Shown here: positions 1 through 57,756 of the stretch, in pieces
Numbering within the stretch: the stretch's first letter is position 1
How the letters are laid out: each line of letters begins with the position of its first letter
Sequence record: OQ955832.1
Origin: Escherichia phage vB_EcoS_PJ16
Length of the DNA: 57,756 nt
Reading direction: 5' to 3' (one strand)
The notes under the pieces: generated by a model
What the model was told of the DNA's origin: nothing
Databases searched by the model: none
Seen by the model: the letters and a program-made list of their open reading frames with translations, nothing else
Made by a program: the position numbers and the translations under genes

Positions 1-206
1 TATCTTTTTATAGATAACATAGAAAACATAGATATAAAGAAGAAGTAGTATAGAAAGATAGAGATAGTACATATAGTGTATTAGCTGTAAATAGAGCTAA
101 AATAAAAGTCTGGGGGATACCTATTGTAATCTATGTTTTTATGCAAGTCTTTGAAATCATTGTGATTATGTGTTACGTATTTATGTATGTGATCGAAAAT
201 TAGTGC
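1..206. repeat. AT-rich non-coding repeat region (right half of hub A, continuing from the window end)
   Basis: No RBS-preceded ORF; short direct repeats (catagat, GCAYGTTGTG); positions 1-80 are homologous to 17749-17830. Confidence 0.6.
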
Positions 207-323
207 ATGTTGTGCACTAACTGTAAACTTAATACTAACATTGTATTAACTGTAAAACAGGGCGTGTGGACAACCCGTGGGTATCTGTGGGAAACTAATT
301 TAAAATTTATGGGAGACAAATTT

Positions 324-959
324 ATGAAAATTTCAGACCGGGCTAAAAGGGCTGCTCTGGAGTTAACAACCGATCAACTCCGTTTTGCTAACCTGTGGTT
401 AGATCGTGTCAATAACGGCTTCAGCAACGCTCAGTGCGTCTTACACGCTTATCCGGGACATAAAGACCCTGACGCAGCTAAAGTCACCGCACACCGCCTC
501 CTGTCGAATACGAAGGTGTTGAACTATCTGGACGCGATGGGAAGTCATGCGCTTGAATCTGTCGGGGAATCGTTAACGAGTCGTGTCGAGTGGTGGAAGC
601 GCGCGGCAAGCACGGCTGAAGAATTACTGGAACCGTACTGTCAGCGCGTCATCGTCCCTGGTGAAGACGATACAGAAGCGAAACACCTGTGGGTGAACAG
701 TACCGACGATATCCCCAGCCATCTGCAACAGTACGTAGTTTGCTACAAACGTTACATGCTGGGTGGATACATTCTGGTGACACGTGAACTGTTCGACCCG
801 AAAACTCGTGCAAAAGCGTCTGAACAACTGGATAAGATCACCGGGAACAGTATCGACCGTGTGGAATTGTCTGGCGTGGTTGGTAACGTGGTTCAGAGTG
901 TCCCTGAAGGTGCAACCATCGACGACATTGCGCAACTGTACCAGAAGGCGCTCAAATAA
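324..959 (+). CDS. Terminase small subunit (putative)
   Basis: Track ORF 207-959 trimmed to ATG 324 (GGGAGA 7 nt upstream); N-terminal ELTTDQLRFANLWL resembles TerS DNA-binding segment; terminator follows. Confidence 0.5.
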   Translation: MKISDRAKRAALELTTDQLRFANLWLDRVNNGFSNAQCVLHAYPGHKDPDAAKVTAHRLLSNTKVLNYLDAMGSHALESVGESLTSRVEWWKRAASTAEELLEPYCQRVIVPGEDDTEAKHLWVNSTDDIPSHLQQYVVCYKRYMLGGYILVTRELFDPKTRAKASEQLDKITGNSIDRVELSGVVGNVVQSVPEGATIDDIAQLYQKALK

Positions 960-1050
960 CGCCGGAAACCGTTTGCTTTTTCGATAAACAGGGTGGGGTG
1001 GTGCAAGTGTACTGGTGAAGGTGTTAAGTTCGTCAGAGAGCGTTTTAGAA

Positions 1051-1077
1051 AGCCCGGTTAATTCCGGGCTTTTTTTA
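1051..1077 (+). terminator. Rho-independent terminator
   Basis: Stem agcccgg/ccgggct, loop ttaatt, then T7 run. Confidence 0.7.
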
Positions 1078-1311
1078 GTAGAATGTTTTAGGTGCGGGAA
1101 GATTTGTATTAATGAAACTTTTCGCGTCATCAAGAGTTCTAAAGAAGCCATAATCTTTGTGATTCATTGTCACGTTGTATGGGTAATCACAGTTAAAACT
1201 TAAAGTCATAAAATAGATCCTGCCAATTTCTTTACCATTCTCAAAAATCGCAAGGTCTTTCGTAAGCAGTGAACCTGTTCCTAAAGCATATGCTGGTTCA
1301 AAAGTTTTCAT
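1075..1311 (-). CDS. Hypothetical protein (78 aa)
   Basis: Track ORF; start overlaps stop of upstream small ORF in ATGA arrangement. Confidence 0.4.
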   Translation of the reverse strand: MKTFEPAYALGTGSLLTKDLAIFENGKEIGRIYFMTLSFNCDYPYNVTMNHKDYGFFRTLDDAKSFINTNLPAPKTFY

Positions 1312-1460
1312 TTGAATTCATACTCCACAATACCAAATTCGTTAATAATTTGTGCTTTATAAAAACAACCTTTCGATGCCAGTTTATAGGCTTGTTCCAT
1401 AGTCATTTCACGATATTCAGCCATTGAATTTTCTGTTTCTAATATCATCAGTGTAACCAT
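1308..1460 (-). CDS. Hypothetical small protein (50 aa)
   Basis: Not in track; ATG with GAGGA RBS about 8 nt upstream; stop overlaps next start (ATGA). Confidence 0.35.
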   Translation of the reverse strand: MVTLMILETENSMAEYREMTMEQAYKLASKGCFYKAQIINEFGIVEYEFK

Positions 1461-1493
1461 TTTCCGGTTCCTCACAATTCGTTGTCTATGTGA

Positions 1494-1540
1494 GTAATTT
1501 ACACTTCCCTGTGTAATCCGTCAAGAATTATTTTAAATTT
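1494..1540 (-). promoter_or_regulatory. sigma70-type promoter with UP element (conserved family)
   Basis: Minus strand: UP AT-tract, -35 TTGACG (1519-1524), 17-bp spacer, -10 TAAATT (1496-1501). Confidence 0.65.
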
Positions 1541-1860
1541 TGTTTCAGTAACTTGTACGTTTCAGGACATTTACCGGATCCGCGTTCACGTTCATAAGCG
1601 GCACTAATAACGTCCCAGTTTTCAATCACACCTTTAAACGCCGGACACTTTTCAGCAATCAATGGAAAACTGTTTCTGATTTCCGGTACAGCTTCAACCA
1701 GGAACCAGCAACGGCGAAAATCGGAAACGTCAAGGGGTGCTCTAAACTCCCAGTCGTAACCCATTTCATTACCCGTGTGAATACAGACCATCGTTTTAGA
1801 ACTTAGTCCGGTTTCACCAGAACATAACCACTGAATAATACGTTCCTGTTCTGTTTTCAT
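1528..1860 (-). CDS. Hypothetical protein (110 aa)
   Basis: Track ORF; ATGA-coupled to upstream gene. Confidence 0.5.
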   Translation of the reverse strand: MKTEQERIIQWLCSGETGLSSKTMVCIHTGNEMGYDWEFRAPLDVSDFRRCWFLVEAVPEIRNSFPLIAEKCPAFKGVIENWDVISAAYERERGSGKCPETYKLLKQNLK

Positions 1861-2024
1861 TTCGTATCACCTATCATGAGCAAACAATCTGGTGTGTTAA
1901 TCCAGAAACGATCACCAACATCCGGGGAAGCATCCCAGGGCATCTTTTCAGTTACTTCCAGTTCAAGATCACCACGGGTATTTTCAGCGATAATTTTTAC
2001 AGGTACACCGTCATAGGTACTCAT
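1857..2024 (-). CDS. Hypothetical small protein (55 aa)
   Basis: Not in track; ATG overlaps RdgC stop (ATGA) and its stop overlaps next start. Confidence 0.4.
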
Positions 2025-2935
2025 CGTTTTGCCTCCCCGCCGAGTGCCACCACAAGTTGTTTAATCAGCGCCTGAAGTTCACCTGTCATTAGTACAAAAT
2101 CAGCGTCAAATCGTGCCAGAACATCTTCAAGGTCAATATCGTCATTCTGTCCGATCAGTCCATCACAGAACTTCACACGGTTTAATGTCATGCTGTCAGT
2201 TAGCGTAAACGTTACCCGCTGCTGCCAGTCCAGAGCCAGCTTTGTAACGACTTTCCCTGCTTCAATATGTGTGGCTATTTCATCACTGGTTAAATCCTGT
2301 TTTTTAACGCGTGCAACACCGCCGTCAGTCAGGATTGCTTTCAGTTCAGCAGCGTCACCCATTGTAAAACCTGTTGGCGCGTTTCCTGAACGTACCCACT
2401 CCGTTGTTGTCAGTTCAACAGGGTTTTCAGTTGTCAGTGGGACTACAGGCAGACTACCCAGGGATTTACGCAACAGCGCTAACGCATCTTCAGCCCGTTT
2501 AGCACTGGACGCATCAACCACGATTAACCCGTTAGTGATGTCGATCCATAACTGTGTACGACTGTTTTTAACGAACACCCGTGGTAACAGACTGTGTAAC
2601 ACTTCGTCTTTCAGCGCGTCTTTCTCTGTTTTCTTCAGTTTACGCGCCTGTTCAGCTTCCAGTTTGGCGATTCGCGCGTTCAGATGTTGTTTAATGACCG
2701 GGCCAGGAATAATCTTTTCCTGTTTCTGAATAGTCAGCAGATATTGCCCATTAGCCTGGTGAACCAGTGTATGATGTTGTTCAGTTGCCGGAATCCATCC
2801 AGTACGCGCCATATCCTGTGAACCGCACGGATTGAATTGAAACGCACACAGGCTGTCTTCCAGCGTTGGTAAATGGGCCATTAATTGCATCGGGTTAGTC
2901 AGGCGATAAATGATTGCGTTTTTAAAGAAGTTCAT
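2021..2935 (-). CDS. rdgC: Recombination-associated protein RdgC
   Basis: 304 aa; N-terminus FKNxxxYRL and long blocks ([53 protein letters not shown]) match enterobacterial RdgC as recalled. Confidence 0.85.
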
Positions 2936-3129
2936 AGTTCAATGTCCTGTGGTTTGATAGTAACTTTTCCGTCAAGAACAACAGTGTTTACACCACTTAG
3001 TTTTTGTTCTTCGTATAAATCAAGTTCAACATTAATTCCGACGATTGAGGCTTCGTGTATCGTGCTGTTTAACTGTTTAATAAGATCTAAAATTCTACGC
3101 TGATAATCTTGTGCTTCTGTTAGTTTCAT
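2932..3129 (-). CDS. Hypothetical protein (65 aa)
   Basis: Track ORF; ATGA-coupled chain. Confidence 0.5.
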
Positions 3130-3323
3130 ACACCACCTTCATTTTTAATATAGTCAGCAACTAAATCTTTGACTTCTACAATTTTAACAGCACCATTATA
3201 ATCAACCTCAATATGACAGTGACCATAACGCGCCGCTGTTAACCTGGCGTCGTTCAGTATTTTTAAATCTTTCAATACTTGTTCAATTGCTTGTTGTTTA
3301 ATTACAGATTCGTGCACAGTCAT
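3126..3323 (-). CDS. Hypothetical protein (65 aa)
   Basis: Track ORF; ATGA-coupled chain. Confidence 0.5.
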   Translation of the reverse strand: MTVHESVIKQQAIEQVLKDLKILNDARLTAARYGHCHIEVDYNGAVKIVEVKDLVADYIKNEGGV

Positions 3324-3475
3324 TTCCTGTTCCTTCTTTTCTTCGCCTCGCGTCGGGCTTTTGCAATACCTGTTTTACGATGTGGTTGTTTACGGTCAGT
3401 AATAAGTCGTTGTGGTGGAATACCCCACAATGTGTTAGTGGAACTTAACAGTTTAATCGCGTAATCAAGAATCAT
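3320..3475 (-). CDS. Hypothetical small basic protein (51 aa)
   Basis: Not in track; ATG overlaps upstream stop; Lys/Arg-rich C-terminus. Confidence 0.4.
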   Translation of the reverse strand: MILDYAIKLLSSTNTLWGIPPQRLITDRKQPHRKTGIAKARREAKKRRNRK

Positions 3476-3765
3476 ACGTTCACCACTTTTAAATCAGGTG
3501 TCAGGCTACGATGGTCATGATGACCGTTCATCGTAAACGAGAAAGTGTAATCGCACTGCTCACCGTCGAACGTGAAGGGGATTTGAAACCCTGTATCGTC
3601 AGTGATGCGAACTTTAACCGGGTATTCAGCTTGCGGATCGACTGCTACAACAGTGCCGAACGGTTGAGATTTGCGACGTGCGAGAATTTCTAACAGTCGT
3701 GGACTGGTGATTTCTACGTGTTGACCAGTTTTAAACATGGTGATAACTCCAGTTGTTTTACACAA
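3472..3765 (-). CDS. Hypothetical protein (97 aa)
   Basis: Track ORF; first gene downstream of promoter at 3794. Confidence 0.5.
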   Translation of the reverse strand: MCKTTGVITMFKTGQHVEITSPRLLEILARRKSQPFGTVVAVDPQAEYPVKVRITDDTGFQIPFTFDGEQCDYTFSFTMNGHHDHRSLTPDLKVVNV

Positions 3766-3768
3766 ACT

Positions 3769-3815
3769 GAAGTCTATCTGATAATGTGTAAACCGTCAAG
3801 AATTATTTTAAACTG
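3769..3815 (-). promoter_or_regulatory. sigma70-type promoter with UP element (conserved family)
   Basis: -35 TTGACG (3794-3799), 17-bp spacer, -10 TAGACT (3771-3776), AT-rich UP element. Confidence 0.55.
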
Positions 3816-3980
3816 TCCATCACTGTCTGCAGCGTAACAAATACCGTGACTGTAGATTGTCGCAGTTCGTGTAATGCGTTGATAGTCTGAGCATTGGTTA
3901 CGAACACGCAGGTCATACCCGGACTGTATGATTAGCCAGGTTGCAATGATGGCGAGTAATTTTAAAACGTATCTGAACAT
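3774..3980 (-). CDS. Hypothetical small membrane/secreted protein
   Basis: Track ORF 3774-3989 trimmed to ATG with AGGAG RBS; hydrophobic N-terminus; 3' end overlaps promoter. Confidence 0.4.
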   Translation of the reverse strand: MFRYVLKLLAIIATWLIIQSGYDLRVRNQCSDYQRITRTATIYSHGICYAADSDGQFKIILDGLHIIR

Positions 3981-4051
3981 GTTCCACACTCCTGTTTGAT
4001 AGTTTCAGGGTAGTGTGGAACTGGCGAAGATGGTATAGGATTTACGATAAT

Positions 4052-4441
4052 TTAACAGGGGTTTCGACTGGCATAAAACTTTGTACCGACTGGCATACGT
4101 TCCATGTTGAGTTTTCCACGTAGGTGTTTGTATGTTTCACCGGGAGAACGTAGTTCTGCTTCACACGGTCTTTCAACAATTTCACCCACGGGATCACCTA
4201 ACGCGCCTTTCCATCCTTCCCACATTGCAGTCATAGTGATAAACCAGACACTACCTAAACTGGCTTTCTTGTTCTCCCAGAACCAGTCTATGAACTCTAT
4301 CGACATTCCGTGCTGTTTTGCAATTTCATAACGGTCATCCACTTTTTTAACCCTCCACCCATATTTAGCACGATTCATAGCAGTCCGTTCATCATTCGTT
4401 GTGAACAGTACACGCCCGGATTTATGACAAATGTTCCACAT
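4052..4441 (-). CDS. Hypothetical protein
   Basis: Track ORF 4052-4474 (alternative GTG start); trimmed to first ATG; no recognisable motif. Confidence 0.4.
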   Translation of the reverse strand: MWNICHKSGRVLFTTNDERTAMNRAKYGWRVKKVDDRYEIAKQHGMSIEFIDWFWENKKASLGSVWFITMTAMWEGWKGALGDPVGEIVERPCEAELRSPGETYKHLRGKLNMERMPVGTKFYASRNPC

Positions 4442-4741
4442 TATAACTACCGCCTGAATAGTGATGTTTACCACACAACGATCTACTTACACGTTTCACA
4501 CTTGGCCCCTTCAGCCTTGTCTATTCCACACTGCAAATATTCATTTTCTTTTTGTTCTAATGTTTTTCCACGACACAAACCAACAGTGGTACTTTCTGGT
4601 GTCATTTTATATTTCTGATAGTTTGCTTCCAGTTGTCGAACACGGTGATAGTGTGCCGGATACATTGTGCGTAACATGTGGATTTCACCACCTGTCACCC
4701 GTGGTAAACTGTATAGAACAGTTACAAACGGACCGATAACC

Positions 4742-6505
4742 ATGAATAAGTTTACTGGAAATATTCATAATTACCCGCGCTGGCGTGATGCCTACGCAAA
4801 TGACGAACGTATCTGGCGAAAAGGTCAGCCACGACCAGATTACAAACAGTGTTACATTGACCGCATCAACCTGTTAAACCGTATGCGCACGGATCGGGCA
4901 ATTGTCCCGGTATTGAAAAAGTATTACGAAACAAACCCGGTAGCATTCATTCTCGACTGGGCGTTTACTTATGACCCGCGTAACGTCGGTACTGAGTACC
5001 CGCCTAACATGCCTTTCTGCCTTTTCGAACGTCAGATTGACATGGTTCAGTTTGTTTATGAAGCGCTTGAAGACAAAGAGAAAGGGCTTTGGGAAAAATC
5101 GCGAGACTATGGTGCGACCTGGGTAGCCTGTGGTTTGTCCGTGTGGGCGTGGCTGTATCGTCCCGGTTCTTCAGTTGGCTGGGGATCACGTAAAGAGCAG
5201 CTTGTTGATAAACTGGGCGACCCGGATAGTATTTTTGAAAAGATTCGCCAGATTATCCGCGCATTACCACCGGAATTACGTCCTGTTGGTCTGCGTGAAA
5301 AAGACCATCTGGTTTACATGAAATGTATCAACCCTGAAAACGGTGCAACAATTACTGGTGAAGCTGGCGATAACATCGGTCGTGGTGGTCGTAAATCTGT
5401 TTACTTTCTCGATGAAGCGGCACACGTAGATCGTCCTGAACTGATCGAAGCGTCGTTGTCAGCTAACACCAACGTCCGTATTGACATCAGTTCAGTTAAT
5501 GGCGTTGGTAACGTTTTTTATCGTAACCGTAAAGCGGGTCTGGAATGGGAACCGGGTAAGAAATTACCCCGTGGTAAATTGCGTGTCATGGTTCTGGACT
5601 GGCGTGATCACCCGGCTAAAGACGACGAATGGTATAAACGAGAAAAACAATCGTTCGCTGAAAAAGGTTTACAGCATATTTTTGCACAGGAAGTTGACCG
5701 CGATTATGCCGCTGCTGTTCAGGGTGTACTGATTAAAGCTGAATGGGTACGCGCTGCTTTTGACGCGTTCCGTGACACAGAATGGCGCAAAGCTAATGGA
5801 CTACTTACACCAACAGGTCAACGTATCGCCGGACAGGATGCCGCAGACGGTGGTGAAGACGCAAGCGCACTGGTAATTGCTCACGGTGTATTCCTGACAC
5901 ATCTGCAACTTGACCACAGGGGCGCTGAACTGGCTGCACCAGGAATGTTGACGATGGCTAATATGCTGGGTGTTGATGAATACTGGTACGAAGTTAACGG
6001 TGTTGGTACAGGCGTTAAAGTAGCGGCAAATGACCGAAAAGATACTTTACGCTTCCGTGTGCGTCCGTGGTTACCGAATGGAAAAGTTGTGGATCCGGGC
6101 GGTGATATTATCGGTGGTACGAAACCAGGTGACAAAGACCGTAAATCAAACAAAGATTATTTCTCAAATTATAAAGCACAGGCATCGTGGGCGTTACGCT
6201 TGCGTTGTCAGCGAATTTATAAATGGTATGTGGAAGGTCAACCACAGGATCCAGACGAAATCATTCTGATTGATCCATCACTGGAAAATGCACAACGGTT
6301 AGAAGCTGAGTTAAGCCAGCCAACGTATACCAGTAACGGTGCCGGGAAGATTGTGATCGACAAGAAACCAAACGGTAGTAAGTCACCAAACTTTTTCGAT
6401 GCTGCGGTTATTGCACTATCACCAAAACGTACCGAATTCGTTGAAGAACCGTTTACTGGCGGTGTGAATCCTGTTGGTACTCCTGAATACGGTGACATTT
6501 TTTAA
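4742..6505 (+). CDS. Terminase large subunit
   Basis: Track ORF 4667-6505, likely start ATG 4742; size and ATPase/nuclease-like organisation (DEAAH-like FLDEAAH) typical of TerL. Confidence 0.8.
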   Translation: MNKFTGNIHNYPRWRDAYANDERIWRKGQPRPDYKQCYIDRINLLNRMRTDRAIVPVLKKYYETNPVAFILDWAFTYDPRNVGTEYPPNMPFCLFERQIDMVQFVYEALEDKEKGLWEKSRDYGATWVACGLSVWAWLYRPGSSVGWGSRKEQLVDKLGDPDSIFEKIRQIIRALPPELRPVGLREKDHLVYMKCINPENGATITGEAGDNIGRGGRKSVYFLDEAAHVDRPELIEASLSANTNVRIDISSVNGVGNVFYRNRKAGLEWEPGKKLPRGKLRVMVLDWRDHPAKDDEWYKREKQSFAEKGLQHIFAQEVDRDYAAAVQGVLIKAEWVRAAFDAFRDTEWRKANGLLTPTGQRIAGQDAADGGEDASALVIAHGVFLTHLQLDHRGAELAAPGMLTMANMLGVDEYWYEVNGVGTGVKVAANDRKDTLRFRVRPWLPNGKVVDPGGDIIGGTKPGDKDRKSNKDYFSNYKAQASWALRLRCQRIYKWYVEGQPQDPDEIILIDPSLENAQRLEAELSQPTYTSNGAGKIVIDKKPNGSKSPNFFDAAVIALSPKRTEFVEEPFTGGVNPVGTPEYGDIF

Positions 6506-6511
6506 ACAGTG

Positions 6512-6545
6512 TGGCGGGATTATTCCCGCCCGTTTTCTTTTTAAT
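6512..6545 (+). terminator. Rho-independent terminator
   Basis: Stem ggcggga/cccgcc followed by T-rich tract. Confidence 0.65.
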
Positions 6546-6576
6546 TCTTGACAAATTACATTATAAATGTTTGTAA
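6535..6576 (+). promoter_or_regulatory. sigma70-type promoter (conserved family, -10 uncertain)
   Basis: TAATTCTTGACAAATTACA matches family consensus; -35 TTGACA 6548-6553; -10 position ambiguous. Confidence 0.45.
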
Positions 6577-6666
6577 ATTATCTGTTAGATTAATGTAACA
6601 CGTCTATACTCCTGCAGGTAACCAATCGGTTACAGTTAATTAACATTCTCTCACAGGAGTTTCAAC

Positions 6667-7365
6667 ATGTCTGACATGACTTTAGTTCCCACTGGCGGTT
6701 TCGGCGGTGAAGCTGGCGCGGCTGCACTTGGTGGTGGTATCGGCGGTCTTATCGGTTCCTGGTTCGGTAATGGCTGGGGTGGTGCCGGTGGTTGGGGTGG
6801 TCGTGGTATTGGTGCTGCTGAAGGTGTTGTTGTTCAGAACTCTCTGGATACTAACGCTATTCTTCAGGCTATTAATGCGGCGTCACTGGCTAACATTCAG
6901 GGTCAGAATGGTACTAACCTGACTGTTGAACGCTCAGCAGCTTCTACCTATAACGGTCTGACCCAACAAAACACACAAAACCTGCTGGCAAACGTTCAAG
7001 GTTTTGCAGGTCTGAACACTCAGATTCAGCAGGGTACTAACACGGTGACCAATGCGATCTGTGCGTCTGAAACTGCTGCACTGACTCGTTCTTTCCAGGC
7101 ACAGTTAGCGGCTGAGAAGTGTTGCTGTGAAACCAACCTGAATATCGAACGTCAGGCAGAAGCAACTCGTGCACTGATCCGTGATCAGTTCGCACAGTCT
7201 CAGGCTGTTCTGATTTGTGACCTGAAATCTCAGATTCAAACCCGTGACTTCCAGTTGTCTCAATTGTCACAAACGTCTCAGTTGGCGTGCAAAATTAACC
7301 AGGTCGATCAGCTTATTAACTTCAAGCTGCCTACTCCGCAAACTCCACCGACTGGCTGCTGCTAA
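6667..7365 (+). CDS. Glycine-rich protein with Cys clusters (unknown function)
   Basis: 232 aa; N-terminal GGxGG/GxxxG-rich tract, Q/N-rich middle, CCC and C-terminal GCC; good RBS AGGAG. Confidence 0.6.
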   Translation: MSDMTLVPTGGFGGEAGAAALGGGIGGLIGSWFGNGWGGAGGWGGRGIGAAEGVVVQNSLDTNAILQAINAASLANIQGQNGTNLTVERSAASTYNGLTQQNTQNLLANVQGFAGLNTQIQQGTNTVTNAICASETAALTRSFQAQLAAEKCCCETNLNIERQAEATRALIRDQFAQSQAVLICDLKSQIQTRDFQLSQLSQTSQLACKINQVDQLINFKLPTPQTPPTGCC

Positions 7366-7415
7366 TTGGTCAACTAAGCGCCTCTGTACGGGGCGCTTTA
7401 ACAGGAGATAAGAGT

Positions 7416-7775
7416 ATGCATTACAAACCGTATTACGTTATCAAAAAAGACGATGATGACGATGAAGAGGAAGATATAGAAATTCATCACCATCATCATT
7501 ATCACCACGGGCATCACCCGGACACGATGGGAGTATTTCATCATGATAGCTATGCTGGCGAACATGGTTCAGTTATGGCCCATGTTAAAGCACGTATGGA
7601 TAACCCTCCTTCGACTTGGGCGTCGTACCACGATAAGCCCGGCGGGATGATGTCCATTGTTGAAATGGAATATCGCGAACTGATGGAAGAAAAAACCGAA
7701 GGTTCGACGTCTGGTATTAAAAAAGAGCTAACGGATCTGGCTGCAGCCTGTATCCATGCACTTAAAAAGATGTAA
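7416..7775 (+). CDS. Acidic/His-rich protein (unknown function)
   Basis: 119 aa; DDDDDEEED followed by HHHHHYHHGHH; helical E-rich C-terminus. Confidence 0.6.
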   Translation: MHYKPYYVIKKDDDDDEEEDIEIHHHHHYHHGHHPDTMGVFHHDSYAGEHGSVMAHVKARMDNPPSTWASYHDKPGGMMSIVEMEYRELMEEKTEGSTSGIKKELTDLAAACIHALKKM

Positions 7776-7791
7776 CTAACAGGAAACCGAC

Positions 7792-8295
7792 ATGCAGAAT
7801 ATTAACGCAGGTATGGGTGTCACCCAGTTTAACGGTATGAAACCGCGAAGCACTATTAACATTGGTGGTGTGGAGTGGTCATTACGTCGGGATGCCACTG
7901 ACTCAACAACAATGTTTCCTCACCCGAAGGTAAGCTGGCTTAACGCTGGTTGTGAACCGATGGGTGATGGTCGTTTTCATTACTGTTGGATTTTGGGTGT
8001 AATTCCCCCGACACCGGGGACAATCGAACGACCTGTTAATGTGATGTATGTTGGTTTCCATCAATTTAAAATTAATATCGCACCTAATTCAATTAGTCAG
8101 GCTGATTTAGACAGGATGCATGTTTATGTCAGCGATACTTCTCATTTTGCTGGTGAATTTGTCAGTAAGTTTTTAGGTACAGAACCTGAACCTGTGGAAA
8201 CTCGTGAAAATATCAGCCCGTGGCCCCCGATGAATGATCCTCGTGAGCAACCAAAAGTAGCCAAAAATAAGGTAAACGAAGATGACGAAGAATGA
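7792..8295 (+). CDS. Hypothetical protein (167 aa)
   Basis: Track ORF with RBS. Confidence 0.55.
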   Translation: MQNINAGMGVTQFNGMKPRSTINIGGVEWSLRRDATDSTTMFPHPKVSWLNAGCEPMGDGRFHYCWILGVIPPTPGTIERPVNVMYVGFHQFKINIAPNSISQADLDRMHVYVSDTSHFAGEFVSKFLGTEPEPVETRENISPWPPMNDPREQPKVAKNKVNEDDEE

Positions 8296-8536
8296 AGGGG
8301 TAGACAAAGTAGTCGAAAGTCTGGGGTTACGCGCACACGTAATCGTAGACGAAGGTCACAGTCAAGAAGCGATCATGAAGTCGGCATTTAACGATTTTAA
8401 AGCGTTGGGTTCAATGAGTGGGATCATGGCAGTGATGACTACCGGGAAATTGAGCCAGCAACAGTTAGATCTGGCGCAACGTATCGCTGTGAAAGTAATT
8501 GCAGTTTTAGGTCTTAAAGAGTCAGAAAAAGCGTAA
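8282..8536 (+). CDS. Hypothetical protein (84 aa)
   Basis: Track ORF overlapping upstream gene end. Confidence 0.45.
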   Translation: MTKNEGVDKVVESLGLRAHVIVDEGHSQEAIMKSAFNDFKALGSMSGIMAVMTTGKLSQQQLDLAQRIAVKVIAVLGLKESEKA

Positions 8537-8549
8537 AAAGGGGGTTACT

Positions 8550-8714
8550 ATGTGTTGTAGAACATCGTGTTGTCTGGGAAGTCCTGCTACGCAATTTGGT
8601 CTTCTTCAGTCACAGATTGCACATACTCAGGCCGTTTTCAGAGGGTTTACCAGTCCGTTCATAGTACCATTACAGTTTTCCGCGTTCACGTTTAGACCTT
8701 TTGTATTTTACTGA
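8550..8714 (+). CDS. Cys-rich small peptide (54 aa, putative)
   Basis: Not in track; ATG 5 nt after AAGGGGG; begins MCCRTSCC; terminator follows. Confidence 0.3.
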   Translation: MCCRTSCCLGSPATQFGLLQSQIAHTQAVFRGFTSPFIVPLQFSAFTFRPFVFY

Positions 8715-8722
8715 TTGACTTT

Positions 8723-8748
8723 GCCCCGGAACTGTCCGGGGCTTTTTT
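8723..8748 (+). terminator. Rho-independent terminator
   Basis: Stem gccccgga/tccggggc then T6. Confidence 0.7.
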
Positions 8749-9023
8749 CAACGTCTGAAAGATGAAAGAACAGCGAGACTAACAGAACCTAAACCGAATA
8801 TGACGGCGTATGTTAGCTGATGTTGAAGTTTCACAAAACCGTAATAATCACTTTGTAATTCCACGATGTCAAAAGCAATTGAAAAACTGGTTACCAGCAA
8901 CATGATTGAAAGAACACGAATCAGAGCAACTGCTAACCCTATCACCCCTTGTTCTTTTTTCTCAGTTGTAATAACGACAACAATCATTAACAGAAGTGAA
9001 AAAGCAATGTACATATATTCCAT
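8748..9023 (-). CDS. Hypothetical membrane protein (91 aa)
   Basis: Track ORF; two hydrophobic helices. Confidence 0.5.
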   Translation of the reverse strand: MEYMYIAFSLLLMIVVVITTEKKEQGVIGLAVALIRVLSIMLLVTSFSIAFDIVELQSDYYGFVKLQHQLTYAVIFGLGSVSLAVLSSFRR

Positions 9024-9162
9024 AATGATTAGTCCCGATAAACTTCAGCACACCCGTAAATTTTACCAGGGTTGTAAGCCTGACACTGTTCGAACGTCAT
9101 GATACATTCTGTCACAGGTTCAATAGCCACACCATGCAGAACAAGCACTAGTACATAACCAA

Positions 9163-9492
9163 TTAACATTTTCTTAGAGTCTCCCGCCAGTTCAGCCCGT
9201 GTAGGTTTACTTTACATACAAGAATAAACGGAATATCAGGATCATACCACGAGCTACCGCTAATGTATGGGTCGTGTTCCCACGCGTAAACTTCACCATC
9301 AGCATCAGTAGTAATAACTGTATAGTTTTCTGGTATAGTTACTGACAATCCAAAATACATTACAGTTTTATAAAGATTCATTTTAACCAGTGTCATTTTA
9401 CAATCTGGTGCTTCTTCGTGGATATCCCACGATTTACCACAATGCGAACAATGATATTCATCATTACAGCGAATAGCGTTTACATGATTCAT
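9163..9492 (-). CDS. Hypothetical Cys-rich protein (109 aa)
   Basis: Track ORF; CxxC and HC pairs near N-terminus. Confidence 0.5.
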   Translation of the reverse strand: MNHVNAIRCNDEYHCSHCGKSWDIHEEAPDCKMTLVKMNLYKTVMYFGLSVTIPENYTVITTDADGEVYAWEHDPYISGSSWYDPDIPFILVCKVNLHGLNWRETLRKC

Positions 9493-9509
9493 GATTATTC
9501 TCCTGTTAT

Positions 9510-9710
9510 TCAGTTGACTAAGTAATAAATGTTATCACGGGCCAATTCATCAGCGTCTTCCTGACATTCGATTAAGGTGTTATCGTTACGCCATTCTTTA
9601 GCACATTCACGCGCTTGTTTACGACGTTTTTTCTTACTGTTACGAAGGTCTAAAAATATTTTTAATTCTTTATCATAAGCTCTTACCATACGTTTCATTG
9701 TACTTTTCAT
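9510..9710 (-). CDS. Hypothetical basic protein (66 aa)
   Basis: Track ORF. Confidence 0.45.
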   Translation of the reverse strand: MKSTMKRMVRAYDKELKIFLDLRNSKKKRRKQARECAKEWRNDNTLIECQEDADELARDNIYYLVN

Positions 9711-9713
9711 AAT

Positions 9714-9860
9714 TCAAAACCCCTTACTTTTAGCAATTTGTTGTGCACGTTTTTTAGTGTGACCAGCAGCAATTAAGCGTTTAATTTCGGCTTTACGGCG
9801 TACAAAGTGATCACTGCGTGAATTTTCAACCCACGACTGACTAATGTTTCTTGGATTCAT
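9714..9860 (-). CDS. Hypothetical small protein (48 aa), paralog of 10425-10625 C-terminus
   Basis: Not in track; shares about 35-nt repeat encoding KRLIAAGHTKKR; ATGA-coupled. Confidence 0.4.
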   Translation of the reverse strand: MNPRNISQSWVENSRSDHFVRRKAEIKRLIAAGHTKKRAQQIAKSKGF

Positions 9861-10195
9861 AATTCTATAGCCTTTGTCAGATATGAATGTTTCAGAACTT
9901 CACAAATTGTGTCATAATATTCAAATGTAACAGCAATAGTGTCAGCCGTTCGCTGATAGAAAAGAAAACCCTGATCATCCAATTGTTCAAGTATTTCAAT
10001 TTCTTCACTTGAACAATTACCGGAAATTATTTTCCCACCATTCAATACACAGTGAAGAATGAAAGGTAATAAACGTAACTCATGTTTGGTTAACTCGCGT
10101 TTAGTTTTAAACTGATATAATTGTTTCAGTTCATCGGTAACCATTCCACGGTGTTCTGGTTTTACTGGTATTAACATGTTCATCACTCCTTTCAT
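9857..10195 (-). CDS. Hypothetical protein (112 aa)
   Basis: Track ORF. Confidence 0.5.
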   Translation of the reverse strand: MKGVMNMLIPVKPEHRGMVTDELKQLYQFKTKRELTKHELRLLPFILHCVLNGGKIISGNCSSEEIEILEQLDDQGFLFYQRTADTIAVTFEYYDTICEVLKHSYLTKAIEL

Positions 10196-10424
10196 TTATA
10201 ATAAAGTTCTTTTTCAAGCCTGATGATTTGTTCTTTCAACCACGAAAGTTCTAAAAGAGTTTGTTTACCCCACGCCATCACTTCGGCATACCGTTTACAC
10301 TCATAACTGTGTTTTTTACGCTCGTAACAAGTAAGATGTCGCTGATGGCATGTGCTATTTAAAAGGTGAAACCTTATATTTACACTAACGCTGTTTTCAA
10401 TTAAATCATCATTTATGCAATCGT

Positions 10425-10625
10425 TTACATTGCGCCAGTCTTGTCGCGTTTTTTAGTGTGACCAGCAGCAATTAAGCGTTTTTCTACTTGGTCATTATAA
10501 GTTTTTAAAAGTTCGTCGCGCATTACTCGACATGTTTCACACGGGCATTTCATAACAGGTTCAGTACAAGCATTAGGATCTAATGACGCAATACCAAAAC
10601 CACTACCGTTGCCGTACATACTCAC
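10425..10625 (-). CDS. Hypothetical Cys-containing protein (66 aa)
   Basis: Track ORF; CPCETC motif; first gene after promoter at 10673. Confidence 0.45.
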   Translation of the reverse strand: MSMYGNGSGFGIASLDPNACTEPVMKCPCETCRVMRDELLKTYNDQVEKRLIAAGHTKKRDKTGAM

Positions 10626-10647
10626 TACTCCTGTTCAGTTGATGGTG

Positions 10648-10695
10648 AAAGCATAACTGCGTATCTGTAATCAGTCAAGAATTATTTTAACACCG
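10648..10695 (-). promoter_or_regulatory. sigma70-type promoter with UP element (conserved family)
   Basis: -35 TTGACT (10673-10678), -10 TATGCT-like, UP AATTATTTTAA. Confidence 0.5.
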
Positions 10696-10712
10696 TGCAA
10701 AAAAACCATCAC

Positions 10713-10721
10713 TGATATAAC
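10713..10721 (+). promoter_or_regulatory. Extended -10 element TGATATAAC (putative late promoter)
   Basis: TGnTATAAY without recognisable -35, about 40 nt upstream of portal start. Confidence 0.35.
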
Positions 10722-10760
10722 ATACGTTAAGAACCGTAAACCGTATGGAGCCTGTAGAAC

Positions 10761-12116
10761 ATGGCTGACCAACAATTCGAACAACTAGCCGTTGCCGGGT
10801 ACAGTCGAACAGGCAACCAGGTAAACGACGATTTTCTTCCTAAACTGAATGGTAAACAAGGCCGTCGTATTCTTCGTCAGATGGCTGAGAACGACGAAAC
10901 GATCGGTGGTGTACTGTTTGCTATGAGTAGCGTTTATCGTTCTGTACAGTGGATTTTTGACCCGTCTGACAAAGATGATCCAGAAGCTATCCGTTATTCA
11001 GAATGGTTACAGGATGCTATTGAAAATAAAATGGGTGATCCGCGTGGTGCACTCCCGGATGATACCTGGTCCGCGTTCGTTCAGACATGGACAGACGTTG
11101 ATGTATTCGGCTGGGGTTGGTATGACATCTGGGTCAAAGATCTTGATGACGGTACAGTGGGTATTGCCCGTCTGGTTCCTGTAGCACCTGAAACGCTTGC
11201 TGGCTGGGATATTGAAGAACCGACAGGTTATGTTCGTGGTATTTATCAATGTTCACCTAATCAGGGTACAACGACGTTAATCACACGTGACCGTTCGCTT
11301 CATTTGATTTCAAGTCCGAATAAAGGTAACCCGGAAGGTTTATCACTGCTGCGCACAGCTTATCGCCCGTGGTACTACAAAAAAGTGAATATGGAAATCG
11401 AATCCATACTTGCCGAACGTGGTACAGGGTTCCCGGTAATTACTGTCAACGCAGATATTAAGAAAGCGGCTAATGATCCTAATGTTCCTGAACAACAGCG
11501 TCAGGCAGCACAGGCGATGATTGATGACTATGAAAACATCGTCGCTAATATCAAACGCAATGAACAATCAGGACTGGTGATTTATTCTAAACCGTATATC
11601 ACGGGTTATGATAACGAAACAGGTGTTACTACGTACGGTGGTGAACAACAGGTGAAACTGGAATTCGTTACACCTAACCAGACCAGTTCTGTGGATATTG
11701 ACCGGACGATTAAACGCCTGGATACCAGTATTGCCCGTGCGTTACTGGCTGATTTTTTATTTTTTGGCAGTTCGGGTAATACAAGTAATGGTGCTAACCT
11801 GGGTAATCGTACTGAACTGTGGATCCGCGCAATGCAATCACGTATTGACAGCATTGTAGAATGTGTTAATCGTCAGTTGATACCGCAGTTATGGTCATTA
11901 AACGCATTTCCTGATGAATACCGCCCGTCGATTCGCGCCGGGTCGATCAGTAAAGACAGTATCGAGACGTTGACCACTGCACTTGCACGACTTGCACAAG
12001 CTGGTGCGCCTGTATTCCCGGATCCAGACCTTCAGGAATACGTGTATAAAGAGGCTGGTCTACCTATTACGGGGATTGATAAAGCCGGGGACGGATTACC
12101 GTCTATTGACGACTGA
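10761..12116 (+). CDS. Portal protein (putative)
   Basis: 451 aa; position and size between terminase and head morphogenesis gene; no motif confirmed. Confidence 0.5.
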   Translation: MADQQFEQLAVAGYSRTGNQVNDDFLPKLNGKQGRRILRQMAENDETIGGVLFAMSSVYRSVQWIFDPSDKDDPEAIRYSEWLQDAIENKMGDPRGALPDDTWSAFVQTWTDVDVFGWGWYDIWVKDLDDGTVGIARLVPVAPETLAGWDIEEPTGYVRGIYQCSPNQGTTTLITRDRSLHLISSPNKGNPEGLSLLRTAYRPWYYKKVNMEIESILAERGTGFPVITVNADIKKAANDPNVPEQQRQAAQAMIDDYENIVANIKRNEQSGLVIYSKPYITGYDNETGVTTYGGEQQVKLEFVTPNQTSSVDIDRTIKRLDTSIARALLADFLFFGSSGNTSNGANLGNRTELWIRAMQSRIDSIVECVNRQLIPQLWSLNAFPDEYRPSIRAGSISKDSIETLTTALARLAQAGAPVFPDPDLQEYVYKEAGLPITGIDKAGDGLPSIDD

Positions 12117-12119
12117 ATG

Positions 12120-12150
12120 AAAAAGGGACCGTTACTGGTCCCTTAATTTT
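12120..12150. terminator. Bidirectional rho-independent terminator
   Basis: Stem agggacc/ggtccct flanked by A-run and T-run between convergent genes. Confidence 0.65.
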
Positions 12151-12481
12151 ACTTAGTTTCAGGCTGCACGATTGACAGTAACTTACTCGCTTCATCAACC
12201 GCAGTCTGAATACGAGTCTGTAACGGATAACTGTTGTTGATCGCACGTTCCAGCGTTTTATCAAGCAGTTGCAGTTTGACTTCATCATCGCCAGTGAACG
12301 CGTACATGTCAGCGACAACTTCCTTAAACTGTGATGCTTGCTCAACAATAGTCGTGGTTACAATGTATTTCCAGACTTTGTTAAGTAGTTTAAATTTCAC
12401 TTCGTTGTCAGCAACTGCATCAACCAGAATTTCAGCAGCAGTCTTGTCATATTTAACAAGCTCAAGAATTTCAAAACGCAT
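12149..12481 (-). CDS. Hypothetical protein (110 aa)
   Basis: Track ORF. Confidence 0.5.
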   Translation of the reverse strand: MRFEILELVKYDKTAAEILVDAVADNEVKFKLLNKVWKYIVTTTIVEQASQFKEVVADMYAFTGDDEVKLQLLDKTLERAINNSYPLQTRIQTAVDEASKLLSIVQPETK

Positions 12482-12496
12482 TTAAGTCTTCTCCTG

Positions 12497-12841
12497 TCAG
12501 TTAACATACTTCGCGATCAGTTTATCACAATCCTCGCGACAGGTAGCATACTTAAACAGGTCACTGGCTGCTTCTGCGCGGTAGTCAGTATCAATGGTGT
12601 AATGTTCATTAACATAATTATAGGCTGCAAGGTAATTGCTGAACATCCCCGTGGTTACCACTTTCGGTTGTTCCCTTACGACCTTACCGTTAAACAGATG
12701 TGCGATTAGCAGAATCAGACCACCGATCACAGGACTTGTGAGAAATGCGATAAAGAACCATACACCAGGGTTACGACCTGTTTGTTTGGCAACACCCGCG
12801 ACAACCAGAGAGAAAAGAATCCATAAAATAGCGAATAACAT
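12497..12841 (-). CDS. Hypothetical membrane protein (114 aa)
   Basis: Track ORF; two N-terminal TM helices; strong RBS AGGAGG. Confidence 0.5.
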   Translation of the reverse strand: MLFAILWILFSLVVAGVAKQTGRNPGVWFFIAFLTSPVIGGLILLIAHLFNGKVVREQPKVVTTGMFSNYLAAYNYVNEHYTIDTDYRAEAASDLFKYATCREDCDKLIAKYVN

Positions 12842-12869
12842 GATTGTGTCCTCCTTTGTTTTGATGTTT

Positions 12870-12916
12870 GTAGGTTACACATCCTTGTGCAATCCGTCAA
12901 GAATTATTTTAGATTA
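12870..12916 (-). promoter_or_regulatory. sigma70-type promoter with UP element (conserved family)
   Basis: -35 TTGACG (12895-12900), 17-bp spacer, -10 TAACCT; leader nearly identical to promoter at 27470. Confidence 0.55.
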
Positions 12917-13152
12917 TCATAGACAGGCGGTAAACCCATTGCGGCCTGTACAGACCGTTTTTCGTATTCCTCCCGAAGTTTCTGAAGCTGTTCAATACCG
13001 ATGTCACAACCACGCATTATATCAGCGCACAGGTCGTTGTAGGTCGCTTCAGATTGTTTGCTGTGTGGGTAATCAACACAGGATGGATCTGCAATAATGA
13101 CTTTCGGCAGATACGCGACAGTATCGCCCATTGCGTTTTTAAATATCGTCAT
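12904..13152 (-). CDS. Hypothetical protein (82 aa)
   Basis: Track ORF. Confidence 0.45.
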   Translation of the reverse strand: MTIFKNAMGDTVAYLPKVIIADPSCVDYPHSKQSEATYNDLCADIMRGCDIGIEQLQKLREEYEKRSVQAAMGLPPVYDNLK

Positions 13153-13478
13153 AAGTACGATCCCACAATTGCAGCACAGTTGACGATCGCTAAACGCGTT
13201 GCTTTTTCACGGTCTTCTCCGTGGCTAACTGGTTGCTTATAACTAACGCCAGTATCAGGGTTATTAACCGTCACTTCGTTGTCACGAACATCCAGATCCA
13301 TGTACATGTTAACCATCAGACTGAAAGCATCCTCATTACGTGTAAGAGGGTTCCACAGGCGACCATTACCTATATCAATACCTTCGTTTATGTAACGTTC
13401 GTCGTACGCGATGTAATATTTACCCTGGATTTCAGCAGCCCGTGCTGCGTTGACTAATAAATCACGATTGTTCATCAT
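13149..13478 (-). CDS. Hypothetical protein (109 aa)
   Basis: Track ORF, ATGA-coupled. Confidence 0.45.
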   Translation of the reverse strand: MMNNRDLLVNAARAAEIQGKYYIAYDERYINEGIDIGNGRLWNPLTRNEDAFSLMVNMYMDLDVRDNEVTVNNPDTGVSYKQPVSHGEDREKATRLAIVNCAAIVGSYL

Positions 13479-13978
13479 ACCCGTCCTGTTGATCCAAACC
13501 CGCCATTACGCTGACTATCAACATCTGGTAATTCTTCCACTTCAACCAGGTTAACAGGTTCGACACGTTCAACCATAAGCTGACAAACGCGTTCACCGTC
13601 TGCGATGGTCTGTAATTTCTGCCCGTGGTTAGTCAGCGTAACGTAGTATTCTTCTTTGTAATCACGATCACCGATACCCACACAGTTGATCAGTGACAAA
13701 CCGTGTTTAAGACTCATGCCGGAACGTGGATAGAATTTAATGCAATATCCGCTATCAACTGACATTTTCAAACCAGTGGGGATCATAGCGCGGTCGCCGG
13801 GCCATAATGCGATTGTTCCTGCAACAACCGGACGTTCCACTTTAGCGCCTGATTCTGTGAATATAGTTACCGATTCTTCCCACAGGCAAGCACGAACGTC
13901 TAACCCGGCGCTGTCCGGTGTTGCACGTGTCGGAAGTTCAGCGCGGGGTGTTAGTTTTTTGATATACAGGTTAGTCAT
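13475..13978 (-). CDS. dut: dUTP diphosphatase (dUTPase)
   Basis: All five dUTPase motifs: SAGLD, PRSG, GIGDRDYK, GERVCQL, RNGGFGSTGR. Confidence 0.85.
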   Translation of the reverse strand: MTNLYIKKLTPRAELPTRATPDSAGLDVRACLWEESVTIFTESGAKVERPVVAGTIALWPGDRAMIPTGLKMSVDSGYCIKFYPRSGMSLKHGLSLINCVGIGDRDYKEEYYVTLTNHGQKLQTIADGERVCQLMVERVEPVNLVEVEELPDVDSQRNGGFGSTGRV

Positions 13979-14010
13979 TGTTTGATTCCTCAGTGTGTTT
14001 CGTTCGTGAC

Positions 14011-14058
14011 AAATGTTAGTGTTACTGCTTGCAATGTGTCAAGAATTATTTTAAACTT
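14011..14058 (-). promoter_or_regulatory. sigma70-type promoter with UP element (conserved family)
   Basis: -35 TTGACA (14037-14042), 18-bp spacer, -10 TAACAT (14013-14018). Confidence 0.55.
14029..14057 (+). promoter_or_regulatory. Putative divergent plus-strand promoter overlapping the minus-strand element
   Basis: TTGCAA-17 bp-TAAACT on plus strand; same arrangement recurs at 44612. Confidence 0.35.
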
Positions 14059-14085
14059 CTGTCAACGTTAACCAATGAGGAATAA

Positions 14086-14745
14086 ATGATGCGTAACTTT
14101 AACTGGAGTGAAGCACCTAACTGGGCTACATGTGTTGTTAAACCGAAAATTAAAGAACTCAGTGATGATTATCACTGGTCAGAAGAACCCTGTGCATCTG
14201 CACGCGTGATGAGAATTGAAACAGGTATTGGATTTACAATGAACTGTGAAAATTTCTGGGAAATCGTTGAAAAACGCCCTGTAGGTTCACCACGGGATGT
14301 AACGGTTACTCGTGTTAACGACGACCAGTTAGTCAAATATGGTTATACTATTCATACCAATGATAAAATAGCAAAATATGAACAACCATCAACAGTAACC
14401 CGTGCGTCTAGACCAACACCACCGTCAAATTGTCGGTGTACATTCACCCCTGTTCAACAACCATCAACAGCGTCTGACTTGCTGAAACAGGCTGAACAGC
14501 TACTGACAGAACGTGGTAAGCAGTACGACACGTCTGGTCAGGAACGTTCGTCAGCTAAAATCGTTGCTGCGTTTAACGCAATTACCGGGCGCGACTTAAC
14601 ACCGGGTGAAGGGTGGTTGTTTCTGATGTTGTTAAAAGCGGTTCGTTTCTATTCCAATACTGAAACACCACATCGTGACAGTCTGGAAGACCTGATCAGC
14701 TATGCTGCATTACATGCAGAGGAATATCTTAACGATGAACGGTGA
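14086..14745 (+). CDS. Hypothetical protein (219 aa)
   Basis: Track ORF; Cys-containing N-terminal half, helical C-terminal half. Confidence 0.5.
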   Translation: MMRNFNWSEAPNWATCVVKPKIKELSDDYHWSEEPCASARVMRIETGIGFTMNCENFWEIVEKRPVGSPRDVTVTRVNDDQLVKYGYTIHTNDKIAKYEQPSTVTRASRPTPPSNCRCTFTPVQQPSTASDLLKQAEQLLTERGKQYDTSGQERSSAKIVAAFNAITGRDLTPGEGWLFLMLLKAVRFYSNTETPHRDSLEDLISYAALHAEEYLNDER

Positions 14746-14917
14746 ACAAGCATTCGACCTTCTGGTTAAATACGACATTATTGTTATTCACTGTGACCGT
14801 GAACAAATCGTTTTCACAGACGATCTTCGTTATGAAGAACCTTATGACGGTGATAAACGGTCTGCCACGATTCGGTTAATCGAACGTGTGGCACGTGACA
14901 GAGGGGAACTATTATAA
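14735..14917 (+). CDS. Hypothetical protein (60 aa)
   Basis: Track ORF 14702-14917 trimmed to ATG 14735. Confidence 0.4.
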   Translation: MNGEQAFDLLVKYDIIVIHCDREQIVFTDDLRYEEPYDGDKRSATIRLIERVARDRGELL

Positions 14918-15111
14918 TGGTTCAAACTATTTCTGAATTACTACCCACCGTTTATGGCAACGTGACAGAACTTGCCAGGCGGATTGGGTGTAACAAAGCG
15001 ACAGTTTATAAATATATGGATGACACCAACGGTGAATTTCACGCAGTGGTGAATGGTAAGTTGATGGTCAGACCCGGTTTTAAAGGACGTTATAATCGTG
15101 ACAAAAGATGA
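14917..15111 (+). CDS. Hypothetical protein (64 aa)
   Basis: Track ORF. Confidence 0.4.
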   Translation: MVQTISELLPTVYGNVTELARRIGCNKATVYKYMDDTNGEFHAVVNGKLMVRPGFKGRYNRDKR

Positions 15112-15245
15112 AAAATTATTACGTGAACTTGAAATAGACTACGAACGAGCACAAAAAGCGTTACAGTTTCTGGAAGAACAGATCCGCGAAGTTAAGAATC
15201 GCATTCAGGGAACTGAAAAACGTAATCTTCCACGCCCGTAACACG

Positions 15246-15254
15246 TGATATAAT
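15246..15254 (+). promoter_or_regulatory. Extended -10 element TGATATAAT (putative late promoter)
   Basis: TGnTATAAT with no clear -35, immediately upstream of hairpin and head gene. Confidence 0.4.
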
Positions 15255-15256
15255 CG

Positions 15257-15283
15257 GCCTCAGTGTGTTAACTGAGGCTTTTT
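15257..15283 (+). terminator. Hairpin plus T5 (terminator and/or RBS-sequestering leader)
   Basis: Stem gcctcag/ctgaggc; right arm contains the GAGG SD of the 15284 gene. Confidence 0.5.
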
Positions 15284-16243
15284 ATGGCTACTAAAGACCC
15301 ATACCCGGATATTTCAGACAAGTATGACGCTCGCATTCGCGAAGCACTTGACGTTGTGTGGGAAAACGTGCGTCGTAGTGAGTCGTTAGCCAACCTGGAA
15401 TACATCATTGAAACTCAGGGTATTGCCGGATTACTCCCCATTCTTGAAACACTCCCTGATGAACTTAGTGCACAGTTGCGCCCGGTTATTGAAGATGCGA
15501 TCGCCGAATCAGGTCGTGTAGTCGTTCAGGTTTTACCGAAAGCGGCTGTAACAGGTCCGGTTGTGTTTAGTCTGGTCACCCCACAGGTCAGCACATATAT
15601 CAACAACTATGTCGGACAACTGATCCGTGAAGTCAGTGACGAAACAGTCAAAGCTGTTCAGATTGCTGTTAACCAGGGTGTGGTAACCGGACGAAATCCG
15701 CGTCAGATAGCCCGTGATTTTCGATCGTCAATAGGGTTAACCACACGGCAGGAAATGACGGTTCAACGTCTGCGATCAGCACTGGAAAAAGGTGAAGCAG
15801 GTTATGTGAACAGTCTGACCACTGTTACAGACAGTGGGAAGAACGCTGTAAGTGCCGGGAAACTATCACAGGCGAAGATTGACCAGATAATCGAACAGAC
15901 ACGCTTGCGTTACGTAAAACAGCGTACAGAGACAATAGCGCGTACTGAATCACTTCGTGCTGTATCAGTTGGTCAGGATCAGGCAATACGTCAGGGACAG
16001 ATTACCGGGGCTATTAGTAATGAATTGCTGAAGCGCTGGTTATACAGAAAGGATGGTCGGACACGTGATGCGCATATTTCCACGGGTGAAACGAATGGCT
16101 GGATACCAATGAACAGACCGTTTTCAACGCCGTTAGGACCACTTATGTTTCCTCGTGATCCTAACGGTAGTGCAGCGAATGTGATTAATTGCCGTTGCCG
16201 GGTACAGTACAGTTTGCCGGAAGATATAGGTTCGTTGGGTTAA
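15284..16243 (+). CDS. Head morphogenesis protein (Mu F / SPP1 gp7-like, putative)
   Basis: 319 aa; position after portal; C-terminal region resembles minor head protein family. Confidence 0.55.
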   Translation: MATKDPYPDISDKYDARIREALDVVWENVRRSESLANLEYIIETQGIAGLLPILETLPDELSAQLRPVIEDAIAESGRVVVQVLPKAAVTGPVVFSLVTPQVSTYINNYVGQLIREVSDETVKAVQIAVNQGVVTGRNPRQIARDFRSSIGLTTRQEMTVQRLRSALEKGEAGYVNSLTTVTDSGKNAVSAGKLSQAKIDQIIEQTRLRYVKQRTETIARTESLRAVSVGQDQAIRQGQITGAISNELLKRWLYRKDGRTRDAHISTGETNGWIPMNRPFSTPLGPLMFPRDPNGSAANVINCRCRVQYSLPEDIGSLG

Positions 16244-16470
16244 TCAGGTTCACGCCAGTCAAGAGGTCGCACATCACATAACAGACGAACATTATCTTCA
16301 AATTTTATGTTTATCCTGTGATGTGCAGTATCATTTTCATAAACAGAAGGCCATATTTCATAACCCTGAACAGTTCGTGCCACCCACTTGTTAATGCTTG
16401 CCAGATGGATCAACACTTCACAACCAACTGGAGGGAGGTTTTTACCATCCCAAATCTGTTTCATTCCCAT
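16240..16470 (-). CDS. Hypothetical protein (76 aa)
   Basis: Track ORF. Confidence 0.45.
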   Translation of the reverse strand: MGMKQIWDGKNLPPVGCEVLIHLASINKWVARTVQGYEIWPSVYENDTAHHRINIKFEDNVRLLCDVRPLDWREPD

Positions 16471-16679
16471 TATTTGCGCAACTCCTGTTTAACTGCATTT
16501 TCAATATCATCTAATGCTTTAATCTCGTGATCCCAGTACAAACGGTCATCGGTTCCTTCTACTATATCTGGTGGGTTTGCGTGTTCACGAGCGATTTTCA
16601 AAGCATCACGCCAGTTTTCAATATGAGTACTGATCATATCAGCGAGATTTGAATGACCTTTGTAATCTACGTTTTTCAT
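16470..16679 (-). CDS. Hypothetical protein (69 aa)
   Basis: Track ORF 16470-16859 trimmed to internal ATG with AAGGA RBS. Confidence 0.4.
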   Translation of the reverse strand: MKNVDYKGHSNLADMISTHIENWRDALKIAREHANPPDIVEGTDDRLYWDHEIKALDDIENAVKQELRK

Positions 16680-16926
16680 TATTTTCAGAATCCTTAATTT
16701 CTTGTAAAAGTTTGAAACCGTAATCGCCCATTTTTCGATCAAACCACGGTTTCTGTGTTTTAGCATAGGTATATGCTTTTTTGCCGTATACGTAGTGTGC
16801 GCCATAACTACCGAACTGACATTTCGGACAACCAACACCCGTGTTAAAAATCCATTCACAGGAGGCGCACACTCTTAGTTTAGCTGTCATAGTGGTTACT
16901 CCTGTTTCTCCCCGCAGAACGGACAA
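16639..16926 (-). CDS. Hypothetical zinc-ribbon protein (95 aa)
   Basis: Track ORF; CxxC...CxxC pairs. Confidence 0.45.
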   Translation of the reverse strand: MSVLRGETGVTTMTAKLRVCASCEWIFNTGVGCPKCQFGSYGAHYVYGKKAYTYAKTQKPWFDRKMGDYGFKLLQEIKDSENNEKRRLQRSFKSR

Positions 16927-17171
16927 TAAGACATTTTGATGTTGGTTTCCAGGCGTGTGAAGTTCTTCGCCAATTCACCGTTTTTCTTTTTAGCACGGTA
17001 TGCAAGACGATATTTCAACATAACGTGAATTTTACCAGACGTCAGACCGAAACACTGATTATCCCAGCCAACTTTATCAAACAGGTTAGTGCTGACTTCC
17101 GAACCTACTGGTACTTTTTCCATCAGACGTTTTTGAAGTTCGTCACCAACTTTTTTCATACAGTCACACAT
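16896..17171 (-). CDS. Hypothetical Cys-containing protein (92 aa)
   Basis: Track ORF 16896-17180 trimmed to ATG; CDC and CPFC motifs. Confidence 0.45.
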   Translation of the reverse strand: MCDCMKKVGDELQKRLMEKVPVGSEVSTNLFDKVGWDNQCFGLTSGKIHVMLKYRLAYRAKKKNGELAKNFTRLETNIKMSYCPFCGEKQE

Positions 17172-17545
17172 TACGCGCACCTCGATAGTCGTCTTAATTT
17201 AACGATCAACCTTGTGACTTTACTCCAGTCAGATTCAGTAAAGTCGTCCACATCTTTAGCCCATAACTCATTAACATGTCGTGGGTTATATGGTTCTTTC
17301 TTAACTGGCTATTTCCGTTTCTTTTTACCCATAGGTTATAACCCAAGTAAAAGTTTAAGCGCACATTTACGAGCATCGTTGACCATTTTTAATAATTCTT
17401 GTGTATCAATGGTGCGATCAGCGTGTTTAATCAGTTCATTCATACTATTAACCTCTTACTATTCCTACGACCACAGGTGCTGCGAAAATCATGAAAGCCA
17501 GTATGTAGTAAATCATCGCATGTCTCCTTTTTCTTCCTGTTAACC

Positions 17546-17592
17546 ACAGGGTAGTTGTGTCGGTGTAATTTGTCAAGAATTATTTTAAAGAT
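17546..17592 (-). promoter_or_regulatory. sigma70-type promoter with UP element (conserved family), left arm of divergent pair
   Basis: -35 TTGACA (17571-17576), 17-bp spacer, TACCCT; inverted copy of promoter at 17898. Confidence 0.55.
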
Positions 17593-17880
17593 ACAGCTAA
17601 TACAGAACGTGTACTAACTGCACATATTTCTACATAGGTTTCATGATTTTGAGTTGCAGCTAATACAGAACGTGTATTAGTAGATCATAGATTCATAGAT
17701 TTCGTCATGTTTATTTTTTAACCAACCTCTCTCTATCTTATTCTTTTTATTATCTTTTTATAATAAAAAGATAATAAACATAATAAACATAGATAAATAG
17801 AAGAGTAGTATAAGTAGTATAAGTTGCTGCAAGTAGGAGAGGTTTAAAAGGTATAGGGAGTCGCATACTTCCCATGAATC
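17581..17880. repeat. AT-rich non-coding repeat hub B
   Basis: No ORFs; direct repeats cagctaatacagaacgtgta x2, catagat repeats; homologous to window-end/start region. Confidence 0.65.
17746..17778. repeat. Perfect palindrome (16-bp arms, 1-nt centre)
   Basis: tttttattatctttttat a ataaaaagataataaaa read directly; core TTATCT...AGATAA also present at window junction. Confidence 0.8.
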
Positions 17881-17928
17881 TATACGTAAAATAATTCTTG
17901 ACGGATTACACCGACACAAATACCCTGT
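17880..17928 (+). promoter_or_regulatory. sigma70-type promoter with UP element (conserved family), right arm of divergent pair
   Basis: TAAAATAATTCTTGACGGATTACACC; -35 17898-17903, TACCCT at 17921-17926. Confidence 0.55.
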
Positions 17929-17956
17929 GGTTAAGAAAACAAGAAGGGTTGAATGT

Positions 17957-18304
17957 ATGAATCCGAACATCAGAGTTGCTACAGACGAATTCATTCGTCG
18001 CGCCCGTAAAGTTCACGGTGATCGTTACGACTACTCATTCAGCATTGTTGAAGATAGTTCCAGCACAGTGGTTATTATTGACTGTGAAACTAACACAGTG
18101 TTTTTCCAGGTTGTCGCTGAACATCTGGACGGTGTTGAACCAGTAACGACTGCTGTTGAACCAGTAACGACTGCTGTTGAATCGATCAAGAATCTTTCTG
18201 AGACATTCGGTAACGTTGCAAACAGCGTGTATCACCAGTGCAATTATTCATCTGAAATGTTAGAATTTAGTCATGTTGAAACAATACGAGGACAATCCCC
18301 GTGA
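17957..18304 (+). CDS. Hypothetical protein with degenerate zinc-ribbon-like N-domain and VEPVTTA repeat
   Basis: Track ORF 17927-18304 trimmed to ATG 17957; DEFIRRARKVHGDRYDYS matches N-domain of 26624-27235 protein but lacks Cys ligands. Confidence 0.45.
   Translation: MNPNIRVATDEFIRRARKVHGDRYDYSFSIVEDSSSTVVIIDCETNTVFFQVVAEHLDGVEPVTTAVEPVTTAVESIKNLSETFGNVANSVYHQCNYSSEMLEFSHVETIRGQSP
18134..18175 (+). repeat. 21-bp tandem repeat x2 (in-frame, VEPVTTA)
   Basis: gttgaaccagtaacgactgct repeated exactly. Confidence 0.8.
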
Positions 18305-18711
18305 TTAACGTAAAAGTTAATAAGGTTGACAACTCACTACGTATGGTATTCGGTTGGGGTAGTATCTGTAAAAAACGTAATCAGGAGACAGGTCAGTTAG
18401 AAATTTACACAGACACGGACAACGAGCAATTTCCCGAGGATGTCACTCTGAAAGCATGGCTGGACTTTATGAATTCTGACCAGCGCATCATGGACAATAT
18501 GCACAATGAACAACCTGTTGGGAAAGTTGTGTTTGCGTTCCCGATGACTGAAGACATTGCGGCAAGTTTTGGGCTGGTTGATAAACTGGATCAGACAGGC
18601 GTCATTGTTGGTACGTTGATAACTGATGACGAAGTTTTGAAAAAGTTTCAGACTGGTGAATATACGGGATATAGTATCGGTGGAACTGCATATTATGAGG
18701 ATGTGGAATAA
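18301..18711 (+). CDS. Hypothetical protein (possible prohead protease)
   Basis: Track ORF with GTG start overlapping upstream stop; location before scaffold-like gene; no catalytic motif confirmed. Confidence 0.35.
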   Translation: MINVKVNKVDNSLRMVFGWGSICKKRNQETGQLEIYTDTDNEQFPEDVTLKAWLDFMNSDQRIMDNMHNEQPVGKVVFAFPMTEDIAASFGLVDKLDQTGVIVGTLITDDEVLKKFQTGEYTGYSIGGTAYYEDVE

Positions 18712-19970
18712 TGCGTACAGATGGTACTAATCATTTACGCCGCGCTAAATCGATGAAGATCGGTTTTCTGTCCGGCGTGACAAAACCTGCTCACGAGGGA
18801 GCAAATGCTCTTGTTCTTAAATCACATTCAGAACCGCCTGCCGTTGCTCTTTTAAAGTCAACATTCAGTGCAGCACTGGCTGAAAAAGAACTTGAACAGA
18901 AAGTTCGCGATTTCCTCTCTAATTCGTGGATGTTGAACGATGCGCTTTATGAAGCAGCAGAGGATATTGCAAAAGATGATTCTATTACCGATAAACAAGC
19001 AGCATTGCGTGACGCGGTAATAGAATATATTATAACGTTGCAACAGGCCGCTGGTATTTCGATGAATAAAGCGAAAGGTGGTAAAACTGAAGACGGTGAA
19101 GTTTTCCCGGCATCTGATTATGCATATGTACCAGATCCAGAAAAACCTTCAACCTGGAAACTTCGTTTAACAGCTACCCCTGGCGGTGAACCTGATGCGC
19201 GTATTGTAGGCGCTGCACTTGCTGCATTAGGTCCGGGTTATCGCGGTAACAAAGTTGAAATCCCTGACGCCGATTTAGCAGGTGTGAAAAACAAAGTCCG
19301 ATCCGCGTGGAAAAAATTACACCCGGACCAGGAAGTACCTCAAGTTTTAAAAACGGCAGAGGAAATCGAAATGTCCGAACTGGAAAAATACAAAGCCCTG
19401 GCTGAGATGAACGACGTCCATAAGGCGTATCATAATTCTCTGCCTGAATCTGATCAGGAAGCATTCCGTAAAATGGATGCGACTGCTCGCGATGCCCTCG
19501 TGACGATGGCTAAACAGGCTGATGAATCGTTTACCACGATTGCGGGTCAGGTTGTTCAGAAATCTGTAGCTGGTCCGATGTATGACGTTCTGAAATCTCA
19601 GGACGAACAACTTCGCAAAGCACAGACTGAAGCGGCACTAGCGAAAGCTAAAGAAACCGTGAACGCTGATTTCGCACATATTCCGGGTGAAATGGTACAG
19701 AAAACCCAGATGGTCATGACTCTTGAGCGTTTACCGGAAGCGGATCGTAACTTCCTGGTTGAAAAACTCAAACAGGCCGATGAACTCTGGAAAGCACGTA
19801 AAGAGCCAGCAGCGCCGAATGGCAGTGGTAAAGGTTCCAGTGCACTGGAAGACATGATCAACGAATGGCTGAAAGCAAATCCGGGTAAAACACGCACCCA
19901 GGCTATGCAGGCCGTTTCTGCAACTAAAAAAGGTCAGGAAGCAATCGAAGCGATGCGAGGTGACGAATAA
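18711..19970 (+). CDS. Capsid scaffolding protein (putative)
   Basis: 419 aa, helical and rich in A/E/K, immediately upstream of decoration-like and capsid genes. Confidence 0.45.
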   Translation: MRTDGTNHLRRAKSMKIGFLSGVTKPAHEGANALVLKSHSEPPAVALLKSTFSAALAEKELEQKVRDFLSNSWMLNDALYEAAEDIAKDDSITDKQAALRDAVIEYIITLQQAAGISMNKAKGGKTEDGEVFPASDYAYVPDPEKPSTWKLRLTATPGGEPDARIVGAALAALGPGYRGNKVEIPDADLAGVKNKVRSAWKKLHPDQEVPQVLKTAEEIEMSELEKYKALAEMNDVHKAYHNSLPESDQEAFRKMDATARDALVTMAKQADESFTTIAGQVVQKSVAGPMYDVLKSQDEQLRKAQTEAALAKAKETVNADFAHIPGEMVQKTQMVMTLERLPEADRNFLVEKLKQADELWKARKEPAAPNGSGKGSSALEDMINEWLKANPGKTRTQAMQAVSATKKGQEAIEAMRGDE

Positions 19971-20380
19971 TGGCTAAGAACAGCAAAATCTACTGGAACT
20001 ATGAGCGCCCGACCCGTGCCGTTGCATCCGTGGCTATTTCGGCAGGTGTTGGTCTTGTTCTGGATACCAGTTTAGGTGACACTAACCAATGTGTACCTAA
20101 ATACAAACTCCCAACGGCTGGCGGTCGTATTGACGGTGTGGCTGTTGATGATGTCGCAGCAGGTGTATTCTTTGATCTGGTGAATGAAAAAGAAAAATTC
20201 GTACCAGTAAAAGCCGCTGCAACGTTCGCCACAGGTGTTGAGCTTGCTGTTGGTGCTGACGGACGATTCCAGACCGCTACTGCTGAACAACTGGTTGTGG
20301 CTATTTCTCAAACTGGTGCCACTGCTGAAAACCAGGTAGTTACCGCATTACTTATTGCACCGTATTCTAAAGGAGCATAA
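19970..20380 (+). CDS. Head decoration-like protein (putative)
   Basis: 136 aa, Ala/Gly/Val-rich, directly upstream of major capsid gene. Confidence 0.35.
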   Translation: MAKNSKIYWNYERPTRAVASVAISAGVGLVLDTSLGDTNQCVPKYKLPTAGGRIDGVAVDDVAAGVFFDLVNEKEKFVPVKAAATFATGVELAVGADGRFQTATAEQLVVAISQTGATAENQVVTALLIAPYSKGA

Positions 20381-20383
20381 CCG

Positions 20384-21403
20384 ATGAGTTACAAACAGAA
20401 TTTTCGCGACGTTGGCGCACCAGATACATTCCTGTCTAACTTTTCTGTAAGTTACTGGCAGGATACATCACTGTTTGTTGGTACTCGTTATTTCCCGGTA
20501 GTTCCTGTTAATCAGGCTGCTGGTAAGTTTCTGACTTACCCGAAAGGTTATTTCGGTCGTCCGGTTAACTCCAAACGTGCCGAAGATGGTGTTGCTAACA
20601 CTATTGGTTACAAAACCAAAAACCAGGGTTACACCGTTGATGACGATGCGATCCGTATCTTCATTTCTGACAAAAAACGTGCAAACGTTCAGAACGGTCA
20701 GCAACTGGATATGGAAGCGTCTGCAGTAACCACAGATGCGTTACTGATCAATAAAGAAGTGGATTTTGCTGAAAAATTCCTGACCGCTGGTAAATGGGGT
20801 CTTGATTTCCAGGGTAAAGACACGTCTCCGTCCACGGGTCAATTCCTGAAATGGTCTAATGCGAATGCCGATCCGATTGGTGATATCCTGTCACGTCGTG
20901 TTGCGTTCTCTCTGGCATCCGGTGGTCGCCGCTGGAATAAAGCACTGATGACGCTGGACGTGTATGACGCACTGACCCGTAGCCCGGCTGTTATTGACCG
21001 CATTAACGGTGGTTCTACCACTCAGAATCCGGGGATCGTGACTAAACAGGCACTGGCTGCACTGCTGGAAGTTGACGAACTGGAAATCATGCAGTCCGTG
21101 GTTAACATGGCTGCTGATGGCGTTGAAGACGGTGACGGCAATCCGCTGTCAGACTTCCAGTTTGCTAAAACTGGTGTGCTGATGCTCAACTATGTCGAAC
21201 CGACTGTTGGTAATATGAAACCTGTTGCGGCTGCGGGCTTCGTGTGGAACGAGTTCATCGGTCTGGGTGTTAACAACGGTCCGTCTATCCGCACCTATCC
21301 GGGTGTTGAAGGTCGTCGTGGTAATTTCGTTGAAGCGGAATTTGCCATTGATGTTCAGATGGTTGCACCTGACCTGGGCGTTCTGTTCTACGACGCGGTT
21401 TAA
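20384..21403 (+). CDS. Major capsid protein (putative)
   Basis: 339 aa; strong RBS; position after scaffold; followed by terminator. Confidence 0.6.
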   Translation: MSYKQNFRDVGAPDTFLSNFSVSYWQDTSLFVGTRYFPVVPVNQAAGKFLTYPKGYFGRPVNSKRAEDGVANTIGYKTKNQGYTVDDDAIRIFISDKKRANVQNGQQLDMEASAVTTDALLINKEVDFAEKFLTAGKWGLDFQGKDTSPSTGQFLKWSNANADPIGDILSRRVAFSLASGGRRWNKALMTLDVYDALTRSPAVIDRINGGSTTQNPGIVTKQALAALLEVDELEIMQSVVNMAADGVEDGDGNPLSDFQFAKTGVLMLNYVEPTVGNMKPVAAAGFVWNEFIGLGVNNGPSIRTYPGVEGRRGNFVEAEFAIDVQMVAPDLGVLFYDAV

Positions 21404-21423
21404 TAACAACTGTGGTATTATTA

Positions 21424-21451
21424 AGGGGTGGCTTATGCTGCCCCTTTTTTT
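21424..21451 (+). terminator. Rho-independent terminator
   Basis: GC stem ggggtggc...gctgcccc then T7. Confidence 0.65.
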
Positions 21452-21466
21452 CATGAGGTTAAAATC

Positions 21467-21820
21467 ATGCGTAATTCATATGATCCGTCACTGAAATATG
21501 TTTTCACCCGTCCGATGCTGTGGAATGGTAAACAGATGTCCGCTGGCGATAAAGTATCAACATCAAAAGCTATCCCGGCTGTTTTAAATGCCCTTGTGCG
21601 TATGCGCCACATTGAACCAGCTACTGCGACCGTTGAAGAACCAGTGACTGTAGCAACCGAAGAATCGGTATCAACCACAGCTGCTGAAATCCGACGTGAC
21701 GCGCCAAAAACCTATAACGTTTATGTTATGGGTATGCCGATGAATTCAGAATCATTCAGCAGTAAAAGTGCCGCTGCTGAATGGTGTGAATCTCAAGGCT
21801 TGACATATAACTATTCTTGA
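21467..21820 (+). CDS. Hypothetical protein (117 aa)
   Basis: Track ORF 21428-21820 trimmed to ATG 21467 with GAGG RBS. Confidence 0.45.
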   Translation: MRNSYDPSLKYVFTRPMLWNGKQMSAGDKVSTSKAIPAVLNALVRMRHIEPATATVEEPVTVATEESVSTTAAEIRRDAPKTYNVYVMGMPMNSESFSSKSAAAEWCESQGLTYNYS

Positions 21821-22573
21821 CCTATTGTTAGTTGTAGATAGTTTTCGTGGCGACTTTGCGGACTTTTTAGAAACTGACCACAAAGATAAATGCAAACGAA
21901 GAACGTTTTCTGATGGCGGCGTAATAGCCTGTAAGTCAGCAAGGTCTTCCGATTCCTTGTAAATAAATTCGGCGCACTGGCCCGGTGTGATTAATAATGG
22001 GCACCCACGAATGAGAGTATTGTGATTGATCGTCGTTCTTGCGCGCAAAGTCTGCTCGAAGACAGTATTCTCATTCGTGGGTAACAACGGGCGTGTCGCC
22101 TTAGTAAATCCCTCAAGGGTGCAGCGAATAATCCGGTAATGTCGTTGCCGTAAGCCGCACGAAACGTGGCACACAACAGGTAAGAGCATTTGGTCAATGC
22201 GAAGTTATTCGCGCAGACGTAAGGCCTAATTGTCGGCAGTGCTCTTATCGTTGTGGTGAATTGCAGTTCTCAGAAACAACCAGAAGATAAGCGTCTGGCA
22301 CCACAACACAAACACTCGCTGATAAGGAGGTGATCCTTATCTTGCTGGCGGGAAAGCCGCAAATCGTGGGTAAAGCATGTTGTGAAACATCCTGAACTGC
22401 GTGTCGTTTTACATAACTGGTTATTCACGTGTCACGCATAGGGGTATGTTGGGACGTCAGGTGTGGATGACCAGTTATGTAAAACCCTCATTATCACCCA
22501 GAGCCATTTGCCGTCTGTTTAAGACGGCTTTTTTCGTGCTAATATAACGAAAACATTTCTCACAGGTGATCAC
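21821..22573. other. ORF-free structured intergenic region (about 750 bp)
   Basis: All plus frames closed; minus ORFs lack RBS; long hairpins, palindromes and a terminator at its 3' end. Confidence 0.6.
22510..22534 (+). terminator. Rho-independent terminator
   Basis: Stem gccgtct/agacggc then T6. Confidence 0.7.
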
Positions 22574-22984
22574 ATGGCTATTACAGTTGAAGGTATTCGT
22601 TATTTGATCAGTGTCCCTGATGTTACTGATGAACAAATTCAGTGGTACATTGACAACGGTTATACAAATCCTCTCAGTATTTGCGTTGCTCTCTGTGATT
22701 ATATGGCGTCTATCGCCAGCAACGATACTGATATTAAAGTAGGTCCGATCTCACTCAGCAGTAGTCAGTCAGCAGACGCCTGGAATAAACTTAAAAAAGA
22801 TTTTATTTTACGTATTAATACTGGCGCTGATTCAGGTGGTGGTTTGTTAGGTAGTTTTATGGGTGTTGGTGGAGCTACATTAACTGGCGCTGGTATGCAA
22901 CCTGCTATTCAACGTGGTCAGTTCGACAACCCACCTGTAACACTTGAAAGCGGTGGTCGTGCACTTAACGAGGGTGAACGGTGA
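22574..22984 (+). CDS. Head-tail connector protein (putative)
   Basis: 136 aa; first gene of tail-proximal block. Confidence 0.4.
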   Translation: MAITVEGIRYLISVPDVTDEQIQWYIDNGYTNPLSICVALCDYMASIASNDTDIKVGPISLSSSQSADAWNKLKKDFILRINTGADSGGGLLGSFMGVGGATLTGAGMQPAIQRGQFDNPPVTLESGGRALNEGER

Positions 22985-23358
22985 TGGCAGACAAACGTCA
23001 AAGTGTCCTGAAAGGTGTTACTCGTGCACTTGCTGAAGTAGGTGAGGATTTGACGGTAAAACGTGTGACAACAGTTCCCAACCCGTCTAATCCTACATTA
23101 CCGGGTACAACCGTTACTGAATCACACACCTGTCGTGGTTATATTTACCCATTAGAAAAATGGGATCCGACTACTATGACCAGGATAACTACGACGATGG
23201 TAATTATGGATAGTCAGAGTTTTGAACCACGATTCGTTCCCGATCGGGGGGATGTTGTGGTTGATGAACGTGGTAAAGAATATCGCCTTCTTGATCGTCA
23301 AAACCCACGATTGTTAGGTGATGATATGGCGTTTATTCACCCTGTTGGAGCTGCCTGA
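22981..23358 (+). CDS. Head-tail joining protein (putative)
   Basis: 125 aa, start overlapping upstream stop. Confidence 0.4.
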   Translation: MMADKRQSVLKGVTRALAEVGEDLTVKRVTTVPNPSNPTLPGTTVTESHTCRGYIYPLEKWDPTTMTRITTTMVIMDSQSFEPRFVPDRGDVVVDERGKEYRLLDRQNPRLLGDDMAFIHPVGAA

Positions 23359-23359
23359 T

Positions 23360-23791
23360 ATGGCTAAGGCTAACGTTAACGATATAAACCGGATAACAGG
23401 TGTCTTTAAAGACATTAAAGCTGACTTGCGAGATTTTACCGATCGTGAAGTCATCCGGTATGTCCTGACGTTACGTAATATTCTTGTCAGTGAACCACCT
23501 GACGGTACACCTGTGGATACAGGCTGGGCAAGTAACAACTGGTGGTTCGATCAGGGGCAACCCGCTAATAGTCCTGATACACCAACAGGTAATGTTGAAG
23601 CCAGTAAAGCACGTATCGAACAGGATACGGTCACTATCAGCAGTATTAAAGTTAATGGTCAGGAACTGCATATTACTAACAACGTTCCTTACATTGGGGT
23701 TCTCAATGGTGGTAGCAGTACACAGACACCTTCCGGGTTTGTCGAACGTGCTATATTAAAAGCCGGAATAATGGTGAGGTTTAATCAGTGA
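23360..23791 (+). CDS. Neck/tail completion protein (putative)
   Basis: Track ORF 23318-23791 trimmed to ATG 23360 (GGAG RBS). Confidence 0.4.
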   Translation: MAKANVNDINRITGVFKDIKADLRDFTDREVIRYVLTLRNILVSEPPDGTPVDTGWASNNWWFDQGQPANSPDTPTGNVEASKARIEQDTVTISSIKVNGQELHITNNVPYIGVLNGGSSTQTPSGFVERAILKAGIMVRFNQ

Positions 23792-24213
23792 TGACACTCT
23801 CAGATGTTTCAGGAATTGTTTATAATCGCGTTCTGGCGAATCTTCCCGTGGAAATTACACCTGACCGATTTACAATCGCTTCTGGTCAACTCCCTGATGA
23901 CACTACAGAAAAACCAGGTTTGATTCTGACACACAATCCCGGCCCGCGGACAATAACCACGCTGGGTGGGGAAGGTGTTTGTCGTCGTCGTTTAAGAACA
24001 GGAAACGTTTTTTTACAGGTACGCACACCTGCTCAGTATGGTATGGACACTTTGAGTATTGATATTGCGGATCGGCTTGCAAAATTATTTGAAGGTGTCT
24101 GGCAGGACCGCCCGTTAATTTACACGAGTGTTGATATTCGTCATCAGGGTCGTGATAACGCGTGGTTTTTAACGAACGTCGTACTTAGTTACGAATACGA
24201 AGAAATATATTAA
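23788..24213 (+). CDS. Tail terminator-like protein (putative)
   Basis: 141 aa, immediately upstream of major tail protein. Confidence 0.4.
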   Translation: MMTLSDVSGIVYNRVLANLPVEITPDRFTIASGQLPDDTTEKPGLILTHNPGPRTITTLGGEGVCRRRLRTGNVFLQVRTPAQYGMDTLSIDIADRLAKLFEGVWQDRPLIYTSVDIRHQGRDNAWFLTNVVLSYEYEEIY

Positions 24214-24249
24214 ACTACGAATGATTGCAATCAAACGAGGCTTAGAACA

Positions 24250-25707
24250 ATGGCTGAATCAATTTTTAAATGTTCGCAAACACCTGCGGCTGACGTAAAC
24301 GCAACACGACTCAGTGTGGCAAAAGTCTGTGAACCTGTTTCTGGTACACCCTGGACGGTTCAACAACCGAATGAAATCAGTTCTTACAGTGCTGATATTA
24401 CAAAGACTCAGCGTACACCGATCAGTACGGACCGATCTGCACGTAAAGGCACAGTAACTAACGTTGAAGTTGCACCGGGTTTTCAGACAGACCTGACACT
24501 TGATACGTTCCGCTACTGGGGTGACGGATTCCTTTACAGTAAATGGGTCGGTGCTGGTGCAATTGATATTGACGTTACCAGTGTTGGCGGTGACGCTTAT
24601 AACGTTACTACTCTTGATGCGGCATTACCTGAAGGTTCTCTTGTTTATGCGACAGGTTTTACACTGGCTGCAAACAACGGTTTGAAAACTGTAGGCGCTG
24701 ATAGTACCACTACAGCTATCAACGTGTCAGGGCTTACTGCCGAAGCGTCACCGCCTGCTGAAGCTCGTTTGTATCTCGTGGGCTATGCAGCAACGTCTGG
24801 TGATATCGCTGTTAACAGTAATGGTCAGTTGACGTCTACCACCCTGGATTTTTCCACACTGGGTTTAGTACCTGGTCAGTATATTTATATTGACGGTCTA
24901 ACACAGTCGGTTACCAGTAAAATGGCCCGCGTGACTATGGTTGGTGATCATGTTCTGACTCTCGCTAACAGTGAATTCACCACTGAAGAAGGTACGGGTA
25001 AAACTGTACGTTTATTTGTTTCCAGTTTTGTTCGAAACGTTCCTGTTGACTCTGCAGAGTTCGTTAAAACTGAATACACAATGGAAGCACGTTACAACAC
25101 GACACCTGTCATTTATGAATATGCGCGTGCTGTAGCTGCAAATCAGATGACGATCAACGCGCCGTTGACTGAAAAAATGACAATGGATCTGACGTTTGTC
25201 GCACAAGACTTGTCAGCACCGTCAGAAACCGCGTTACCGGGTTCCGGGTATATTGAATTCGTGGCTAACGAAGCGTACAACACCGTAACGAACCTGAACC
25301 GTGTACGACTGACCGGGATTGATGATAGTGGACTCAGTACGTTCCTGAAAGACGTTACTGTCTCCGTGAATAACAACGTGTCAGGTGAAAACGTGCTGGG
25401 CGTGATGGGTGCTGCGTTTACCAACATCGGTAACCTGGAAATCACGATGGAAACTGAAACGGTGATGACGGATGGTGCTGTATTGGCTGCGATCCGTAAC
25501 AACGCGACCGTTAACTTCGAACTTGCTGGGGTAAACGGTGATGGTGCAATCGTGGTTAACATTCCTGCGATGACACTGGGCGACGGTTCTAAGAACCTGG
25601 CAACTGGCGAAAAAGTGAAAGTTACTGTCAGTGGTAATGCTCACGAAGAAGAATCGATCGGCTTTATGATTGGTTTCAGCTTGTTCCCGTACTTGCCTAC
25701 AGCATGA
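24250..25707 (+). CDS. Major tail (tube) protein (putative)
   Basis: 485 aa, Thr/Val/Gly-rich; position before chaperone pair and tape measure; terminator follows. Confidence 0.55.
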   Translation: MAESIFKCSQTPAADVNATRLSVAKVCEPVSGTPWTVQQPNEISSYSADITKTQRTPISTDRSARKGTVTNVEVAPGFQTDLTLDTFRYWGDGFLYSKWVGAGAIDIDVTSVGGDAYNVTTLDAALPEGSLVYATGFTLAANNGLKTVGADSTTTAINVSGLTAEASPPAEARLYLVGYAATSGDIAVNSNGQLTSTTLDFSTLGLVPGQYIYIDGLTQSVTSKMARVTMVGDHVLTLANSEFTTEEGTGKTVRLFVSSFVRNVPVDSAEFVKTEYTMEARYNTTPVIYEYARAVAANQMTINAPLTEKMTMDLTFVAQDLSAPSETALPGSGYIEFVANEAYNTVTNLNRVRLTGIDDSGLSTFLKDVTVSVNNNVSGENVLGVMGAAFTNIGNLEITMETETVMTDGAVLAAIRNNATVNFELAGVNGDGAIVVNIPAMTLGDGSKNLATGEKVKVTVSGNAHEEESIGFMIGFSLFPYLPTA

Positions 25708-25727
25708 CATGGTGGATGGTAGTGATT

Positions 25728-25751
25728 GCCCGGTTAACGCCGGGCTTTTTT
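25728..25751 (+). terminator. Rho-independent terminator
   Basis: Stem gcccgg/ccgggc then T6. Confidence 0.7.
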
Positions 25752-25812
25752 GTTGCGTAATTTGTACAGAACTATTATTATCTAATCGTCTAATACATAA
25801 AAGGTAAAAACC

Positions 25813-26235
25813 ATGTCAAAGTTTGACCATCTGAAAAAAGCACTTTCCCCATTAGTGCTGAAGTCTTCTGCTGAACTGATTTTAAATGAAAATTTCAGTA
25901 TCACTGTGTTGAACCTGAACACCGCTAATCAGGTATATAACGTAACAGTCGCGGACTATGTAAAACAAAACGGTGTGTTGTCTGAAAACTTCTTTGAAAA
26001 ACTGTGGAATCAGGAATATACACCAGAAGGTGTTAAGTTCGTGGCTAACGTTCTTATGCTGGACTGGAAACTGATTGGTGAAGATGACAAACCGGAACCA
26101 TTCAGTGTTGAAGAAGCTATTGAACTGTTAAGTGATGAACGTTTTGGTCAGGTGATCTACAGTCGTGTTATTCAGTTCGCAATTAATTCCGCATTCTTCA
26201 AGGACGAATGGGAAAAACAGATTGAAAAAAACTGA
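25813..26235 (+). CDS. Tail assembly chaperone (G-like)
   Basis: 140 aa, acidic; ends with slippery heptamer A_AAA_AAC just before stop. Confidence 0.6.
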   Translation: MSKFDHLKKALSPLVLKSSAELILNENFSITVLNLNTANQVYNVTVADYVKQNGVLSENFFEKLWNQEYTPEGVKFVANVLMLDWKLIGEDDKPEPFSVEEAIELLSDERFGQVIYSRVIQFAINSAFFKDEWEKQIEKN

Positions 26236-26531
26236 TCGACTTCCTCTTGTGGAACGATAAGACAGACGGGGACGACCTGGACTGGGTTACACAAGGGGCG
26301 GCTGCACGTGGTATATCTGTTCCGGTTGTTGTACAGAAACGACCTAGATTGCGACCTGATGCTATATTTTTTTGGAATGCTTACGTGGATCTGATGGAAG
26401 CTGATTGGGTTGCTTGTGAGCGATATGCACGGGTGTATAACGTTGATGTACAATTCCTATGGAAATTATTGGTAGCGTTGCGGTCTGCACGTGTTGTCGA
26501 GATGAAGAAAAATAAACACAAGCCCGGTTAG
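26226..26531 (+). CDS. Tail assembly chaperone -1 frameshift extension (GT-like)
   Basis: -1 frame opens at 26226 within the heptamer and runs to 26531; track ORF 26247-26531 is the same frame. Confidence 0.5.
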   Translation, partial: KKLIDFLLWNDKTDGDDLDWVTQGAAARGISVPVVVQKRPRLRPDAIFFWNAYVDLMEADWVACERYARVYNVDVQFLWKLLVALRSARVVEMKKNKHKPG

Positions 26532-26544
26532 TTCCGGGCTTTTT
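26519..26544. terminator. Bidirectional rho-independent terminator
   Basis: Stem agcccgg/ccgggct with U-rich tracts on both strands between convergent genes. Confidence 0.65.
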
Positions 26545-26623
26545 CATTTATGTAGTCGAGGATTGCAGGAGAGTATTTAAACCACTCTGTAGCACCGTCA
26601 AAACCTTTAAGACGCGCGTTAAG

Positions 26624-27235
26624 TTAATGATAGACCTTGTGTACCTCTTGTTCCAGTTTATACGCGTCGGCGCCTTGTGGGAACGGATACGACACGAGTT
26701 TAACCACGGGGTGTGGAGTTCGTCGTTGTAGTTGTCGTAGTCGCTGTTTTAAGTCGTTTGTAATACCAACTTTAAGCAGAGTAGGACACTGTTTATCGTC
26801 AGTTAACACGTAGAGCGTTCCGTGTTCTGACGGGTTAAAACCTGTTTCAGCGCACTGGGGGCAACCTTGTTTCATTGAAGTGTGATTGTTCGGAGTCTGT
26901 TCAAACACACCGTGTTCTGAACAAATGATTTTCACAGGAGTACACCGATTAACATACTCCACCAACGAATAGTCGTAACGGTCCCCGTGAACTTCACGGG
27001 CGCGTGTAATAAACTCTTCTGTGGTTAAACGTTGTTGCTTAACTGCACATTGGGGACAACCTCTCCCGCGAACATGATTATTAGGAATCTGTTCAAACAC
27101 ACCATGTTCAGGACAGGTGATCTTCACAGGAGTACACCAATTCACATACACCACTAGCGAGTAATCGTATTTGTGCCCATGAACTTCACGGGCACGTGTG
27201 ATAAATTCTTCTGTGGTTAAACGTTTCCTACTCAT
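26624..27235 (-). CDS. T5orf172 (GIY-YIG-like) domain protein with duplicated zinc-ribbon domains
   Basis: Two tandem copies of EEFITRAREVHG-YDYS...GCPQCA; C-terminal GTLYVLTDD...KVGIT...EQEVH resembles T5orf172 domain. Confidence 0.55.
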   Translation of the reverse strand: MSRKRLTTEEFITRAREVHGHKYDYSLVVYVNWCTPVKITCPEHGVFEQIPNNHVRGRGCPQCAVKQQRLTTEEFITRAREVHGDRYDYSLVEYVNRCTPVKIICSEHGVFEQTPNNHTSMKQGCPQCAETGFNPSEHGTLYVLTDDKQCPTLLKVGITNDLKQRLRQLQRRTPHPVVKLVSYPFPQGADAYKLEQEVHKVYH

Positions 27236-27236
27236 C

Positions 27237-27416
27237 TTATTTGTCGCTTTTTAACACAGCCCAGATTAACGCACCTAACCAACCGACGAATGTCCAACCC
27301 GCAAAGATGTTAAGTAAAATAATTGCTGTTTGTTGTTTATGTTTAATGTTAATCGCGATGAGTGCTGGGATCAGATATACAGCAGCGATTAAGAAAAGAA
27401 TGATGAAAGTAGCCAT
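27237..27416 (-). CDS. Small membrane protein, superinfection-immunity-like (59 aa)
   Basis: Not in track; strong RBS GGAGGG; NIFAGWTFVGWLGALIWAV resembles Imm-type motif. Confidence 0.45.
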   Translation of the reverse strand: MATFIILFLIAAVYLIPALIAINIKHKQQTAIILLNIFAGWTFVGWLGALIWAVLKSDK

Positions 27417-27444
27417 TTTGTAACCCTCCGTTGTTTTGTTGATT

Positions 27445-27492
27445 GTAGGTTACACGTCTTTGTGTAATCCGTCAAGAATTATTTTAAACGTT
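27445..27492 (-). promoter_or_regulatory. sigma70-type promoter with UP element (conserved family)
   Basis: -35 TTGACG (27470-27475), 17-bp spacer, TAACCT; leader paralogous to 12895 promoter. Confidence 0.55.
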
Positions 27493-27550
27493 TGTCGCTT
27501 TTTAGACCCGTGTTAAACTGTGTACATGCTTCGTGAAAAGGTTAACCACA

Positions 27551-30118
27551 ATGGCACAGTATCCGATTGATATAAAAATAGACACTGGTAACGCTGACAG
27601 AAATCTTAACAGTCTTAATAACCAGTTAGACCAAACAGCTAATTCTGCAAAATCTGCTGCACAAGCGGCAAACACTTTATCAAAAAGTGAACAGCAAGCT
27701 GCAAAATCTGCACAAGTAATGGCGTCAAATACTGGTAACGCTACATCATCTTTAAAGACGATGGCATCTGGCGTAAATCTTGCAACAAACGCCGTTCGTG
27801 GTTTTATGGCAATAGGTGCGGTGTCTTCTGCTATTGAGTTAGGAAAAGCGTTTATTGTTGCGGGTGATGCAGCTAATCAACTCGAAGCTCGTATTGCAAG
27901 ATTGACCGGGAGTACATCATCAGCCAAACAAACATTTCAAACACTCGCGGATATTGCCTCTAAAACAGGTGGTGGTCTTGCTGATACTGAACGTTTATGG
28001 GAAACCTTATCATCATCATTAAAGGATAGCGGTGCAACAAACGATCAGATATTACGATTAACTGAAACACTTCAAAAAATAGGTCGTGTTGGTGGTTCAT
28101 CTGCTGAAGAAATGTCTAACGCATTACGTCAGTTTGGTCAGTCAATTTCATCTGGTGTAGTTCGTGCAGAAGAATTTAACAGCATTGTTGAACAGATGCC
28201 AGAACTGGCAAGACAGATGGCTGCTGGTTTAGGTATTTCAATGGGTGAGTTACGTCAGCAAATGCTGAATGGTGAACTTACAGCGGAACAAGCATTGAAC
28301 GCTATCATTCGTCAAACGCAAAATGTTGATGAAGAATTTAGCAAATTGCCACGGTCTTTAGATCAGGCCACAAATTCGTTATCTGTATCGTTAGCCACGT
28401 TTGTTGCAAGCATGAATGATGTGACTGGAGCATCAAATCTTGCTGTAGACGCTATTGATACACTTACAGGTTTCATCAATAAATTAGGCGATGATTCAAC
28501 AACAACTGCTGATAAATTGTGGTCAATAGCTGGCGTAATATCTAAGTTACAACCTGGTGCTATCGGAGCATCCCTTGCCGATCTGGTCTGGTCAAATGAT
28601 GATGTAAATAATGCAAAAGCGTACAATGACCAGGTTGATAGATTTGTTAAAGCATCTGCTGCTGGATACGAACAAGCTAAAAAAAACCGTGATGCTACAA
28701 AACCTATTTCTATAAAAGGGACAAATGCATCAGACGCGGAAGCACAAAAACAGATTAAAAACCTAAAAGAACAGATCACTTACACCCAGGCGCTTGCTGA
28801 CGGTAACTATGAACTGGCAGCAAGTCAGAAACTGGGTAACAAAGCAACAAAGGAACAGATTGCAGACTACGCCGCGTTGTTGAAACAACAGGCAGAATAT
28901 AAAGAAAATCAAAAAAACCAGAAGAAATCAGCGAGTGCTGAAGCATCTGCTGCTAAACGTGCACAGAAAGAACTGGAACGTAATCAGGCTGCTAACCAGA
29001 AATACCTGAAAACGCTTCAGGATAAAATCAATGCTGGTAATTATGATGTTCAGTTAGCCCGCGAACAGGTTCAGATTGCTTTAACACAGGGATCGTCTGT
29101 TGAGCAACTTACAGCAACGTATCAGAAAGAATATCAGGTACGTCAACAGTTAACGCTGGCATCACAACAGGCAGAAGCACAGTCACGACTGAATAAAGAC
29201 GCGACTGATGCTGAACGTGCTGCCGTTGATGCGCATGTGGCTGCGTTGCAACGTCAACAGCAGATAGCACAGTTAAGCGCAGATGTAAAACAAGTTGACA
29301 TTGATGTGAAAGCACAGTTGAACCCGTATCAATCACAAATTGATCAGGTTAATCAACAGGAAGCAACACGTCTTAGTATTACCCAAGCTGCCCGTGAACA
29401 AGATTTAATCAACGAGCAACAATACCAGGATATGAAAACGCAGATTCAACAGGCTGGTGAACAAGCCCGTACGAATCTTGCAAATGCTAACTACAGCTTG
29501 TTGCTACAATCCAGTGCTGATTTTTTGGGTCAAATGGCTGCTGGTCTGGCACAATCTAAAGGTGAGCAATCAAACGCGTATAAAGCGATGTTTGCACTGT
29601 CTAAAGCCTTTAGTATTGCACAGGCAAGCATTAACCTGTGGACAGCAGTTAGCCAGGCTATGGCGTTGCCGTTCCCGGCGAATATTCCATTCATTGCACA
29701 GGCTTTAGCATACGGAACAAGCGTGTTAGGTAATATTCAGTCTGTGGCTGCAACAGGTTTTGCAACGGGTGGTTATGTTAAAGGACCGGGTACAGGTCAG
29801 AGTGACAGTATAAACGCACGTTTGAGTAATGGTGAATTTGTCAGCACCAAACAGGCTACCAGTCGTTATCGTAGCACTCTGGAAGCAATGAATCGTGGGA
29901 CATACACCCCCGGGTCTGAAGGTGGTTCATCACCTAATATTCAGGTTCATAACTACGGTGGTGAACGTGTTCAGGTGAAACAAGGATTAACACGGGATGA
30001 TGTAGTGCTTATCATAGGTGAAGAATTCCCACGACAATCAGCGGCACAATGGAATGACCCGTACAGTCAGACGAATAAAGCATTCAGGTCTAACTATGAT
30101 GCGAACAGGAAAATATAA
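27551..30118 (+). CDS. Tail tape measure protein
   Basis: Track ORF 27533-30118; 856-861 aa, helical, Q/A-rich; position after chaperone pair. Confidence 0.8.
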   Translation: MAQYPIDIKIDTGNADRNLNSLNNQLDQTANSAKSAAQAANTLSKSEQQAAKSAQVMASNTGNATSSLKTMASGVNLATNAVRGFMAIGAVSSAIELGKAFIVAGDAANQLEARIARLTGSTSSAKQTFQTLADIASKTGGGLADTERLWETLSSSLKDSGATNDQILRLTETLQKIGRVGGSSAEEMSNALRQFGQSISSGVVRAEEFNSIVEQMPELARQMAAGLGISMGELRQQMLNGELTAEQALNAIIRQTQNVDEEFSKLPRSLDQATNSLSVSLATFVASMNDVTGASNLAVDAIDTLTGFINKLGDDSTTTADKLWSIAGVISKLQPGAIGASLADLVWSNDDVNNAKAYNDQVDRFVKASAAGYEQAKKNRDATKPISIKGTNASDAEAQKQIKNLKEQITYTQALADGNYELAASQKLGNKATKEQIADYAALLKQQAEYKENQKNQKKSASAEASAAKRAQKELERNQAANQKYLKTLQDKINAGNYDVQLAREQVQIALTQGSSVEQLTATYQKEYQVRQQLTLASQQAEAQSRLNKDATDAERAAVDAHVAALQRQQQIAQLSADVKQVDIDVKAQLNPYQSQIDQVNQQEATRLSITQAAREQDLINEQQYQDMKTQIQQAGEQARTNLANANYSLLLQSSADFLGQMAAGLAQSKGEQSNAYKAMFALSKAFSIAQASINLWTAVSQAMALPFPANIPFIAQALAYGTSVLGNIQSVAATGFATGGYVKGPGTGQSDSINARLSNGEFVSTKQATSRYRSTLEAMNRGTYTPGSEGGSSPNIQVHNYGGERVQVKQGLTRDDVVLIIGEEFPRQSAAQWNDPYSQTNKAFRSNYDANRKI

Positions 30119-30621
30119 TGAGCAATACAGATGATTTACCACGGCTTGAGTACGGCGCGAAAATGGTGTTACCTGAGCGTGATAATTACAGTTACAGTCC
30201 ACCGTGGGGCGTAACTAAATCTGATATTTCCGGTACGTTATCACGGTTGGGTCGTAGTGCCTTTGGTGGTCCTGCTCAGGTATCGTGTACAATTCAGTTA
30301 TATAGTCCTGCGATGCTTCAGTGGTGGGACGATTTTTATAATCTGGAAATCGCTGAAGGTAGTAAGCGGTTTGTGATGCAACTGTTTGTGAACGGTTTGA
30401 TTCAGGAACACGTTGTTCAGATTGTCAGTAACCCGTCATCCTCTGTTGTAGGATGGAAAGGATCTGTCGATCTACAGTTGCAAGCTGTTCCTGTAATCGA
30501 CCGTTGCGCAATGGCATCACGATTGTTAATCACTAAATGCCAGGGTGATTACGCTGCTTGTTACCTTAAAGAAATTATTGATACTGGCCTACTCTTAAAT
30601 AACGCGTGGACACCAGAATGA
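30118..30621 (+). CDS. Minor tail protein (M-like, putative)
   Basis: Position directly after tape measure. Confidence 0.4.
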   Translation: MSNTDDLPRLEYGAKMVLPERDNYSYSPPWGVTKSDISGTLSRLGRSAFGGPAQVSCTIQLYSPAMLQWWDDFYNLEIAEGSKRFVMQLFVNGLIQEHVVQIVSNPSSSVVGWKGSVDLQLQAVPVIDRCAMASRLLITKCQGDYAACYLKEIIDTGLLLNNAWTPE

Positions 30622-31124
30622 AAGACGAACTGCGTGAATTATTAACGGTCGCGACAACAGGTAAAGGTGTTGTTGACGGTGTGAAACTGAATCATAGTTC
30701 ATGGCCCAATCCGCTATACATCACCAGTGTTTATCCGGGATTTATCGCGGTGCATGAAGACGGTAAGGAATATGAGTACGAGTATGTTCCGATGTCCGTC
30801 AAGAAGGCGAATAAACAAAACGATTTATCACAGGATTATTCATTCACTATTCAGGATTTGAATGAAGTTGTTGGTGTGTATCTGGACTTAATTCCTCTTG
30901 ACAGTAATGAAAAACCATCTGTTGAGTTGCGAACGTTTGTTTACCGTGAAGATGGTTCCATGTCTGATATTCAGGATGGACCATATCTTCTGGAATCTGG
31001 CGATATTACTACTGAACCACAGGGTTGTACGTTTACAGCGTCACCACCTATTACAAACTTTGCCGGGACAGGTGAACTATATACGTTTGAACGTTTTCCC
31101 ACTCTACTGGCGTATGCAACATGA
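30606..31124 (+). CDS. Minor tail protein (L-like, putative)
   Basis: Position in lambda-like tip module. Confidence 0.4.
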   Translation: MDTRMKDELRELLTVATTGKGVVDGVKLNHSSWPNPLYITSVYPGFIAVHEDGKEYEYEYVPMSVKKANKQNDLSQDYSFTIQDLNEVVGVYLDLIPLDSNEKPSVELRTFVYREDGSMSDIQDGPYLLESGDITTEPQGCTFTASPPITNFAGTGELYTFERFPTLLAYAT

Positions 31125-31480
31125 TCGGTGATCGCTATGATATTGACAAATGGAATTGTACACACGAGGTTAGTCAGTGGTATCAGGTCCACAACTACCC
31201 ACACGTATTGAAAACTGTTTCAGGTGATGAATGGGATATTGCGTTTGTCAGATGGATGCGAAAACGTTTTTCATCAATTACCACACCGGAACAAGGCGCG
31301 CTTGTACTGATGAAGAACAGATATTCAGGCGGTTTTCACGTTGGTGTGTGGGATTGTGGAATGGTTCATCATTGTTATCAGCCACCTGGTGATTCACCAG
31401 GACAGACAATCAGATCACCTTTAAGTATAATCAAGACAGCACATAAAGAAATCACGTTCTGGAGAATGAAAAGTGTCTAA
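31121..31480 (+). CDS. Tail assembly protein with NlpC/P60-like features (K-like, putative)
   Basis: 119 aa; conserved Cys and His (NCTHEV, VHH) in a K-like position. Confidence 0.4.
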   Translation: MIGDRYDIDKWNCTHEVSQWYQVHNYPHVLKTVSGDEWDIAFVRWMRKRFSSITTPEQGALVLMKNRYSGGFHVGVWDCGMVHHCYQPPGDSPGQTIRSPLSIIKTAHKEITFWRMKSV

Positions 31481-34001
31481 AGTCATCTATCACACTAATC
31501 CTGTTGAACACGCTGATAACGTTGACTTTGGTGAATGGATGCTGAAACGCTGGCCCGTGGGTACTGTTCGCCCGCGTGGGTTACTGATTTATAAAAACGA
31601 CGAAAACATTACCCAGAAATGGGTCACTGACCCCAGCGTATTAACTGATCCTGATGCTGTTTATCACATTTATGAATTACCAAAAGGTGGGGTGATTAGT
31701 GCAATAACGAAAGTTATTAGCACAATTCTAAACCCCATTTTAAAATTGTTCATGCCGAATACCAGTGCGTCGGCTAATCTTAAGAACTCACGTTCAGCGT
31801 CGTCTAACAACGCGCTTCAGGGGCGTACCAACGCTTCACGACCGGGTGAACGTATTTCTGATATCCGTGGTCGTGTACTGGCATATCCTGATCTGTTAAT
31901 GGACTACCGAATCTTTATTGACCGAACAGAATATGAAGTTCAGTTCCTGTGTCTGGGCGCTGGTGAATACGAAGTCGAAGACGTTCGTGACGGTATTACA
32001 CCTGCGGTAAATATAAGTGGTGAAAAATTAGACTTTTATAAAAAAGGTAATGCACCAGGGTATGGTTCTCCATATATGAATATCGGTGGTGCAATTGATA
32101 TTAACACTTTTCCGATCATGGTTGCTAAGTCATCGAACGAAGCAGACGGATCTGAAGTTAAGCCACCAAACTATGCTGATATTAGTAAAGCAAGTTTTAA
32201 AATTTACAGCACAGGTGAAATTGATACTACGATTTCCAGCGATGATAACACTACTATTGACTGGTCGGAACGTGCACCAATCGGTAGTAAAATACGTTTA
32301 TCGCAATTTTACAGTTTTACACCTAATACTTTACCGTTAAACACGTATGTACGTAATGACCTGTCCGGTGATTACGATGTTATTTATGCAGGTGAGAATA
32401 CGTTAATCATTGATACTAATGGTCGTGATGGTTGGGATGCTCTGTCTGAAAGTGGTCAGGCTGCGTATACACAGGCTTACTTGCGAAATGACGGTTACTG
32501 GGAATTTGAAACCACTGAAGGAAGTGGAAGTTTTTTATACAAATTTTCACCATCTCTTGACAGCACTATGCCGTATATTGTCGGACCTTATCTGATCGAT
32601 AGTGCGGATAAGCTGATGATCAACCTTTATGCACAGAATGGTGTGTATAAAACTGATGGTGATATTTATCCGTTTACCTGTGACTTCCAGGTAGTCTTGT
32701 CAGACCCGAACGGTGTAAAAGCGAATGTGACACACTCTATGTCTGTCAGTGGTCGCTATACAGAAGCTGTAGGCAGTTCATTAATTGTGGATAATCCTTT
32801 TGACGGTCCTGTCAATGTGTCTGTAAGACGACTGTCAAACACAGATAAAGATTTCGAAGGGTCTGTTGTTGACAACATCAAGTGGCGCGATTTATACGCT
32901 ATAACGAACGTTTCTCCGCGTTCCTATGGTGATGTGACATTGATTCATACAGTGACAAAAGCAACAAACGCGGCACTGAAACAAAAAGAACGTAAATTAA
33001 ACATGATTGCAACACGCGTGTATAACGATGTTGCAAGTAGTAATTTTGCAGATGTTGTAATGTCAATGCACACAGATCCTTTATTTGGTCGTCGCACATT
33101 GGACACTATTGATCGCGATGCTTTATATGCTGTTCAGGAACAACTTCTTGAATATTTTGGTGACCAACGAGCAATTGAAGTTGGCTATACGTTTGATAAT
33201 AACAGTACGACGTACGAAGAAGGATTGGACACTATCTGTAACACGGTGAATGTTAAACCGTATCAGATCGGTAGTGTATTGTATTTCTGGCCTGAATTAC
33301 CGCAAGACCAGTCTGCAATGCAGTTTGGTCATGCGTTTAAAATTCCTGACAGTGATAAACGCACACGTTCTTTTGCACCACCTAAAGAATATACTGGTGT
33401 TCAGGTTAAATATTTCGACCACGATGAAAAATCATATTTATATGTTACTAAAGGCGAAGAAACAAACCTTAATAAAATAGACCTTGTTGCATGTCAGTCG
33501 CGATACCTTGCAAACATCCGTGCTAATCGTGAGATGAATAAATTACGTTACCAGCGTATTACTCACGAGTGCACAGCACTTAGTATCGGGTTACAGGCTA
33601 CCCCGGGTATGCGTGTGGATATGATTGACAATACCCGTATGAAACAACACGAAGGTGTTGTTGTCGATGTTGACGGTTTAACACTTATTCTCAGCGATCC
33701 TGTTACATTCACCACGGGTAATACATACAGCATAACGTTAACACACCGACTGGGAACACTTGAAAACATTCCTGTAACTGCCGGGGATGATGAATTTTCA
33801 GTGGTAATGGCTTATCAACCATCTGAAGAAATTTACACGGGGTGGTTGCGTGACCGTACCGCATACGTGATCCGTACTGATGATGAAAGAAGTAAATTAG
33901 CAATGCTTGTTCAGAACATGGAACCGTCAGGAAGGGATAATAACTATCAGGTAGGTTTAACGTGCATCAATTACGATGCACGTTATTATCAGGATGATTA
34001 A
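31473..34001 (+). CDS. Tail tip / host specificity protein (I/J-like)
   Basis: 842 aa; last gene of tail module. Confidence 0.55.
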   Translation: MSKVIYHTNPVEHADNVDFGEWMLKRWPVGTVRPRGLLIYKNDENITQKWVTDPSVLTDPDAVYHIYELPKGGVISAITKVISTILNPILKLFMPNTSASANLKNSRSASSNNALQGRTNASRPGERISDIRGRVLAYPDLLMDYRIFIDRTEYEVQFLCLGAGEYEVEDVRDGITPAVNISGEKLDFYKKGNAPGYGSPYMNIGGAIDINTFPIMVAKSSNEADGSEVKPPNYADISKASFKIYSTGEIDTTISSDDNTTIDWSERAPIGSKIRLSQFYSFTPNTLPLNTYVRNDLSGDYDVIYAGENTLIIDTNGRDGWDALSESGQAAYTQAYLRNDGYWEFETTEGSGSFLYKFSPSLDSTMPYIVGPYLIDSADKLMINLYAQNGVYKTDGDIYPFTCDFQVVLSDPNGVKANVTHSMSVSGRYTEAVGSSLIVDNPFDGPVNVSVRRLSNTDKDFEGSVVDNIKWRDLYAITNVSPRSYGDVTLIHTVTKATNAALKQKERKLNMIATRVYNDVASSNFADVVMSMHTDPLFGRRTLDTIDRDALYAVQEQLLEYFGDQRAIEVGYTFDNNSTTYEEGLDTICNTVNVKPYQIGSVLYFWPELPQDQSAMQFGHAFKIPDSDKRTRSFAPPKEYTGVQVKYFDHDEKSYLYVTKGEETNLNKIDLVACQSRYLANIRANREMNKLRYQRITHECTALSIGLQATPGMRVDMIDNTRMKQHEGVVVDVDGLTLILSDPVTFTTGNTYSITLTHRLGTLENIPVTAGDDEFSVVMAYQPSEEIYTGWLRDRTAYVIRTDDERSKLAMLVQNMEPSGRDNNYQVGLTCINYDARYYQDD

Positions 34002-36037
34002 ATCAATCCATAAATGGCATTGTGTATTACGACACCCCCAACAACAGAGGAAACATTGAAATTAATTTCAGCTTTGTAAGCTCCTGGTGGAACACAATCT
34101 ACCAAAGCATAAAAATTGAACGTGCCTCCTGCTGAGATGTTATATCCCATGGAGTCCGCGACAGCATTTCCTTGTTGGTCAAGGAACCTAAGTGACGCCA
34201 GGGTGGTTGTTGTATTTTTAGCCCAAAAACCAAGCTGAAAATAACGACCTGGCTCACAATCAATGATTGTTTGGGTGAAATTAGCTGCTGCGTCAGATGA
34301 TGGTACAGATAAAACAAAAGAAGTTGAAAACATTAAATCATTAGGAACATCGTTTGTTGTAGTAGCAGTGACAACTCCTGTTCCAGTTTGCGAGAGTGTC
34401 CAGTTAGATATGTTTAAAAACTGTCCTGAGCCATTACTGATGCTATTAATATAAGGGCTTACAATGCTCCCTAAATTCCAGTTACTTGTGATAAATCCTG
34501 CCCGTGGATAGCACCCTCTGGACATTACTTTTTTGCTCGCGCCACCTATCAACTGTCTTGTGGGAAATCCGGTAGCAATCGTTGTATTCCCATAGAGGGG
34601 TAACGAGCAATTATTTAGGCTAACAACCCCATCGCCGTTGCTAACAATAGGTACACTGGTATACCCGTCTGGGAGTAGTATCGTCGAATTACTGACGGTT
34701 AATCGTGAACTGCCATCCACAGTAAACCCAACGAAACTCTGACCAGGTTGGTACTCAATGTTACCGTTTGTGAAAACCACTGTTGCGTTATCTGATAACG
34801 CAACAGTAGGGTCAAAATATCCTGATTTTTTACCTGCCGGTAGAGAGCAGCTATCGAATATAAATTGACCATTAACAAACGTGAAAGGTCCACCGTTGTC
34901 AACCATCCAGCAGTGATTAAATTTTATAACCTCACCGGAATTCGCTGGTGAATTGAAAATAGCAGAATTTGTAAAACTTCTGGACAACGCGCATTTATCA
35001 AAAAGAATACGATATGCATTATCAAGAAACTCAATTCCGGCAGTTGAGATAAACCCACTATTAGATATTCTTAACTCTGATACTACACCACTGGTAGAGC
35101 CACCGATAGCCAATTTCCTGGAACCTTTTCCGACGAATGACACACCACTCATCAAAGCAGTTGCGTTAACTGCATCTCTGTTAATGTAATCCGCGCCTGT
35201 ATTAATAATGGTTAGGTAGTAGTCACCGGTTACAGATGCAGTTTCTGTTAAAGTACATTTATTTTTTCCAATAAGTGCGCCTTTTGCTATGTCGAAAATA
35301 ATCGGTGTTGTTATCTCACCAGAAACAGGAACCACACAGTCAAATCCGGCAGCGTTTATTTTGTTGATGAATACCGCCAAATCTTCGGTTCCAGTATAAC
35401 CAGCATCATACACGTCCACGGTGCCGTTGAAGAATTTTCTTTTCCATACCACACCGTTTCCGGGGAAGGTAACAATATTGTCTACAGTAGTAGTCGCGCT
35501 AACAGCTACCATAATACCACCACCAAAATTAAACCCGCTCACATACGAATCAAGAATTATGGAATCACCAATTGATCCTGATATCGATGATAACTCAGAA
35601 ACTGATGATACAGTCCCTATATAAGACAAACCATTTGATTTGTTTAAATCAGAACGTAACATTAAATCCGTCTGATTAACCCAGTGTGTAGCATCAATAC
35701 CACCCGTAGTTGCAGGTGTTGAACCAGGTGGAACAATTTTAGGCAACATACCCATCCACTGGTAATAATTACCTTCTGATTCATATAGTAGTGTTTCCCA
35801 ACGATGGTTAATAGTACTACCGCCTTCAAACGAACCGTCTGCAGGTTTAAAACCAACTGAACTAAAAAAACCATCCAGTGTTTTGTTAGTAACTGATTCG
35901 CCACGGATTGTATCGGTTGCTTCCAGTGCAGGTTTACCGGTAGCGTCACGACTTTTTGCAACGTGTTCAATATGTAAAATCGCTTGTTTGCCTGTTTTCA
36001 AATCATCAGCACTGATATAATCGTTACAGTTAGCCAT
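33998..36037 (-). CDS. Tailspike / receptor-binding protein with beta-helix-like repeats
   Basis: Track ORF 33998-36064 trimmed to ATG 36037 (GGAG RBS); Gly/Ser/Thr/Asn-rich repetitive beta-strand pattern. Confidence 0.6.
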   Translation of the reverse strand: MANCNDYISADDLKTGKQAILHIEHVAKSRDATGKPALEATDTIRGESVTNKTLDGFFSSVGFKPADGSFEGGSTINHRWETLLYESEGNYYQWMGMLPKIVPPGSTPATTGGIDATHWVNQTDLMLRSDLNKSNGLSYIGTVSSVSELSSISGSIGDSIILDSYVSGFNFGGGIMVAVSATTTVDNIVTFPGNGVVWKRKFFNGTVDVYDAGYTGTEDLAVFINKINAAGFDCVVPVSGEITTPIIFDIAKGALIGKNKCTLTETASVTGDYYLTIINTGADYINRDAVNATALMSGVSFVGKGSRKLAIGGSTSGVVSELRISNSGFISTAGIEFLDNAYRILFDKCALSRSFTNSAIFNSPANSGEVIKFNHCWMVDNGGPFTFVNGQFIFDSCSLPAGKKSGYFDPTVALSDNATVVFTNGNIEYQPGQSFVGFTVDGSSRLTVSNSTILLPDGYTSVPIVSNGDGVVSLNNCSLPLYGNTTIATGFPTRQLIGGASKKVMSRGCYPRAGFITSNWNLGSIVSPYINSISNGSGQFLNISNWTLSQTGTGVVTATTTNDVPNDLMFSTSFVLSVPSSDAAANFTQTIIDCEPGRYFQLGFWAKNTTTTLASLRFLDQQGNAVADSMGYNISAGGTFNFYALVDCVPPGAYKAEINFNVSSVVGGVVIHNAIYGLI
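36013..36021 (+). promoter_or_regulatory. Extended -10 element TGATATAAT (putative late promoter for lysis cassette)
   Basis: Third copy of TGATATAAY motif, 43 nt upstream of 36064 ATG, embedded in tailspike 5' end. Confidence 0.35.
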
Positions 36038-36063
36038 CTTTAAGTCTCCAGGAGTGTAGAACA

Positions 36064-36387
36064 ATGTCTGATAACCCAGTGTTGAGGTATTGGCCTATAA
36101 TAGCATTTGTTGCCACGGGGTTGGTAGGTTACGGGGTAACTCAAAACCAAATCAATTCTAATGAAAAAGATATTGCAGATGCAAAAACCTATGCGCATGA
36201 GGCGCTTAATCTGGCAAAGCGAGTGGAATCCCGAGTGGATGTCCACGACATCAAAATCGAATATCAGGCAACACAGAACGCTGAAATCCTCACCAGTGTT
36301 AAAGAGCTAACACAGTCAACAAATGACCTGAAAGTTGTTATTGAAGGTTTGAAAGCGGAACAACGTAAAACCGGGAGTAAGCAATGA
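36064..36387 (+). CDS. Membrane protein with N-terminal TM helix and coiled coil (lysis-associated, putative)
   Basis: 107 aa; AGGAG RBS; first gene of lysis cassette. Confidence 0.5.
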   Translation: MSDNPVLRYWPIIAFVATGLVGYGVTQNQINSNEKDIADAKTYAHEALNLAKRVESRVDVHDIKIEYQATQNAEILTSVKELTQSTNDLKVVIEGLKAEQRKTGSKQ

Positions 36388-36773
36388 GTAACTTTAAATT
36401 CAGTCAGAGAAGTGAAAATAATCTGAAAGGGGTTAACCCGGATCTTGTGAAAATCGTGCGTCGGGCACTTCAGTTATCACCCGTTGATTTCGGTATCACA
36501 GAAGGTTTACGAACTGTTGAACGACAACGACAACTGGTTGCTGCAGGTAAAAGTCAGACGATGAACAGTCGCCATATTTCAGGCCATGCCGTGGATGTAT
36601 TCGCATATCCTACACCTGCTGGGTCGTGGGAATGGAAATACTATGAACAAATTGCCACTGCATTTAAACAGGCTGCAAAAGAACTGAACATCCCTGTTGA
36701 ATGGGGTGGTGACTGGAAAACCCTGAAAGATGGTCCACACTTCCAGTTACCACATGCAAAATATCCGGCGTGA
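36384..36773 (+). CDS. Endolysin, peptidase M15 family
   Basis: SRHISGHAVDV and DGPHFQL zinc-binding motifs. Confidence 0.8.
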   Translation: MSNFKFSQRSENNLKGVNPDLVKIVRRALQLSPVDFGITEGLRTVERQRQLVAAGKSQTMNSRHISGHAVDVFAYPTPAGSWEWKYYEQIATAFKQAAKELNIPVEWGGDWKTLKDGPHFQLPHAKYPA

Positions 36774-36783
36774 GATAACTGTC

Positions 36784-37014
36784 ATGGACAAGTTCAGCAT
36801 ATTACGTAACACAACCGGGGGGATTTCTTTAAGCCGCGCACAAGCGGCTTTAGGCTTCCTCGTGGTAACAGGCATTCTGATTTACCAGGCCGTGGATCGT
36901 ACACTTGATGATACAGTGCTGTTAACCTATTTCGGTTTCTGTATAGGTCAGTATGTTGGTGCTAAAAAAATCGCTGTAGATAAACAACGAGGTACGCCAA
37001 ATGACAACCCGTAG
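36784..37014 (+). CDS. Holin (putative, two TM helices)
   Basis: Track ORF 36730-37014 trimmed to ATG 36784; two hydrophobic helices. Confidence 0.45.
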   Translation: MDKFSILRNTTGGISLSRAQAALGFLVVTGILIYQAVDRTLDDTVLLTYFGFCIGQYVGAKKIAVDKQRGTPNDNP

Positions 37015-37399
37015 TGTGTTAATCACCGTTGTTGCAACCGTTCTTGTGTTAAGCATAGGTGCGTATACGTGTTACCACGCTGGGTATAAAGCACGGGTAA
37101 ATGAAGAACATCAGGAACGTTTAGACGATGCACAACGGGAACAACAACGGTTAAAGGCACAACAGGAACTGGCAGATGATGTACTTCGTGGTTTAGCTGA
37201 CTGGTCGCAGAATACTAAAATCGTGGAAATACGACATGAAAAGACTAATACTGTTTTTCGTAACGAGTGTCTTACTTCTGAATATCAACGCTTGTACAAC
37301 GAACGAGTTACCGAAGCAGAAGCCCGTTTATCAGGCCGCATTAGTTCAGAAGTGTCAGACCGAAAACCTTCCACGGCTGAACGGTCTGACAGGAAGTGA
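37001..37399 (+). CDS. i-spanin (Rz-like)
   Basis: N-terminal TM helix then charged coiled coil. Confidence 0.55.
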   Translation: MTTRSVLITVVATVLVLSIGAYTCYHAGYKARVNEEHQERLDDAQREQQRLKAQQELADDVLRGLADWSQNTKIVEIRHEKTNTVFRNECLTSEYQRLYNERVTEAEARLSGRISSEVSDRKPSTAERSDRK

Positions 37400-37484
37400 T
37401 TCAACAGATGTTAATGACCAGTGGTTAGATATTTATTTCAAATGTGCAACTATTCACAACGCATTAGTAGACAGTCTTCAGTAA
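37236..37484 (+). CDS. o-spanin (Rz1-like lipoprotein)
   Basis: Out-of-frame overlap with i-spanin; signal peptide with lipobox-like INAC. Confidence 0.5.
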   Translation: MKRLILFFVTSVLLLNINACTTNELPKQKPVYQAALVQKCQTENLPRLNGLTGSDSTDVNDQWLDIYFKCATIHNALVDSLQ

Positions 37485-37697
37485 ATCTTCAACCGATACT
37501 TCAATCCACGATGCGGGAACCGGATATTCAGTCCGGTACATGAACAAGGATGTTCCTATCAACCCGTGTGGATCTGTTTTAATCCCTCGCATGTTCAACA
37601 ATGGAAAAAACTGTTCGCGTGTTTGTGGCAACCGTGCAAAGCGTCCTGTCGGGCGTTTAGCAGGATCCATAGGGTTGAATTCAACGATTGTGGACAT
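37464..37697 (-). CDS. Hypothetical protein (77 aa)
   Basis: Track ORF; last gene of leftward replication operon. Confidence 0.4.
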   Translation of the reverse strand: MSTIVEFNPMDPAKRPTGRFARLPQTREQFFPLLNMRGIKTDPHGLIGTSLFMYRTEYPVPASWIEVSVEDLLKTVY

Positions 37698-37703
37698 AGT
37701 GAG

Positions 37704-38144
37704 TTACTCCAGTGAATAGATTGTAATTTCGCAATCAATGTTGTTCAATTTTTCATAAATCAAAGGTCTGACTACTGACCATGATAAACCACCATTTGAA
37801 CAACCTAATCGTGGTAATGAAACTGAACGTATTTTAAAGTGTCTGATGACTTTTATAAGATCGTCCAAACCATATTCAATCCATTGTAATTGTGAAGGAT
37901 TACACCAATGCTCTTTAGTTGGAAAATTAATAATTATCTGATTGTTTTCAGATGTGACAAACATTTTTCCAACTTTTACATGGTGTTGTTCACACGCTTT
38001 TCGGTACTGTTTAAAATTGTCAGGAAAGGTTCTTTTAAACGCTAAAGCAATACCTTTACCCATTACACCAACGCAATTCACCGTGTTTACTAGAGCATGT
38101 GAATTGCTTTTAAGAAGGTCCCCCGTGACTTCTATTACTGACAT
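37704..38144 (-). CDS. Macrodomain protein, TARG1/DarG-like
   Basis: GDLLxxNSHALVNTVNCVGVMGKGIALAFK and PRLGCSNGGLSW resemble TARG1-type macrodomain signature. Confidence 0.7.
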   Translation of the reverse strand: MSVIEVTGDLLKSNSHALVNTVNCVGVMGKGIALAFKRTFPDNFKQYRKACEQHHVKVGKMFVTSENNQIIINFPTKEHWCNPSQLQWIEYGLDDLIKVIRHFKIRSVSLPRLGCSNGGLSWSVVRPLIYEKLNNIDCEITIYSLE

Positions 38145-38649
38145 AACAATAACTCCTGTACGCTTGTCGTTTTATTTTCTGATAGTCGGAAACTTTTACA
38201 GATCTCGTTTTACATTCACCGATACGATATGGGTCGAAAACAAACATCACCTGTGAACGGTCATTTCCTCCTGCTGGTAACCTGGTGTCAGGATCTACAA
38301 ACGCTATACGACCTTTAAACACCCATAGTTCCGAACAATGTGTCAGTGCTTTGTGAAACCAGTCTGCAGACGTCATAGCGTTCACGAGTAATAACGAACC
38401 AGTTCCTTGATGAACAGTGGTTATTATTTTATTAACCCATGGAGACGGATCGCTGTATGGTGGATTACACCAGACGAACCCACCACCATTACTTTGAACA
38501 ATCGAATTCCAGTCTTTATTCAGACTATCAGTGATAAACAACGAACATTTAGCGTTAGAACCATCGGTACACACATCAAGAACAAGTGGGAATTCACGAG
38601 AAACGTTATCAATAAAATCCCACGGTGTTTCCCAGTTGTCTTTAGCCAT
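38110..38649 (-). CDS. DNA N6-adenine methyltransferase (phage Dam type)
   Basis: Track ORF 38110-38766 trimmed to ATG 38649 (GGAGAG RBS); WETPWDF, VLDVCTD, NPPY motifs. Confidence 0.7.
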   Translation of the reverse strand: MAKDNWETPWDFIDNVSREFPLVLDVCTDGSNAKCSLFITDSLNKDWNSIVQSNGGGFVWCNPPYSDPSPWVNKIITTVHQGTGSLLLVNAMTSADWFHKALTHCSELWVFKGRIAFVDPDTRLPAGGNDRSQVMFVFDPYRIGECKTRSVKVSDYQKIKRQAYRSYCYVSNRSHGGPS

Positions 38650-38995
38650 GTTCCGGTACGCTCTCCACGCTGTAATAAACGGGGATACCCAGACGTTCAG
38701 CTTCTGCAATTTCCGCAATAGTCCCGGACGAACGACGATAATCAGGAAGCACCAGAACAGCGTCACAGCGGCGCATAATTTCTAACGTGCCTGACAGGTA
38801 GTATTCAGGTTGTATATTGCGTAAACCTCCGTCAAAGTCCCACAATTCGGTGTTCTTGTGAGGGATAACAGGGAACCACCCCGGACGTTGTAAAGCAAGT
38901 CGTTTACCTGCCTGTTCAGCGCGTGACACGTTACGGGATGTTTTAAGCGCACAGTCAGCACGATAAGGCCCGGCAATGTAACAGAGTTTAATCAT
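38642..38995 (-). CDS. Nucleoside 2-deoxyribosyltransferase-like protein
   Basis: Track ORF 38642-39085 trimmed to ATG 38995; IAGPY start and DAVLVLPDYRRSSGTIAEIAEAERLGIPV resemble the fold signature. Confidence 0.5.
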   Translation of the reverse strand: MIKLCYIAGPYRADCALKTSRNVSRAEQAGKRLALQRPGWFPVIPHKNTELWDFDGGLRNIQPEYYLSGTLEIMRRCDAVLVLPDYRRSSGTIAEIAEAERLGIPVYYSVESVPEHG

Positions 38996-39219
38996 GGTTG
39001 TTTTCCTGCATCTGTATAATGAGCTATGATTTCTTCCAAACAATTTATTGTGAAGAGAAATTTTAAACCAACCCGACATTCCCAAATATGTTCTCTCAGA
39101 TCTCTTGGGTCGGTGTACCCTCCGACAATAATAAAATTTTTAATCTCTTGTTTATATTTATCGGGAACGAAGTTGAAAAAGTCACGTTTAGTCTTAATTT
39201 CCCGACTGAATCTACTCAT
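38992..39219 (-). CDS. Hypothetical protein (75 aa)
   Basis: Track ORF, ATGA-coupled. Confidence 0.4.
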   Translation of the reverse strand: MSRFSREIKTKRDFFNFVPDKYKQEIKNFIIVGGYTDPRDLREHIWECRVGLKFLFTINCLEEIIAHYTDAGKQP

Positions 39220-39748
39220 GACGATTCATTCCTTCTAACATATCCCAGATAAGCGCAACACGACGCGGGTCAGTGCTGATAGTGTGTAAAGTTTCACATC
39301 CGTAATGCCATCCCCAGCGAACGGATAATTCTGACAGCAGATAACCACGGGAGTTAGCCAGTTCAGCCAGTTCACCAGGTTTGAACGTTGTTGTGTTAGG
39401 TTCTGTAAGAACACGAGTACCACAGATAGCGTCACTGATGCGCCACGGTTTCATCAGGTCATCAACTTTGTACCAGTTACTGATACTGATTTCAGACGTT
39501 CCCCAGCGTGCAGCCAGTTTCAGACGTTCCTGACGGGCCGGGAACATTGGCATTTGTGGTAAACGCAGTTGGGTCTGTTCTGCAGGTTCGAACATGTCAT
39601 CGTCTGTTAAACGAAATTCACCACGGTCATCAATATAAAAACCACGGGAACGACCATCACGGGTGAACCCGTCAACACGGTTGTAAATTTTACCGGGAGT
39701 AAAGACACCAATCGGTGAACCAGCTACAAATTTGTGTGAAGTATGCAT
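39212..39748 (-). CDS. Hypothetical protein (178 aa)
   Basis: Track ORF. Confidence 0.5.
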   Translation of the reverse strand: MHTSHKFVAGSPIGVFTPGKIYNRVDGFTRDGRSRGFYIDDRGEFRLTDDDMFEPAEQTQLRLPQMPMFPARQERLKLAARWGTSEISISNWYKVDDLMKPWRISDAICGTRVLTEPNTTTFKPGELAELANSRGYLLSELSVRWGWHYGCETLHTISTDPRRVALIWDMLEGMNRHE

Positions 39749-39787
39749 TGTTATCGCCTCAATAAGTTTTAAATAATTCTATACGGT

Positions 39788-41644
39788 TTACCGAAGTGGT
39801 GCAACGAGTTTTTCAGCTTCTTTGATGTAAAAATCATAATTGAGTGTTGCCCGGTTAAAACGTTTCATGTCGTTACATTCCGTGGTCAACCAACCTTTAC
39901 ACACGGACATGCGGCGTTCAGGCGCGTCAGGGTTCAGTTTCAGTGATTTTGCCAGCGGTGGCATGACTTTTGTCAACGGTGCACCATCTGTACTGACGTA
40001 ATAACGGGTAATGTTCTGAACCTGTTTATCACCCCATAATAACTTGCTGTTACGCGGTACTTTCGTCACCAACATAAAATCGTGAATGTCTTCGTGTGAT
40101 GTTATAAAATCACGAATGTCTTTATTGTGTACCAGTGCTGCTTCAGCCGCTTTTGCGACAACCTGCATACTGTGGTTTTGATGCCAACCAAGGTCAACAC
40201 TGTGGCAATAAGCACCTTTACGTTTAACTTTCTTACCACCTTCATAAACAGCGATGTAGTTATTTACATCGCGGATAAACATCACGTCATAAATCGCTTC
40301 TTCAAGCTGGAGTCTGGTTAATTTTTCCCACGCGTGACGAACCTGTTCTACTTGTCCGATAAATACTCGTGGTACGTAAACAGTAAGACCATCTGTGTTA
40401 GCCTGAATCATGGATAAACCAGGGATTTTCAGAAGTTCTTCAGCCAACATGCACAAAAGTAACTGTCCATTAATCGTAATAGCCATTGTATAAGCAGGAT
40501 CGTAGAATGGACTGTATACGTTATTACTGTCACCATACACACCGTTTAATGCCAGTTTTAACATTGCATTTTCTGGTGTACCTTTCGGGTAACTGGAACG
40601 CATGTCATAAACATTTTTATAAATGGTGCAAAATTGTTTTCCCAAATGTGCAGGGTAAAGTTCATTACTAATCGCAAGGTTTGGATAAAAACTGGCAACA
40701 TCCAAATCGATGATCACATAATTTTCAGTGGACCTTATAGTTTGAGATTCAATAGACCCGTGGATACCACCCGTACCAAAATCAAACGAGAACCCGTTAA
40801 TATCTGCGCTTAAATCAGTAAACACACCTTTTGTTTCAGTGATGACCTGTTGACGTAACCAGTTAAGAACACGATTAAATTCAGGCTGTTCAAAACGGAC
40901 ATAAGGGAAAATCACGCTGTTCAATGCGATTGATAGTCTGTGCGTCTGTCGTGGTTTTCTGCTACCCGGTTCGAAACATTGAATACCTGATTTTTCAAGT
41001 TCCATAATGAAATAGTCTTTACCGATTTTCGTGTCATTATGGTTCATGAAATTACGACCGTATTTAGCAGAAAGTTCACGACGAAAATCTATCAGCTTTT
41101 TACTGTGTTTATAAAACATCAAAGTCGCTTTCAAATCGTGTATCAGATATTGACGAAGCGTATCAATTTGAGAATTGGTTAAATAAGTCCCTGGTGTAAA
41201 CGGGAGGTCTTCAATGTTTTCCATTCTCATATTGAATTCAAGTGTTTTCAGACTTGTTCGTTTTGCCTGATTGTCGAAATGATGAATTTTATACAAATCA
41301 AGCTGGGGAACTATCCAGTCTTTTTCCCACACCATATGAGCAAAACGATTTTCATCACCAGCGTTAATTATCGAATCACCTTTTTTGTAAATGTCTGCGT
41401 TGGTGATATACATGATGTTGTTCAAAATAGAATGCTGAACAGGATAGTCGTAACCCAGATTGTTATAACCAACTTCTTCAGCACGATGTTCACGCAAATA
41501 TTCTGTGAACAGGTAAAAAGCCTGACGATCGTCGCGACGATGTGAAATCTCAAAAATATAAGGTGTTTCAGTTAATGCGTGAATAGCACCGAACAGGAAA
41601 ACATTAGGATAGTTTTCAATATCGTGAACGTAAGCATCTGACAT
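39788..41644 (-). CDS. DNA polymerase, family B-like (compact)
   Basis: 618 aa; motif A DLDVASFYPNL, motif B KLALNGVYG, motif C-like ANTDGL, exo I-like HDIEN. Confidence 0.75.
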   Translation of the reverse strand: MSDAYVHDIENYPNVFLFGAIHALTETPYIFEISHRRDDRQAFYLFTEYLREHRAEEVGYNNLGYDYPVQHSILNNIMYITNADIYKKGDSIINAGDENRFAHMVWEKDWIVPQLDLYKIHHFDNQAKRTSLKTLEFNMRMENIEDLPFTPGTYLTNSQIDTLRQYLIHDLKATLMFYKHSKKLIDFRRELSAKYGRNFMNHNDTKIGKDYFIMELEKSGIQCFEPGSRKPRQTHRLSIALNSVIFPYVRFEQPEFNRVLNWLRQQVITETKGVFTDLSADINGFSFDFGTGGIHGSIESQTIRSTENYVIIDLDVASFYPNLAISNELYPAHLGKQFCTIYKNVYDMRSSYPKGTPENAMLKLALNGVYGDSNNVYSPFYDPAYTMAITINGQLLLCMLAEELLKIPGLSMIQANTDGLTVYVPRVFIGQVEQVRHAWEKLTRLQLEEAIYDVMFIRDVNNYIAVYEGGKKVKRKGAYCHSVDLGWHQNHSMQVVAKAAEAALVHNKDIRDFITSHEDIHDFMLVTKVPRNSKLLWGDKQVQNITRYYVSTDGAPLTKVMPPLAKSLKLNPDAPERRMSVCKGWLTTECNDMKRFNRATLNYDFYIKEAEKLVAPLR

Positions 41645-41724
41645 AATAAAATCCTGATAAGTAAATGGGGCGCTATGGCCCCATGTCTGTTTAAAGCGGT
41701 ATGTCGTCCCAGTTCCAGTAACTA

Positions 41725-42588
41725 TCAGTAACCGTTACCGTTGAGAAAATTAGGGGCCGGGGTGGTCATTACCATATAACCGTTAGCGATCAGTTGTTCA
41801 TCGTTCCAACCTTGCGCAATAAACTGTTCGTAAGTTGCACCACCTGCTTTTTCAGTCATTACCTTCACAGGCGCTGCTACAGGTGCTGCCGCTGGTGTAG
41901 GCGCTGCTACAGGTGCTGCCGCTGGTATAGGCGCTGCTACAGGTGCTGCCGCTGGTGTAGGCGCTGCTACAGGTGCTGCCGCTGGTGTTACGCCGATCGG
42001 ACGTGCACCTTCAGGCATTGCAGGTGCAGCACCGAACACAGAGGCCGGAGCCGGACCGGAAATGATTTCTTCACCTGCATAAAGCAATTGCGCCATTTCC
42101 ATATTGATATACACACCAGCCTGATTACCTGTACGACCGTTTGCAACAGATGACCCGCTGATACGGTAGTAATACCCTTTTTTCGCCAGATTTTTATCAA
42201 TAACTGGCTGGTACGCTGCGTTATAAACAGGACACGCGTCAATAGCCACGTTGCGTGAGAAACCAATAACCCAGTGACCAGCATAACCCGTTTTACTCGC
42301 ATGTTTCGGATCGTCACCGTTAATAATTTTCCATGCGAAAGTTGGTTGTTGTGGTTCGCCGTTCACATAGTGTGAGTTAGCCGCTCGCATGATCGCCTGG
42401 AATACCGTACCCAGTTCACCTTGTTCTTCCCACCAGTTCGCCGCTGTTTTAGGAAACGCCAGACCAACCCACCAGTTATGTTTTTCAGGTGCTAACGGTT
42501 TATTTTCGTGGTCATGAGTGTTGATGTCGAAAAAAGAACCGCCAACCAGACGACCAACCGGAGTTACAAAAGATTCTTTCTGTGCCAT
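41725..42588 (-). CDS. ssDNA-binding-like protein (DUF2815-like, putative) with Pro/Ala repeat linker
   Basis: N-terminal VTPVGRLVGGSFF pattern; four PTPAAAPVAA repeats; sits between nuclease and polymerase. Confidence 0.4.
   Translation of the reverse strand: MAQKESFVTPVGRLVGGSFFDINTHDHENKPLAPEKHNWWVGLAFPKTAANWWEEQGELGTVFQAIMRAANSHYVNGEPQQPTFAWKIINGDDPKHASKTGYAGHWVIGFSRNVAIDACPVYNAAYQPVIDKNLAKKGYYYRISGSSVANGRTGNQAGVYINMEMAQLLYAGEEIISGPAPASVFGAAPAMPEGARPIGVTPAAAPVAAPTPAAAPVAAPIPAAAPVAAPTPAAAPVAAPVKVMTEKAGGATYEQFIAQGWNDEQLIANGYMVMTTPAPNFLNGNGY
41871..41990 (-). repeat. 30-bp tandem repeat x4 (in-frame, Pro/Ala-rich)
   Basis: gcgctgctacaggtgctgccgctggtgtag repeated with 1-2 substitutions. Confidence 0.85.
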
Positions 42589-42603
42589 GTTATTAACCTT
42601 CTT

Positions 42604-43749
42604 TTAAAGTGGACGTGCGCCAGTCGGCATCGTCACGGGTTTATTAAAAACAGATTCTGCCAGTGTGCTGTGACCTTTACGCGGGTCACTGTCAGGTACT
42701 AAAACTGGCTGACCTTCTGGTTTTGTAGTACACATGTCAACAAGTGCCGGGGGCAGTGATTTTTCCAGTGTTGACAACGGTTTTAATTTACGTTCGTACA
42801 ATGTTTCAGGGTTTACACCAAACATGGGTGCAGCACCGATCAGTTTTCCTTCGTCCGTAAGCTGACGTCGGGTTTGCTTTGTTGCGAGTTTAAAACCCGG
42901 TAAAGCCTTACCCATGCGAACAAAATGTAACCCCTGAGTATGTAACGCTGTTTTTGCTTCAGAAGAACGCGTATACAGTTCTTCAAGAAGTGCCAGACGA
43001 CGCGCTACTTCTTCTGGCGTAAGTGATGCTGGTGCATCAAGAACAGTAGCCAATTCTAAAACCCTCTCATACATCGCCGGACACATACCACGCGCCGGAC
43101 AGTAATGACAATGACTACCAACATTTAACGGTGCGTCTGGTTTATGTGCTTCGTTAAACCCGTGTTTAAATCGTTCAACCCAGTCCATCAATGTCACCCG
43201 GTTAAACTCCCATCGTCTTACAGGTCCGAGTGGGTGATAAGCCCGTGGCTGAACGATTGTGAACACAACACGCTTAACAGTATCAATACAACGTTGATCC
43301 AGTGCGTAATAGATCCCCTGTGAGTTATCAACTGCTTCAACTGCAACATGACCGTATTTATAATCCCATACGTAAAGCGTATCAGTATTAAAGTCATACC
43401 AGCGATAATCACAGGTTCCGTACTGACCGGGTAACAACCAGTCAATGTGAATGCGAACTTCTGAAAACAGCGGATCGAGTTTCGCACCAACTGAAAGAAC
43501 ATCTGCTATAAAGTCATCCGCGTAAATGTGCATGTCTTCAGTAACCTGAACACCGTTAGGAGCAAGACACGGCATTAATGGCGGTTTACCTTTAATCTTC
43601 TGTTCTAACACCCAGTGCCCGGCTGTACCTTCTTCAGCACTGGGTGACGATGGTTCTACATAGTCAATCCGCTGTGACAGTTGAACGCTACCCGGACAAG
43701 CTAACCAACGTTTTGATCCACTGGCACTAAAGGTAGCGTGACTTGTCAT
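42604..43749 (-). CDS. PD-(D/E)XK nuclease, DUF2800 (Cas4-like) family
   Basis: N-terminus HATFSASGSKRWLACPGS and C-terminal Cys cluster CHYCPARGMC. Confidence 0.65.
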   Translation of the reverse strand: MTSHATFSASGSKRWLACPGSVQLSQRIDYVEPSSPSAEEGTAGHWVLEQKIKGKPPLMPCLAPNGVQVTEDMHIYADDFIADVLSVGAKLDPLFSEVRIHIDWLLPGQYGTCDYRWYDFNTDTLYVWDYKYGHVAVEAVDNSQGIYYALDQRCIDTVKRVVFTIVQPRAYHPLGPVRRWEFNRVTLMDWVERFKHGFNEAHKPDAPLNVGSHCHYCPARGMCPAMYERVLELATVLDAPASLTPEEVARRLALLEELYTRSSEAKTALHTQGLHFVRMGKALPGFKLATKQTRRQLTDEGKLIGAAPMFGVNPETLYERKLKPLSTLEKSLPPALVDMCTTKPEGQPVLVPDSDPRKGHSTLAESVFNKPVTMPTGARPL

Positions 43750-44501
43750 CAGAATGCCCCACCCATTTGTTTAACAGACTCAGCCTGACCGACAATATTT
43801 TCAGCATCAGCAGGGGCAGCGTTGATACGTTCAATCAGTTCGATGATAGATTTCAGTTTCACCGGGTCATCAATTTGCATCACGTTCTGAGTTTCATACA
43901 GTCCCATGATTCGCTGACTTAACGGCGCAGCACGGTCACCCGTAATTTGTCCAAACATCTGCATCAGTGCTGACTGAAGAACCTGGGTGTTATAAACTTT
44001 AGCCGGATCCGTGGTTACAGGTTGCTCAGCAGGCGCGACTGGTGCTGCTGGTGCTGCTGGTACAACTGGAGCTACCGGAGCGGCAGGAACCGCTGGAGCA
44101 GGATCAACAGGTGCTACATAACCCGGTGCAAGTTCTGCAGGTCCAGTATAACGCCCTGCTTCAACTGCTTCAGCGATAAGTTCACGTTTAACACCGTCAA
44201 CAAACGCTTCATCCAGTTTTTTCTTCTGACGCCACAGACCGTCACCTTTGTTCAGGGATTTACTGTCAGTGTGGATACGCGGATCATGACGCAAACCCCA
44301 TTTGTCGAACTCTTCAGTGCTGGTTTCGTTATCGTCAACATCTTCAGTTGGTGCAGATACAACAGGTAGTGATTCAGCAACGACAGAAACGATTTCTTCT
44401 TTCGTAATCGGTGAGACACTTTTACCAGCAATCGCCGCTGCCAGATTGTTGATCGCAGTTTCCAGACCCGGAGCAGTTACAAGTAATTTAACTTCGAACA
44501 T
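43749..44501 (-). CDS. Hypothetical protein with Pro/Ala-rich linker (250 aa)
   Basis: Track ORF; first gene after promoters 44557/44620. Confidence 0.5.
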   Translation of the reverse strand: MFEVKLLVTAPGLETAINNLAAAIAGKSVSPITKEEIVSVVAESLPVVSAPTEDVDDNETSTEEFDKWGLRHDPRIHTDSKSLNKGDGLWRQKKKLDEAFVDGVKRELIAEAVEAGRYTGPAELAPGYVAPVDPAPAVPAAPVAPVVPAAPAAPVAPAEQPVTTDPAKVYNTQVLQSALMQMFGQITGDRAAPLSQRIMGLYETQNVMQIDDPVKLKSIIELIERINAAPADAENIVGQAESVKQMGGAF

Positions 44502-44531
44502 TACATTTTCCTCTTGTTGTTTGGTTGTCGC

Positions 44532-44578
44532 TAACTTTAAAAGGTGTTGTGTAATCTGTCAAGAATTATTTTACACTC
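44532..44578 (-). promoter_or_regulatory. sigma70-type promoter with UP element (conserved family)
   Basis: -35 TTGACA (44557-44562), 17-bp spacer, -10 TAAAGT (44534-44539). Confidence 0.6.
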
Positions 44579-44593
44579 ACCTTTCGTTGATGC

Positions 44594-44641
44594 AGATGTT
44601 AGAGGAATAAGTTGCAATGCGTCAAGAACTATTTTAAACTT
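44594..44641 (-). promoter_or_regulatory. sigma70-type promoter with UP element (conserved family), tandem second copy
   Basis: -35 TTGACG (44620-44625), 18-bp spacer, -10 TAACAT. Confidence 0.55.
44612..44640 (+). promoter_or_regulatory. Putative divergent plus-strand promoter
   Basis: TTGCAA-17 bp-TAAACT; 37 nt upstream of helicase GTG start. Confidence 0.4.
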
Positions 44642-44676
44642 TTTTCACGATTCGATATTAGCTGAAGGAAAGATAC

Positions 44677-47355
44677 GTGAGTCAACAACCACTTCGTTAT
44701 TACCAACAAGATGCAGTTAACAACGTGCGCCAGGCATGGTCGAACGGTGCTAATGACGTGATTCTTGTGCTTCCCACTGGCTGTCATGCTAAAGACAGTG
44801 AAATTCTTATGTACAACGGTGATGTTATAAAAGTACAGGATGTTTTACCTGGTGATTTATTGATGGGTCGTGATTCATTACCACGAACCGTGTTAGCGTT
44901 AGCTCGTGGCAGAGAAGAAATGTTTGAAATCATCCCAGTCAAAGGGTCACCTTTCCGTGTAAATAAAAATCACATATTACATTTGATACATACTGAATCA
45001 AAAGAAGAAATAGACATTTCTGTAAGTGATTACTTACAGAAATCAAATTATTTCAAACATTGCCACAAGTTGCTTCGTACGGGGGTTGATTTCGAATATC
45101 GCGAACCACCGACTTTAGACCCGTGGTTTGCCGGGATTATGATCGGTGATGGTAGTTACAAATCAGGTACACCACGTCTGACAAATGCAGACTCAAGTAT
45201 TTTAGAAAAGGCTACTTTTTACGCAAACCTTTTTGGATGTGTCTGCAAAGATGTAAAAGGTAACAACTGTGTTACACGTTATTTCGGTTATCCCGGGTCA
45301 TCGCGTTCGGTTAGTAACCCGTTGAGCGATGCGATGAAATCTGATGGATTGTGGGGGAAAATCGCACATGAAAAATCAATACCTGATGTGTATAAAAAAG
45401 GAAGCAGAAACACACGTTTAAACGTTCTGGCAGGATTAATTGATAGCGACGGATATATTTCACATAAGGGCGTTGATTTTGTGTCCAAATCACAGCAGTT
45501 AGCCGCTGATTTAGTGTTCGTTGCAAGAAGCCTGGGGAAAGCCGCGTATTACAAAGCCTGTGTTAAATCATGTCAAACGGGTAATGCAAACATTTACTAC
45601 AGAGTGAGTATTAGTGGCGATTTAAGCGATGTACCATTCGTTAGAAAACATGGTGATTTAACGAGAAAGCAGAAGAAAAATCATTTAGTAACGGGCTTTT
45701 CTGTTCGGTCTGTTGGTGAAGATAATTTTTATGGTTTTATGGTTAACGGTGACAATCTTTATCTTACGTCAGACTTCATCATCCATCATAACAGTGGTAA
45801 AACACGTACTATGGCTGAACTACTAAAATCCGACGGTGTAAAAGTCATCCAGGCACACCGCAAAGAACTAGTTAGTCAAATCGCAATGGCTGTTGCTCGC
45901 CAGGGGTTAGCACACAGATTTATAGCGCAAAAAGATACTGTTAAGTTTGCAACTAATCAGCAGATGAAAACGCTTGGTTACAGTACCTATTCCCCCGGTG
46001 CTGACATCGTTATTACCAGTTCACAAACGTTAAGAACAAAACAGTACGAACGATGGTACAACGACGTGTCTCTTGTATTCAGCGACGAAGCGCATCACCT
46101 GGTGCGTGGCACACAGTGGGGAGACTGCCGGGAAAAATTCCCTAACGCTAAAGGTCTGGGTGTTACAGCCACACCGATCCGTGCTGACGGTAAAGGCCTG
46201 GGTCGTCATGCATCAGGTTACGCAGATCAGATGATCATTGGTCCGTCAATGCGTGAATTAATCAGTCAACAACACCTGGCTGATTATCGTCTGATCATGG
46301 CTGAAACAGACCTGGAATTAACCGCAGAAATGATTTCTCATACGACGGGTGATTACAAACCATCTGCGTTAAAAAAAGCGATGGAAGATTCAAACATTGT
46401 TGGTGATACCGTTAGTACGTGGAAAACGTATGCAGATGGTTTACTCACTGTTGTGTTTACGTGTGATGTGGATTCTGCTGAAGCACTTGCAAAAGAATTT
46501 CGCGATGCTGGCATTCCTGCAGAGGCGATCAGTTCACGAAACAGTAATCAGGAACGAGCGGATATTCTGGAACGTTTTGAACGACGTAAAACACTCGTGC
46601 TATGTAACAACGATTTATTCGGTGAAGGATACGACTGTCCGGCAATGGAATGTGCAGTAATGGATCGCCCCACAGAATCTTACTCTTTGTTTGTACAACA
46701 AATGGGTCGACCATTGCGTTTCAAACCCGGTAAAAAAGCACTGATTATTGATAAAGTCGGTAATGTTCGTCGATTTCTGGCCCGTGGTTTTCCACTTCCT
46801 GATCAGCATTACAACTGGTCTTTAGATGACCGTGACCGTCGTTCATCTAACAGCAGTGGGAACAGTAATACAACATGTACAAACAAGGGTGATCCTGATA
46901 ATGGTATTCCACCGTGTCTGAAGCCTTATCCGTCTGGTCTTCCGTGCTGCCCGTATTGTGGTCATGTTCCTGAAAAAGCCGAACGCTCAGGCCCGGATCG
47001 TGTAGAAGGTAATTTACGTGAACTGACACCTGAAGAACTGGAAGAATTACGCCGGGCAGTGGTGATAATCGACCGTGACCCTGTTGCAGTAAAAGAACAA
47101 ATGTTAAACGCGGGTGCACCCCCTGTTGCAGCTTACAGTGCAATGAAAAACATTCAGGCAATGAACGATGCACAGCGTAAGTTACGCAGCATGATCACCA
47201 CATGGGCAGGTATTCAGCGTGATAAAGGTATACCCGTTGATGACGCTTACAAGATGTTTTACAGGGTGTTTGGTGTTGATGTACTTAGTGCACAGGGCTT
47301 ACGTACTCGTGAAGCTAATGAACTCGCCGCAAGGGTTGCAAGTTCATTAATCTGA
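44677..47355 (+). CDS. SF2 DEAH-type DNA helicase, intein-containing precursor
   Basis: GTG start with AAGGA RBS; Walker A split as LPTG / SGKT by intein; DEAHH, TATP, QQMGRPLR motifs; C-terminal CxxC zinc ribbon. Confidence 0.85.
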   Translation: MSQQPLRYYQQDAVNNVRQAWSNGANDVILVLPTGCHAKDSEILMYNGDVIKVQDVLPGDLLMGRDSLPRTVLALARGREEMFEIIPVKGSPFRVNKNHILHLIHTESKEEIDISVSDYLQKSNYFKHCHKLLRTGVDFEYREPPTLDPWFAGIMIGDGSYKSGTPRLTNADSSILEKATFYANLFGCVCKDVKGNNCVTRYFGYPGSSRSVSNPLSDAMKSDGLWGKIAHEKSIPDVYKKGSRNTRLNVLAGLIDSDGYISHKGVDFVSKSQQLAADLVFVARSLGKAAYYKACVKSCQTGNANIYYRVSISGDLSDVPFVRKHGDLTRKQKKNHLVTGFSVRSVGEDNFYGFMVNGDNLYLTSDFIIHHNSGKTRTMAELLKSDGVKVIQAHRKELVSQIAMAVARQGLAHRFIAQKDTVKFATNQQMKTLGYSTYSPGADIVITSSQTLRTKQYERWYNDVSLVFSDEAHHLVRGTQWGDCREKFPNAKGLGVTATPIRADGKGLGRHASGYADQMIIGPSMRELISQQHLADYRLIMAETDLELTAEMISHTTGDYKPSALKKAMEDSNIVGDTVSTWKTYADGLLTVVFTCDVDSAEALAKEFRDAGIPAEAISSRNSNQERADILERFERRKTLVLCNNDLFGEGYDCPAMECAVMDRPTESYSLFVQQMGRPLRFKPGKKALIIDKVGNVRRFLARGFPLPDQHYNWSLDDRDRRSSNSSGNSNTTCTNKGDPDNGIPPCLKPYPSGLPCCPYCGHVPEKAERSGPDRVEGNLRELTPEELEELRRAVVIIDRDPVAVKEQMLNAGAPPVAAYSAMKNIQAMNDAQRKLRSMITTWAGIQRDKGIPVDDAYKMFYRVFGVDVLSAQGLRTREANELAARVASSLI
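44782..45792 (+). mobile_element. Intein with double-LAGLIDADG homing endonuclease in helicase P-loop
   Basis: Begins with Cys after LPTG, ends HN before Ser; LAGLIDSDG and FAGIMIGDG motifs; 337 codons in frame. Confidence 0.8.
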
Positions 47356-47396
47356 TGGTAATCTGCATAGAAATATTTTAAACGTAAGGAACTGTA

Positions 47397-47888
47397 ATGA
47401 CAACGCTTGAACAATGGGCGATTCGTCACGGTATTAGTCAGATGGCGTTGTACGAGTTATACGCTCTTTATCAGCCTGACGGAACACCACACGAAGACGG
47501 TGTAAGTGAAAGCGCTACCAGTAAAGAGTGTGAACTGATTGCAGCACGTGCCGGGCAACGTATCTGGCGTAATAACTCAGGTGCTCTGAAAAACGAAAAA
47601 GGAATGATGGTTCGTTATGGTCTTGGTAACACCAGTGCGAAAATCAACGCTGTTATGAAGTCAAGCGACTACATCGGCATTAAAACCAAAATCGTTACAC
47701 CGGATATGATCGGTTCGAAAGTGGGCGTCTTTATTGCTGCCGAAATGAAACGCCCTGACTGGTACATGACCCCGAGTGACAGACATGCACAAGCACAGGC
47801 CACTTTCGGTGCGATTGTTGAAAACGCAGGTGGTGAATTTCGTTTCATCACTCATCCTTCACAATTTGAAAAATGGATTAAACAATGA
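47397..47888 (+). CDS. VRR-NUC domain nuclease
   Basis: RNNSG, D-Y-IG, E-K and QAQ elements in order. Confidence 0.6.
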   Translation: MTTLEQWAIRHGISQMALYELYALYQPDGTPHEDGVSESATSKECELIAARAGQRIWRNNSGALKNEKGMMVRYGLGNTSAKINAVMKSSDYIGIKTKIVTPDMIGSKVGVFIAAEMKRPDWYMTPSDRHAQAQATFGAIVENAGGEFRFITHPSQFEKWIKQ

Positions 47889-48160
47889 ATAAAAAATCTT
47901 TAATCGCAACAATTGTAAGTCCTGAATACAAACAAAAACGTGAATCAATAACGTCTGAAATTGTTTCTGAATTTGATGACGTTAAAAAAACAAACCAACG
48001 CGTATCACGTCTGCAAAAACTGATTGATAACCACGGTATTGAAGCTGTTGCTAAACGTCTGAACGTTACTGAAATTCATGTTAAACGTAATCTGCTTACC
48101 GGGCGATCTGCTATCAACCTGGTCAAACTGATGGCTGCTGAACGTCAGTTCGGAGCGTAA
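47885..48160 (+). CDS. Hypothetical protein (91 aa)
   Basis: Track ORF. Confidence 0.45.
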   Translation: MNKKSLIATIVSPEYKQKRESITSEIVSEFDDVKKTNQRVSRLQKLIDNHGIEAVAKRLNVTEIHVKRNLLTGRSAINLVKLMAAERQFGA

Positions 48161-48163
48161 ATT

Positions 48164-50518
48164 ATGAAAGGGTTACTGAACCGTAAACAGTGGGTCATGT
48201 GGCGGCTTGAGACAGTCGCCGATCGTCCAAAACCAACAAAAGTACCATATAGCCCGGTACACGGTTATAAAGCCAGTACCACTAACCCTAACGACTGGTC
48301 TGACTATCACACCGCGTTAGGTATGGCGCAAATGTACGGTATGTCCGGCGTTGGTTTTGTATTCACAGAAAATGACCCTTATTTCTTTATCGATGTTGAT
48401 AACTGTCTGGTAGATCAGGCAACAGCTACGTGGTCACCTCTGGCGCATGAATTCGTAAACCGTTTCCCAAATGCTTACACTGAAGTAAGTCAGTCAGGAA
48501 CAGGTTTACATATCATCTGTGCTTATACCAGCATGCCGGAAGGTTTTAACAGTCTGAACGACCAGAAAACCGGGTTGGAAATGTACTGGCGTGATCGTTT
48601 CGTCGCGATGACGCTCACGGGGAATGGTGATGTTGATATTGATTATACCCAGGGCATTCATGATTCTATTGCCCGGTATGGTCGTATCCGTTCAGACCGT
48701 TCCGCACGCTGGACAACAGCACCCTGTGATGACTGGTCAGGTCCGACAGACGACGATGAACTGATTAAAATGGCGTTAAATTCGTCCAGTGCTGCTTCAG
48801 TATTTGGCAATAAAGCGTCATTTGCGGATCTGTGGAATGCAAACGTTGAACGCCTGTCTGTGTCATATCCCAGCGACCAGGGAAAAGACTACAATGCATC
48901 TGCCGCTGATGCTGCCCTGTGTTCACACCTTGCATTCTGGACTGGGAAAGATTGCGAACGCATTGAACGGTTGTTTAACCGTTCCGGGCTGGTTCGTGGT
49001 AAATGGACAGATCGTCAGGATTACCGTGAAAACACAATTCTGGGCGCTGTGGAACGTTGTGATACTGTGTATCGTAGTCAACCGACACTGACACCAGAAC
49101 TGATGAAAGCAGTCACACCAGCGCCTACCATCGTTCCTAACGGTGGAACACCTGCGTACATGAGTGTGAAACCCGGTGAAGGTGCATATGGTTCAAACCA
49201 CACAGTTAACGCATCCACTTTCGTTAATAACTATTATCCGAACAACACATTGATTTTCGTCCAGCAACAGCCGTACCGGTTTAACGGTCGTGTATGGGAA
49301 CGTGTGAGTGAAGATGAACTGAAACATCAGATATCTATGGCAATGCTCGCCAGCGAACCAAAAGCTGACGTGATTAATGGTACGTACAAGGTATTGTCGT
49401 ATTTATTCACACGGGCTGATCGTGAGCTTGGAACATGGCCCGGCGTTGATGTGTCACACTACATTGTATGTCAGAATGGGATACTGGATGTACACACGGG
49501 TAAATGTGATGCACACAACCCGGATTTCTTTACAACCAGTATTTTACCGTATAGCTACGATCCGTTTGCCCGTGCACCAGCGTTTGAACAGTTTCTTAAT
49601 ACAACTCTGGAAGGTGATCAGGAACGTATCGCACTGTTGCAGGAATGGCTGGGTTACATGCTTGTCAACTCGTATGACTATCAGAAAGCGATGCTGTTGA
49701 TTGGTGCACCACGTTCCGGTAAAGGTACGATTGGTCGCATCATTCAGGCACTGGTAGGTGATGAAGCGTATGCAGGGATCACACTAGAGGGTTTAGCCAG
49801 TGATGCGGTACTTGAAACTGTGCTGGATAAATCTGTGCTGTTTATTGGTGATGCTCACAGTGTGTCCGGGCCTGATCGCAACCGAATTCTGGACCGTTTC
49901 AAATCTATTACAGGTTGTGATGCGATTCCGGTTAATCGTAAGTATAAAGGTGCATGGAACGGTCGTTTACCTGGACGTATGACACTGGCTGCTAACAACA
50001 TACCGGCATTTGCTGATGATTCAGGTGCAATGGCTAACCGTTTACTGATCCTACCATTCAACATTTCGTTCCTGGGTCGTGAAGATACCACTCTGGAAGC
50101 ACGACTGATGAAAGAACTACCTGGGATCTGTAACTGGGCGATTGAAGGTTTACAACGGTTACGTGCAAACGGACGGTTTACTGAACCAAAAGCAAGTCTG
50201 GAAGAACGTCAGGAAATTATGGACCAACAATCACCACTTAGAAGTTTTATCAGAGATTGTTGCGAATTGGTATCTGATGGTGAGGTGCACACTGAAGAAC
50301 TCTATGGTCGTTATCGTCTCTGGAAAACACAGGAAGGTGGTCCAGCAATGACTAAAACTGCATTTAGTCGGGCGTTTAAATCCACCCTTCGTGGTAAAGT
50401 GAAAAAAGACGTTGTTAATATAAATAACGTTCGACTAAACGGTTTCAGGGGTATTCGTCTTCTCCCTTTTCAGTCAACAGCTAATATAGTGCCTTTCCCA
50501 CCTGCGAGTAATGGTTAG
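48164..50518 (+). CDS. Primase-polymerase / P4-D5-type helicase
   Basis: 784 aa; N-terminal prim-pol-like region (FIDVD), C-terminal Walker A GAPRSGKGT. Confidence 0.75.
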   Translation: MKGLLNRKQWVMWRLETVADRPKPTKVPYSPVHGYKASTTNPNDWSDYHTALGMAQMYGMSGVGFVFTENDPYFFIDVDNCLVDQATATWSPLAHEFVNRFPNAYTEVSQSGTGLHIICAYTSMPEGFNSLNDQKTGLEMYWRDRFVAMTLTGNGDVDIDYTQGIHDSIARYGRIRSDRSARWTTAPCDDWSGPTDDDELIKMALNSSSAASVFGNKASFADLWNANVERLSVSYPSDQGKDYNASAADAALCSHLAFWTGKDCERIERLFNRSGLVRGKWTDRQDYRENTILGAVERCDTVYRSQPTLTPELMKAVTPAPTIVPNGGTPAYMSVKPGEGAYGSNHTVNASTFVNNYYPNNTLIFVQQQPYRFNGRVWERVSEDELKHQISMAMLASEPKADVINGTYKVLSYLFTRADRELGTWPGVDVSHYIVCQNGILDVHTGKCDAHNPDFFTTSILPYSYDPFARAPAFEQFLNTTLEGDQERIALLQEWLGYMLVNSYDYQKAMLLIGAPRSGKGTIGRIIQALVGDEAYAGITLEGLASDAVLETVLDKSVLFIGDAHSVSGPDRNRILDRFKSITGCDAIPVNRKYKGAWNGRLPGRMTLAANNIPAFADDSGAMANRLLILPFNISFLGREDTTLEARLMKELPGICNWAIEGLQRLRANGRFTEPKASLEERQEIMDQQSPLRSFIRDCCELVSDGEVHTEELYGRYRLWKTQEGGPAMTKTAFSRAFKSTLRGKVKKDVVNINNVRLNGFRGIRLLPFQSTANIVPFPPASNG

Positions 50519-50529
50519 TCGTTGCACAA

Positions 50530-50577
50530 GGACGTGTAAAATAATTCTTGACGAATTACAGATATGTGCGCTATAGT
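50530..50577 (+). promoter_or_regulatory. sigma70-type promoter with UP element (conserved family)
   Basis: TAAAATAATTCTTGACGAATTACA; -35 50548-50553, -10 TATAGT 50572-50577. Confidence 0.55.
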
Positions 50578-50608
50578 CTGTACATCAAGTGAACAAGGAG
50601 TGATTGTT

Positions 50609-50821
50609 ATGAAACCACGCTACCGATTAATGAGACTTTCACAGTGTCCTAACGGAACACGGTTTTATTTTTATCGTCTGAAGCAACTATTACCTTTCAC
50701 GTTAATTGCTAACAGCTTCAAGAAACACGAAAGTATTTATCACGAGGGTCATGATTTTAATATAACCGCGCGAAAATACAGAACGTCTATTTATAAACTT
50801 GTGTGGGCTAAGGTGAACTAA
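50609..50821 (+). CDS. Hypothetical protein (70 aa)
   Basis: Track ORF 50564-50821 trimmed to ATG 50609 (AAGGAG RBS), downstream of predicted TSS. Confidence 0.4.
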   Translation: MKPRYRLMRLSQCPNGTRFYFYRLKQLLPFTLIANSFKKHESIYHEGHDFNITARKYRTSIYKLVWAKVN

Positions 50822-50822
50822 A

Positions 50823-51020
50823 ATGAAAAACATATTTGACCGTTTAATTACTGCTATTATTTTCCTTGTATCCATAACACTCGCTTCTTGTATTGTCGGA
50901 CTAATGACCCGTGGTAATCATGCGGAAACACCGTGGTGGTTTCTGGCGGGTCTTGGATTATTAGCGGCTGCTGCATCAATTGGCGCGTGTATGTGGGGAG
51001 TGAAAAACGATCATGACTGA
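50823..51020 (+). CDS. Small membrane protein (65 aa)
   Basis: Two hydrophobic helices. Confidence 0.45.
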   Translation: MKNIFDRLITAIIFLVSITLASCIVGLMTRGNHAETPWWFLAGLGLLAAAASIGACMWGVKNDHD

Positions 51021-51228
51021 GTTCGGTGCTGTAATCAAAAAAGAAGACCGTTATGCACATATTGATACCCGGATTACCTGGGTTGATATCAGTGAAGCTA
51101 CTCTGTTCAGTTCAACTTACATGGCTGGTGTTGCACTTAAAGCACTTCGTGATCAAGGTTTCAATTGCAGAAAAGTAACAATCGCGCCTGTTAAAATCAC
51201 ACGAATTGTCGAGGAGACAGAAGGATGA
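51013..51228 (+). CDS. Hypothetical protein (71 aa)
   Basis: Track ORF. Confidence 0.4.
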   Translation: MTEFGAVIKKEDRYAHIDTRITWVDISEATLFSSTYMAGVALKALRDQGFNCRKVTIAPVKITRIVEETEG

Positions 51229-51905
51229 AAGTCGTCTGGTCGTTATTCGATGGTTCCGGGATTATGGGTTTACCGTGGGCTAAGGCTGGCTATCAGGTTT
51301 ATTGCTTTAATGCTGATTCCGGTAATCACGGGGAATATTTTATTAAAGCTGATCACCCCAATCTTCATTACGTTAATCAATGGATTGATCCACAGTTTGC
51401 AATTAAGCAGGAAATACTGGGAACACCTTTACCGTCAATTATTTTTGGTTTTCCGGATTGCACCCTGTTTGCTCAAAGCGGTTCGCAACATAACCGGGAT
51501 GACGCTGAACTACAGTATGCACTGGCAAACGCAAAACTGATCCGGGAACTCGGAGAACGTTATAACGTACCCTGGATGGTGGAAAACCCTGTCGGTGCTT
51601 TATCGCGTCCTGAAATGATGGGGACACCTGACGCTTATTTTCATCCGTGGGAATATGGCGGTTATATGACAACAGATGATAAACCTTTTCACCCTAAAAT
51701 GCCGATGTTTGACGGATACACGAAGAAAACATGTCTGTGGTTCGGTAACGGTTTCAGAATGCCTGAAAAACGTCCCGGACCGATTAATATTGGTTTCTTC
51801 TGGGGCTGGAAATATCTGGGTGGTAAATCTGAAACAACTAAACAGTTACGTTCATTAACCCCGCGTGGCTTTGCTCGCGCTGTATTTGAGGCTAATAAAC
51901 AATGA
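51225..51905 (+). CDS. C5-cytosine methyltransferase-like protein (short, atypical)
   Basis: Motif I-like LFDGSG, motif IV-like GFPDC, motif VI-like ENPVG; only 226 aa, no obvious target-recognition domain. Confidence 0.5.
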   Translation: MKVVWSLFDGSGIMGLPWAKAGYQVYCFNADSGNHGEYFIKADHPNLHYVNQWIDPQFAIKQEILGTPLPSIIFGFPDCTLFAQSGSQHNRDDAELQYALANAKLIRELGERYNVPWMVENPVGALSRPEMMGTPDAYFHPWEYGGYMTTDDKPFHPKMPMFDGYTKKTCLWFGNGFRMPEKRPGPINIGFFWGWKYLGGKSETTKQLRSLTPRGFARAVFEANKQ

Positions 51906-52297
51906 TAATAGTCGTTACAGGCGGTCGTGACTTCAACGACAGAACAGCGGTATTTTCAGCATTAGGGTTACTTCACAAACAATTCCCGGTTACCGAACTG
52001 ATTGAAGGCGGTGCATCAGGTGTTGATAACCTGTGTAAGCAATGGGCGCAATTACACGGTATTCCTGTACGTAGTTGCCCGGCAGCATGGGACGATCTGA
52101 CTGTACCAGGTGCGGTTGTAAAACAGGGTAAGCATGGGCCTTATAACGCTGTTGCAGGTCATCAACGTAATCAGGCAATGTTAGAGGGTGAACCACGCCC
52201 TACATACGGTGTTGTGTTCCCCGGTGGGCGTGGTACTGCCGACATGCATCGTCGTATGTTGAAAGCTGGTTTAACTGTGTGGGTTCCATATCCTTAA
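51902..52297 (+). CDS. SLOG/LOG-like Rossmann-fold protein (DUF2493-like)
   Basis: VVTGGRDF, GGASGVD and PGGRGTADM motifs. Confidence 0.5.
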   Translation: MIIVVTGGRDFNDRTAVFSALGLLHKQFPVTELIEGGASGVDNLCKQWAQLHGIPVRSCPAAWDDLTVPGAVVKQGKHGPYNAVAGHQRNQAMLEGEPRPTYGVVFPGGRGTADMHRRMLKAGLTVWVPYP

Positions 52298-52334
52298 AAT
52301 AATTCTTGACAGATTACCAACCTCCCCCGATAAT
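52290..52334 (+). promoter_or_regulatory. sigma70-type promoter with UP element (conserved family)
   Basis: TAAAATAATTCTTGACAGATTACC; -35 52306-52311, 17-bp spacer, -10 GATAAT 52329-52334. Confidence 0.6.
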
Positions 52335-52357
52335 TAGCCTCAGTTAACACACATGAG
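52335..52357 (+). promoter_or_regulatory. 5' leader hairpin overlapping SD (inverted version of hairpin at 15257)
   Basis: Stem gcctcag/gaggc; right arm contains GAGG SD of the 52369 gene. Confidence 0.45.
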
Positions 52358-52368
52358 GCTAAACACAA

Positions 52369-53136
52369 ATGGCTAACATTAACTCCCTTCGCAAGCTGTC
52401 TGATACCGATAAAACCAACGTAAAACGTGGTAATGCGTATCGTATTGATCCGCGTATTATCAAGATTCGTCCAGGACATAACCCACGCGGTGTGTTTACC
52501 GACAACTACTGGGAAACTGAAGCAGCACTGGCACACATTGAAAACTTTCGTCAGGCTTATACTAACGGCGATTTCGTTCCACCCATCGTGGTACAGGTTG
52601 TTGACGGTGTTCCGTATGTCCAGGATGGTGAGCATCGTTTACGTGGTGTATTGGCAGCTATTGACGCCGGGACGCCGATTCTGACAGTAGACGTTGTTGA
52701 ATCGTCCGGTGACGAACTACAACAGACCCTGACACTGTTAAAAGGTAATGAAGGTAAACCGTGGTCCCCTGTTGAACGTGCTGTTATTTACGGTCGTTTC
52801 CGTTCATATGGCATGAGTGTTGAGCAGATCGCTACACAGGTCGGTAAAACCGTTCAGCACGTTTACGAACAACTGAATATTCTTGATATGCCGCTGGAAC
52901 TTAAACGTCGTATTCAGAACGGCGAAATCAGCGCGTCAGCAGCCATTCGCCAGTTTAAAGCAGGTGATAAAGAACCAGTAGTAACGCGTCGTCCGCCTGC
53001 TAAACTGGTACGGTCTGCAGTGGAAGCAATCCGTGGTGAATGGTCTGTAACCCGTTCGGAAGGTGGTAAAGTCCTGGTTGAACTTACCGCTGAACAGTTT
53101 GAAGCGTTAAAAGCACTGAAGGAGCACCAGTTATGA
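52369..53136 (+). CDS. ParB-like nuclease domain protein
   Basis: KIRPGHNPRG and DGEHRLRGVLAA resemble ParB/sulfiredoxin N-domain motifs. Confidence 0.65.
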   Translation: MANINSLRKLSDTDKTNVKRGNAYRIDPRIIKIRPGHNPRGVFTDNYWETEAALAHIENFRQAYTNGDFVPPIVVQVVDGVPYVQDGEHRLRGVLAAIDAGTPILTVDVVESSGDELQQTLTLLKGNEGKPWSPVERAVIYGRFRSYGMSVEQIATQVGKTVQHVYEQLNILDMPLELKRRIQNGEISASAAIRQFKAGDKEPVVTRRPPAKLVRSAVEAIRGEWSVTRSEGGKVLVELTAEQFEALKALKEHQL

Positions 53137-53312
53137 AAAACCGTAAAGCAAAGATTCTGTTAGTTCGTAGAAACGCTCCTGGCGTCTGGCAGTGGGTGAG
53201 ACTCAGCAACCGACGGATGGGGTTGATGAAATATTACGGGATGATGGATTGCAGTTTTTGCAAAAAAACCCAGCGCGGCGCAAAACCGCTGGAAAAACCA
53301 CTTTCGCATTAA
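53133..53312 (+). CDS. Hypothetical small basic protein, tandem paralog 1 (59 aa)
   Basis: Not in track; ATGA-coupled to ParB-like gene; NRKAKILLVRR...WVRLSNRRM shared with next gene. Confidence 0.35.
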   Translation: MKNRKAKILLVRRNAPGVWQWVRLSNRRMGLMKYYGMMDCSFCKKTQRGAKPLEKPLSH

Positions 53313-53323
53313 AGGAGAGTGAT

Positions 53324-53521
53324 ATGGCAACCAACAATCGTAAAGCCAAGATGCTTATTTCCCGTGTATACAGCCGTTGCTATCCCAGCCAGTGGTTGAG
53401 AGTTAGCAATCGCCGTATGGTGTTGTACTTATATTCTGGAATTGCCAGAGATGGAATCAAAGATAAGCGTAGCGCGGCGCAAAACCGCTGGAAAAACCAC
53501 TTGCGTACTAAAGGAGAGTGA
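53324..53521 (+). CDS. Hypothetical small basic protein, tandem paralog 2 (65 aa)
   Basis: Track ORF 53192-53521 trimmed to ATG 53324 after AGGAGAG RBS. Confidence 0.4.
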   Translation: MATNNRKAKMLISRVYSRCYPSQWLRVSNRRMVLYLYSGIARDGIKDKRSAAQNRWKNHLRTKGE

Positions 53522-53522
53522 T

Positions 53523-53786
53523 ATGGCAACTTTAACAAAAAAAGAACGGGCATGGTTGAATGAATTACAGGACGTTCTTGATCGCTGCCCATCACCGAAA
53601 AAAATTGGTTTTTACACCATTGGCGATAAAAGCATTTACCTGTATGACCTACGCCGCATGGATGAAATCATGGAGGCTCTTGATAATCGTTCGTCGGTGG
53701 ATTGGTGTGTTGCTGTCCATGATATGAATGCCGGATTTGATGAAAAGATTTTGTTCCCCTCATCAGTTGAAAGCACTGCGGGTTAA
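53523..53786 (+). CDS. Hypothetical protein (87 aa)
   Basis: Track ORF 53442-53786 trimmed to ATG 53523 after repeated RBS element. Confidence 0.45.
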   Translation: MATLTKKERAWLNELQDVLDRCPSPKKIGFYTIGDKSIYLYDLRRMDEIMEALDNRSSVDWCVAVHDMNAGFDEKILFPSSVESTAG

Positions 53787-53796
53787 GGAGTAACAC

Positions 53797-54465
53797 ATGA
53801 CCACTATTACCAAAGAGCGACTGCTGACAATCAGGCAATGGCGCGAAACATACGGACCTGGTAGCAATGTTGTACTGCCAGCAGAAGAAGCGGAAGAACT
53901 GGCACGAATTGCTCTGGCATCGCTGGAAGCAGAACCAGTTGCTTATATTTTCAAACATCCGGCCGGGAAATTATTCTGGGCTTTAACGGATGAAAGCAAT
54001 AAAGAGCAACCGGACGTTATTCCTGTTTATGCTGACTCACCTGCGCCGGTTGTGCCGGATGAAATAGACGTAAACGATGTACCAAGGGCGGTGACATATT
54101 TCAAGACACACAGAGATTGTTACGCAGATGGCTGGAACGCCTGCCGCGCCGCCATGCTTCAGTCCGGAAACTTTCGGGAAAACAAGAATTCGTCAACCAA
54201 TAATTTTCGGGAAATCGCGGAAACGTCAACCAACTATCCGGTAATTCCTAGTGAGGTGTTGTCCGCAATCCTGAAGGTTGCCAAGATTCGTGCCGATTTC
54301 GATGATTTTGACGGTGACAGGCGAGGTATCGGTGATTGTCTGGATGAGGCTGAGCAAGAGCTTATCGTTACCATTAACAAATATGCCAGTCAGTTAGCAG
54401 CAGAACCGATAGCGACTAATGAAAATCGTTGGGTTGCCAAACTAACCGGGAGTAAAAAGAAATGA
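53797..54465 (+). CDS. Hypothetical protein (222 aa)
   Basis: Track ORF. Confidence 0.5.
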   Translation: MTTITKERLLTIRQWRETYGPGSNVVLPAEEAEELARIALASLEAEPVAYIFKHPAGKLFWALTDESNKEQPDVIPVYADSPAPVVPDEIDVNDVPRAVTYFKTHRDCYADGWNACRAAMLQSGNFRENKNSSTNNFREIAETSTNYPVIPSEVLSAILKVAKIRADFDDFDGDRRGIGDCLDEAEQELIVTINKYASQLAAEPIATNENRWVAKLTGSKKK

Positions 54466-54632
54466 CTAAAATCTACATTACAAAATATGCATTAACAACT
54501 GGTGTTTTCAGTGTAGATGCTAAAATAAAATCAGATGGTACAAGTGCAACTTTCTACGACAAAAGAAACATACGACAGTTTGTTTATGGTAAAGATTTTT
54601 GGTTGACACCGGAAGAGGCTTTTATTGATTGA
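54462..54632 (+). CDS. Hypothetical small protein (56 aa)
   Basis: Not in track; ATGA-coupled. Confidence 0.35.
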   Translation: MTKIYITKYALTTGVFSVDAKIKSDGTSATFYDKRNIRQFVYGKDFWLTPEEAFID

Positions 54633-54721
54633 GAGCGTCGTCGAATAAACAAATTAAAATCTCTGGAGAAACAGAAACAAAAAATCGAAAGTTTAAACTT
54701 TCAAATTATTAAGGAACATTT

Positions 54722-54946
54722 ATGACTATCCGACTGATGAATCCAACCGTTGCCCGTGATATTAAACCGGGTGACAAGATTGAAGTATTTAACGAATGGT
54801 ACTGGGTACGTTATATCAATTACCACGGGGCAACACTTACGCTTCGCTTACAACCGGAAGATGAACCGCTATCACCATTTTTCGAAAACGACCGCGTTGT
54901 GGTGACAGTACCAGAAGATCTAATGATTGATGTCGAGGTGCGTTAA
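54722..54946 (+). CDS. Hypothetical protein (74 aa)
   Basis: Track ORF with AAGGA RBS. Confidence 0.45.
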   Translation: MTIRLMNPTVARDIKPGDKIEVFNEWYWVRYINYHGATLTLRLQPEDEPLSPFFENDRVVVTVPEDLMIDVEVR

Positions 54947-55270
54947 ATGACTGTATATGAAATGGAAGGTTTTCTTCGTGGTAAATGTGTTCCGGGTGAT
55001 CTGAAAGTTAACGAAACAAACGCTGAATATCTTGTCCGTAAGTTCGGTGAACTTGAAAATAAATGTGCGGCGCTGGCTGAGGAGAATGTTCGACTTAAGT
55101 CAGGTATAGCTGGCCTGATACATCTCGGTATTCGATACGCAGATGTTGATGTAATGAAAATTGCTGGAGATGCACAGCTTTCTACCCCATGCACTGATGA
55201 CATCATAAACAGCATTATCCAAAAAGAAACCAGTGATAAACGTGCACAAGCACAAAATGTTCCCTCGTAA
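54947..55270 (+). CDS. Hypothetical protein (107 aa)
   Basis: Track ORF. Confidence 0.45.
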   Translation: MTVYEMEGFLRGKCVPGDLKVNETNAEYLVRKFGELENKCAALAEENVRLKSGIAGLIHLGIRYADVDVMKIAGDAQLSTPCTDDIINSIIQKETSDKRAQAQNVPS

Positions 55271-55499
55271 CGGTTTGAAGTGGTCCGCACGAGATCTGGC
55301 GTTATTAAAAATTAATGCAGGAAAGATCAGTGCGGATGAAATAGCGTATTACCTTCGCCGGGACGTTGAAGCGGTACACATTAAAGCGTCACGTCTCGGT
55401 ATATCACTGGTAACCAATAAATGTAAACGTGGTCATGCGCGAGTTTACAAAAAAGGTAGATGGCGCTGTCCTGAGTGTAGAAAATTAAAAGGGTATTAA
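55257..55499 (+). CDS. Hypothetical zinc-finger protein
   Basis: Track ORF 55233-55499 trimmed to ATG; C-terminal CKRGH...CPEC. Confidence 0.4.
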   Translation: MFPRNGLKWSARDLALLKINAGKISADEIAYYLRRDVEAVHIKASRLGISLVTNKCKRGHARVYKKGRWRCPECRKLKGY

Positions 55500-55501
55500 A
55501 T

Positions 55502-56071
55502 ATGACACCTGAACAATTCGCAACAGCAGCACACGGTGATCAACTTCGTAAGTATACCAACGACCCATATGTGAACCACTGCCGGAACGTTGCTGAACTG
55601 GTTAAACGCTATGGTGGTACGCCGGATATGGTTACCGCTGCCTGGCTGCATGACGTCGTTGAAGATACGCCCGTGACCGTGGGTGATGTGTGTTCGCAGT
55701 TCGGTGAGACTGTGGCACGTTATGTTGATCAGCTTACTGATGTGAGTCGTCCACACCACGGCAACCGTGTTAAGCGTAAAGCACGGGACATCGACCATTT
55801 ATCACGGGCTGAACCTGTGGTGAAAACTATAAAACTGTGTGATCTGCTGGATAACACATCTTCAATTGACCGACACGATCCGAAGTTTGCTGTAACATAC
55901 CTGGCTGAAAAACAACTCATGCTTGCTCACCTGTCAGACGCCAGTAATCAGGAGTTATACGCGCTTGTTGAGCGTGAATTGTTTAAAGCCAAATACAAAC
56001 TAACGAACGTCCAGTTAACCGCGTTTGACAAACACTACGACGCACTGGTTAAAGCGATGGGGGAGTTGTGA
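55502..56071 (+). CDS. HD-domain phosphohydrolase, SpoT/RelA-hydrolase-like
   Basis: AAHGDQLRK, H-x3-VA and AAWLHDVVEDT match the (p)ppGpp-hydrolase HD signature. Confidence 0.65.
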   Translation: MTPEQFATAAHGDQLRKYTNDPYVNHCRNVAELVKRYGGTPDMVTAAWLHDVVEDTPVTVGDVCSQFGETVARYVDQLTDVSRPHHGNRVKRKARDIDHLSRAEPVVKTIKLCDLLDNTSSIDRHDPKFAVTYLAEKQLMLAHLSDASNQELYALVERELFKAKYKLTNVQLTAFDKHYDALVKAMGEL

Positions 56072-56295
56072 TTATGATTGCAGATCAACTACTGTGTAAA
56101 CTACGCGCGGACCTGATTAATAAAAAGTTTTGTCGTGATATAAACAAACCACTGGCATTTGTAAAAGTGCTCAACGTCTACAGAGCAGGTCGTGGTTTTA
56201 AGGTCATGTTCAGATACGGTGATGACGGTCCTGTCGTATATTGTGGTTACACCAATTTTTTGAAACGTTACCCGGAGGAACTAACACATGAATAA
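56068..56295 (+). CDS. Hypothetical protein (75 aa)
   Basis: Track ORF. Confidence 0.45.
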   Translation: MIMIADQLLCKLRADLINKKFCRDINKPLAFVKVLNVYRAGRGFKVMFRYGDDGPVVYCGYTNFLKRYPEELTHE

Positions 56296-56542
56296 AGCAT
56301 CACCTGTAGAAATACGCAAATGTCTTGAAATGGCAAACAGTCTTGCACATGCAGGGATTAGATTTGTCCCTGTACCGGTAACCAGTGATGATGAATTTAA
56401 TTCGCTGGTTTCTCATTCTTACGGGATACTGGACAAAATAGCAGACGATTGTGATACGACTAACCGCCAGTTCGAAAGCCTCAGCAACCACAAACATCAC
56501 TTCATCAACGGCACTTGCGTAGAGTGCCTGAAAAGTGAATAA
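56288..56542 (+). CDS. Hypothetical protein (84 aa)
   Basis: Track ORF; terminator follows. Confidence 0.45.
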   Translation: MNKASPVEIRKCLEMANSLAHAGIRFVPVPVTSDDEFNSLVSHSYGILDKIADDCDTTNRQFESLSNHKHHFINGTCVECLKSE

Positions 56543-56565
56543 CTACCCGTTCATATTAATTATCA

Positions 56566-56590
56566 GTGCGCTCTATGTGGCGCACGTTTT
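56566..56590 (+). terminator. Rho-independent terminator
   Basis: Stem gtgcgc/gcgcac then GTTTT. Confidence 0.55.
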
Positions 56591-56640
56591 CTATGAGGTG
56601 TACCGATGACTATAAGACGTGTTGTGTGTGCAGAAACTGA

Positions 56641-56672
56641 CTAAAAAGCGGGGCTAATTACCCCGCTATCTT
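56641..56672. terminator. Bidirectional terminator hairpin
   Basis: Stem agcgggg/ccccgct; T-run on minus strand side after the 56672-57475 gene. Confidence 0.6.
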
Positions 56673-57475
56673 TATTGACCCATCATATCTTTATACATCA
56701 TCAAAACAACATCATCCGGCATATTATCTACATCGCAATGCGGGTTATGTGATAACGCATACAGTCTGATTTTCTCCTTCAAATCGCTGACATCGACTAC
56801 AGGTGCTTCCACTCGTGTTACAGGTGCTTCCACTCGTGATACAGATGCTTCCACTCGTGCTACAGGTGGTTCCACTCGTGCTACAGGTGGTTCCACTCGT
56901 GCTACAGGTGGTTCACAAACCATCACGTTAAACGGTGTTCCGGTGCCTTCGTATTTTTCAAGCAAATCGACCATTACGTTTACACATTCCGGGATCCAGC
57001 CCCGGCGCAAACCATTCTGAATCCAACTGTCAGTAATTGTGTGTTCGTTTAAATTCCTGCGTAACACGTATCTTGCACATTCAAAATTACCGCACATCGC
57101 CTCAAACCGTGTCCACACGTCGTGACCGTGAACAGCTTCCAGGATCTGTGAATCAACGTATCTGACACGTTGCCAGTAGTTATTAGCAAAACGCCTGTGT
57201 GGTAATTTCTGACGCAGTTCGGTAACCGGTATTGTGTGTTTAAGAACAATGTTTTCGTCAGAATGTTGTACTGTCAAGGGTGACAGTGTGAAGTCAGTAA
57301 TCTCTTCAAGAATAATACTGATCGTTTCATATTTAGGATGAAACCTACCGCTTAACCATTGATTGTAACGACCAACAGTTACCTTAACACCTCGACGATT
57401 AAGGTATTCAACAGCATTTTGTACCCCGCCTTTTAAATCTATCAATTCGTCTAAAAGGTTCTTTTTCATTATCAC
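56672..57475 (-). CDS. Hypothetical protein with VEPPVAR heptad tandem repeats (267 aa)
   Basis: Strong RBS AGGAGGGG; 21-bp in-frame repeats near C-terminus. Confidence 0.55.
   Translation of the reverse strand: MIMKKNLLDELIDLKGGVQNAVEYLNRRGVKVTVGRYNQWLSGRFHPKYETISIILEEITDFTLSPLTVQHSDENIVLKHTIPVTELRQKLPHRRFANNYWQRVRYVDSQILEAVHGHDVWTRFEAMCGNFECARYVLRRNLNEHTITDSWIQNGLRRGWIPECVNVMVDLLEKYEGTGTPFNVMVCEPPVARVEPPVARVEPPVARVEASVSRVEAPVTRVEAPVVDVSDLKEKIRLYALSHNPHCDVDNMPDDVVLMMYKDMMGQ
56799..56916 (-). repeat. 21-bp tandem repeat, about 5.5 copies (in-frame)
   Basis: acaggtgcttccactcgtgtt and variants, read directly. Confidence 0.85.
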
Positions 57476-57756
57476 CCCTCCTTATTCAACCACGGGTAAA
57501 GCATAACTCGTGTTGGCAGCTAGTGCAAGATGTGCTTTATATGTTAGTGTATTTACACCTAATGCATGTTGTGCTTTAGCAGCTAGTGCAAGATGCACGT
57601 TGTGTATTAGCTGTTAGTGCACGTTGTGTATCTATGTTGGTACAGCTAATGCACGTTGTGAATTATATAGTGCATATAGTGCATTAAAGTTATACTTAAC
57701 ATAGATTTCGTCATGTTTATTTTTTGATCAACCCCTCATTATCTTTTTATAGATAA
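57476..57756. repeat. AT-rich non-coding repeat region (left half of hub A)
   Basis: Direct repeats GCACGTTGTG x3 plus variants, agctagtgcaagatg x2; 57700-57756 homologous to 17690-17760. Confidence 0.65.
57498..57530 (-). promoter_or_regulatory. Putative sigma70 promoter for 56672-57475 gene
   Basis: Minus strand TTGCAC-17 bp-TATGCT followed by leader ACCCGTGGTT similar to hub B promoters. Confidence 0.4.

What the first reader, a model, noticed from the sequence alone, without database searches (positions are those of the whole stretch)
15244..15283. Conserved GCCTCAG hairpin sequestering the SD of two unrelated genes, in opposite loop orientation
Upstream of the head morphogenesis gene (15257-15278) and of the ParB-like gene (52335-52357) a -10-like GATA(T)AAT is followed by hairpins with identical stems (gcctcag / ctgaggc) but reverse-complemented loops, then ATGGCTA. 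The right arm includes the GAGG SD. Stem conservation with loop inversion suggests selection for structure (translational control or a processing site) or for a palindromic protein-binding site.
Basis: seen in the sequence. Interest (0 to 1): 0.5.

Follow-up and report, generated by a model that had tools for sequence, protein, structure and literature searches.

The report
Promoter-embedded ribosome-site hairpins in 9NA-like phage

Summary
The window is a complete 9NA-like siphophage genome. Both hairpins are real and are the only two copies in the genome. The description needs two corrections.

- **Arms:** the right arm of site 2 is ATGAGGC, not CTGAGGC.
- **Loops:** the "inverted loop" exists only in the E. 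coli-infecting clade. In Salmonella and Klebsiella relatives the site-1 loop has the same orientation as the site-2 loop.

Each hairpin starts exactly 2 nt after a -10 hexamer.

- **Site 1:** a perfect extended -10, TGaTATAAT. This site also has a T-run and is annotated as a terminator in phage Sasha.
- **Site 2:** TTGACA-17-GATAAT, the best sigma-70 match in the window.

The expected transcription start therefore falls inside the 5' arm. In modelled read-through RNA the Shine-Dalgarno GAGG is fully paired. In RNA started at the local promoter it is largely free.

My best reading (about 0.45) is a T4 lysozyme-type, promoter-bypassed, ribosome-site-sequestering hairpin that doubles as a terminator at site 1. 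Nothing here is experimentally shown: there is no compensatory covariation and no mapped transcript ends. A palindromic operator (about 0.2) is not excluded. This is a new member of a known kind, of modest interest.

The parts
15246..15254 (+). Site 1 extended -10 promoter element, TGaTATAAT, with no recognisable -35
   Evidence: Read directly. TGnTAyAAT is kept in all relatives: TGATATAAT, TGGTATAAT or TGATACAAT. It was listed by my own extended -10 scan. The promoter is not experimentally mapped.
15256..15279 (+). Site 1 hairpin GGCCTCAGT / ACTGAGGCT (core 15257-15278), loop GTGTTA. The 3' arm contains the Shine-Dalgarno GAGG at 15274-15277.
   Evidence: hairpin region -20.4 kcal/mol, z -3.8. 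The hairpin alone is -15.9 kcal/mol. The orthologous hairpin is annotated as 'terminator' in Sasha KX987158.
15279..15283 (+). T-run (TTTTT) directly after the site 1 hairpin, then the ATG of the head-morphogenesis (Mu F-like) gene at 15284
   Evidence: terminator-like hit. The T-run is present in 5 of 6 distinct lineages and absent in IMG/VR locus L014, which has GAATC. Pfam Phage_Mu_F for the gene.
15261..15263 (+). Inferred transcription start window of the site 1 promoter (7-9 nt after the -10), inside the 5' arm
   Evidence: Inference from the usual sigma-70 spacing. No transcript data exist. RNA started here leaves GAGG largely unpaired.
52306..52334 (+). Site 2 promoter TTGACA-17-GATAAT, preceded by TAAAATAATTC. 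It belongs to a 12-copy promoter family.
   Evidence: It is the only 11/12 sigma-70 match in the whole window. It is annotated as a promoter in AVIO78A MZ726797.
52334..52362 (+). Site 2 hairpin TTAGCCTCA / TGAGGCTAA (core AGCCTCA/TGAGGCT, 52336-52360), loop GTTAACACACA. The Shine-Dalgarno GAGG is at 52355-52358, and the ATG of the ParB-like gene is at 52369. There is no T-run.
   Evidence: (-14.5 kcal/mol, z -4.6). The gene matches Pfam HTH_ParB and PHROG ParB-like, and has Spo0J/Noc/KorB-family PDB hits.
52341..52343 (+). Inferred transcription start window of the site 2 promoter, inside the 5' arm
   Evidence: Inference from the -10 position. The pairing probabilities are modelled.

Best explanation
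Each site is a compact control cassette: [-10 box] - 2 nt - [5' arm AGCCTCA(G), an anti-Shine-Dalgarno sequence] - [A/C-rich loop] - [3' arm (C/A)TGAGGCT containing the SD GAGG] - spacer - ATG.

RNA that enters from the co-directional upstream genes contains both arms, so it folds the hairpin. At site 1 the hairpin plus T-run acts as an intrinsic terminator. Any RNA that reads through has its ribosome-binding site buried. At site 2 there is no T-run, so only the ribosome-binding site is buried.

RNA polymerase that initiates at the cassette's own promoter starts 7-9 nt after the -10, inside the 5' arm. That RNA lacks the anti-SD arm. It cannot form the hairpin, is not terminated, and is translatable.

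The result is that expression of the first gene after each cassette depends on the local promoter alone. This is the logic shown for T4 genes e, soc, 49 and I-TevI.

**Shown here:** the sequence anatomy, its conservation, the fixed spacing to the -10, and the thermodynamic modelling.

**Inferred:** the transcription start positions, termination, and the translational effect.
For: 1. **Fixed promoter link.** In every phage examined and at both sites, the -10 hexamer is followed by exactly 2 nt and then GCCT(C/T)AG (alignment A1). Site 2 is the best sigma-70 match in the window. Site 1 is a perfect TGnTATAAT, and the TG is kept in relatives.
2. **Only SD in the 3' arm.** GAGG in the 3' arm is the only SD-like motif before either ATG, 6 and 10 nt upstream.
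3. **Modelled accessibility.** SD unpaired probability is 0.00 in read-through RNA for 10 of 10 site/phage combinations. It is 0.08-0.77 in RNA started 7-9 nt after the -10, where total folding energy is only -3 to -10.6 kcal/mol against -24.5 to -40.1.
4. **Read-through is possible.** Both cassettes follow co-directional genes whose stop codons lie 8-15 nt upstream of the promoter elements.
5. **Absence where read-through is impossible.** Proteus and Morganella relatives have the head gene directly after a divergent region. They keep an extended -10-like box but have no such hairpin.
6. **Terminator shape at site 1.** One search finds it, and it is annotated as a terminator in Sasha, Sergei and Solent.
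7. **Changes keep RNA pairing.** The stem changes seen on the sense strand are G.U-compatible: 9NA C>T, the window clade outer A>G, and the L168 CT>TC swap. Loop length varies freely.
8. **Loop looks like a normal leader.** The loop plus 3' arm resembles the ordinary A/C-rich leader of another family promoter. The dUTPase leader is AAACACACTGAGGAAtcaaacaATG. The distinctive addition at site 2 is therefore the anti-SD arm.
9. **Precedent.** T4 e, soc, 49 and I-TevI are reviewed in PMC3014915, section 29.
Against: - There are no transcript 5' or 3' ends for any 9NA-like phage, so the start sites are assumed from consensus spacing.
- There is no compensatory covariation: 0 double changes in 7 pairs across 11 distinct sequences. 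The stems are conserved as sequence, which fits a protein-binding site equally well.
- Two unrelated genes share the same non-SD stem bases and related loops. The model does not require this and must attribute it to common ancestry or conversion.
- At site 2 the local promoter looks strong and of the same early type as the upstream promoter at 50543. The regulatory gain from silencing read-through RNA is therefore unclear.
- In Bas82, SP-062 and KP13-27 the gene after the site-2 hairpin is a different small ORF, so no specific gene product is being protected.
- Other internal promoters of the same family (50543+, 12889-, 3788-) have no hairpin.
- One lineage, L014, lacks the site-1 T-run.
Confidence: 0.45

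Rival explanations
1. **Palindromic operator.** The inverted repeat GCCTCA-N10/11-TGAGGC is a double-stranded DNA site for a dimeric regulator. The regulator could be phage-encoded, for example the ParB/KorB-like HTH protein encoded right after site 2, or host-encoded. Because the site covers about -4 to +20, the bound protein would block initiation or escape at both promoters. This would give autoregulation of the ParB-like operon and co-regulation of the head-morphogenesis gene.
For: - The stems are conserved as sequence with no covariation. The same half-sites occur at two unrelated promoters, and there are only two copies per genome in three diverged genomes.
- The position relative to the -10 is identical at both sites.
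- The element stays with the promoter when the downstream gene changes.
- Orientation of the whole element can flip without loss, as in the E. coli clade.
- Site 2 is the only one of the 12 family promoters with a near-consensus -10, so it is the one most in need of a repressor.
- The adjacent gene encodes a genuine ParB-family HTH protein, whose relatives include the repressor KorB.
Against: - Half-site spacing is not fixed. It is 10 bp at most site-1 orthologues, and 11 bp at Sasha site 1 and at all site-2 copies.
- From general knowledge, ParB-family sites such as parS, NBS and OB are contiguous 13-16-bp palindromes, not half-sites 10-11 bp apart.
- Phage 536P12 has lost residues 29-221 of the ParB-like protein, including the HTH, yet keeps both elements unchanged.
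- Morganella phage Henu15 and Enterobacter phage EcP1 have ParB-like homologues without such a site upstream.
- Under this model, the 3' half-site supplying the only SD at both genes would be a coincidence.
Confidence: 0.2
2. **Ordinary terminator plus an inherited copy.** Site 1 is simply the intrinsic terminator of the small-gene operon 14086-15241. Site 2 is a duplicated or converted copy of the same hairpin. It may serve at most as a 3'-end stabiliser or processing barrier for upstream mRNA. Proximity to the -10 boxes and inclusion of GAGG would then reflect compact phage intergenic regions rather than a dedicated switch.
For: - Site 1 scores as a terminator and is annotated as one.
- The motif AGCCTCAG-N-TGAGGCT occurs in more than 120 unrelated viral contigs, many of them ordinary terminators followed by T-runs and an ATG.
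- A similar layout follows the major capsid gene at 21413-21452: extended -10-like TGgTATTAT, then a GC hairpin, T7 and ATG, with no SD in the arm.
- In the E. coli clade, site 1 matches the reverse complement of site 2 more closely than it matches its own orthologues. This points to conversion between the copies.
Against: - Site 2 has no T-run on either strand in any phage.
- L014 lacks the T-run at site 1 but keeps the hairpin.
- The stems are much more conserved than flanking intergenic bases across E. coli, Salmonella and Klebsiella phages. The site-2 stem shows no change among most lineages and only one single-base exception (phi_KPN_H2, T>C in the 3' arm). The 17-nt promoter spacer shows about 40% change.
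- The exact 2-nt spacing to the -10 at both sites is not explained.
Confidence: 0.2
3. **Promoter-kinetics element.** The conserved 5' arm nnGCCTCAG is a G+C-rich discriminator and initial transcribed sequence. It would tune open-complex stability, for example giving ppGpp/DksA or growth-rate sensitivity as at rRNA promoters. Complementarity to the SD region would be secondary.
For: - The arm sits at a fixed position directly after the -10 at both promoters.
- The other 11 promoters of the family have A/T-rich or mixed discriminators.
- That G+C-rich discriminators mark stringently controlled promoters is my own general knowledge. It was not tested here.
Against: - This does not explain why the 3' arm is a perfect complement at both sites and in all relatives.
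- It does not explain why the whole element tolerates inversion in the E. coli clade.
Confidence: 0.05

Closest known systems
T4 genes e (lysozyme), soc, 49 and I-TevI: RBS-sequestering hairpins bypassed by a promoter lying in the 5' arm (PMC3014915, section 29; McPheeters et al. 1986, cited there)
   Same: - The SD (and partly the AUG) lies in the 3' arm of a stable hairpin.
- Co-directional upstream transcription runs into the gene.
- A promoter sits immediately upstream, so its transcripts lack the 5' arm.
   Different: - The promoters here are host sigma-70 type (an extended -10, and a -35/-10 pair), not T4 late TATAAATA promoters that depend on gp55/gp33.
- At site 1 the same hairpin also has a T-run and so looks like a terminator.
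- The same hairpin sequence is used twice in one genome.
- No transcript or translation data exist for this phage group.
Rho-independent (intrinsic) terminators
   Same: Site 1 has a 9-pair stem (5 G-C pairs), a 6-nt loop and a T5 tail directly after the stop of a co-directional gene. An A-rich -10 region pairs with the T-run.
   Different: - Site 2 has no T-run.
- One site-1 orthologue (L014) lacks the T-run.
- A promoter -10 abuts the stem, and the stem carries the next gene's SD.
Operators overlapping the transcription start (lac O1 type), and ParB-family repressor sites (KorB OB, parS)
   Same: - The element is an inverted repeat covering about -4 to +20 of a strong promoter.
- It lies next to a gene for a ParB/KorB-family HTH protein.
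- It occurs at two promoters per genome.
   Different: - The half-sites are separated by 10-11 variable bp with non-constant spacing, not contiguous 13-16-bp palindromes.
- The sites persist in a phage whose ParB-like HTH is deleted.
- No binding has been shown.

Membership tests
Intrinsic (Rho-independent) terminator | G+C-rich stem-loop downstream of a co-directional gene | tested here: met
   Site 1 has 9 pairs (5 G-C), 15 nt after the stop at 15241. Site 2 has 9 pairs (4 G-C), 37 nt after the stop at 52297.
Intrinsic (Rho-independent) terminator | Run of T (U) immediately 3' of the stem | tested here: inconclusive
   Site 1 meets this with TTTTT, and the run is kept in 5 of 6 lineages. Site 2 does not meet it on either strand in any phage. 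Only site 1 can be filed here.
Intrinsic (Rho-independent) terminator | Transcript 3' ends at the T-run | not testable with these tools
   No Term-seq or in vitro transcription data were found for 9NA-like phages.
T4 e-type promoter-bypassed RBS-sequestering hairpin | SD and/or AUG paired in the 3' arm of a stable hairpin in upstream-initiated RNA | tested here: met
   GAGG unpaired probability is 0.00 in modelled read-through RNA for all 10 site/phage combinations. Hairpin z-scores are -3.8 and -4.6.
T4 e-type promoter-bypassed RBS-sequestering hairpin | A promoter whose transcripts start within or after the 5' arm | tested here: inconclusive
   Strong consensus -10 elements lie exactly 2 nt before the 5' arm at both sites and in all relatives. 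The start positions are inferred from spacing only and have not been mapped.
T4 e-type promoter-bypassed RBS-sequestering hairpin | Translation low from long transcripts and high from promoter-proximal transcripts | not testable with these tools
   This needs reporter or toeprint experiments.
Dimeric-repressor operator (including ParB/KorB-type sites) | Inverted half-sites at a fixed centre-to-centre distance | tested here: not met
   The spacer between GCCTCA and TGAGGC is 10 bp in five site-1 lineages. It is 11 bp in Sasha site 1 and in all site-2 copies.
Dimeric-repressor operator (including ParB/KorB-type sites) | Overlap with core promoter or transcription start | tested here: met
   The element begins 2 nt after the -10 at both sites.
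Dimeric-repressor operator (including ParB/KorB-type sites) | A cognate DNA-binding protein whose presence tracks the site | tested here: inconclusive
   A ParB-family HTH protein is encoded next to site 2. However, 536P12 lacks its HTH and keeps both sites, and Henu15 and EcP1 have homologues without the site. No binding data exist.
Structured RNA element supported by covariation / Rfam family | Compensatory base changes, or a match to a curated covariance model | tested here: not met
   There are 0 pairs with changes on both sides; two pairs show G.U changes, and the two terminal pairs each have one unpaired cell. No Rfam match was found anywhere in the window.

The most novel reading that the evidence does not exclude
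The two palindromes are a dedicated two-site regulon. A phage DNA-binding protein, possibly the adjacent ParB/KorB-like protein, would recognise them on DNA. The same sequence would act on RNA as an SD-sequestering or terminator hairpin. One 23-nt element would then couple transcriptional repression of two sigma-70 promoters with translational insulation, timing a head-assembly gene and an early operon in a phage group whose gene-expression programme is unstudied.
Probability: 0.12. Interest if true: 0.55.

Novelty: new member of a known kind. Interest (0 to 1): 0.3.

Why it matters
The gene-expression programme of 9NA-like phages (Nonanavirus, Sashavirus, Carvajevirus) has not been studied; the 9NA genome note says its molecular lifestyle is uncharacterised.

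If the model is right, these cassettes show how such phages uncouple a virion-assembly gene and an early operon from the many small interspersed gene blocks. They would do so using only host sigma-70 promoters and a hairpin. That would extend the T4 lysozyme principle beyond T4 late promoters.

The cassette is also compact and portable. It combines terminator, promoter and translational insulator in about 45 nt, which could be useful in synthetic biology.

If the operator reading is right instead, it would point to a two-promoter regulon. Either way this is an incremental finding, not a new class.

Tried and rejected
1. **Scan of IMG/VR for AGCCTCAG-N6-12-TGAGGCT**. It returned more than 120 contigs, but my own estimate is that chance alone gives hundreds of hits at that collection size, and almost all are unrelated terminators. 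It was uninformative, apart from two contigs (L053, L059) where TGnTATAAT directly abuts the same hairpin. I did not pursue these.
2. **Search for intermediate relatives to obtain covariation.** I used the search for related loci in viral and metagenome contigs and tblastn in phages. This found only close relatives with the same stems, or distant ones (Proteus, Morganella, Enterobacter, Vibrio phages) without the hairpin.
3. **An apparent compensatory pair flanking site 2.** The window has T-A, 9NA has T.G and the Klebsiella phages have C-G. I rejected it because SP-062 has C/A. All four combinations therefore occur, which means no constraint.
4. **A 5'-terminal stabilising hairpin or a lambda nut/boxB-like antitermination site.** I rejected both because the -10 lies only 2 nt from the stem, so local transcripts cannot contain the 5' arm.
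5. **An RNase III site.** I rejected it because the stems are only 7-9 bp.
6. **Host operators recalled from memory** (LexA CTGT-N8-ACAG, CRP TGTGA-N6-TCACA, the TrpR CTAG sites around GTTAAC). None fits, and the central GTTAAC is not conserved in the Klebsiella phages.
7. **Rfam.** There was no hit in the window.
8. **The main comparative paper on this group** (Zeng et al. 2019, J Virol, PMC6819911) is not held. I could not check whether these promoters or hairpins are described there.

Full report
**What the window is.**
The 57.8-kb window is a complete or near-complete genome of a 9NA-like siphophage. It is 95-98% identical over the regions compared to Escherichia phages PDP46, AVIO78A and KarinMuster_Bas82. 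It is about 80% identical to Salmonella phages 9NA, Sasha and SP069 and to Klebsiella phages such as Carvaje. The 9NA genome note states that the molecular lifestyle of this group is unstudied, and that many small genes are interspersed among the virion genes.

**Checking the observation.**
- Site 1 reads TGATATAAT-cg-GCCTCAG-TGTGTTAA-CTGAGGC-TTTTT-ATG (15246-15286). It lies 15 nt after the stop of a 47-codon ORF and directly before the Mu F-like head-morphogenesis gene.
- Site 2 reads TTGACA-17-GATAAT-ta-GCCTCAG-TTAACACACA-TGAGGC-taaacacaa-ATG (52306-52371). It lies before a 255-aa ParB-family HTH protein.
- The relaxed pattern GCCTYA-N4-24-TGAGGC occurs only at these two places. That is 4 strand-hits against 0.14 expected, and no shuffle reached it.
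- Both regions fold much better than shuffled sequence.
  - The right arm of site 2 is ATGAGGC. Its perfect stem is TTAGCCTCA/TGAGGCTAA.
  - The reverse complement of site 2 equals site 1 plus one base, so this is one element in two orientations.
  - The shared ATGGCTA is neither special in this genome nor conserved in relatives.

**Conservation and the "inverted loop".**
I read both sites in the following relatives: AVIO78A, Bas82, 536P12, Sasha, SP069/SP-062, 9NA, Carvaje, VLCpiS10a, KP13-27 and phi_KPN_H2. I also read them in IMG/VR and metagenome contigs.
- Every 9NA-like phage examined from E. coli, Salmonella and Klebsiella has both sites. Three diverged genomes, searched over all or nearly all of their length, have exactly two copies.
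- Site-1 loops outside the E. coli clade are TTACCACGA, TAACCACG, TAATCACG, TAATCACA and TAACTCTA. These have the same orientation as the site-2 loop (TTAACACACA or TTACTACACA).
- Only the E. coli-phage clade has the flipped loop, TGTGTTAA. That loop matches the reverse complement of site 2 in the same genome 8 of 8.
- The inversion is therefore one lineage-specific event. It is either a flip across the stem repeats or a conversion from site 2. It is not a design feature.
- Across 11 distinct sequences, the 7 core pairs show no compensatory change. Two changes are G.U-compatible, and two breaks occur at the terminal pairs.
- A tempting covarying pair just outside site 2 shows all four combinations among lineages. 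It is therefore unconstrained.
- The stems are clearly under purifying selection compared with neighbouring intergenic bases. The data do not say whether selection acts on pairing or on sequence.

- At both sites and in all relatives, the hairpin begins exactly 2 nt after a -10 hexamer.
- Site 1 has a perfect extended -10, TGnTATAAT, and no -35. The TG is retained in every lineage.
- Site 2 is the only 11/12 sigma-70 match in the entire window.
- Site 2 belongs to a family of 12 near-identical promoter-like sites, TAAAATAATTCTTGACnnATTAC (12 against 0.44 expected). This family is also present in Bas82 and Carvaje.
- Within the family, site 2 has the best -10 and is the only member followed by a hairpin.
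- With the usual 7-9-nt distance from the -10 to the start, transcription would begin at about 15261-15263 and 52341-52343. These positions lie inside the 5' arm.

**Consequences for RNA.**
- In modelled read-through RNA (80 nt of upstream sequence) the SD GAGG has unpaired probability 0.00 in all ten site/phage combinations tested.
- In RNA beginning 7-9 nt after the -10, the SD is 0.08-0.77 unpaired. The whole leader then folds with only -3 to -10.6 kcal/mol.
- Site 1 additionally has the shape of an intrinsic terminator. It is annotated as one in Sasha, Sergei and Solent. The T-run is kept in 5 of 6 lineages and absent in IMG/VR L014.
- Site 2 never has a T-run.
- The loop plus 3' arm of site 2 looks like the ordinary A/C-rich leader of this phage's family promoters. 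For comparison, the dUTPase leader is AAACACACTGAGGAAtcaaacaATG. What is special at site 2 is therefore the added anti-SD arm directly after the -10.

**Best explanation.**
- The anatomy matches the arrangement documented for T4 genes e, soc, 49 and I-TevI. In T4, long early transcripts fold a hairpin that hides the ribosome-binding site. Transcripts from a promoter lying in the 5' part of the structure lack that arm and are translated (PMC3014915, section 29).
- Here the promoters are host sigma-70 type, and at site 1 the same hairpin also serves as a terminator.
- Consistent with this, Proteus and Morganella relatives have the head gene directly after a divergent region, so no co-directional read-through can occur. 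They keep an extended -10-like box but have no such hairpin.
- I give this reading about 0.45. The start sites, termination and the translational effect are all inferred.

**Rival explanations.**
- *Palindromic operator, about 0.2.*
  - For: sequence-level conservation; the same half-sites at two promoters; the fixed position over the start site; the neighbouring ParB/KorB-family gene; and the element staying with the promoter when extra genes are inserted before the ParB-like gene in Bas82, SP-062 and KP13-27.
  - Against: half-site spacing varies between 10 and 11 bp, and known ParB-family sites are contiguous palindromes (my own knowledge).
  - Against: phage 536P12 has lost residues 29-221 of the ParB-like protein yet keeps both elements intact. 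The operator model would also make the SD in the 3' arm a coincidence at both genes.
- *Ordinary terminator plus an inherited or converted copy, about 0.2.* This fits the many unrelated AGCCTCAG hairpin terminators in IMG/VR. It does not fit the strong conservation of the T-less site 2 or the exact -10 spacing.
- *G+C-rich discriminator, about 0.05.* This does not explain the complementary 3' arm.

**Novelty and score.**
- The parts are already annotated piecemeal in GenBank: a terminator in Sasha and a promoter in AVIO78A.
- I found no description of the paired cassette. I could not read the main comparative paper on this group, Zeng et al. 2019.
- Mechanistically this is a new member of a known kind. 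A specialist would find it tidy rather than surprising.
- Interest is 0.3.

Noticed in passing
window 1513-, 3788-, 6543+, 10667-, 12889-, 14031-, 17565-, 17893+, 27464-, 44551-, 50543+, 52301+ (17-nt cores; strand given): A family of 12 near-identical promoter-like sites, TAAAAT-AATTCTTGACnnATTAC, found at 12 copies against 0.44 expected by chance. Each precedes a gene block, and most have weak -10 boxes. The family is also present in Bas82 (10 copies in 50 kb) and Carvaje (8 in 50 kb). It is likely the phage's early promoter set.
   Followed up: partly
window 21413-21452: Directly after the major capsid gene stop (21403) there is an extended -10-like TGgTATTAT, then 1 nt, the GC hairpin AAGGGGTGGC/GCTGCCCCTT, a run of T7 and an ATG. 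The layout matches site 1, but there is no SD in the arm.
   Followed up: no
window 44677-47355 (about residues 36-370 of the ORF): The helicase ORF is 892 aa here against 553 aa in Bas82. It carries Hint plus LAGLIDADG homing-endonuclease domains, which indicates an intein inserted in the helicase. A 28-bp palindrome, ATTTCTGTAAGT-gatt-ACTTACAGAAAT (45016-45043), lies inside this insert.
   Followed up: partly
window 34779-34807 and 17746-17778: Two long perfect palindromes. One is ACTGTTGCGTTATC-t-GATAACGCAACAGT, 29 bp, inside the minus-strand ORF 33998-36064. The other is a 33-bp A/T-rich palindrome between the divergent family promoters at 17565- and 17893+. Both are candidate protein-binding or origin-like sites.
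   Followed up: no
L150 (Bas82) 48173-48403; L152 (SP-062) 65-295; L154 (KP13-27) 57-296: Extra small genes are inserted between the site-2 promoter/hairpin and the ParB-like gene. The junctions fall just after the first codons (ATGGCTAA or ATGTCnAAC), which are duplicated at the start of the displaced gene. This suggests module exchange by recombination at gene 5' ends.
   Followed up: partly
L176 (Sashavirus 536P12) 1501-1705: The ParB-like gene has an internal deletion that leaves only residues 1-28 and 222-255, so the HTH is lost. The gene therefore appears dispensable for this isolate.
   Followed up: partly
L053 1309-1353; L059 848-890 (unrelated IMG/VR contigs): TGCTATAAT or TGATATAAT directly abuts an AGCCTCAG...TGAGGCT hairpin, followed by T-rich sequence and an ATG. 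In L053 the downstream ORF starts MLTYKATNKTTGRYYIG, which by eye resembles a GIY-YIG homing endonuclease (no domain search was run). The same cassette idea may therefore be more widespread.
   Followed up: no
window 13979-14085: No convincing sigma-70 promoter is visible on the + strand for the small-gene operon 14086-15241 that runs into site 1. The source of read-through transcription there is unknown.
   Followed up: no

What the first reader, a model, noticed from the sequence alone, without database searches (positions are those of the whole stretch)
17957..18304. Degenerate paralog of the zinc-ribbon domain lacking Cys ligands, fused to a VEPVTTA repeat
DEFIRRARKVHGDRYDYS at the start of this ORF matches the N-domain of the 26624-27235 protein, but the downstream CxxC ligands are replaced. 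It is followed by a perfect 21-bp tandem duplication. This suggests a decayed or repurposed copy of a homing-endonuclease-associated domain at the head of the structural operon.
Basis: seen in the sequence. Interest (0 to 1): 0.4.

Follow-up and report, generated by a model that had tools for sequence, protein, structure and literature searches.

The report
Decayed homing-endonuclease stub with variable repeat
This small phage gene is the leftover front end of a selfish homing-endonuclease gene that landed just ahead of the head-assembly genes; it has lost its zinc-binding residues and nuclease, carries a 7-amino-acid repeat present in 1 to 10 copies among sister phages, and is an ordinary example of such genes decaying.

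Summary
ORF 17957-18304 (+, 115 aa) has an N-terminal 54-59 aa segment homologous to both DUF723/CapR-type zinc-finger repeats of the T5orf172 endonuclease gene at 26624-27235 (46-49% identity, E 1e-12; 51 bits against a profile of 239 such repeats). It lacks the zinc ligands: 307 of 314 repeats in real endonucleases have all four, whereas this one has one, and none in most relatives. A perfect 21-bp tandem repeat follows.

The window is Escherichia phage vB_EcoS_PJ16, a 9NA/Sasha-like phage. The ORF is a 351-bp insertion plus a 35-bp promoter core in the leader of the prohead-protease gene. Sasha, 9NA and Carvaje lack it. Two Vibrio relatives carry full-length T5orf172 endonuclease genes in the same gap.

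The heptad VEPVTTA occurs in 1-10 copies across 98 protein variants. The ORF is always intact but weakly constrained (13 synonymous/20 non-synonymous variants against 32/7 in the protease). It is acidic, and its C-terminal half is an orphan sequence predicted to be disordered.

Best reading: the 5' relic of a homing endonuclease, no longer DNA-binding, kept open largely because it now forms the leader of an essential gene. Repurposing is not excluded. Interest is low to moderate.

The parts
17886..17934 (+). Rightward sigma-70-type promoter and leader of the ORF. TAAAATAATTC (UP-like), -35 TTGACG at 17898-17903, 17-nt spacer, -10 TACCCT at 17921-17926. Bases 17886-17920 (35 bp) are absent from Sasha, 9NA and Carvaje. 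Also the right arm of a 48-nt inverted repeat.
   Evidence: One of 12 copies of TAAAATAATTCTTGACnnATTACA + 17 nt + TAnnnT in the window. Present before the ORF in 13 of the 14 ORF-carrying relatives examined (the L173 variant has it further upstream, before an inserted pRha gene). No rightward copy in Sasha, 9NA or Carvaje. Inverted repeat. Indel boundaries. Promoter function is inferred, not shown.
17936..18286 (+). 351-bp inserted segment relative to Sasha, 9NA and Carvaje. It carries the Shine-Dalgarno AAGGG (17944-17948), the ATG (17957) and codons 1-110 of the ORF.
   Evidence: With 17886-17920 and 17936-18286 removed, the window aligns collinearly with the protease leaders of Sasha, 9NA and Carvaje (86-90 identical of 130-133 columns). 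Boundaries are good to a few bases.
17957..18304 (+). The ORF itself: 115 aa, acidic (pI 4.7, net charge -9).
   Evidence: Annotated as a CDS in Bas82, AVIO78A and PDP46, the last as 'DUF723 family protein'. 100% identical to a protein of Escherichia phage vB_EcoS_PJ16.
17957..18133 (+). Codons 1-59: zinc-less DUF723/CapR-type module. Helix FIRRARKVHG, strand YDYS, then a hairpin with C-E-T-N in place of C-x-x-H. It ends at HLDG, just before where GCPxC would be.
   Evidence: BLASTP. Custom HMM 51 bits. It matches the first repeat of full endonucleases best. AlphaFold2 pLDDT 80-92 for residues 1-59. Ligand census. Net charge -5 against +1.6 (sd 2.3) for 239 endonuclease repeats.
18133..18181 (+). 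21-bp tandem repeat TGTTGAACCAGTAACGACTGC, 2.3 copies, encoding VEPVTTA twice plus VE. It is an in-frame VNTR.
   Evidence: TRF 100% match. Unique in the window. 2 or 3 copies in five GenBank relatives. 1-10 copies in 98 protein variants. Unit variants show higher-order duplications. The other two frames of the unit contain stop codons.
18176..18286 (+). Codons 74-110: orphan C-terminal tail (VESIKNLSETFGNVANSVYHQCNYSSEMLEFSHVETI), predicted to be disordered.
   Evidence: pLDDT below 50. No credible homologue outside the family in 1.84 billion representatives. Resemblance to the start of a second DUF723 repeat is not significant.
18287..18304 (+). Codons 111-115 (RGQSP) plus the TGA stop. This is read out of the native protease leader and contains the protease Shine-Dalgarno GAGGA (18288-18292). 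The stop overlaps the protease start (GTGA).
   Evidence: Aligns with CGAGGAA..ATGATT of Sasha, 9NA and Carvaje. The start is GTG in all 15 ORF-carrying loci and ATG in the three phages without the ORF.
18301..18711 (+). XkdF-type prohead protease gene, first conserved gene of the head operon and downstream neighbour of the ORF.
   Evidence: Pfam PF14550 at E 9e-8. 90-99% identical in 9NA, Sasha and Carvaje-type phages. dN/dS 0.04.
26624..27235 (-). The paralogue named in the finding: a T5orf172 homing-endonuclease gene with two intact C-H-C-C DUF723 repeats. It is itself damaged, by a premature stop and the loss of one repeat.
   Evidence: Pfam DUF723, MUG113 and T5orf172. PHROG 681 'endonuclease' at E 1e-58. 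An intact 303-aa homologue in a relative, 81% identical, has three repeats and 31 more C-terminal residues. Those residues are still readable after the TAA in the window.
17540..17587 (-). Leftward promoter and leader, the left arm of the 48-nt inverted repeat (94% complementary to 17887-17934).
   Evidence: The extended arm occurs only in a subset of relatives.

Best explanation
The ORF is the 5'-terminal relic of a T5orf172-type (GIY-YIG-like) homing-endonuclease gene.

Origin. An endonuclease cassette, with a copy of the phage's standard early-type promoter, its own ribosome-binding site and its start codon, entered the leader of the prohead-protease gene in the ancestor of the E. coli-infecting Sasha/9NA-like phages. 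Everything after the first DNA-binding module was later lost or scrambled, including the remaining zinc-finger repeats and the nuclease.

Present state. What remains is one DUF723/CapR-type module that has lost its four zinc ligands and become acidic, so it most probably no longer binds DNA. It is followed by a slippage-prone 21-bp repeat and an orphan tail. The tail runs into the native protease leader and stops at the TGA inside the protease start (A/G)TGA.

Mechanism today. The ORF is probably transcribed from its promoter and translated as the first cistron of the head operon. The frame probably stays open because its last codons contain the protease ribosome-binding site and its stop overlaps the protease GTG start. 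Premature termination or frameshifts would then disturb expression of an essential gene. A useful activity of the protein is not required by this explanation. The repeat changes length by replication slippage or unequal recombination. It is tolerated because 21 bp keeps the frame and the region is unstructured.

Shown: homology, ligand loss, insertion status, copy-number variation, relaxed constraint.
Inferred: promoter use, translation, coupling to the protease, loss of DNA binding, and the order of events.
For: - Homology to the endonuclease DNA-binding repeats. The best match is always to the first (N-terminal) repeat of full-length endonucleases, and the ORF begins at the same offset from the motif as they do.
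- No nuclease domain.
- Zinc ligands: 0-1 of 4, against 4 of 4 in 307 of 314 repeats from 88 endonuclease genes.
- In the related CapR protein, changing the four Cys to Ser abolishes DNA binding (PMC8096241).
- Net charge of the module is -5, against +1.6 (sd 2.3) for the family.
- The ORF is an insertion. Sasha, 9NA and Carvaje have an uninterrupted protease leader.
- The same gap holds full T5orf172 genes in Vibrio phages 1.088.O and 1.171.O. T5orf172 endonuclease genes are known to cluster next to capsid operons and to decay by frameshifts, stops and in-frame deletions (PMC10448857).
- The window's other endonuclease gene is also decaying.
- Constraint is relaxed: 13 synonymous/20 non-synonymous against 32/7 in the adjacent protease (Fisher p 2.5e-4). 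dN/dS is 0.37 against 0.04.
- The tail has no homologues and is predicted to be disordered.
- The last five codons and the stop come from the native leader, with the Shine-Dalgarno sequence inside the ORF and a GTGA overlap.
- The promoter belongs to a 12-member family and accompanies the ORF in 13 of the 14 ORF-carrying relatives examined.
Against: - The ORF is intact in all 15 DNA loci and all 98 protein variants. About 3.2 nonsense variants would be expected if it were unconstrained (P about 0.04).
- Synonymous changes are somewhat enriched over neutral expectation (p 0.014-0.087 depending on transition bias).
- Most non-ligand consensus residues of the module (F, A, HG, YDYS, F.Q, H..G) are retained, and AlphaFold2 models it confidently.

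These points fit a protein with some residual or new function as well as they fit selection on the leader role.

- No close full-length ancestor was found; the best is about 52% identity. The deletion history is therefore inferred.
- Expression was not measured.
Confidence: 0.66

Rival explanations
1. Repurposed (domesticated) protein. The zinc-free module plus an acidic, length-variable, disordered tail has a new job in the phage. Examples would be a decoy or immunity factor against related T5orf172 endonucleases or CapR-like repressors, or a modulator of head assembly co-expressed with protease and scaffold.
For: - Always an open frame in 98 variants and 15 loci, with a nonsense deficit and dN/dS 0.37, below 1.
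- The core fold residues are conserved, and residues 1-59 are modelled with pLDDT 80-92.
- It has its own promoter and ribosome-binding site.
- There is precedent: the satellite protein CapR is an endonuclease DNA-binding domain domesticated to act on a capsid-operon promoter (PMC8096241).
- The strongly acidic character is unusual for the family.
Against: - Constraint is nine-fold weaker than in the neighbouring gene and only borderline different from neutral.
- All zinc ligands needed for the family's known activity are gone.
- Half of the protein is an orphan sequence with no predicted structure.
- Length varies from 108 to 171 aa with no sign of a preferred size beyond 2-3 copies.
- Sister genera lack the gene entirely.
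- ORF integrity is equally explained by its role as the protease leader.
Confidence: 0.22
2. The functional element is the DNA or RNA, not the protein. The 21-bp repeats (two helical turns) would act as iteron-like protein-binding sites or as an RNA element tuning head-operon expression, and the reading frame would be incidental.
For: - Tandem 21-mers inside a coding region resemble iterons. In phage lambda the origin lies within gene O (my own knowledge).
- The repeats lie between an early-type promoter and the late genes.
Against: - Copy number ranges from 1 to 10 among near-identical phages, which is not expected for a tuned binding array.
- The unit occurs nowhere else in the genome.
- No Rfam match.
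- Local hairpins are not better than shuffles.
- Sister genera lack it.
Confidence: 0.05
3. Not a gene at all: a chance open frame in an inserted, non-coding remnant.
For: - Weak constraint.
- Orphan tail.
- The stop codon is supplied fortuitously by the protease start.
Against: - A conserved ATG with AAGGG 8 nt upstream.
- A promoter of the phage's own family directly upstream.
- The frame is the one that preserves the endonuclease domain.
- The frame is open in every one of 15 loci and 98 variants.
Confidence: 0.05

Closest known systems
T5orf172 (GIY-YIG-like) phage homing endonucleases with repeated DUF723/CapR/DUF4379 zinc-finger DNA-binding modules (Barth et al. 2023, PMC10448857)
   Same: - The N-terminal module is homologous (51 bits against a profile of 239 such repeats) and starts at the same offset from the N-terminus.
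- The gene is variably present among related phages.
- It sits beside an essential capsid-morphogenesis operon.
- The same slot is occupied by full-length family members in Vibrio relatives.
   Different: - No T5orf172 nuclease domain.
- Only one module, where full endonucleases have 2-6.
- All four zinc ligands are lost.
- It is acidic rather than basic.
- It is followed by a heptad VNTR and an orphan tail.
CapR of the Vibrio cholerae satellite PLE, a domesticated endonuclease DNA-binding domain that represses the ICP1 capsid operon (Netter et al. 2021, PMC8096241)
   Same: - A stand-alone derivative of the same kind of endonuclease DNA-binding module, without a nuclease.
- It is physically associated with a capsid-operon promoter region.
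   Different: - CapR keeps CxxC...CxC and needs them for DNA binding, whereas this ORF has none.
- CapR is encoded by a satellite and acts in trans on the helper phage. This ORF is in the phage itself, in cis.
- No binding or repression has been shown here.
Degenerating homing-endonuclease genes: the invasion, fixation, decay and loss cycle of Goddard and Burt (my own knowledge), and frameshifted or deleted endonuclease genes in ICP1 (PMC10448857)
   Same: - Truncation.
- Loss of catalytic and binding residues.
- Relaxed constraint.
- Presence or absence differs between sister lineages.
- A second decaying endonuclease gene lies in the same genome.
   Different: - The remnant is uniformly retained as an open frame in every genome seen.
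- It has become the first cistron and leader of an essential operon.
In-frame minisatellites (VNTRs) in coding regions
   Same: - Perfect head-to-tail 21-bp units.
- Copy number of 1-10 among genomes about 95% identical.
- Higher-order duplication patterns typical of slippage or unequal exchange.
   Different: It lies in a small lytic-phage gene of no known function. There is no evidence that length variation is adaptive.

Membership tests
DUF723 / CapR-type treble-clef zinc-finger module | N-terminal helix plus strand motif F-I-x-x-A-x-x-x-H-G-x-x-Y-D-Y-S | tested here: met
   FIRRARKVHGDRYDYS at residues 12-27. BLASTP E 1e-12. Custom HMM 51 bits.
DUF723 / CapR-type treble-clef zinc-finger module | First zinc knuckle C-x-x-H (or C-x-x-C) in the beta-hairpin | tested here: not met
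   C-E-T-N in the window and R-E-T-N in 78 of 96 scored variants. 307 of 314 family repeats have C-H-C-C.
DUF723 / CapR-type treble-clef zinc-finger module | Second zinc knuckle G-C-P-x-C | tested here: not met
   The profile alignment ends at position 51 of 61. VEPVTTA repeats occupy the place of the knuckle.
DUF723 / CapR-type treble-clef zinc-finger module | Reaches the Pfam gathering score for PF05265, PF21817 or PF14311 | tested here: not met
   hmmscan finds no Pfam family at E <= 1. PHROG 4605 at only E 0.0027. Precomputed tables do list PF05265 for some orthologues, and PDP46 annotates 'DUF723 family protein'.
DUF723 / CapR-type treble-clef zinc-finger module | Sequence-specific DNA binding dependent on zinc | not testable with these tools
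   Predicted to be lost, from the absence of ligands, a net charge of -5 and the CapR Cys-to-Ser result (PMC8096241).
T5orf172 homing endonuclease | C-terminal T5orf172/MUG113 (GIY-YIG-like) nuclease domain | tested here: not met
   No hit in Pfam or PHROGs. The protein ends 56 residues after the module, and that part has no homologues.
T5orf172 homing endonuclease | Sporadic presence among related genomes, inserted next to essential genes | tested here: met
   Present in the E. coli clade and absent in Sasha, 9NA and Carvaje. It lies upstream of the prohead protease. Full endonuclease genes occupy the same gap in Vibrio phages.
T5orf172 homing endonuclease | Cleaves the empty allele and homes into it | not testable with these tools
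   Needs co-infection or cleavage assays. Impossible for this ORF, which has no nuclease.
CapR-like domesticated regulator | Stand-alone endonuclease-derived DNA-binding domain that binds a capsid-operon promoter | tested here: inconclusive
   The stand-alone architecture and the location fit. The cysteines shown to be essential in CapR are absent. Binding was not tested.
Coding-region VNTR | Head-to-tail repeats whose copy number differs among close relatives while the frame is kept | tested here: met
   TRF. 1-10 copies in 98 variants. DNA units in 15 loci.

The most novel reading that the evidence does not exclude
The relic has been domesticated into a zinc-free, acidic, intrinsically disordered protein whose length is tuned by a contingency-type VNTR. 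It would be expressed from an early-type promoter ahead of the head genes. It could protect the phage by occupying or mimicking the target of related T5orf172 endonucleases or satellite CapR-like capsid repressors, or it could modulate protease and scaffold function. That would make it a phage-encoded counterpart of satellite CapR that works without DNA binding.
Probability: 0.1. Interest if true: 0.6.

Novelty: new member of a known kind. Interest (0 to 1): 0.27.

Why it matters
It gives a clear snapshot of a late stage in the life cycle of a homing endonuclease in a lytic phage. The nuclease is gone, the DNA-binding module has been stripped of its zinc site, and the stub has been absorbed into the leader of an essential operon, so it cannot easily be lost.

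Three practical consequences follow:
- It explains an unannotated 'hypothetical protein' (sometimes labelled DUF723) in E. coli Sasha/9NA-like phages.
- It marks the gap upstream of the prohead protease as a recurrent endonuclease landing site.
- It identifies a 21-bp VNTR with 1-10 copies that could serve as a strain-typing marker for these phages.

It does not by itself reveal a new mechanism.

Tried and rejected
1. The C-terminal tail as a decayed second DUF723 repeat. BLASTP and blastx give collinear alignments to the start of the next repeat in some endonucleases. The profile scores it at about 1 bit. Shuffling tests give p 0.06 for the window tail and 0.65 for the family consensus tail. 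Not supported.

2. The tail or repeat as a frame-shifted remnant of endonuclease coding sequence. blastx in all three forward frames against 88 endonucleases found nothing better than E 0.2.

3. A tail homologue elsewhere. phmmer against 1.84 billion representatives gave only P0101, and the PDB search gave chain 8h2i 'P22'. Both scores are sums of ten or more hits of 5-8 bits each to an N-rich repeat. Judged spurious.

4. Fold search of the AlphaFold2 model against the PDB: no match with E <= 0.001. PDB sequence searches were uninformative.

5. Rfam on 17000-19000: nothing.

6. A terminator-like hairpin inside the ORF (18081-18099) and a hairpin over the protease Shine-Dalgarno sequence (18285-18303). 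Neither is better than shuffles.

7. The complete E. coli genome collection has no copy, so there is no prophage or host origin.

8. The metagenome scan was swamped by the generic HGDRYDYS pattern and yielded only one extra orthologue.

9. Direct descent from the window's own endonuclease gene. Rejected: 46-49% identity, no closer than to endonucleases of Vibrio and Klebsiella phages that sit in other contexts.

10. Literature searches for 9NA promoters and AVIO78A found nothing on this gene.

Full report
**Identity of the window.** The ORF product is 100% identical to a protein of Escherichia phage vB_EcoS_PJ16, on a contig of exactly the window's length. The region is 94-97% identical to five E. 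coli phages: Bas82, AVIO78A, PDP46, Sashavirus 536P12 and BDX09P1. The neighbouring genes are the head-morphogenesis (SPP1 gp7-like) gene, a block of small leftward genes, and then rightward an XkdF-type prohead protease, a 419-aa protein, the scaffold and the major capsid protein. The finding therefore sits at the head of the capsid operon of a 9NA/Sasha-like siphovirus.

**The observation.** The ORF runs from ATG 17957 to TGA 18302-18304 and encodes 115 aa.
- BLASTP against the 203-aa product of 26624-27235(-) gives two alignments, one to each repeat of that protein: 25/54 and 25/51 identities, E 1e-12 and 5e-12. The similarity spans the whole module, not only DEFIRRARKVHGDRYDYS.
- I built a profile from 239 distinct repeats taken from endonuclease genes in unrelated viral contigs. 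It scores residues 9-59 at 51 bits (E 7e-18) and aligns them to profile positions 2-51 of 61, ending just before the GCPxC knuckle.
- The window contains only three such segments: this one and the two in the 203-aa gene.
- The 203-aa protein is a T5orf172/MUG113 endonuclease with DUF723, DUF4379 and CapR-type zinc fingers.
- The tandem repeat is 18133-18181, period 21, 2.3 copies, 100% matches, and encodes VEPVTTA-VEPVTTA-VE.

**Zinc ligands.** In 88 endonuclease genes I found 314 repeats. Of these, 307 have all four ligands (C-H-C-C), six have three, and the only one with fewer is cut off by a contig end. The ORF has C-E-T-N at the first knuckle and nothing at the second. The remaining Cys43 is peculiar to a minority: Arg in 78 of 96 scored variants and in all five GenBank relatives. 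The module is also unusually acidic, with net charge -5 against +1.6 (sd 2.3) for the family; only 0.8% of repeats are at or below -4. In CapR, a characterised protein made of this kind of module, mutating the four cysteines abolishes DNA binding (PMC8096241). Loss of the ancestral DNA-binding activity is therefore the likely state. This is an inference.

**It is an insertion in an endonuclease landing site.**
- Sasha, 9NA and Carvaje encode the same protease (90-94% identical) but have no ORF upstream.
- Removing two window segments, 17886-17920 (35 bp) and 17936-18286 (351 bp), makes the window collinear with their protease leaders, with 86-90 of 130-133 columns identical.
- The 351-bp piece carries the Shine-Dalgarno sequence, the ATG and codons 1-110.
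- Codons 111-115 (RGQSP) and the stop are read from the native leader CGAGGA...(A/G)TGATT. That stretch includes the protease Shine-Dalgarno GAGGA, and the TGA lies within the protease start.
- The protease start is GTG in all 15 ORF-bearing loci and ATG in the three phages without the ORF.
- In more distant relatives the same gap holds full-length T5orf172 genes: NVP1088O_24 (301 aa, immediately upstream of the protease, same strand) and NVP1171O_22 (opposite strand).
- The ORF matches the first repeat of such proteins best (53, 42 and 36 bits; 52, 30 and 28 bits). It also starts at the same offset from the motif as they do. Both points fit a retained 5' end.
- Published work shows that T5orf172 endonuclease genes cluster beside capsid, terminase and replication genes, and decay through frameshifts, stops and in-frame deletions (PMC10448857).

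**Promoter.** The 35-bp piece supplies TAAAATAATTCTTGACGG, placing TTGACG 17 nt upstream of TACCCT. The window has 12 copies of TAAAATAATTCTTGACnnATTACA, each followed after 17 nt by TAnnnT (20 matches to the 10-mer at up to one mismatch, against 5.7 expected). A rightward copy directly precedes the ORF in 13 of the 14 ORF-bearing relatives examined. In the fourteenth (L173) it sits further upstream, ahead of an inserted pRha gene. The three phages without the ORF have no rightward copy. The ORF thus came with, or acquired, a promoter of the phage's own early type, as endonuclease cassettes often do. Function of the promoter is inferred only.

**The repeat is a hypervariable VNTR.** Among 98 distinct protein variants, lengths are 108, 115, 122, 129, 136, 143, 157 and 171 aa. 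Among the 96 variants that could be scored, that is 1 (n=1), 2 (39), 3 (34), 4 (11), 5 (6), 6 (3), 8 (1) and 10 (1) heptads, with nearly invariant flanks. At the DNA level the units differ at a few positions (CCA/CCG, ACG/ACC, GCT/ACT). They show higher-order patterns such as (G,G,C)x2 and A,B,B,A,B,A,B,B,A,A, which is typical of slippage or unequal exchange. The other two frames of the unit contain stops, and the unit occurs nowhere else in the genome.

**Selection.**
- In 15 DNA loci the non-repeat part of the ORF has 13 synonymous and 20 non-synonymous variants, against 32 and 7 in the protease (Fisher p 2.5e-4).
- Mean pairwise dN/dS, computed on the first 11 of those loci, is 0.37 against 0.04.
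- Against neutral expectation the excess of synonymous changes is borderline, p 0.014-0.087 depending on transition bias.
- No variant has a stop or frameshift. About 3.2 nonsense variants would be expected from 64 missense events, P about 0.04, with the caveat that the variants come from gene calls.

The frame is therefore kept open under weak constraint. Because the ORF's 3' end contains the protease ribosome-binding site and overlaps its start, such constraint need not reflect a function of the protein.

**The rest of the protein.**
- AlphaFold2 models residues 1-59 with pLDDT 80-92 (helix 3-20, hairpin 37-52, helix 53-58) and residues 60-115 below 50.
- The tail has no credible homologue in 1.84 billion representatives. 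The hits to P0101 and to PDB 8h2i are sums of many 5-8-bit matches to an N-rich repeat.
- A resemblance of the tail to the start of a second DUF723 repeat is not significant.

**Conclusion.** The most economical account is a homing-endonuclease relic that has been absorbed into the leader of the head operon. A domesticated function, along the lines of CapR but without zinc or DNA binding, cannot be excluded and is the only route to real novelty. The relationship to DUF723 is already recorded in some database annotations. The new points are the insertion anatomy, the complete ligand loss, the VNTR range and the measure of constraint.

Noticed in passing
window 26531-27235 (-): The 'intact' T5orf172 endonuclease gene used as the reference paralogue is itself damaged. 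Compared with an 81%-identical, 303-aa homologue on a relative's contig (L065), it lacks the middle of three DUF723 repeats, and a TAA at 26624-26626 replaces a Glu. The last 31 codons (LNARLKGFDGATEWFKYSPAILDYINEKARN) remain readable in frame after the stop.
   Followed up: yes
window 1529, 3804, 6543, 10683, 12905, 14047, 17581, 17893, 27480, 44567, 50543, 52301: Twelve copies of a highly conserved promoter-like element, TAAAATAATTCTTGACnnATTACA followed after 17 nt by TAnnnT. Several lie just upstream of a ribosome-binding site and start codon. One (27480, - strand) precedes the 59-aa membrane-protein gene and the endonuclease gene embedded antisense among the tail genes.
   Followed up: partly
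window 17540-17587 and 17887-17934: A 48-nt inverted repeat (94% complementary). It is two divergent copies of that promoter that also share about 24 nt of leader. The extended left arm is present only in some relatives (window, BDX09P1, L171, L014). Others have a Sasha-like leftward leader, which indicates mosaic exchange of the leftward gene block.
   Followed up: partly
window 17588-17886: A 299-bp AT-rich spacer between the divergent promoters; the wider intergenic stretch 17577-17956 has 30% GC. It holds a 33-nt direct repeat (17584-17616 and 17647-17679, 85%) and a near-perfect 24-nt palindrome (17738-17786). It could be a regulatory or origin-like region.
   Followed up: no
window 17025-17576 versus L001 1623-2402: The leftward genes next to the intergenic region differ between PJ16 and Bas82. 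Bas82_0030 and Bas82_0031 have no tblastn match in the window, which instead has only short ORFs there.
   Followed up: partly
L173 1893-2498: One metagenomic relative has a 201-aa Phage_pRha-domain gene inserted directly upstream of the ORF, which then starts two codons earlier. This is further evidence that the gap is a hot spot for insertions.
   Followed up: no
window 18301-18303: The prohead protease starts with GTG, overlapping the ORF stop (GTGA), in all ORF-bearing phages. It starts with ATG in Sasha, 9NA and Carvaje. A weak hairpin (-4.9 kcal/mol, z -1.75) can pair the protease Shine-Dalgarno sequence with the CCCC just before the GTG.
   Followed up: partly
L178 2492-3598 and L006 1507-2382: Klebsiella phage VLCpiS13e and Salmonella phage LPST10 carry T5orf172 endonuclease genes antisense next to the tape-measure gene. 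The window's 203-aa endonuclease gene has the same placement, next to 27533-30118. This looks like a second recurrent landing site.
   Followed up: no

What the first reader, a model, noticed from the sequence alone, without database searches (positions are those of the whole stretch)
21821..22573. About 750-bp ORF-free, structured region between head and tail gene blocks: candidate non-coding RNA, intron remnant or cis element
All three plus-strand frames are closed by frequent stops, and the minus-strand ORFs in the track have no RBS. The region appears more GC-rich than its surroundings by eye. It contains a long imperfect hairpin (arms 22004-22020 and 22064-22081), an internal palindrome ttgcgcgcaa, and ends with a clean intrinsic terminator (22510-22534), suggesting it is transcribed on the plus strand and terminated. 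Such a long non-coding stretch inside a structural operon is unusual for a compact phage genome.
Basis: seen in the sequence. Interest (0 to 1): 0.7.

Follow-up and report, generated by a model that had tools for sequence, protein, structure and literature searches.

The report
Phage RNA that targets host tmRNA
The gene-free gap encodes a non-coding RNA found in over 700 enterobacterial phages: its start is antisense to the host's ribosome-rescue RNA (tmRNA) and it then carries its own tmRNA-style tag template without the tRNA-like part, so it probably blocks or reprograms host ribosome rescue.

Summary
Window 21821-22573 has no credible gene. That hairpin is the least conserved part.

The core is module A (21837-22004), one of 84 copies (66 distinct) collected here and matched in 704 phage records and 157 E. 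coli genomes. It resembles the mRNA-like half of tmRNA:
- an A-rich linker, then resume codon GCA
- exactly 10 sense codons plus a stop in 66 of 66 copies (ANEERFLMAA here), with synonymous changes and interchangeable stop codons
- a helix-5-like stem and two covariation-supported pseudoknots

No tRNA-like domain exists in cis (ARAGORN and Rfam both negative).

The near-invariant, unstructured 5' arm (21837-21879) is a reverse-complement copy of E. coli ssrA nt ~55-107, which spans PK1, the resume codon and the first tag codons. Predicted duplex energy is -42 kcal/mol with the host segment against about -17 with the element's own tag region.

Best reading: the RNA docks on host tmRNA, masks the host tag template and presents its own. 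This is inferred, not shown. A cross-host covariation test gave no support. No description was found in the searchable literature.

The parts
21800..21828 (+). Sigma-70-type promoter, TTGACA (21800-21805), 17-nt spacer, TATTGT (21823-21828). Predicted transcription start about 21835-21837.
   Evidence: Scan: 10 of 12 matches. A 10-11/12 promoter at the same fixed distance from UUUUCG is found in 17 of 66 distinct upstream contexts. Felix O1-like copies have their own TTGACA-17-TATAGT.
21837..21879 (+). Anti-tmRNA arm: GAUAGUUUUCGUGGCGACUUUGCGGACUUUUUAGAAACUGACC. Near-invariant, with no conserved internal fold. Reverse-complement-like to E. coli ssrA nt ~55-107.
   Evidence: RNAalifold predicts 0 conserved pairs. 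RNAduplex against ssrA: -42.0 kcal/mol, target nt 54-108, z = -3.9, 0 of 100 shuffles. Alignment to the reverse complement of ssrA: 30 of 40 identities, score 16 against a shuffle maximum of 14; sense strand at background. Duplex with the host segment -42.0 against -16.7 kcal/mol with the element's own linker, tag and helix 5.
21880..21891 (+). 12-nt A-rich linker ACAAAGAUAAAU upstream of the resume codon, with U at -5 and A at -4.
   Evidence: Least variable segment of module A, mean variability 0.077. A at -4 is present in all 66 copies. The corresponding E. coli linker from the end of PK1 to the resume codon is 11 nt.
21892..21927 (+). Tag reading frame GCA AAC GAA GAA CGU UUU CUG AUG GCG GCG UAA UAG, encoding ANEERFLMAA followed by two stops. 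There is no start codon, and a UAG lies in frame upstream.
   Evidence: 66 of 66 distinct copies have exactly 10 sense codons plus a stop, giving 16-18 different peptides, with synonymous changes and UAA/UAG/UGA all used. Sub-threshold Rfam beta_tmRNA and tmRNA_permuted hits are centred here.
21910..21939 (+). Helix-5-like stem with the stop codon in its loop. Outer pairs CUGA 21910-21913 with UCAG 21936-21939.
   Evidence: 98.4% of cells paired. Pair 91/114 switches A-U (29 copies) to G-C (33 copies), together with codon 8 changing between AUG and GCN.
21940..21972 (+). Pseudoknot a. Stem 1: CAAGG 21940-21944 with CCUUG 21955-21959. Stem 2: loop CCGA 21949-21952 with UCGG 21969-21972.
   Evidence: Stem 1 predicted independently by RNAalifold. 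Stem 1 is 99.1% paired with 3 covarying pairs; stem 2 is 100% paired with 2 covarying pairs.
21973..22004 (+). Pseudoknot b. Stem 1: CGCACU 21973-21978 with GGUGUG 21984-21989. Stem 2: loop GCCC 21980-21983 with GGGC 21999-22002. Invariant GAUUAAUAA lies between.
   Evidence: Stem 1 from RNAalifold and pair counts, 99.7% paired. Stem 2 forms at least 4 bp in 64 of 66 copies through at least 7 different sequence solutions.
22003..22083 (+). It is an insertion present in only a few relatives.
   Evidence: -40.4 kcal/mol, z = -4.8. Found in only 4 loci. Absent from Sf11, Pollock, HK620 and others.
22078..22167 (+). Module C, a conserved block of unknown role. Always downstream of module A and co-oriented with it.
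   Evidence: 13 loci. Also present in an E. coli prophage.
22171..22256 (+). Module D hairpin: CACAAC-AGGU-AAGAGCA ... UGCUCUU-AUC-GUUGUG, with a variable apex.
   Evidence: 31 nhmmer hits, all on the same strand as module A. 55 distinct instances. The basal helix takes three covarying forms: CACAAC/GUUGUG, CUAUC/GAUAG and GAAAUCUGG/CCAGUUUUC.
22266..22509 (+). Modules E and F, specific to Sasha/9NA-type phages. They include the block 22310-22405, conserved even in 9NA, with the hairpin GAUAAGGAGGUGAUCCUUAUC (22321-22341).
   Evidence: Alignments with Sasha, 9NA and L012. nhmmer distribution.
22510..22534 (+). Intrinsic terminator: GCCGUCUGUUUAAGACGGC followed by UUUUUU.
   Evidence: Scan. Conserved in Sasha, 9NA and L012.

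Best explanation
The gap is a plus-strand non-coding RNA gene of about 700 nt, running from the promoter at 21800-21828 to the terminator at 22510-22534. Its conserved, mobile core (21837-22004) belongs to a large and apparently undescribed family of enterobacterial-phage RNAs derived from tmRNA.

Shown:
1. The core has the anatomy of the mRNA-like half of tmRNA. It has an A-rich linker with U-5/A-4, resume codon GCA, a 10-codon SsrA-like tag frame under peptide-level constraint, helix 5 with the stop codon in its loop, and two H-type pseudoknots.
2. It has no tRNA-like domain.
3. Its unstructured, near-invariant 5' arm is an antisense copy of host tmRNA nt ~55-107, covering PK1, the linker, the resume codon and tag codons 1-6. 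The arm pairs far better with the host RNA than with the element's own tag region.

Inferred mechanism: the arm hybridises to host tmRNA, with a toehold in the single-stranded host tag codons ACGAAAAC and extension across the resume site into PK1. This masks the host tag template. It also places the phage's own resume codon 12 nt beyond the duplex, much as PK1 sits 11 nt from the host resume codon. The host's alanine-charged tRNA-like domain and SmpB would then deliver the phage-encoded template to stalled ribosomes, which would append (A)ANEERFLMAA in place of (A)ANDENYALAA.

My estimates: about 0.6 that the arm pairs with host tmRNA in vivo, and about 0.35-0.4 that the phage tag is actually translated from such a hybrid. 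The consequence of the altered tag ending (LMAA, LAVA or LAAA in place of ALAA) is not known.
For: Transcription unit: promoter and terminator scan, and promoters at a fixed distance in independent lineages.

Family size and mobility: 238 phage records by megablast and 704 by sensitive blastn, spanning Ackermannviridae, Felixounavirus, N4-like phages, Lederbergvirus HK620, Chaseviridae and siphoviruses, plus 157 of 5426 E. coli genomes. The copy is absent from the sister phage Sasha at the same site.

tmRNA likeness: sub-threshold Rfam hits only to tmRNA families, always on the tag region.

Coding constraint: 66 of 66 copies have 10 codons plus a stop, with synonymous third-position and CUG/UUG changes and all three stop codons used.

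Structure: 96.2% of cells paired against 29-45% when slid, 13 of 23 pairs with double-sided change, 0 of 500 shuffles. RNAalifold independently recovers stem 1 of both pseudoknots. Pseudoknot b stem 2 forms in 64 of 66 copies.

No tRNA-like domain: ARAGORN negative in the window and all loci. No T-arm motif above chance in the window. Felix O1-like copies are boxed in by tRNAs 50 nt upstream and 41 nt downstream.

Antisense arm: no internal fold. Duplex with ssrA nt 54-108 of -40 to -50 kcal/mol, z from -3.3 to -6.9, 0 of 100 shuffles in most lineages. Alignment to the reverse complement of ssrA but not to the sense strand, and host duplex -42 to -48 against own-tag duplex -14 to -17 kcal/mol. 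Divergent Felix-type and Chaseviridae-type arms keep complementarity to the same site with different sequences.

Precedent: synthetic oligonucleotides complementary to tmRNA block release from stalled ribosomes, with the bound fraction rising from 0.06 to 0.79 (PMC3384345).
Against: No experimental data exist: no transcript, duplex or tagged protein has been observed.

The one cross-host covariation prediction failed. The host variant AAAAUAAUCGCAAACGAC, expected from the Erwinia and Aeromonas phage arms, was not found in those genera. Those arm positions would then be G-U wobbles.

Arms of some lineages give weak or non-significant duplex scores against E. coli ssrA: L043 26 of 100 shuffles as good, L072 8 of 100, and a short cut of the GJ1 arm z = 0.

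Where a D-type hairpin precedes the element, the first arm nucleotides would be sequestered in its basal helix.

Whether a ribosome can use a template held on tmRNA only by a ~40-bp imperfect duplex is unknown. A hybrid carrying two sets of pseudoknots might not fit.

The target was tested only against E. coli ssrA. Salmonella and Klebsiella tmRNAs were not retrieved.
Confidence: 0.45

Rival explanations
1. Pure antisense inhibitor or decoy. The arm pairs with host tmRNA and shuts down trans-translation, for example by blocking the template, disrupting PK1 or recruiting RNase III. The tmRNA-like 3' part is never translated. It would serve as a stabiliser or as a decoy for factors that bind the tmRNA mRNA-like and pseudoknot region, such as SmpB, ribosomal protein S1 or RNase R.
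For: The same antisense evidence as the best explanation. Synthetic anti-tmRNA oligonucleotides inhibit trans-translation (PMC3384345). There is a mirror-image precedent: mycobacteriophage DS6A carries a TLD-only tmRNA-like RNA, and a similar molecule inhibits tmRNA, perhaps by titrating SmpB (PMC4131195; PMC11915505).
Against: It does not explain why the frame is kept at exactly 10 codons plus a stop in 66 of 66 copies, with synonymous substitutions, interchangeable stop codons and conserved U-5/A-4. A decoy would be constrained at the nucleotide level, not the peptide level.
Confidence: 0.25
2. Autonomous TLD-less tmRNA mimic. It acts without pairing to host tmRNA, for example by sponging S1, SmpB or RNase R, or by entering ribosomes by an unknown route. 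On this view the arm's complementarity is only a relic of an inverted duplication of ssrA.
For: tmRNA-like helix 5 and pseudoknots are strongly conserved. No compensatory change with the host was found.
Against: The arm is among the best conserved segments although it has no fold. It is much more complementary to host tmRNA than to the element's own homologous region. A decaying relic of a self-hairpin should show the reverse.
Confidence: 0.1
3. A genuine two-piece (permuted) tmRNA whose acceptor piece, carrying the T-arm, acceptor stem and CCA, lies elsewhere and was missed.
For: Weak hits to the permuted models RF04321 and RF01850. T-arm-like stem-loops occur in hairpins adjacent to some copies: L060, L018, L043, L101, L012 and L028.
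Against: Scores of 16-32 bits fall far below the gathering thresholds of 47 and 84, and the aligned parts are only the tag region. No acceptor stem or CCA follows any of the T-arm-like hairpins. Most copies, including the window, have no T-arm at all. The window covers almost the whole phage genome and has no tRNA or tmRNA call. The RNA starts at the arm, with no acceptor 5' strand.
Confidence: 0.05
4. No trans function. The region would be a decaying pseudogene or recombination scar from tRNA/tmRNA-gene traffic, or merely a cis leader or processing region for the downstream head-tail genes.
For: The region is modular and variable. Sasha lacks module A at this site. tRNA-like debris occurs in related loci.
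Against: About 95% identity of module A across unrelated phage families implies recent spread and purifying selection. It sits in very different genomic contexts, including a lambdoid late leader, tRNA arrays and between structural genes. Covariation and codon-level conservation also argue against decay.
Confidence: 0.05
5. One reading: a self-splicing intron remnant, a ribozyme, or a structured cis element centred on the long hairpin.
For: A stable hairpin is present.
Against: No intron or ribozyme family matches even at E <= 10. The hairpin is the least conserved module, found in 4 loci.
Confidence: 0.03

Closest known systems
tmRNA (SsrA; Rfam RF00023)
   Same: Alanine resume codon GCA preceded by an A-rich linker with U-5/A-4. 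A 10-codon tag beginning A-N-D/E and ending in small hydrophobic residues plus Ala. Stop codon in the loop of helix 5. H-type pseudoknots downstream.
   Different: No acceptor stem, T-arm or CCA, so it cannot be charged. No PK1. Only two pseudoknots. It carries a 5' arm antisense to tmRNA. Scores are far below the Rfam threshold and ARAGORN does not call it.
Coding piece of two-piece (circularly permuted) tmRNAs (RF01849, RF01850, RF04321)
   Same: The tag template resides on an RNA that lacks the 3' tRNA-like half and must associate by base-pairing with another RNA to function.
   Different: Natural coding pieces carry the 5' acceptor strand and pair through the acceptor stem and helix 2 with a co-transcribed acceptor piece. 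Here the only candidate partner is the host's complete tmRNA, and pairing is to its PK1, resume site and tag region.
TLD-only tmRNA-like RNA of mycobacteriophage DS6A; complete tmRNAs of Bxz1-like mycobacteriophages and Bacillus phage G (PMC4131195, PMC11915505)
   Same: Phage-encoded tmRNA derivatives. The DS6A type is a partial tmRNA thought to interfere with host trans-translation.
   Different: DS6A keeps the tRNA-like domain and lacks the tag. This element is the opposite. Those cases were found through their tRNA-like domain, and this one escapes such searches.
Synthetic anti-ssrA / anti-tmRNA oligonucleotides used in cell-free translation and ribosome display (PMC3384345; the classic oligonucleotide sequence is recalled from memory)
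   Same: Antisense to the tag-coding region of tmRNA. Experimentally, this blocks trans-translation.
   Different: Man-made DNA oligonucleotides with no attached surrogate template.
Phage and prophage trans-acting sRNAs and anti-sRNAs, and pR'-derived leader RNAs of lambdoid phages (lambda 6S RNA, StxS, AgvB/AsxR; recalled from memory)
   Same: Short phage transcripts acting by base-pairing on host RNAs. In HK620 and E. coli prophages the element lies in the same pR'-to-terminator leader.
   Different: None of these targets tmRNA or carries a tmRNA-like reading frame. The 2025 review of phage sRNAs does not mention tmRNA at all (PMC12197685).

Membership tests
tmRNA (one-piece, RF00023) | tRNA-like domain: acceptor stem with G3-U70, T-arm and 3' CCA | tested here: not met
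   ARAGORN finds no tmRNA in the window or in about 140 loci. No T-arm motif above chance in the window. The RNA starts at the arm.
tmRNA (one-piece, RF00023) | Tag reading frame without a start codon, resumed at an Ala codon, ending in a stop | tested here: met
   GCA at 21892, UAG in frame upstream, no AUG/GUG/UUG in between. 66 of 66 copies have 10 codons plus a stop.
tmRNA (one-piece, RF00023) | Helix 5 and pseudoknots downstream of the tag | tested here: met
   Covariation test, RNAalifold, register-free test of pseudoknot b stem 2. Only two pseudoknots are present, not three.
tmRNA (one-piece, RF00023) | PK1 upstream of the resume codon | tested here: not met
   No conserved pairing in the 5' 55 nt.
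tmRNA (one-piece, RF00023) | Reaches the curated Rfam gathering score | tested here: not met
   Nothing at gathering threshold. Best scores are 12-32 bits against thresholds of 47-84. Authentic E. coli ssrA scores 292.8 bits.
Two-piece / permuted tmRNA (RF01849, RF01850, RF04321) | Acceptor piece (T-arm, 3' acceptor strand, CCA) encoded upstream, and a 5' acceptor strand on the coding piece | tested here: not met
   In the window a promoter abuts the arm. T-arm-like hairpins near some copies have no acceptor strand or CCA. Model scores are sub-threshold and confined to the tag.
Trans-encoded antisense RNA against host tmRNA (functional class) | Extended complementarity to the target, exceeding chance and exceeding self-complementarity | tested here: met
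   -42 kcal/mol, z = -3.9, 0 of 100 shuffles; 30 of 40 identity to the reverse complement of ssrA; host -42.0 against own-tag -16.7 kcal/mol.
Trans-encoded antisense RNA against host tmRNA (functional class) | Own promoter and terminator | tested here: met
   Consensus scans only. The transcript itself has not been observed.
Trans-encoded antisense RNA against host tmRNA (functional class) | Compensatory co-variation between the arm and the tmRNA of different hosts | tested here: inconclusive
   The predicted Erwinia/Aeromonas target variant was not found. Host tmRNAs could not be retrieved. Wobble pairing remains possible.
Trans-encoded antisense RNA against host tmRNA (functional class) | Physical interaction with the target and an effect on it | not testable with these tools
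   Requires RIL-seq/CLASH, gel-shift, or reporter assays.
   No Pfam or PHROG match for any of 5 ORFs. Copies differ by 1-nt indels, and module junctions break the 145-aa minus-strand ORF.

The most novel reading that the evidence does not exclude
Phages of enterobacteria carry a 'parasitic coding piece'. This RNA docks by antisense pairing onto the host's own charged tmRNA, silences the host tag template and substitutes a phage-encoded one. Stalled ribosomes in infected cells would then be rescued by a chimeric two-piece tmRNA and their products would receive a phage-specified C-terminal tag. That would be the first natural antisense regulator of tmRNA and the first case of a virus reprogramming trans-translation.
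Probability: 0.35. Interest if true: 0.95.

Novelty: categorically new. Interest (0 to 1): 0.88.

Why it matters
tmRNA-SmpB is the universal bacterial ribosome-rescue system and an antibiotic target. No natural RNA regulator of it is known, and phage-borne tmRNA relatives were thought to be confined to a few actinobacteriophages and Bacillus phage G.

This element is present in hundreds of well-studied E. coli, Salmonella, Klebsiella, Erwinia and Aeromonas phages, including therapeutic and model phages such as Felix O1-like, CBA120/ViI-like, HK620, N4-like and BASEL-collection phages. In those genomes it has been left unannotated or annotated as spurious proteins.

If it blocks or rewires trans-translation, it reveals a new layer of phage takeover of host translation quality control. 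It would offer a natural design for anti-tmRNA antisense agents. It would also explain long-noted gene-free regions next to phage tRNA arrays and in lambdoid late leaders.

The hypothesis is directly testable, using one RNA, one host RNA and a defined peptide read-out. It may also supply a substrate for the SmpB-like domains recently predicted in anti-phage CoCoNuT systems (PMC11090510).

Tried and rejected
- Rfam at gathering threshold on the whole window: nothing.
- ARAGORN for tRNA and tmRNA, including intron mode and relaxed thresholds: nothing credible. At 80% stringency only spurious calls appear.
- T-arm motif search in the window: chance level.
- Hypothesis that the CUGAC...GUCAG pairing encloses the tag: dropped in favour of the helix-5 pairing, which covaries.
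- Hypothesis of a PK1-like fold or a GUUUU/GAAAC helix in the 5' arm: RNAalifold finds no conserved pair.
- Self-pairing of the arm with the element's own resume region: much weaker than pairing with the host.
- Two-piece tmRNA with an upstream T-arm: no acceptor stem or CCA, and sub-threshold scores.
- Cross-host compensatory prediction: not met.
- RNAduplex with 85-nt 'arms' that included untranscribed promoter DNA gave spurious long duplexes and uninformative z-scores.
- The count of variants kept or broken at arm positions is uninformative, because columns 1-20 of alignment A4 are misregistered for one group and divergent lineages pair in a different register.
- Ten literature searches and eight papers found no description of this element. 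Subscription-only papers were not searchable.
- Structure prediction, the large protein searches and covariance-model building were not used, because no protein is involved and the profile HMM already recovered the family.
Full report
**1.

The window is a Sashavirus, a 9NA-like siphovirus. It is 99.6% identical to Sashavirus BDX09P1 over 21400-23000.

Between the small ORF that follows the major capsid gene (21428-21820) and the first head-tail gene (ATG at 22574) there is no plus-strand ORF longer than 48 aa. The minus strand has mechanical ORFs of 145, 68 and 52 aa. None of these matches any Pfam or PHROG family. The 145-aa ORF also spans junctions between modules that are absent or rearranged in relatives, and copies differ by single-base indels.

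So is the terminator at 22510-22528 followed by a T-run. A promoter-like site (TTGACA-17-TATTGT, 10 of 12 matches) lies at 21800-21828. The GC rise is marginal.

**2. The region is modular, and its first 170 nt is a widespread mobile element**

Phage Sasha has the same locus but lacks about 21828-22165. By contrast, 21836-22004 is about 95% identical in unrelated phages, always in unannotated DNA. These include:
- Cedarrivervirus Sf11 and phage C1
- the N4-like phage Pollock
- BASEL phages Bas77-81
- Klebsiella siphoviruses

Sensitive blastn finds the segment in 704 phage records. These cover Ackermannviridae (CBA120, ViI, Det7), Felixounavirus, G7C-like phages, Lederbergvirus HK620 and a Vibrio phage, with partial copies in P1 and Erwinia phages. 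It is also in 157 of 5426 complete E. coli genomes, as prophages. Chaseviridae copies came to light later: phiEcoM-GJ1, Erwinia Y2, Pantoea SSEM1 and Aeromonas phiA050.

Genomic contexts differ widely:
- HK620 and E. coli prophages: between pR'/qut and the late terminator.
- Felix O1-like phages: inside the tRNA array, 50 nt after tRNA-Ile and 41 nt before tRNA-Arg.

Whenever tRNA genes are nearby they are on the same strand as the element.

A profile search of the fetched loci gave 84 copies, 66 of them distinct. The window copy scored E = 1.6e-51.

The rest of the gap consists of co-oriented modules:

| Module | Window coordinates | Distribution |
|---|---|---|
| C | 22078-22167 | 13 loci |
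| D (recurrent hairpin) | 22171-22256 | 31 hits; 55 distinct instances |
| E/F | 22266-22509 | Sasha/9NA-type phages only |

**3. Module A looks like the mRNA-like half of tmRNA**

The only Rfam signals, all below threshold, are to tmRNA families, and they are always centred on one stretch.

That stretch reads GCA AAC GAA GAA CGU UUU CUG AUG GCG GCG UAA UAG, which encodes ANEERFLMAA. It is preceded in frame by UAG, with no start codon in between.

Across the 66 distinct copies the frame is always 10 sense codons plus a stop. It encodes 16-18 different peptides, including ANDDVVLMAA, ANDEQFLAVA, ANDDLMLMAA, ANEEMYLAVA, ANDNVFLAVA, ANDSEMRVAA and ANDNYALAAA. The changes are of the coding type: synonymous GCA/GCU, AAC/AAU, CUG/UUG and GCG/GCC/GCU, with UAA, UAG and UGA all used as stops. 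The E. coli SsrA tag is ANDENYALAA. A at position -4 is universal and U or C occupies -5. From memory, these match the positions U85 and A86 that are critical in E. coli tmRNA.

Downstream lie a helix-5-like stem with the stop codon in its loop and two H-type pseudoknots. On 64 distinct sequences:
- 96.2% of cells pair, against 29-45% when partners are slid by 1-3 columns.
- 13 of 23 pairs show double-sided changes.
- 0 of 500 shuffles reach the observed score.

RNAalifold independently recovers stem 1 of both pseudoknots. Stem 2 of the second pseudoknot forms in 64 of 66 copies through at least seven sequence solutions.

**4. There is no tRNA-like domain**

- ARAGORN finds no tmRNA in the window, which is nearly the whole genome, or in any locus. 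This holds with introns allowed and with thresholds relaxed.
- No T-arm motif exceeds chance in the window.
- Promoters abut the element in several lineages.
- In Felix O1-like phages the element is boxed in by tRNAs.
- The Pollock copy terminates about 100 nt after the second pseudoknot.
- T-arm-like stem-loops do occur inside neighbouring D-type hairpins in some loci. They have no acceptor strand or CCA, and the permuted-tmRNA models stay far below threshold.

The element therefore fails the defining test for tmRNA, whether one-piece or two-piece.

**5. The 5' arm is antisense to host tmRNA**

The first ~43 nt (21837-21879) are nearly invariant, yet RNAalifold finds no conserved pair in them.

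Duplex prediction against authentic E. coli ssrA pairs essentially the whole arm with ssrA nt 54-108. That stretch covers the 3' part of PK1, the A-rich linker, the resume codon and codons 2-6. For the window the duplex is -42.0 kcal/mol with z = -3.9. Other main-type copies give -40 to -50 kcal/mol with z from -3.3 to -6.9, and 0 of 100 shuffles do as well in most lineages.

Direct alignment shows the arm is a reverse-complement copy of ssrA nt ~57-106: 30 of 40 to 35 of 50 identities, with scores of 16-20 against a shuffle maximum of 14-16. Alignment to the sense strand is at background.

The invariant UUUUCGU is the complement of host tag codons (G)AC GAA AA. GCGAC is the complement of GUCGC at the resume site. 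UUUGCGG is the complement of CCGCAAA at the 3' strand of PK1.

The arm pairs much better with the host segment (-42 to -48 kcal/mol) than with the element's own linker, tag and helix 5 (-14 to -17). Felix-type arms (GCGUCUAUUUUGC) and Chaseviridae-type arms (GUAGUUUUC ... GCGAUUAUUUUU) keep complementarity to the same site using different sequences.

Several limits apply:
- Some divergent arms score weakly.
- The single compensatory prediction I could test across hosts was not met.
- The per-position variant analysis is not informative because of alignment register.
- Only E. coli ssrA was used as the target.

**6. Mechanism**

Three things are shown: a tmRNA-type template under peptide-level constraint, the absence of a tRNA-like domain, and an antisense arm against exactly the part of host tmRNA that holds the host template.

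The inference that best joins them runs as follows. The RNA docks on host tmRNA, masks the host resume codon and remodels PK1. It then presents its own resume codon 12 nt beyond the duplex, where the host linker from PK1 to the resume codon is 11 nt. The host's charged tRNA-like domain and SmpB would thereby deliver a phage-specified template.

That antisense against this region blocks trans-translation is established for synthetic oligonucleotides (PMC3384345).

The main rival is a pure inhibitor or decoy, analogous to the TLD-only RNA of mycobacteriophage DS6A (PMC4131195). It explains the arm but not the codon-level conservation.

What the altered tag endings (LMAA, LAVA, LAAA or RVAA in place of ALAA) do to proteolysis is unknown.

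**7. Comparison with what is known, and novelty**

The curators of the tmRNA database list phage tmRNAs only for Bxz1-like mycobacteriophages and Bacillus phage G, plus the TLD-only DS6A form. Their pipelines start from the tRNA-like domain and reject truncations (PMC4131195; PMC11915505).

A 2025 review of phage-derived sRNAs never mentions tmRNA. Searches for the tag peptides and for many alternative names found nothing. Subscription-only literature could not be searched.

On this evidence the element is an undescribed kind of RNA: a chimera of an anti-tmRNA antisense arm and a surrogate tmRNA template.

**8. Verdict**

The real content is a mobile, tmRNA-derived RNA that very probably acts on host ribosome rescue. 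Interest is high. The mechanism is inferred and needs the experiments listed under next steps.

Noticed in passing
window 22321-22341 (block 22310-22405): Hairpin GAUAAGGAGGUGAUCCUUAUC. Its UAAGGAGGUGAUC (22323-22335) is a 13-nt perfect complement of the 16S rRNA 3' end, with the anti-SD sequence recalled from memory. It is conserved in Sasha, 9NA and L012, even though 9NA lacks the tmRNA-like module. A UUG plus 16 codons follows, but window-versus-9NA differences are mostly non-synonymous.
   Followed up: partly
window 22171-22256; L060, L018, L043, L101, L012, L028: Recurrent D-type hairpin with 55 distinct instances. Its GGUAAGAGCA motif resembles the 3' half of a tRNA D-arm. Several instances enclose canonical T-arm-like stem-loops (for example GAGGG-UUCGAAU-CCCUA) without an acceptor stem or CCA. 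When it precedes the tmRNA-like module, its basal 3' strand is the first nucleotides of the antisense arm, so the toehold would be sequestered until processing.
   Followed up: partly
This could be self-masking, but a 9-nt match like this has roughly a 0.1 chance of arising by accident.
   Followed up: no
L187 (Salmonella phage 9NA, KJ802832) 977-1522: CDS gp42 is annotated across the conserved non-coding block and the intrinsic terminator. The true start is probably the ATG homologous to window 22574.
   Followed up: no
L002 (Bas79, PQ850629) 2456-2982, and other records: Hypothetical proteins such as Bas79_0054 and Bas79_0055 are annotated on the strand opposite to the element and across it. 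These are probably spurious gene calls.
   Followed up: no
L004 (phage Pollock, KM236242) 1566-1895: The record annotates four tRNA genes on the strand opposite to the one on which ARAGORN and the Rfam tRNA model find them.
   Followed up: no
window 21423-21446: A terminator-like hairpin (10 bp followed by a T-run) lies directly after the major capsid gene. It overlaps the GTG start of ORF 21428-21820, which suggests a transcriptional boundary or attenuation point before the ncRNA promoter.
   Followed up: no
L012 4170-4660 (minus strand): A close relative of the window carries a degenerate tRNA-like insert where the window has only the stem UGUGGUG (22251-22257) / CACCACA (22299-22305). The insert has a D-arm-like AGCUCAAUGGCGAGCU and a perfect T-arm GUUGG-UUCGAUU-CCAAC. 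ARAGORN calls it only at relaxed stringency.
   Followed up: partly
L024 (HK620) 1733-2440; L028 3780-4774: In lambdoid phages the element lies in the constitutively transcribed pR'-to-late-terminator leader. That is the position of lambda 6S RNA and of the tRNA and stx genes in Stx phages. It implies expression in lysogens as well as during lytic growth.
   Followed up: no
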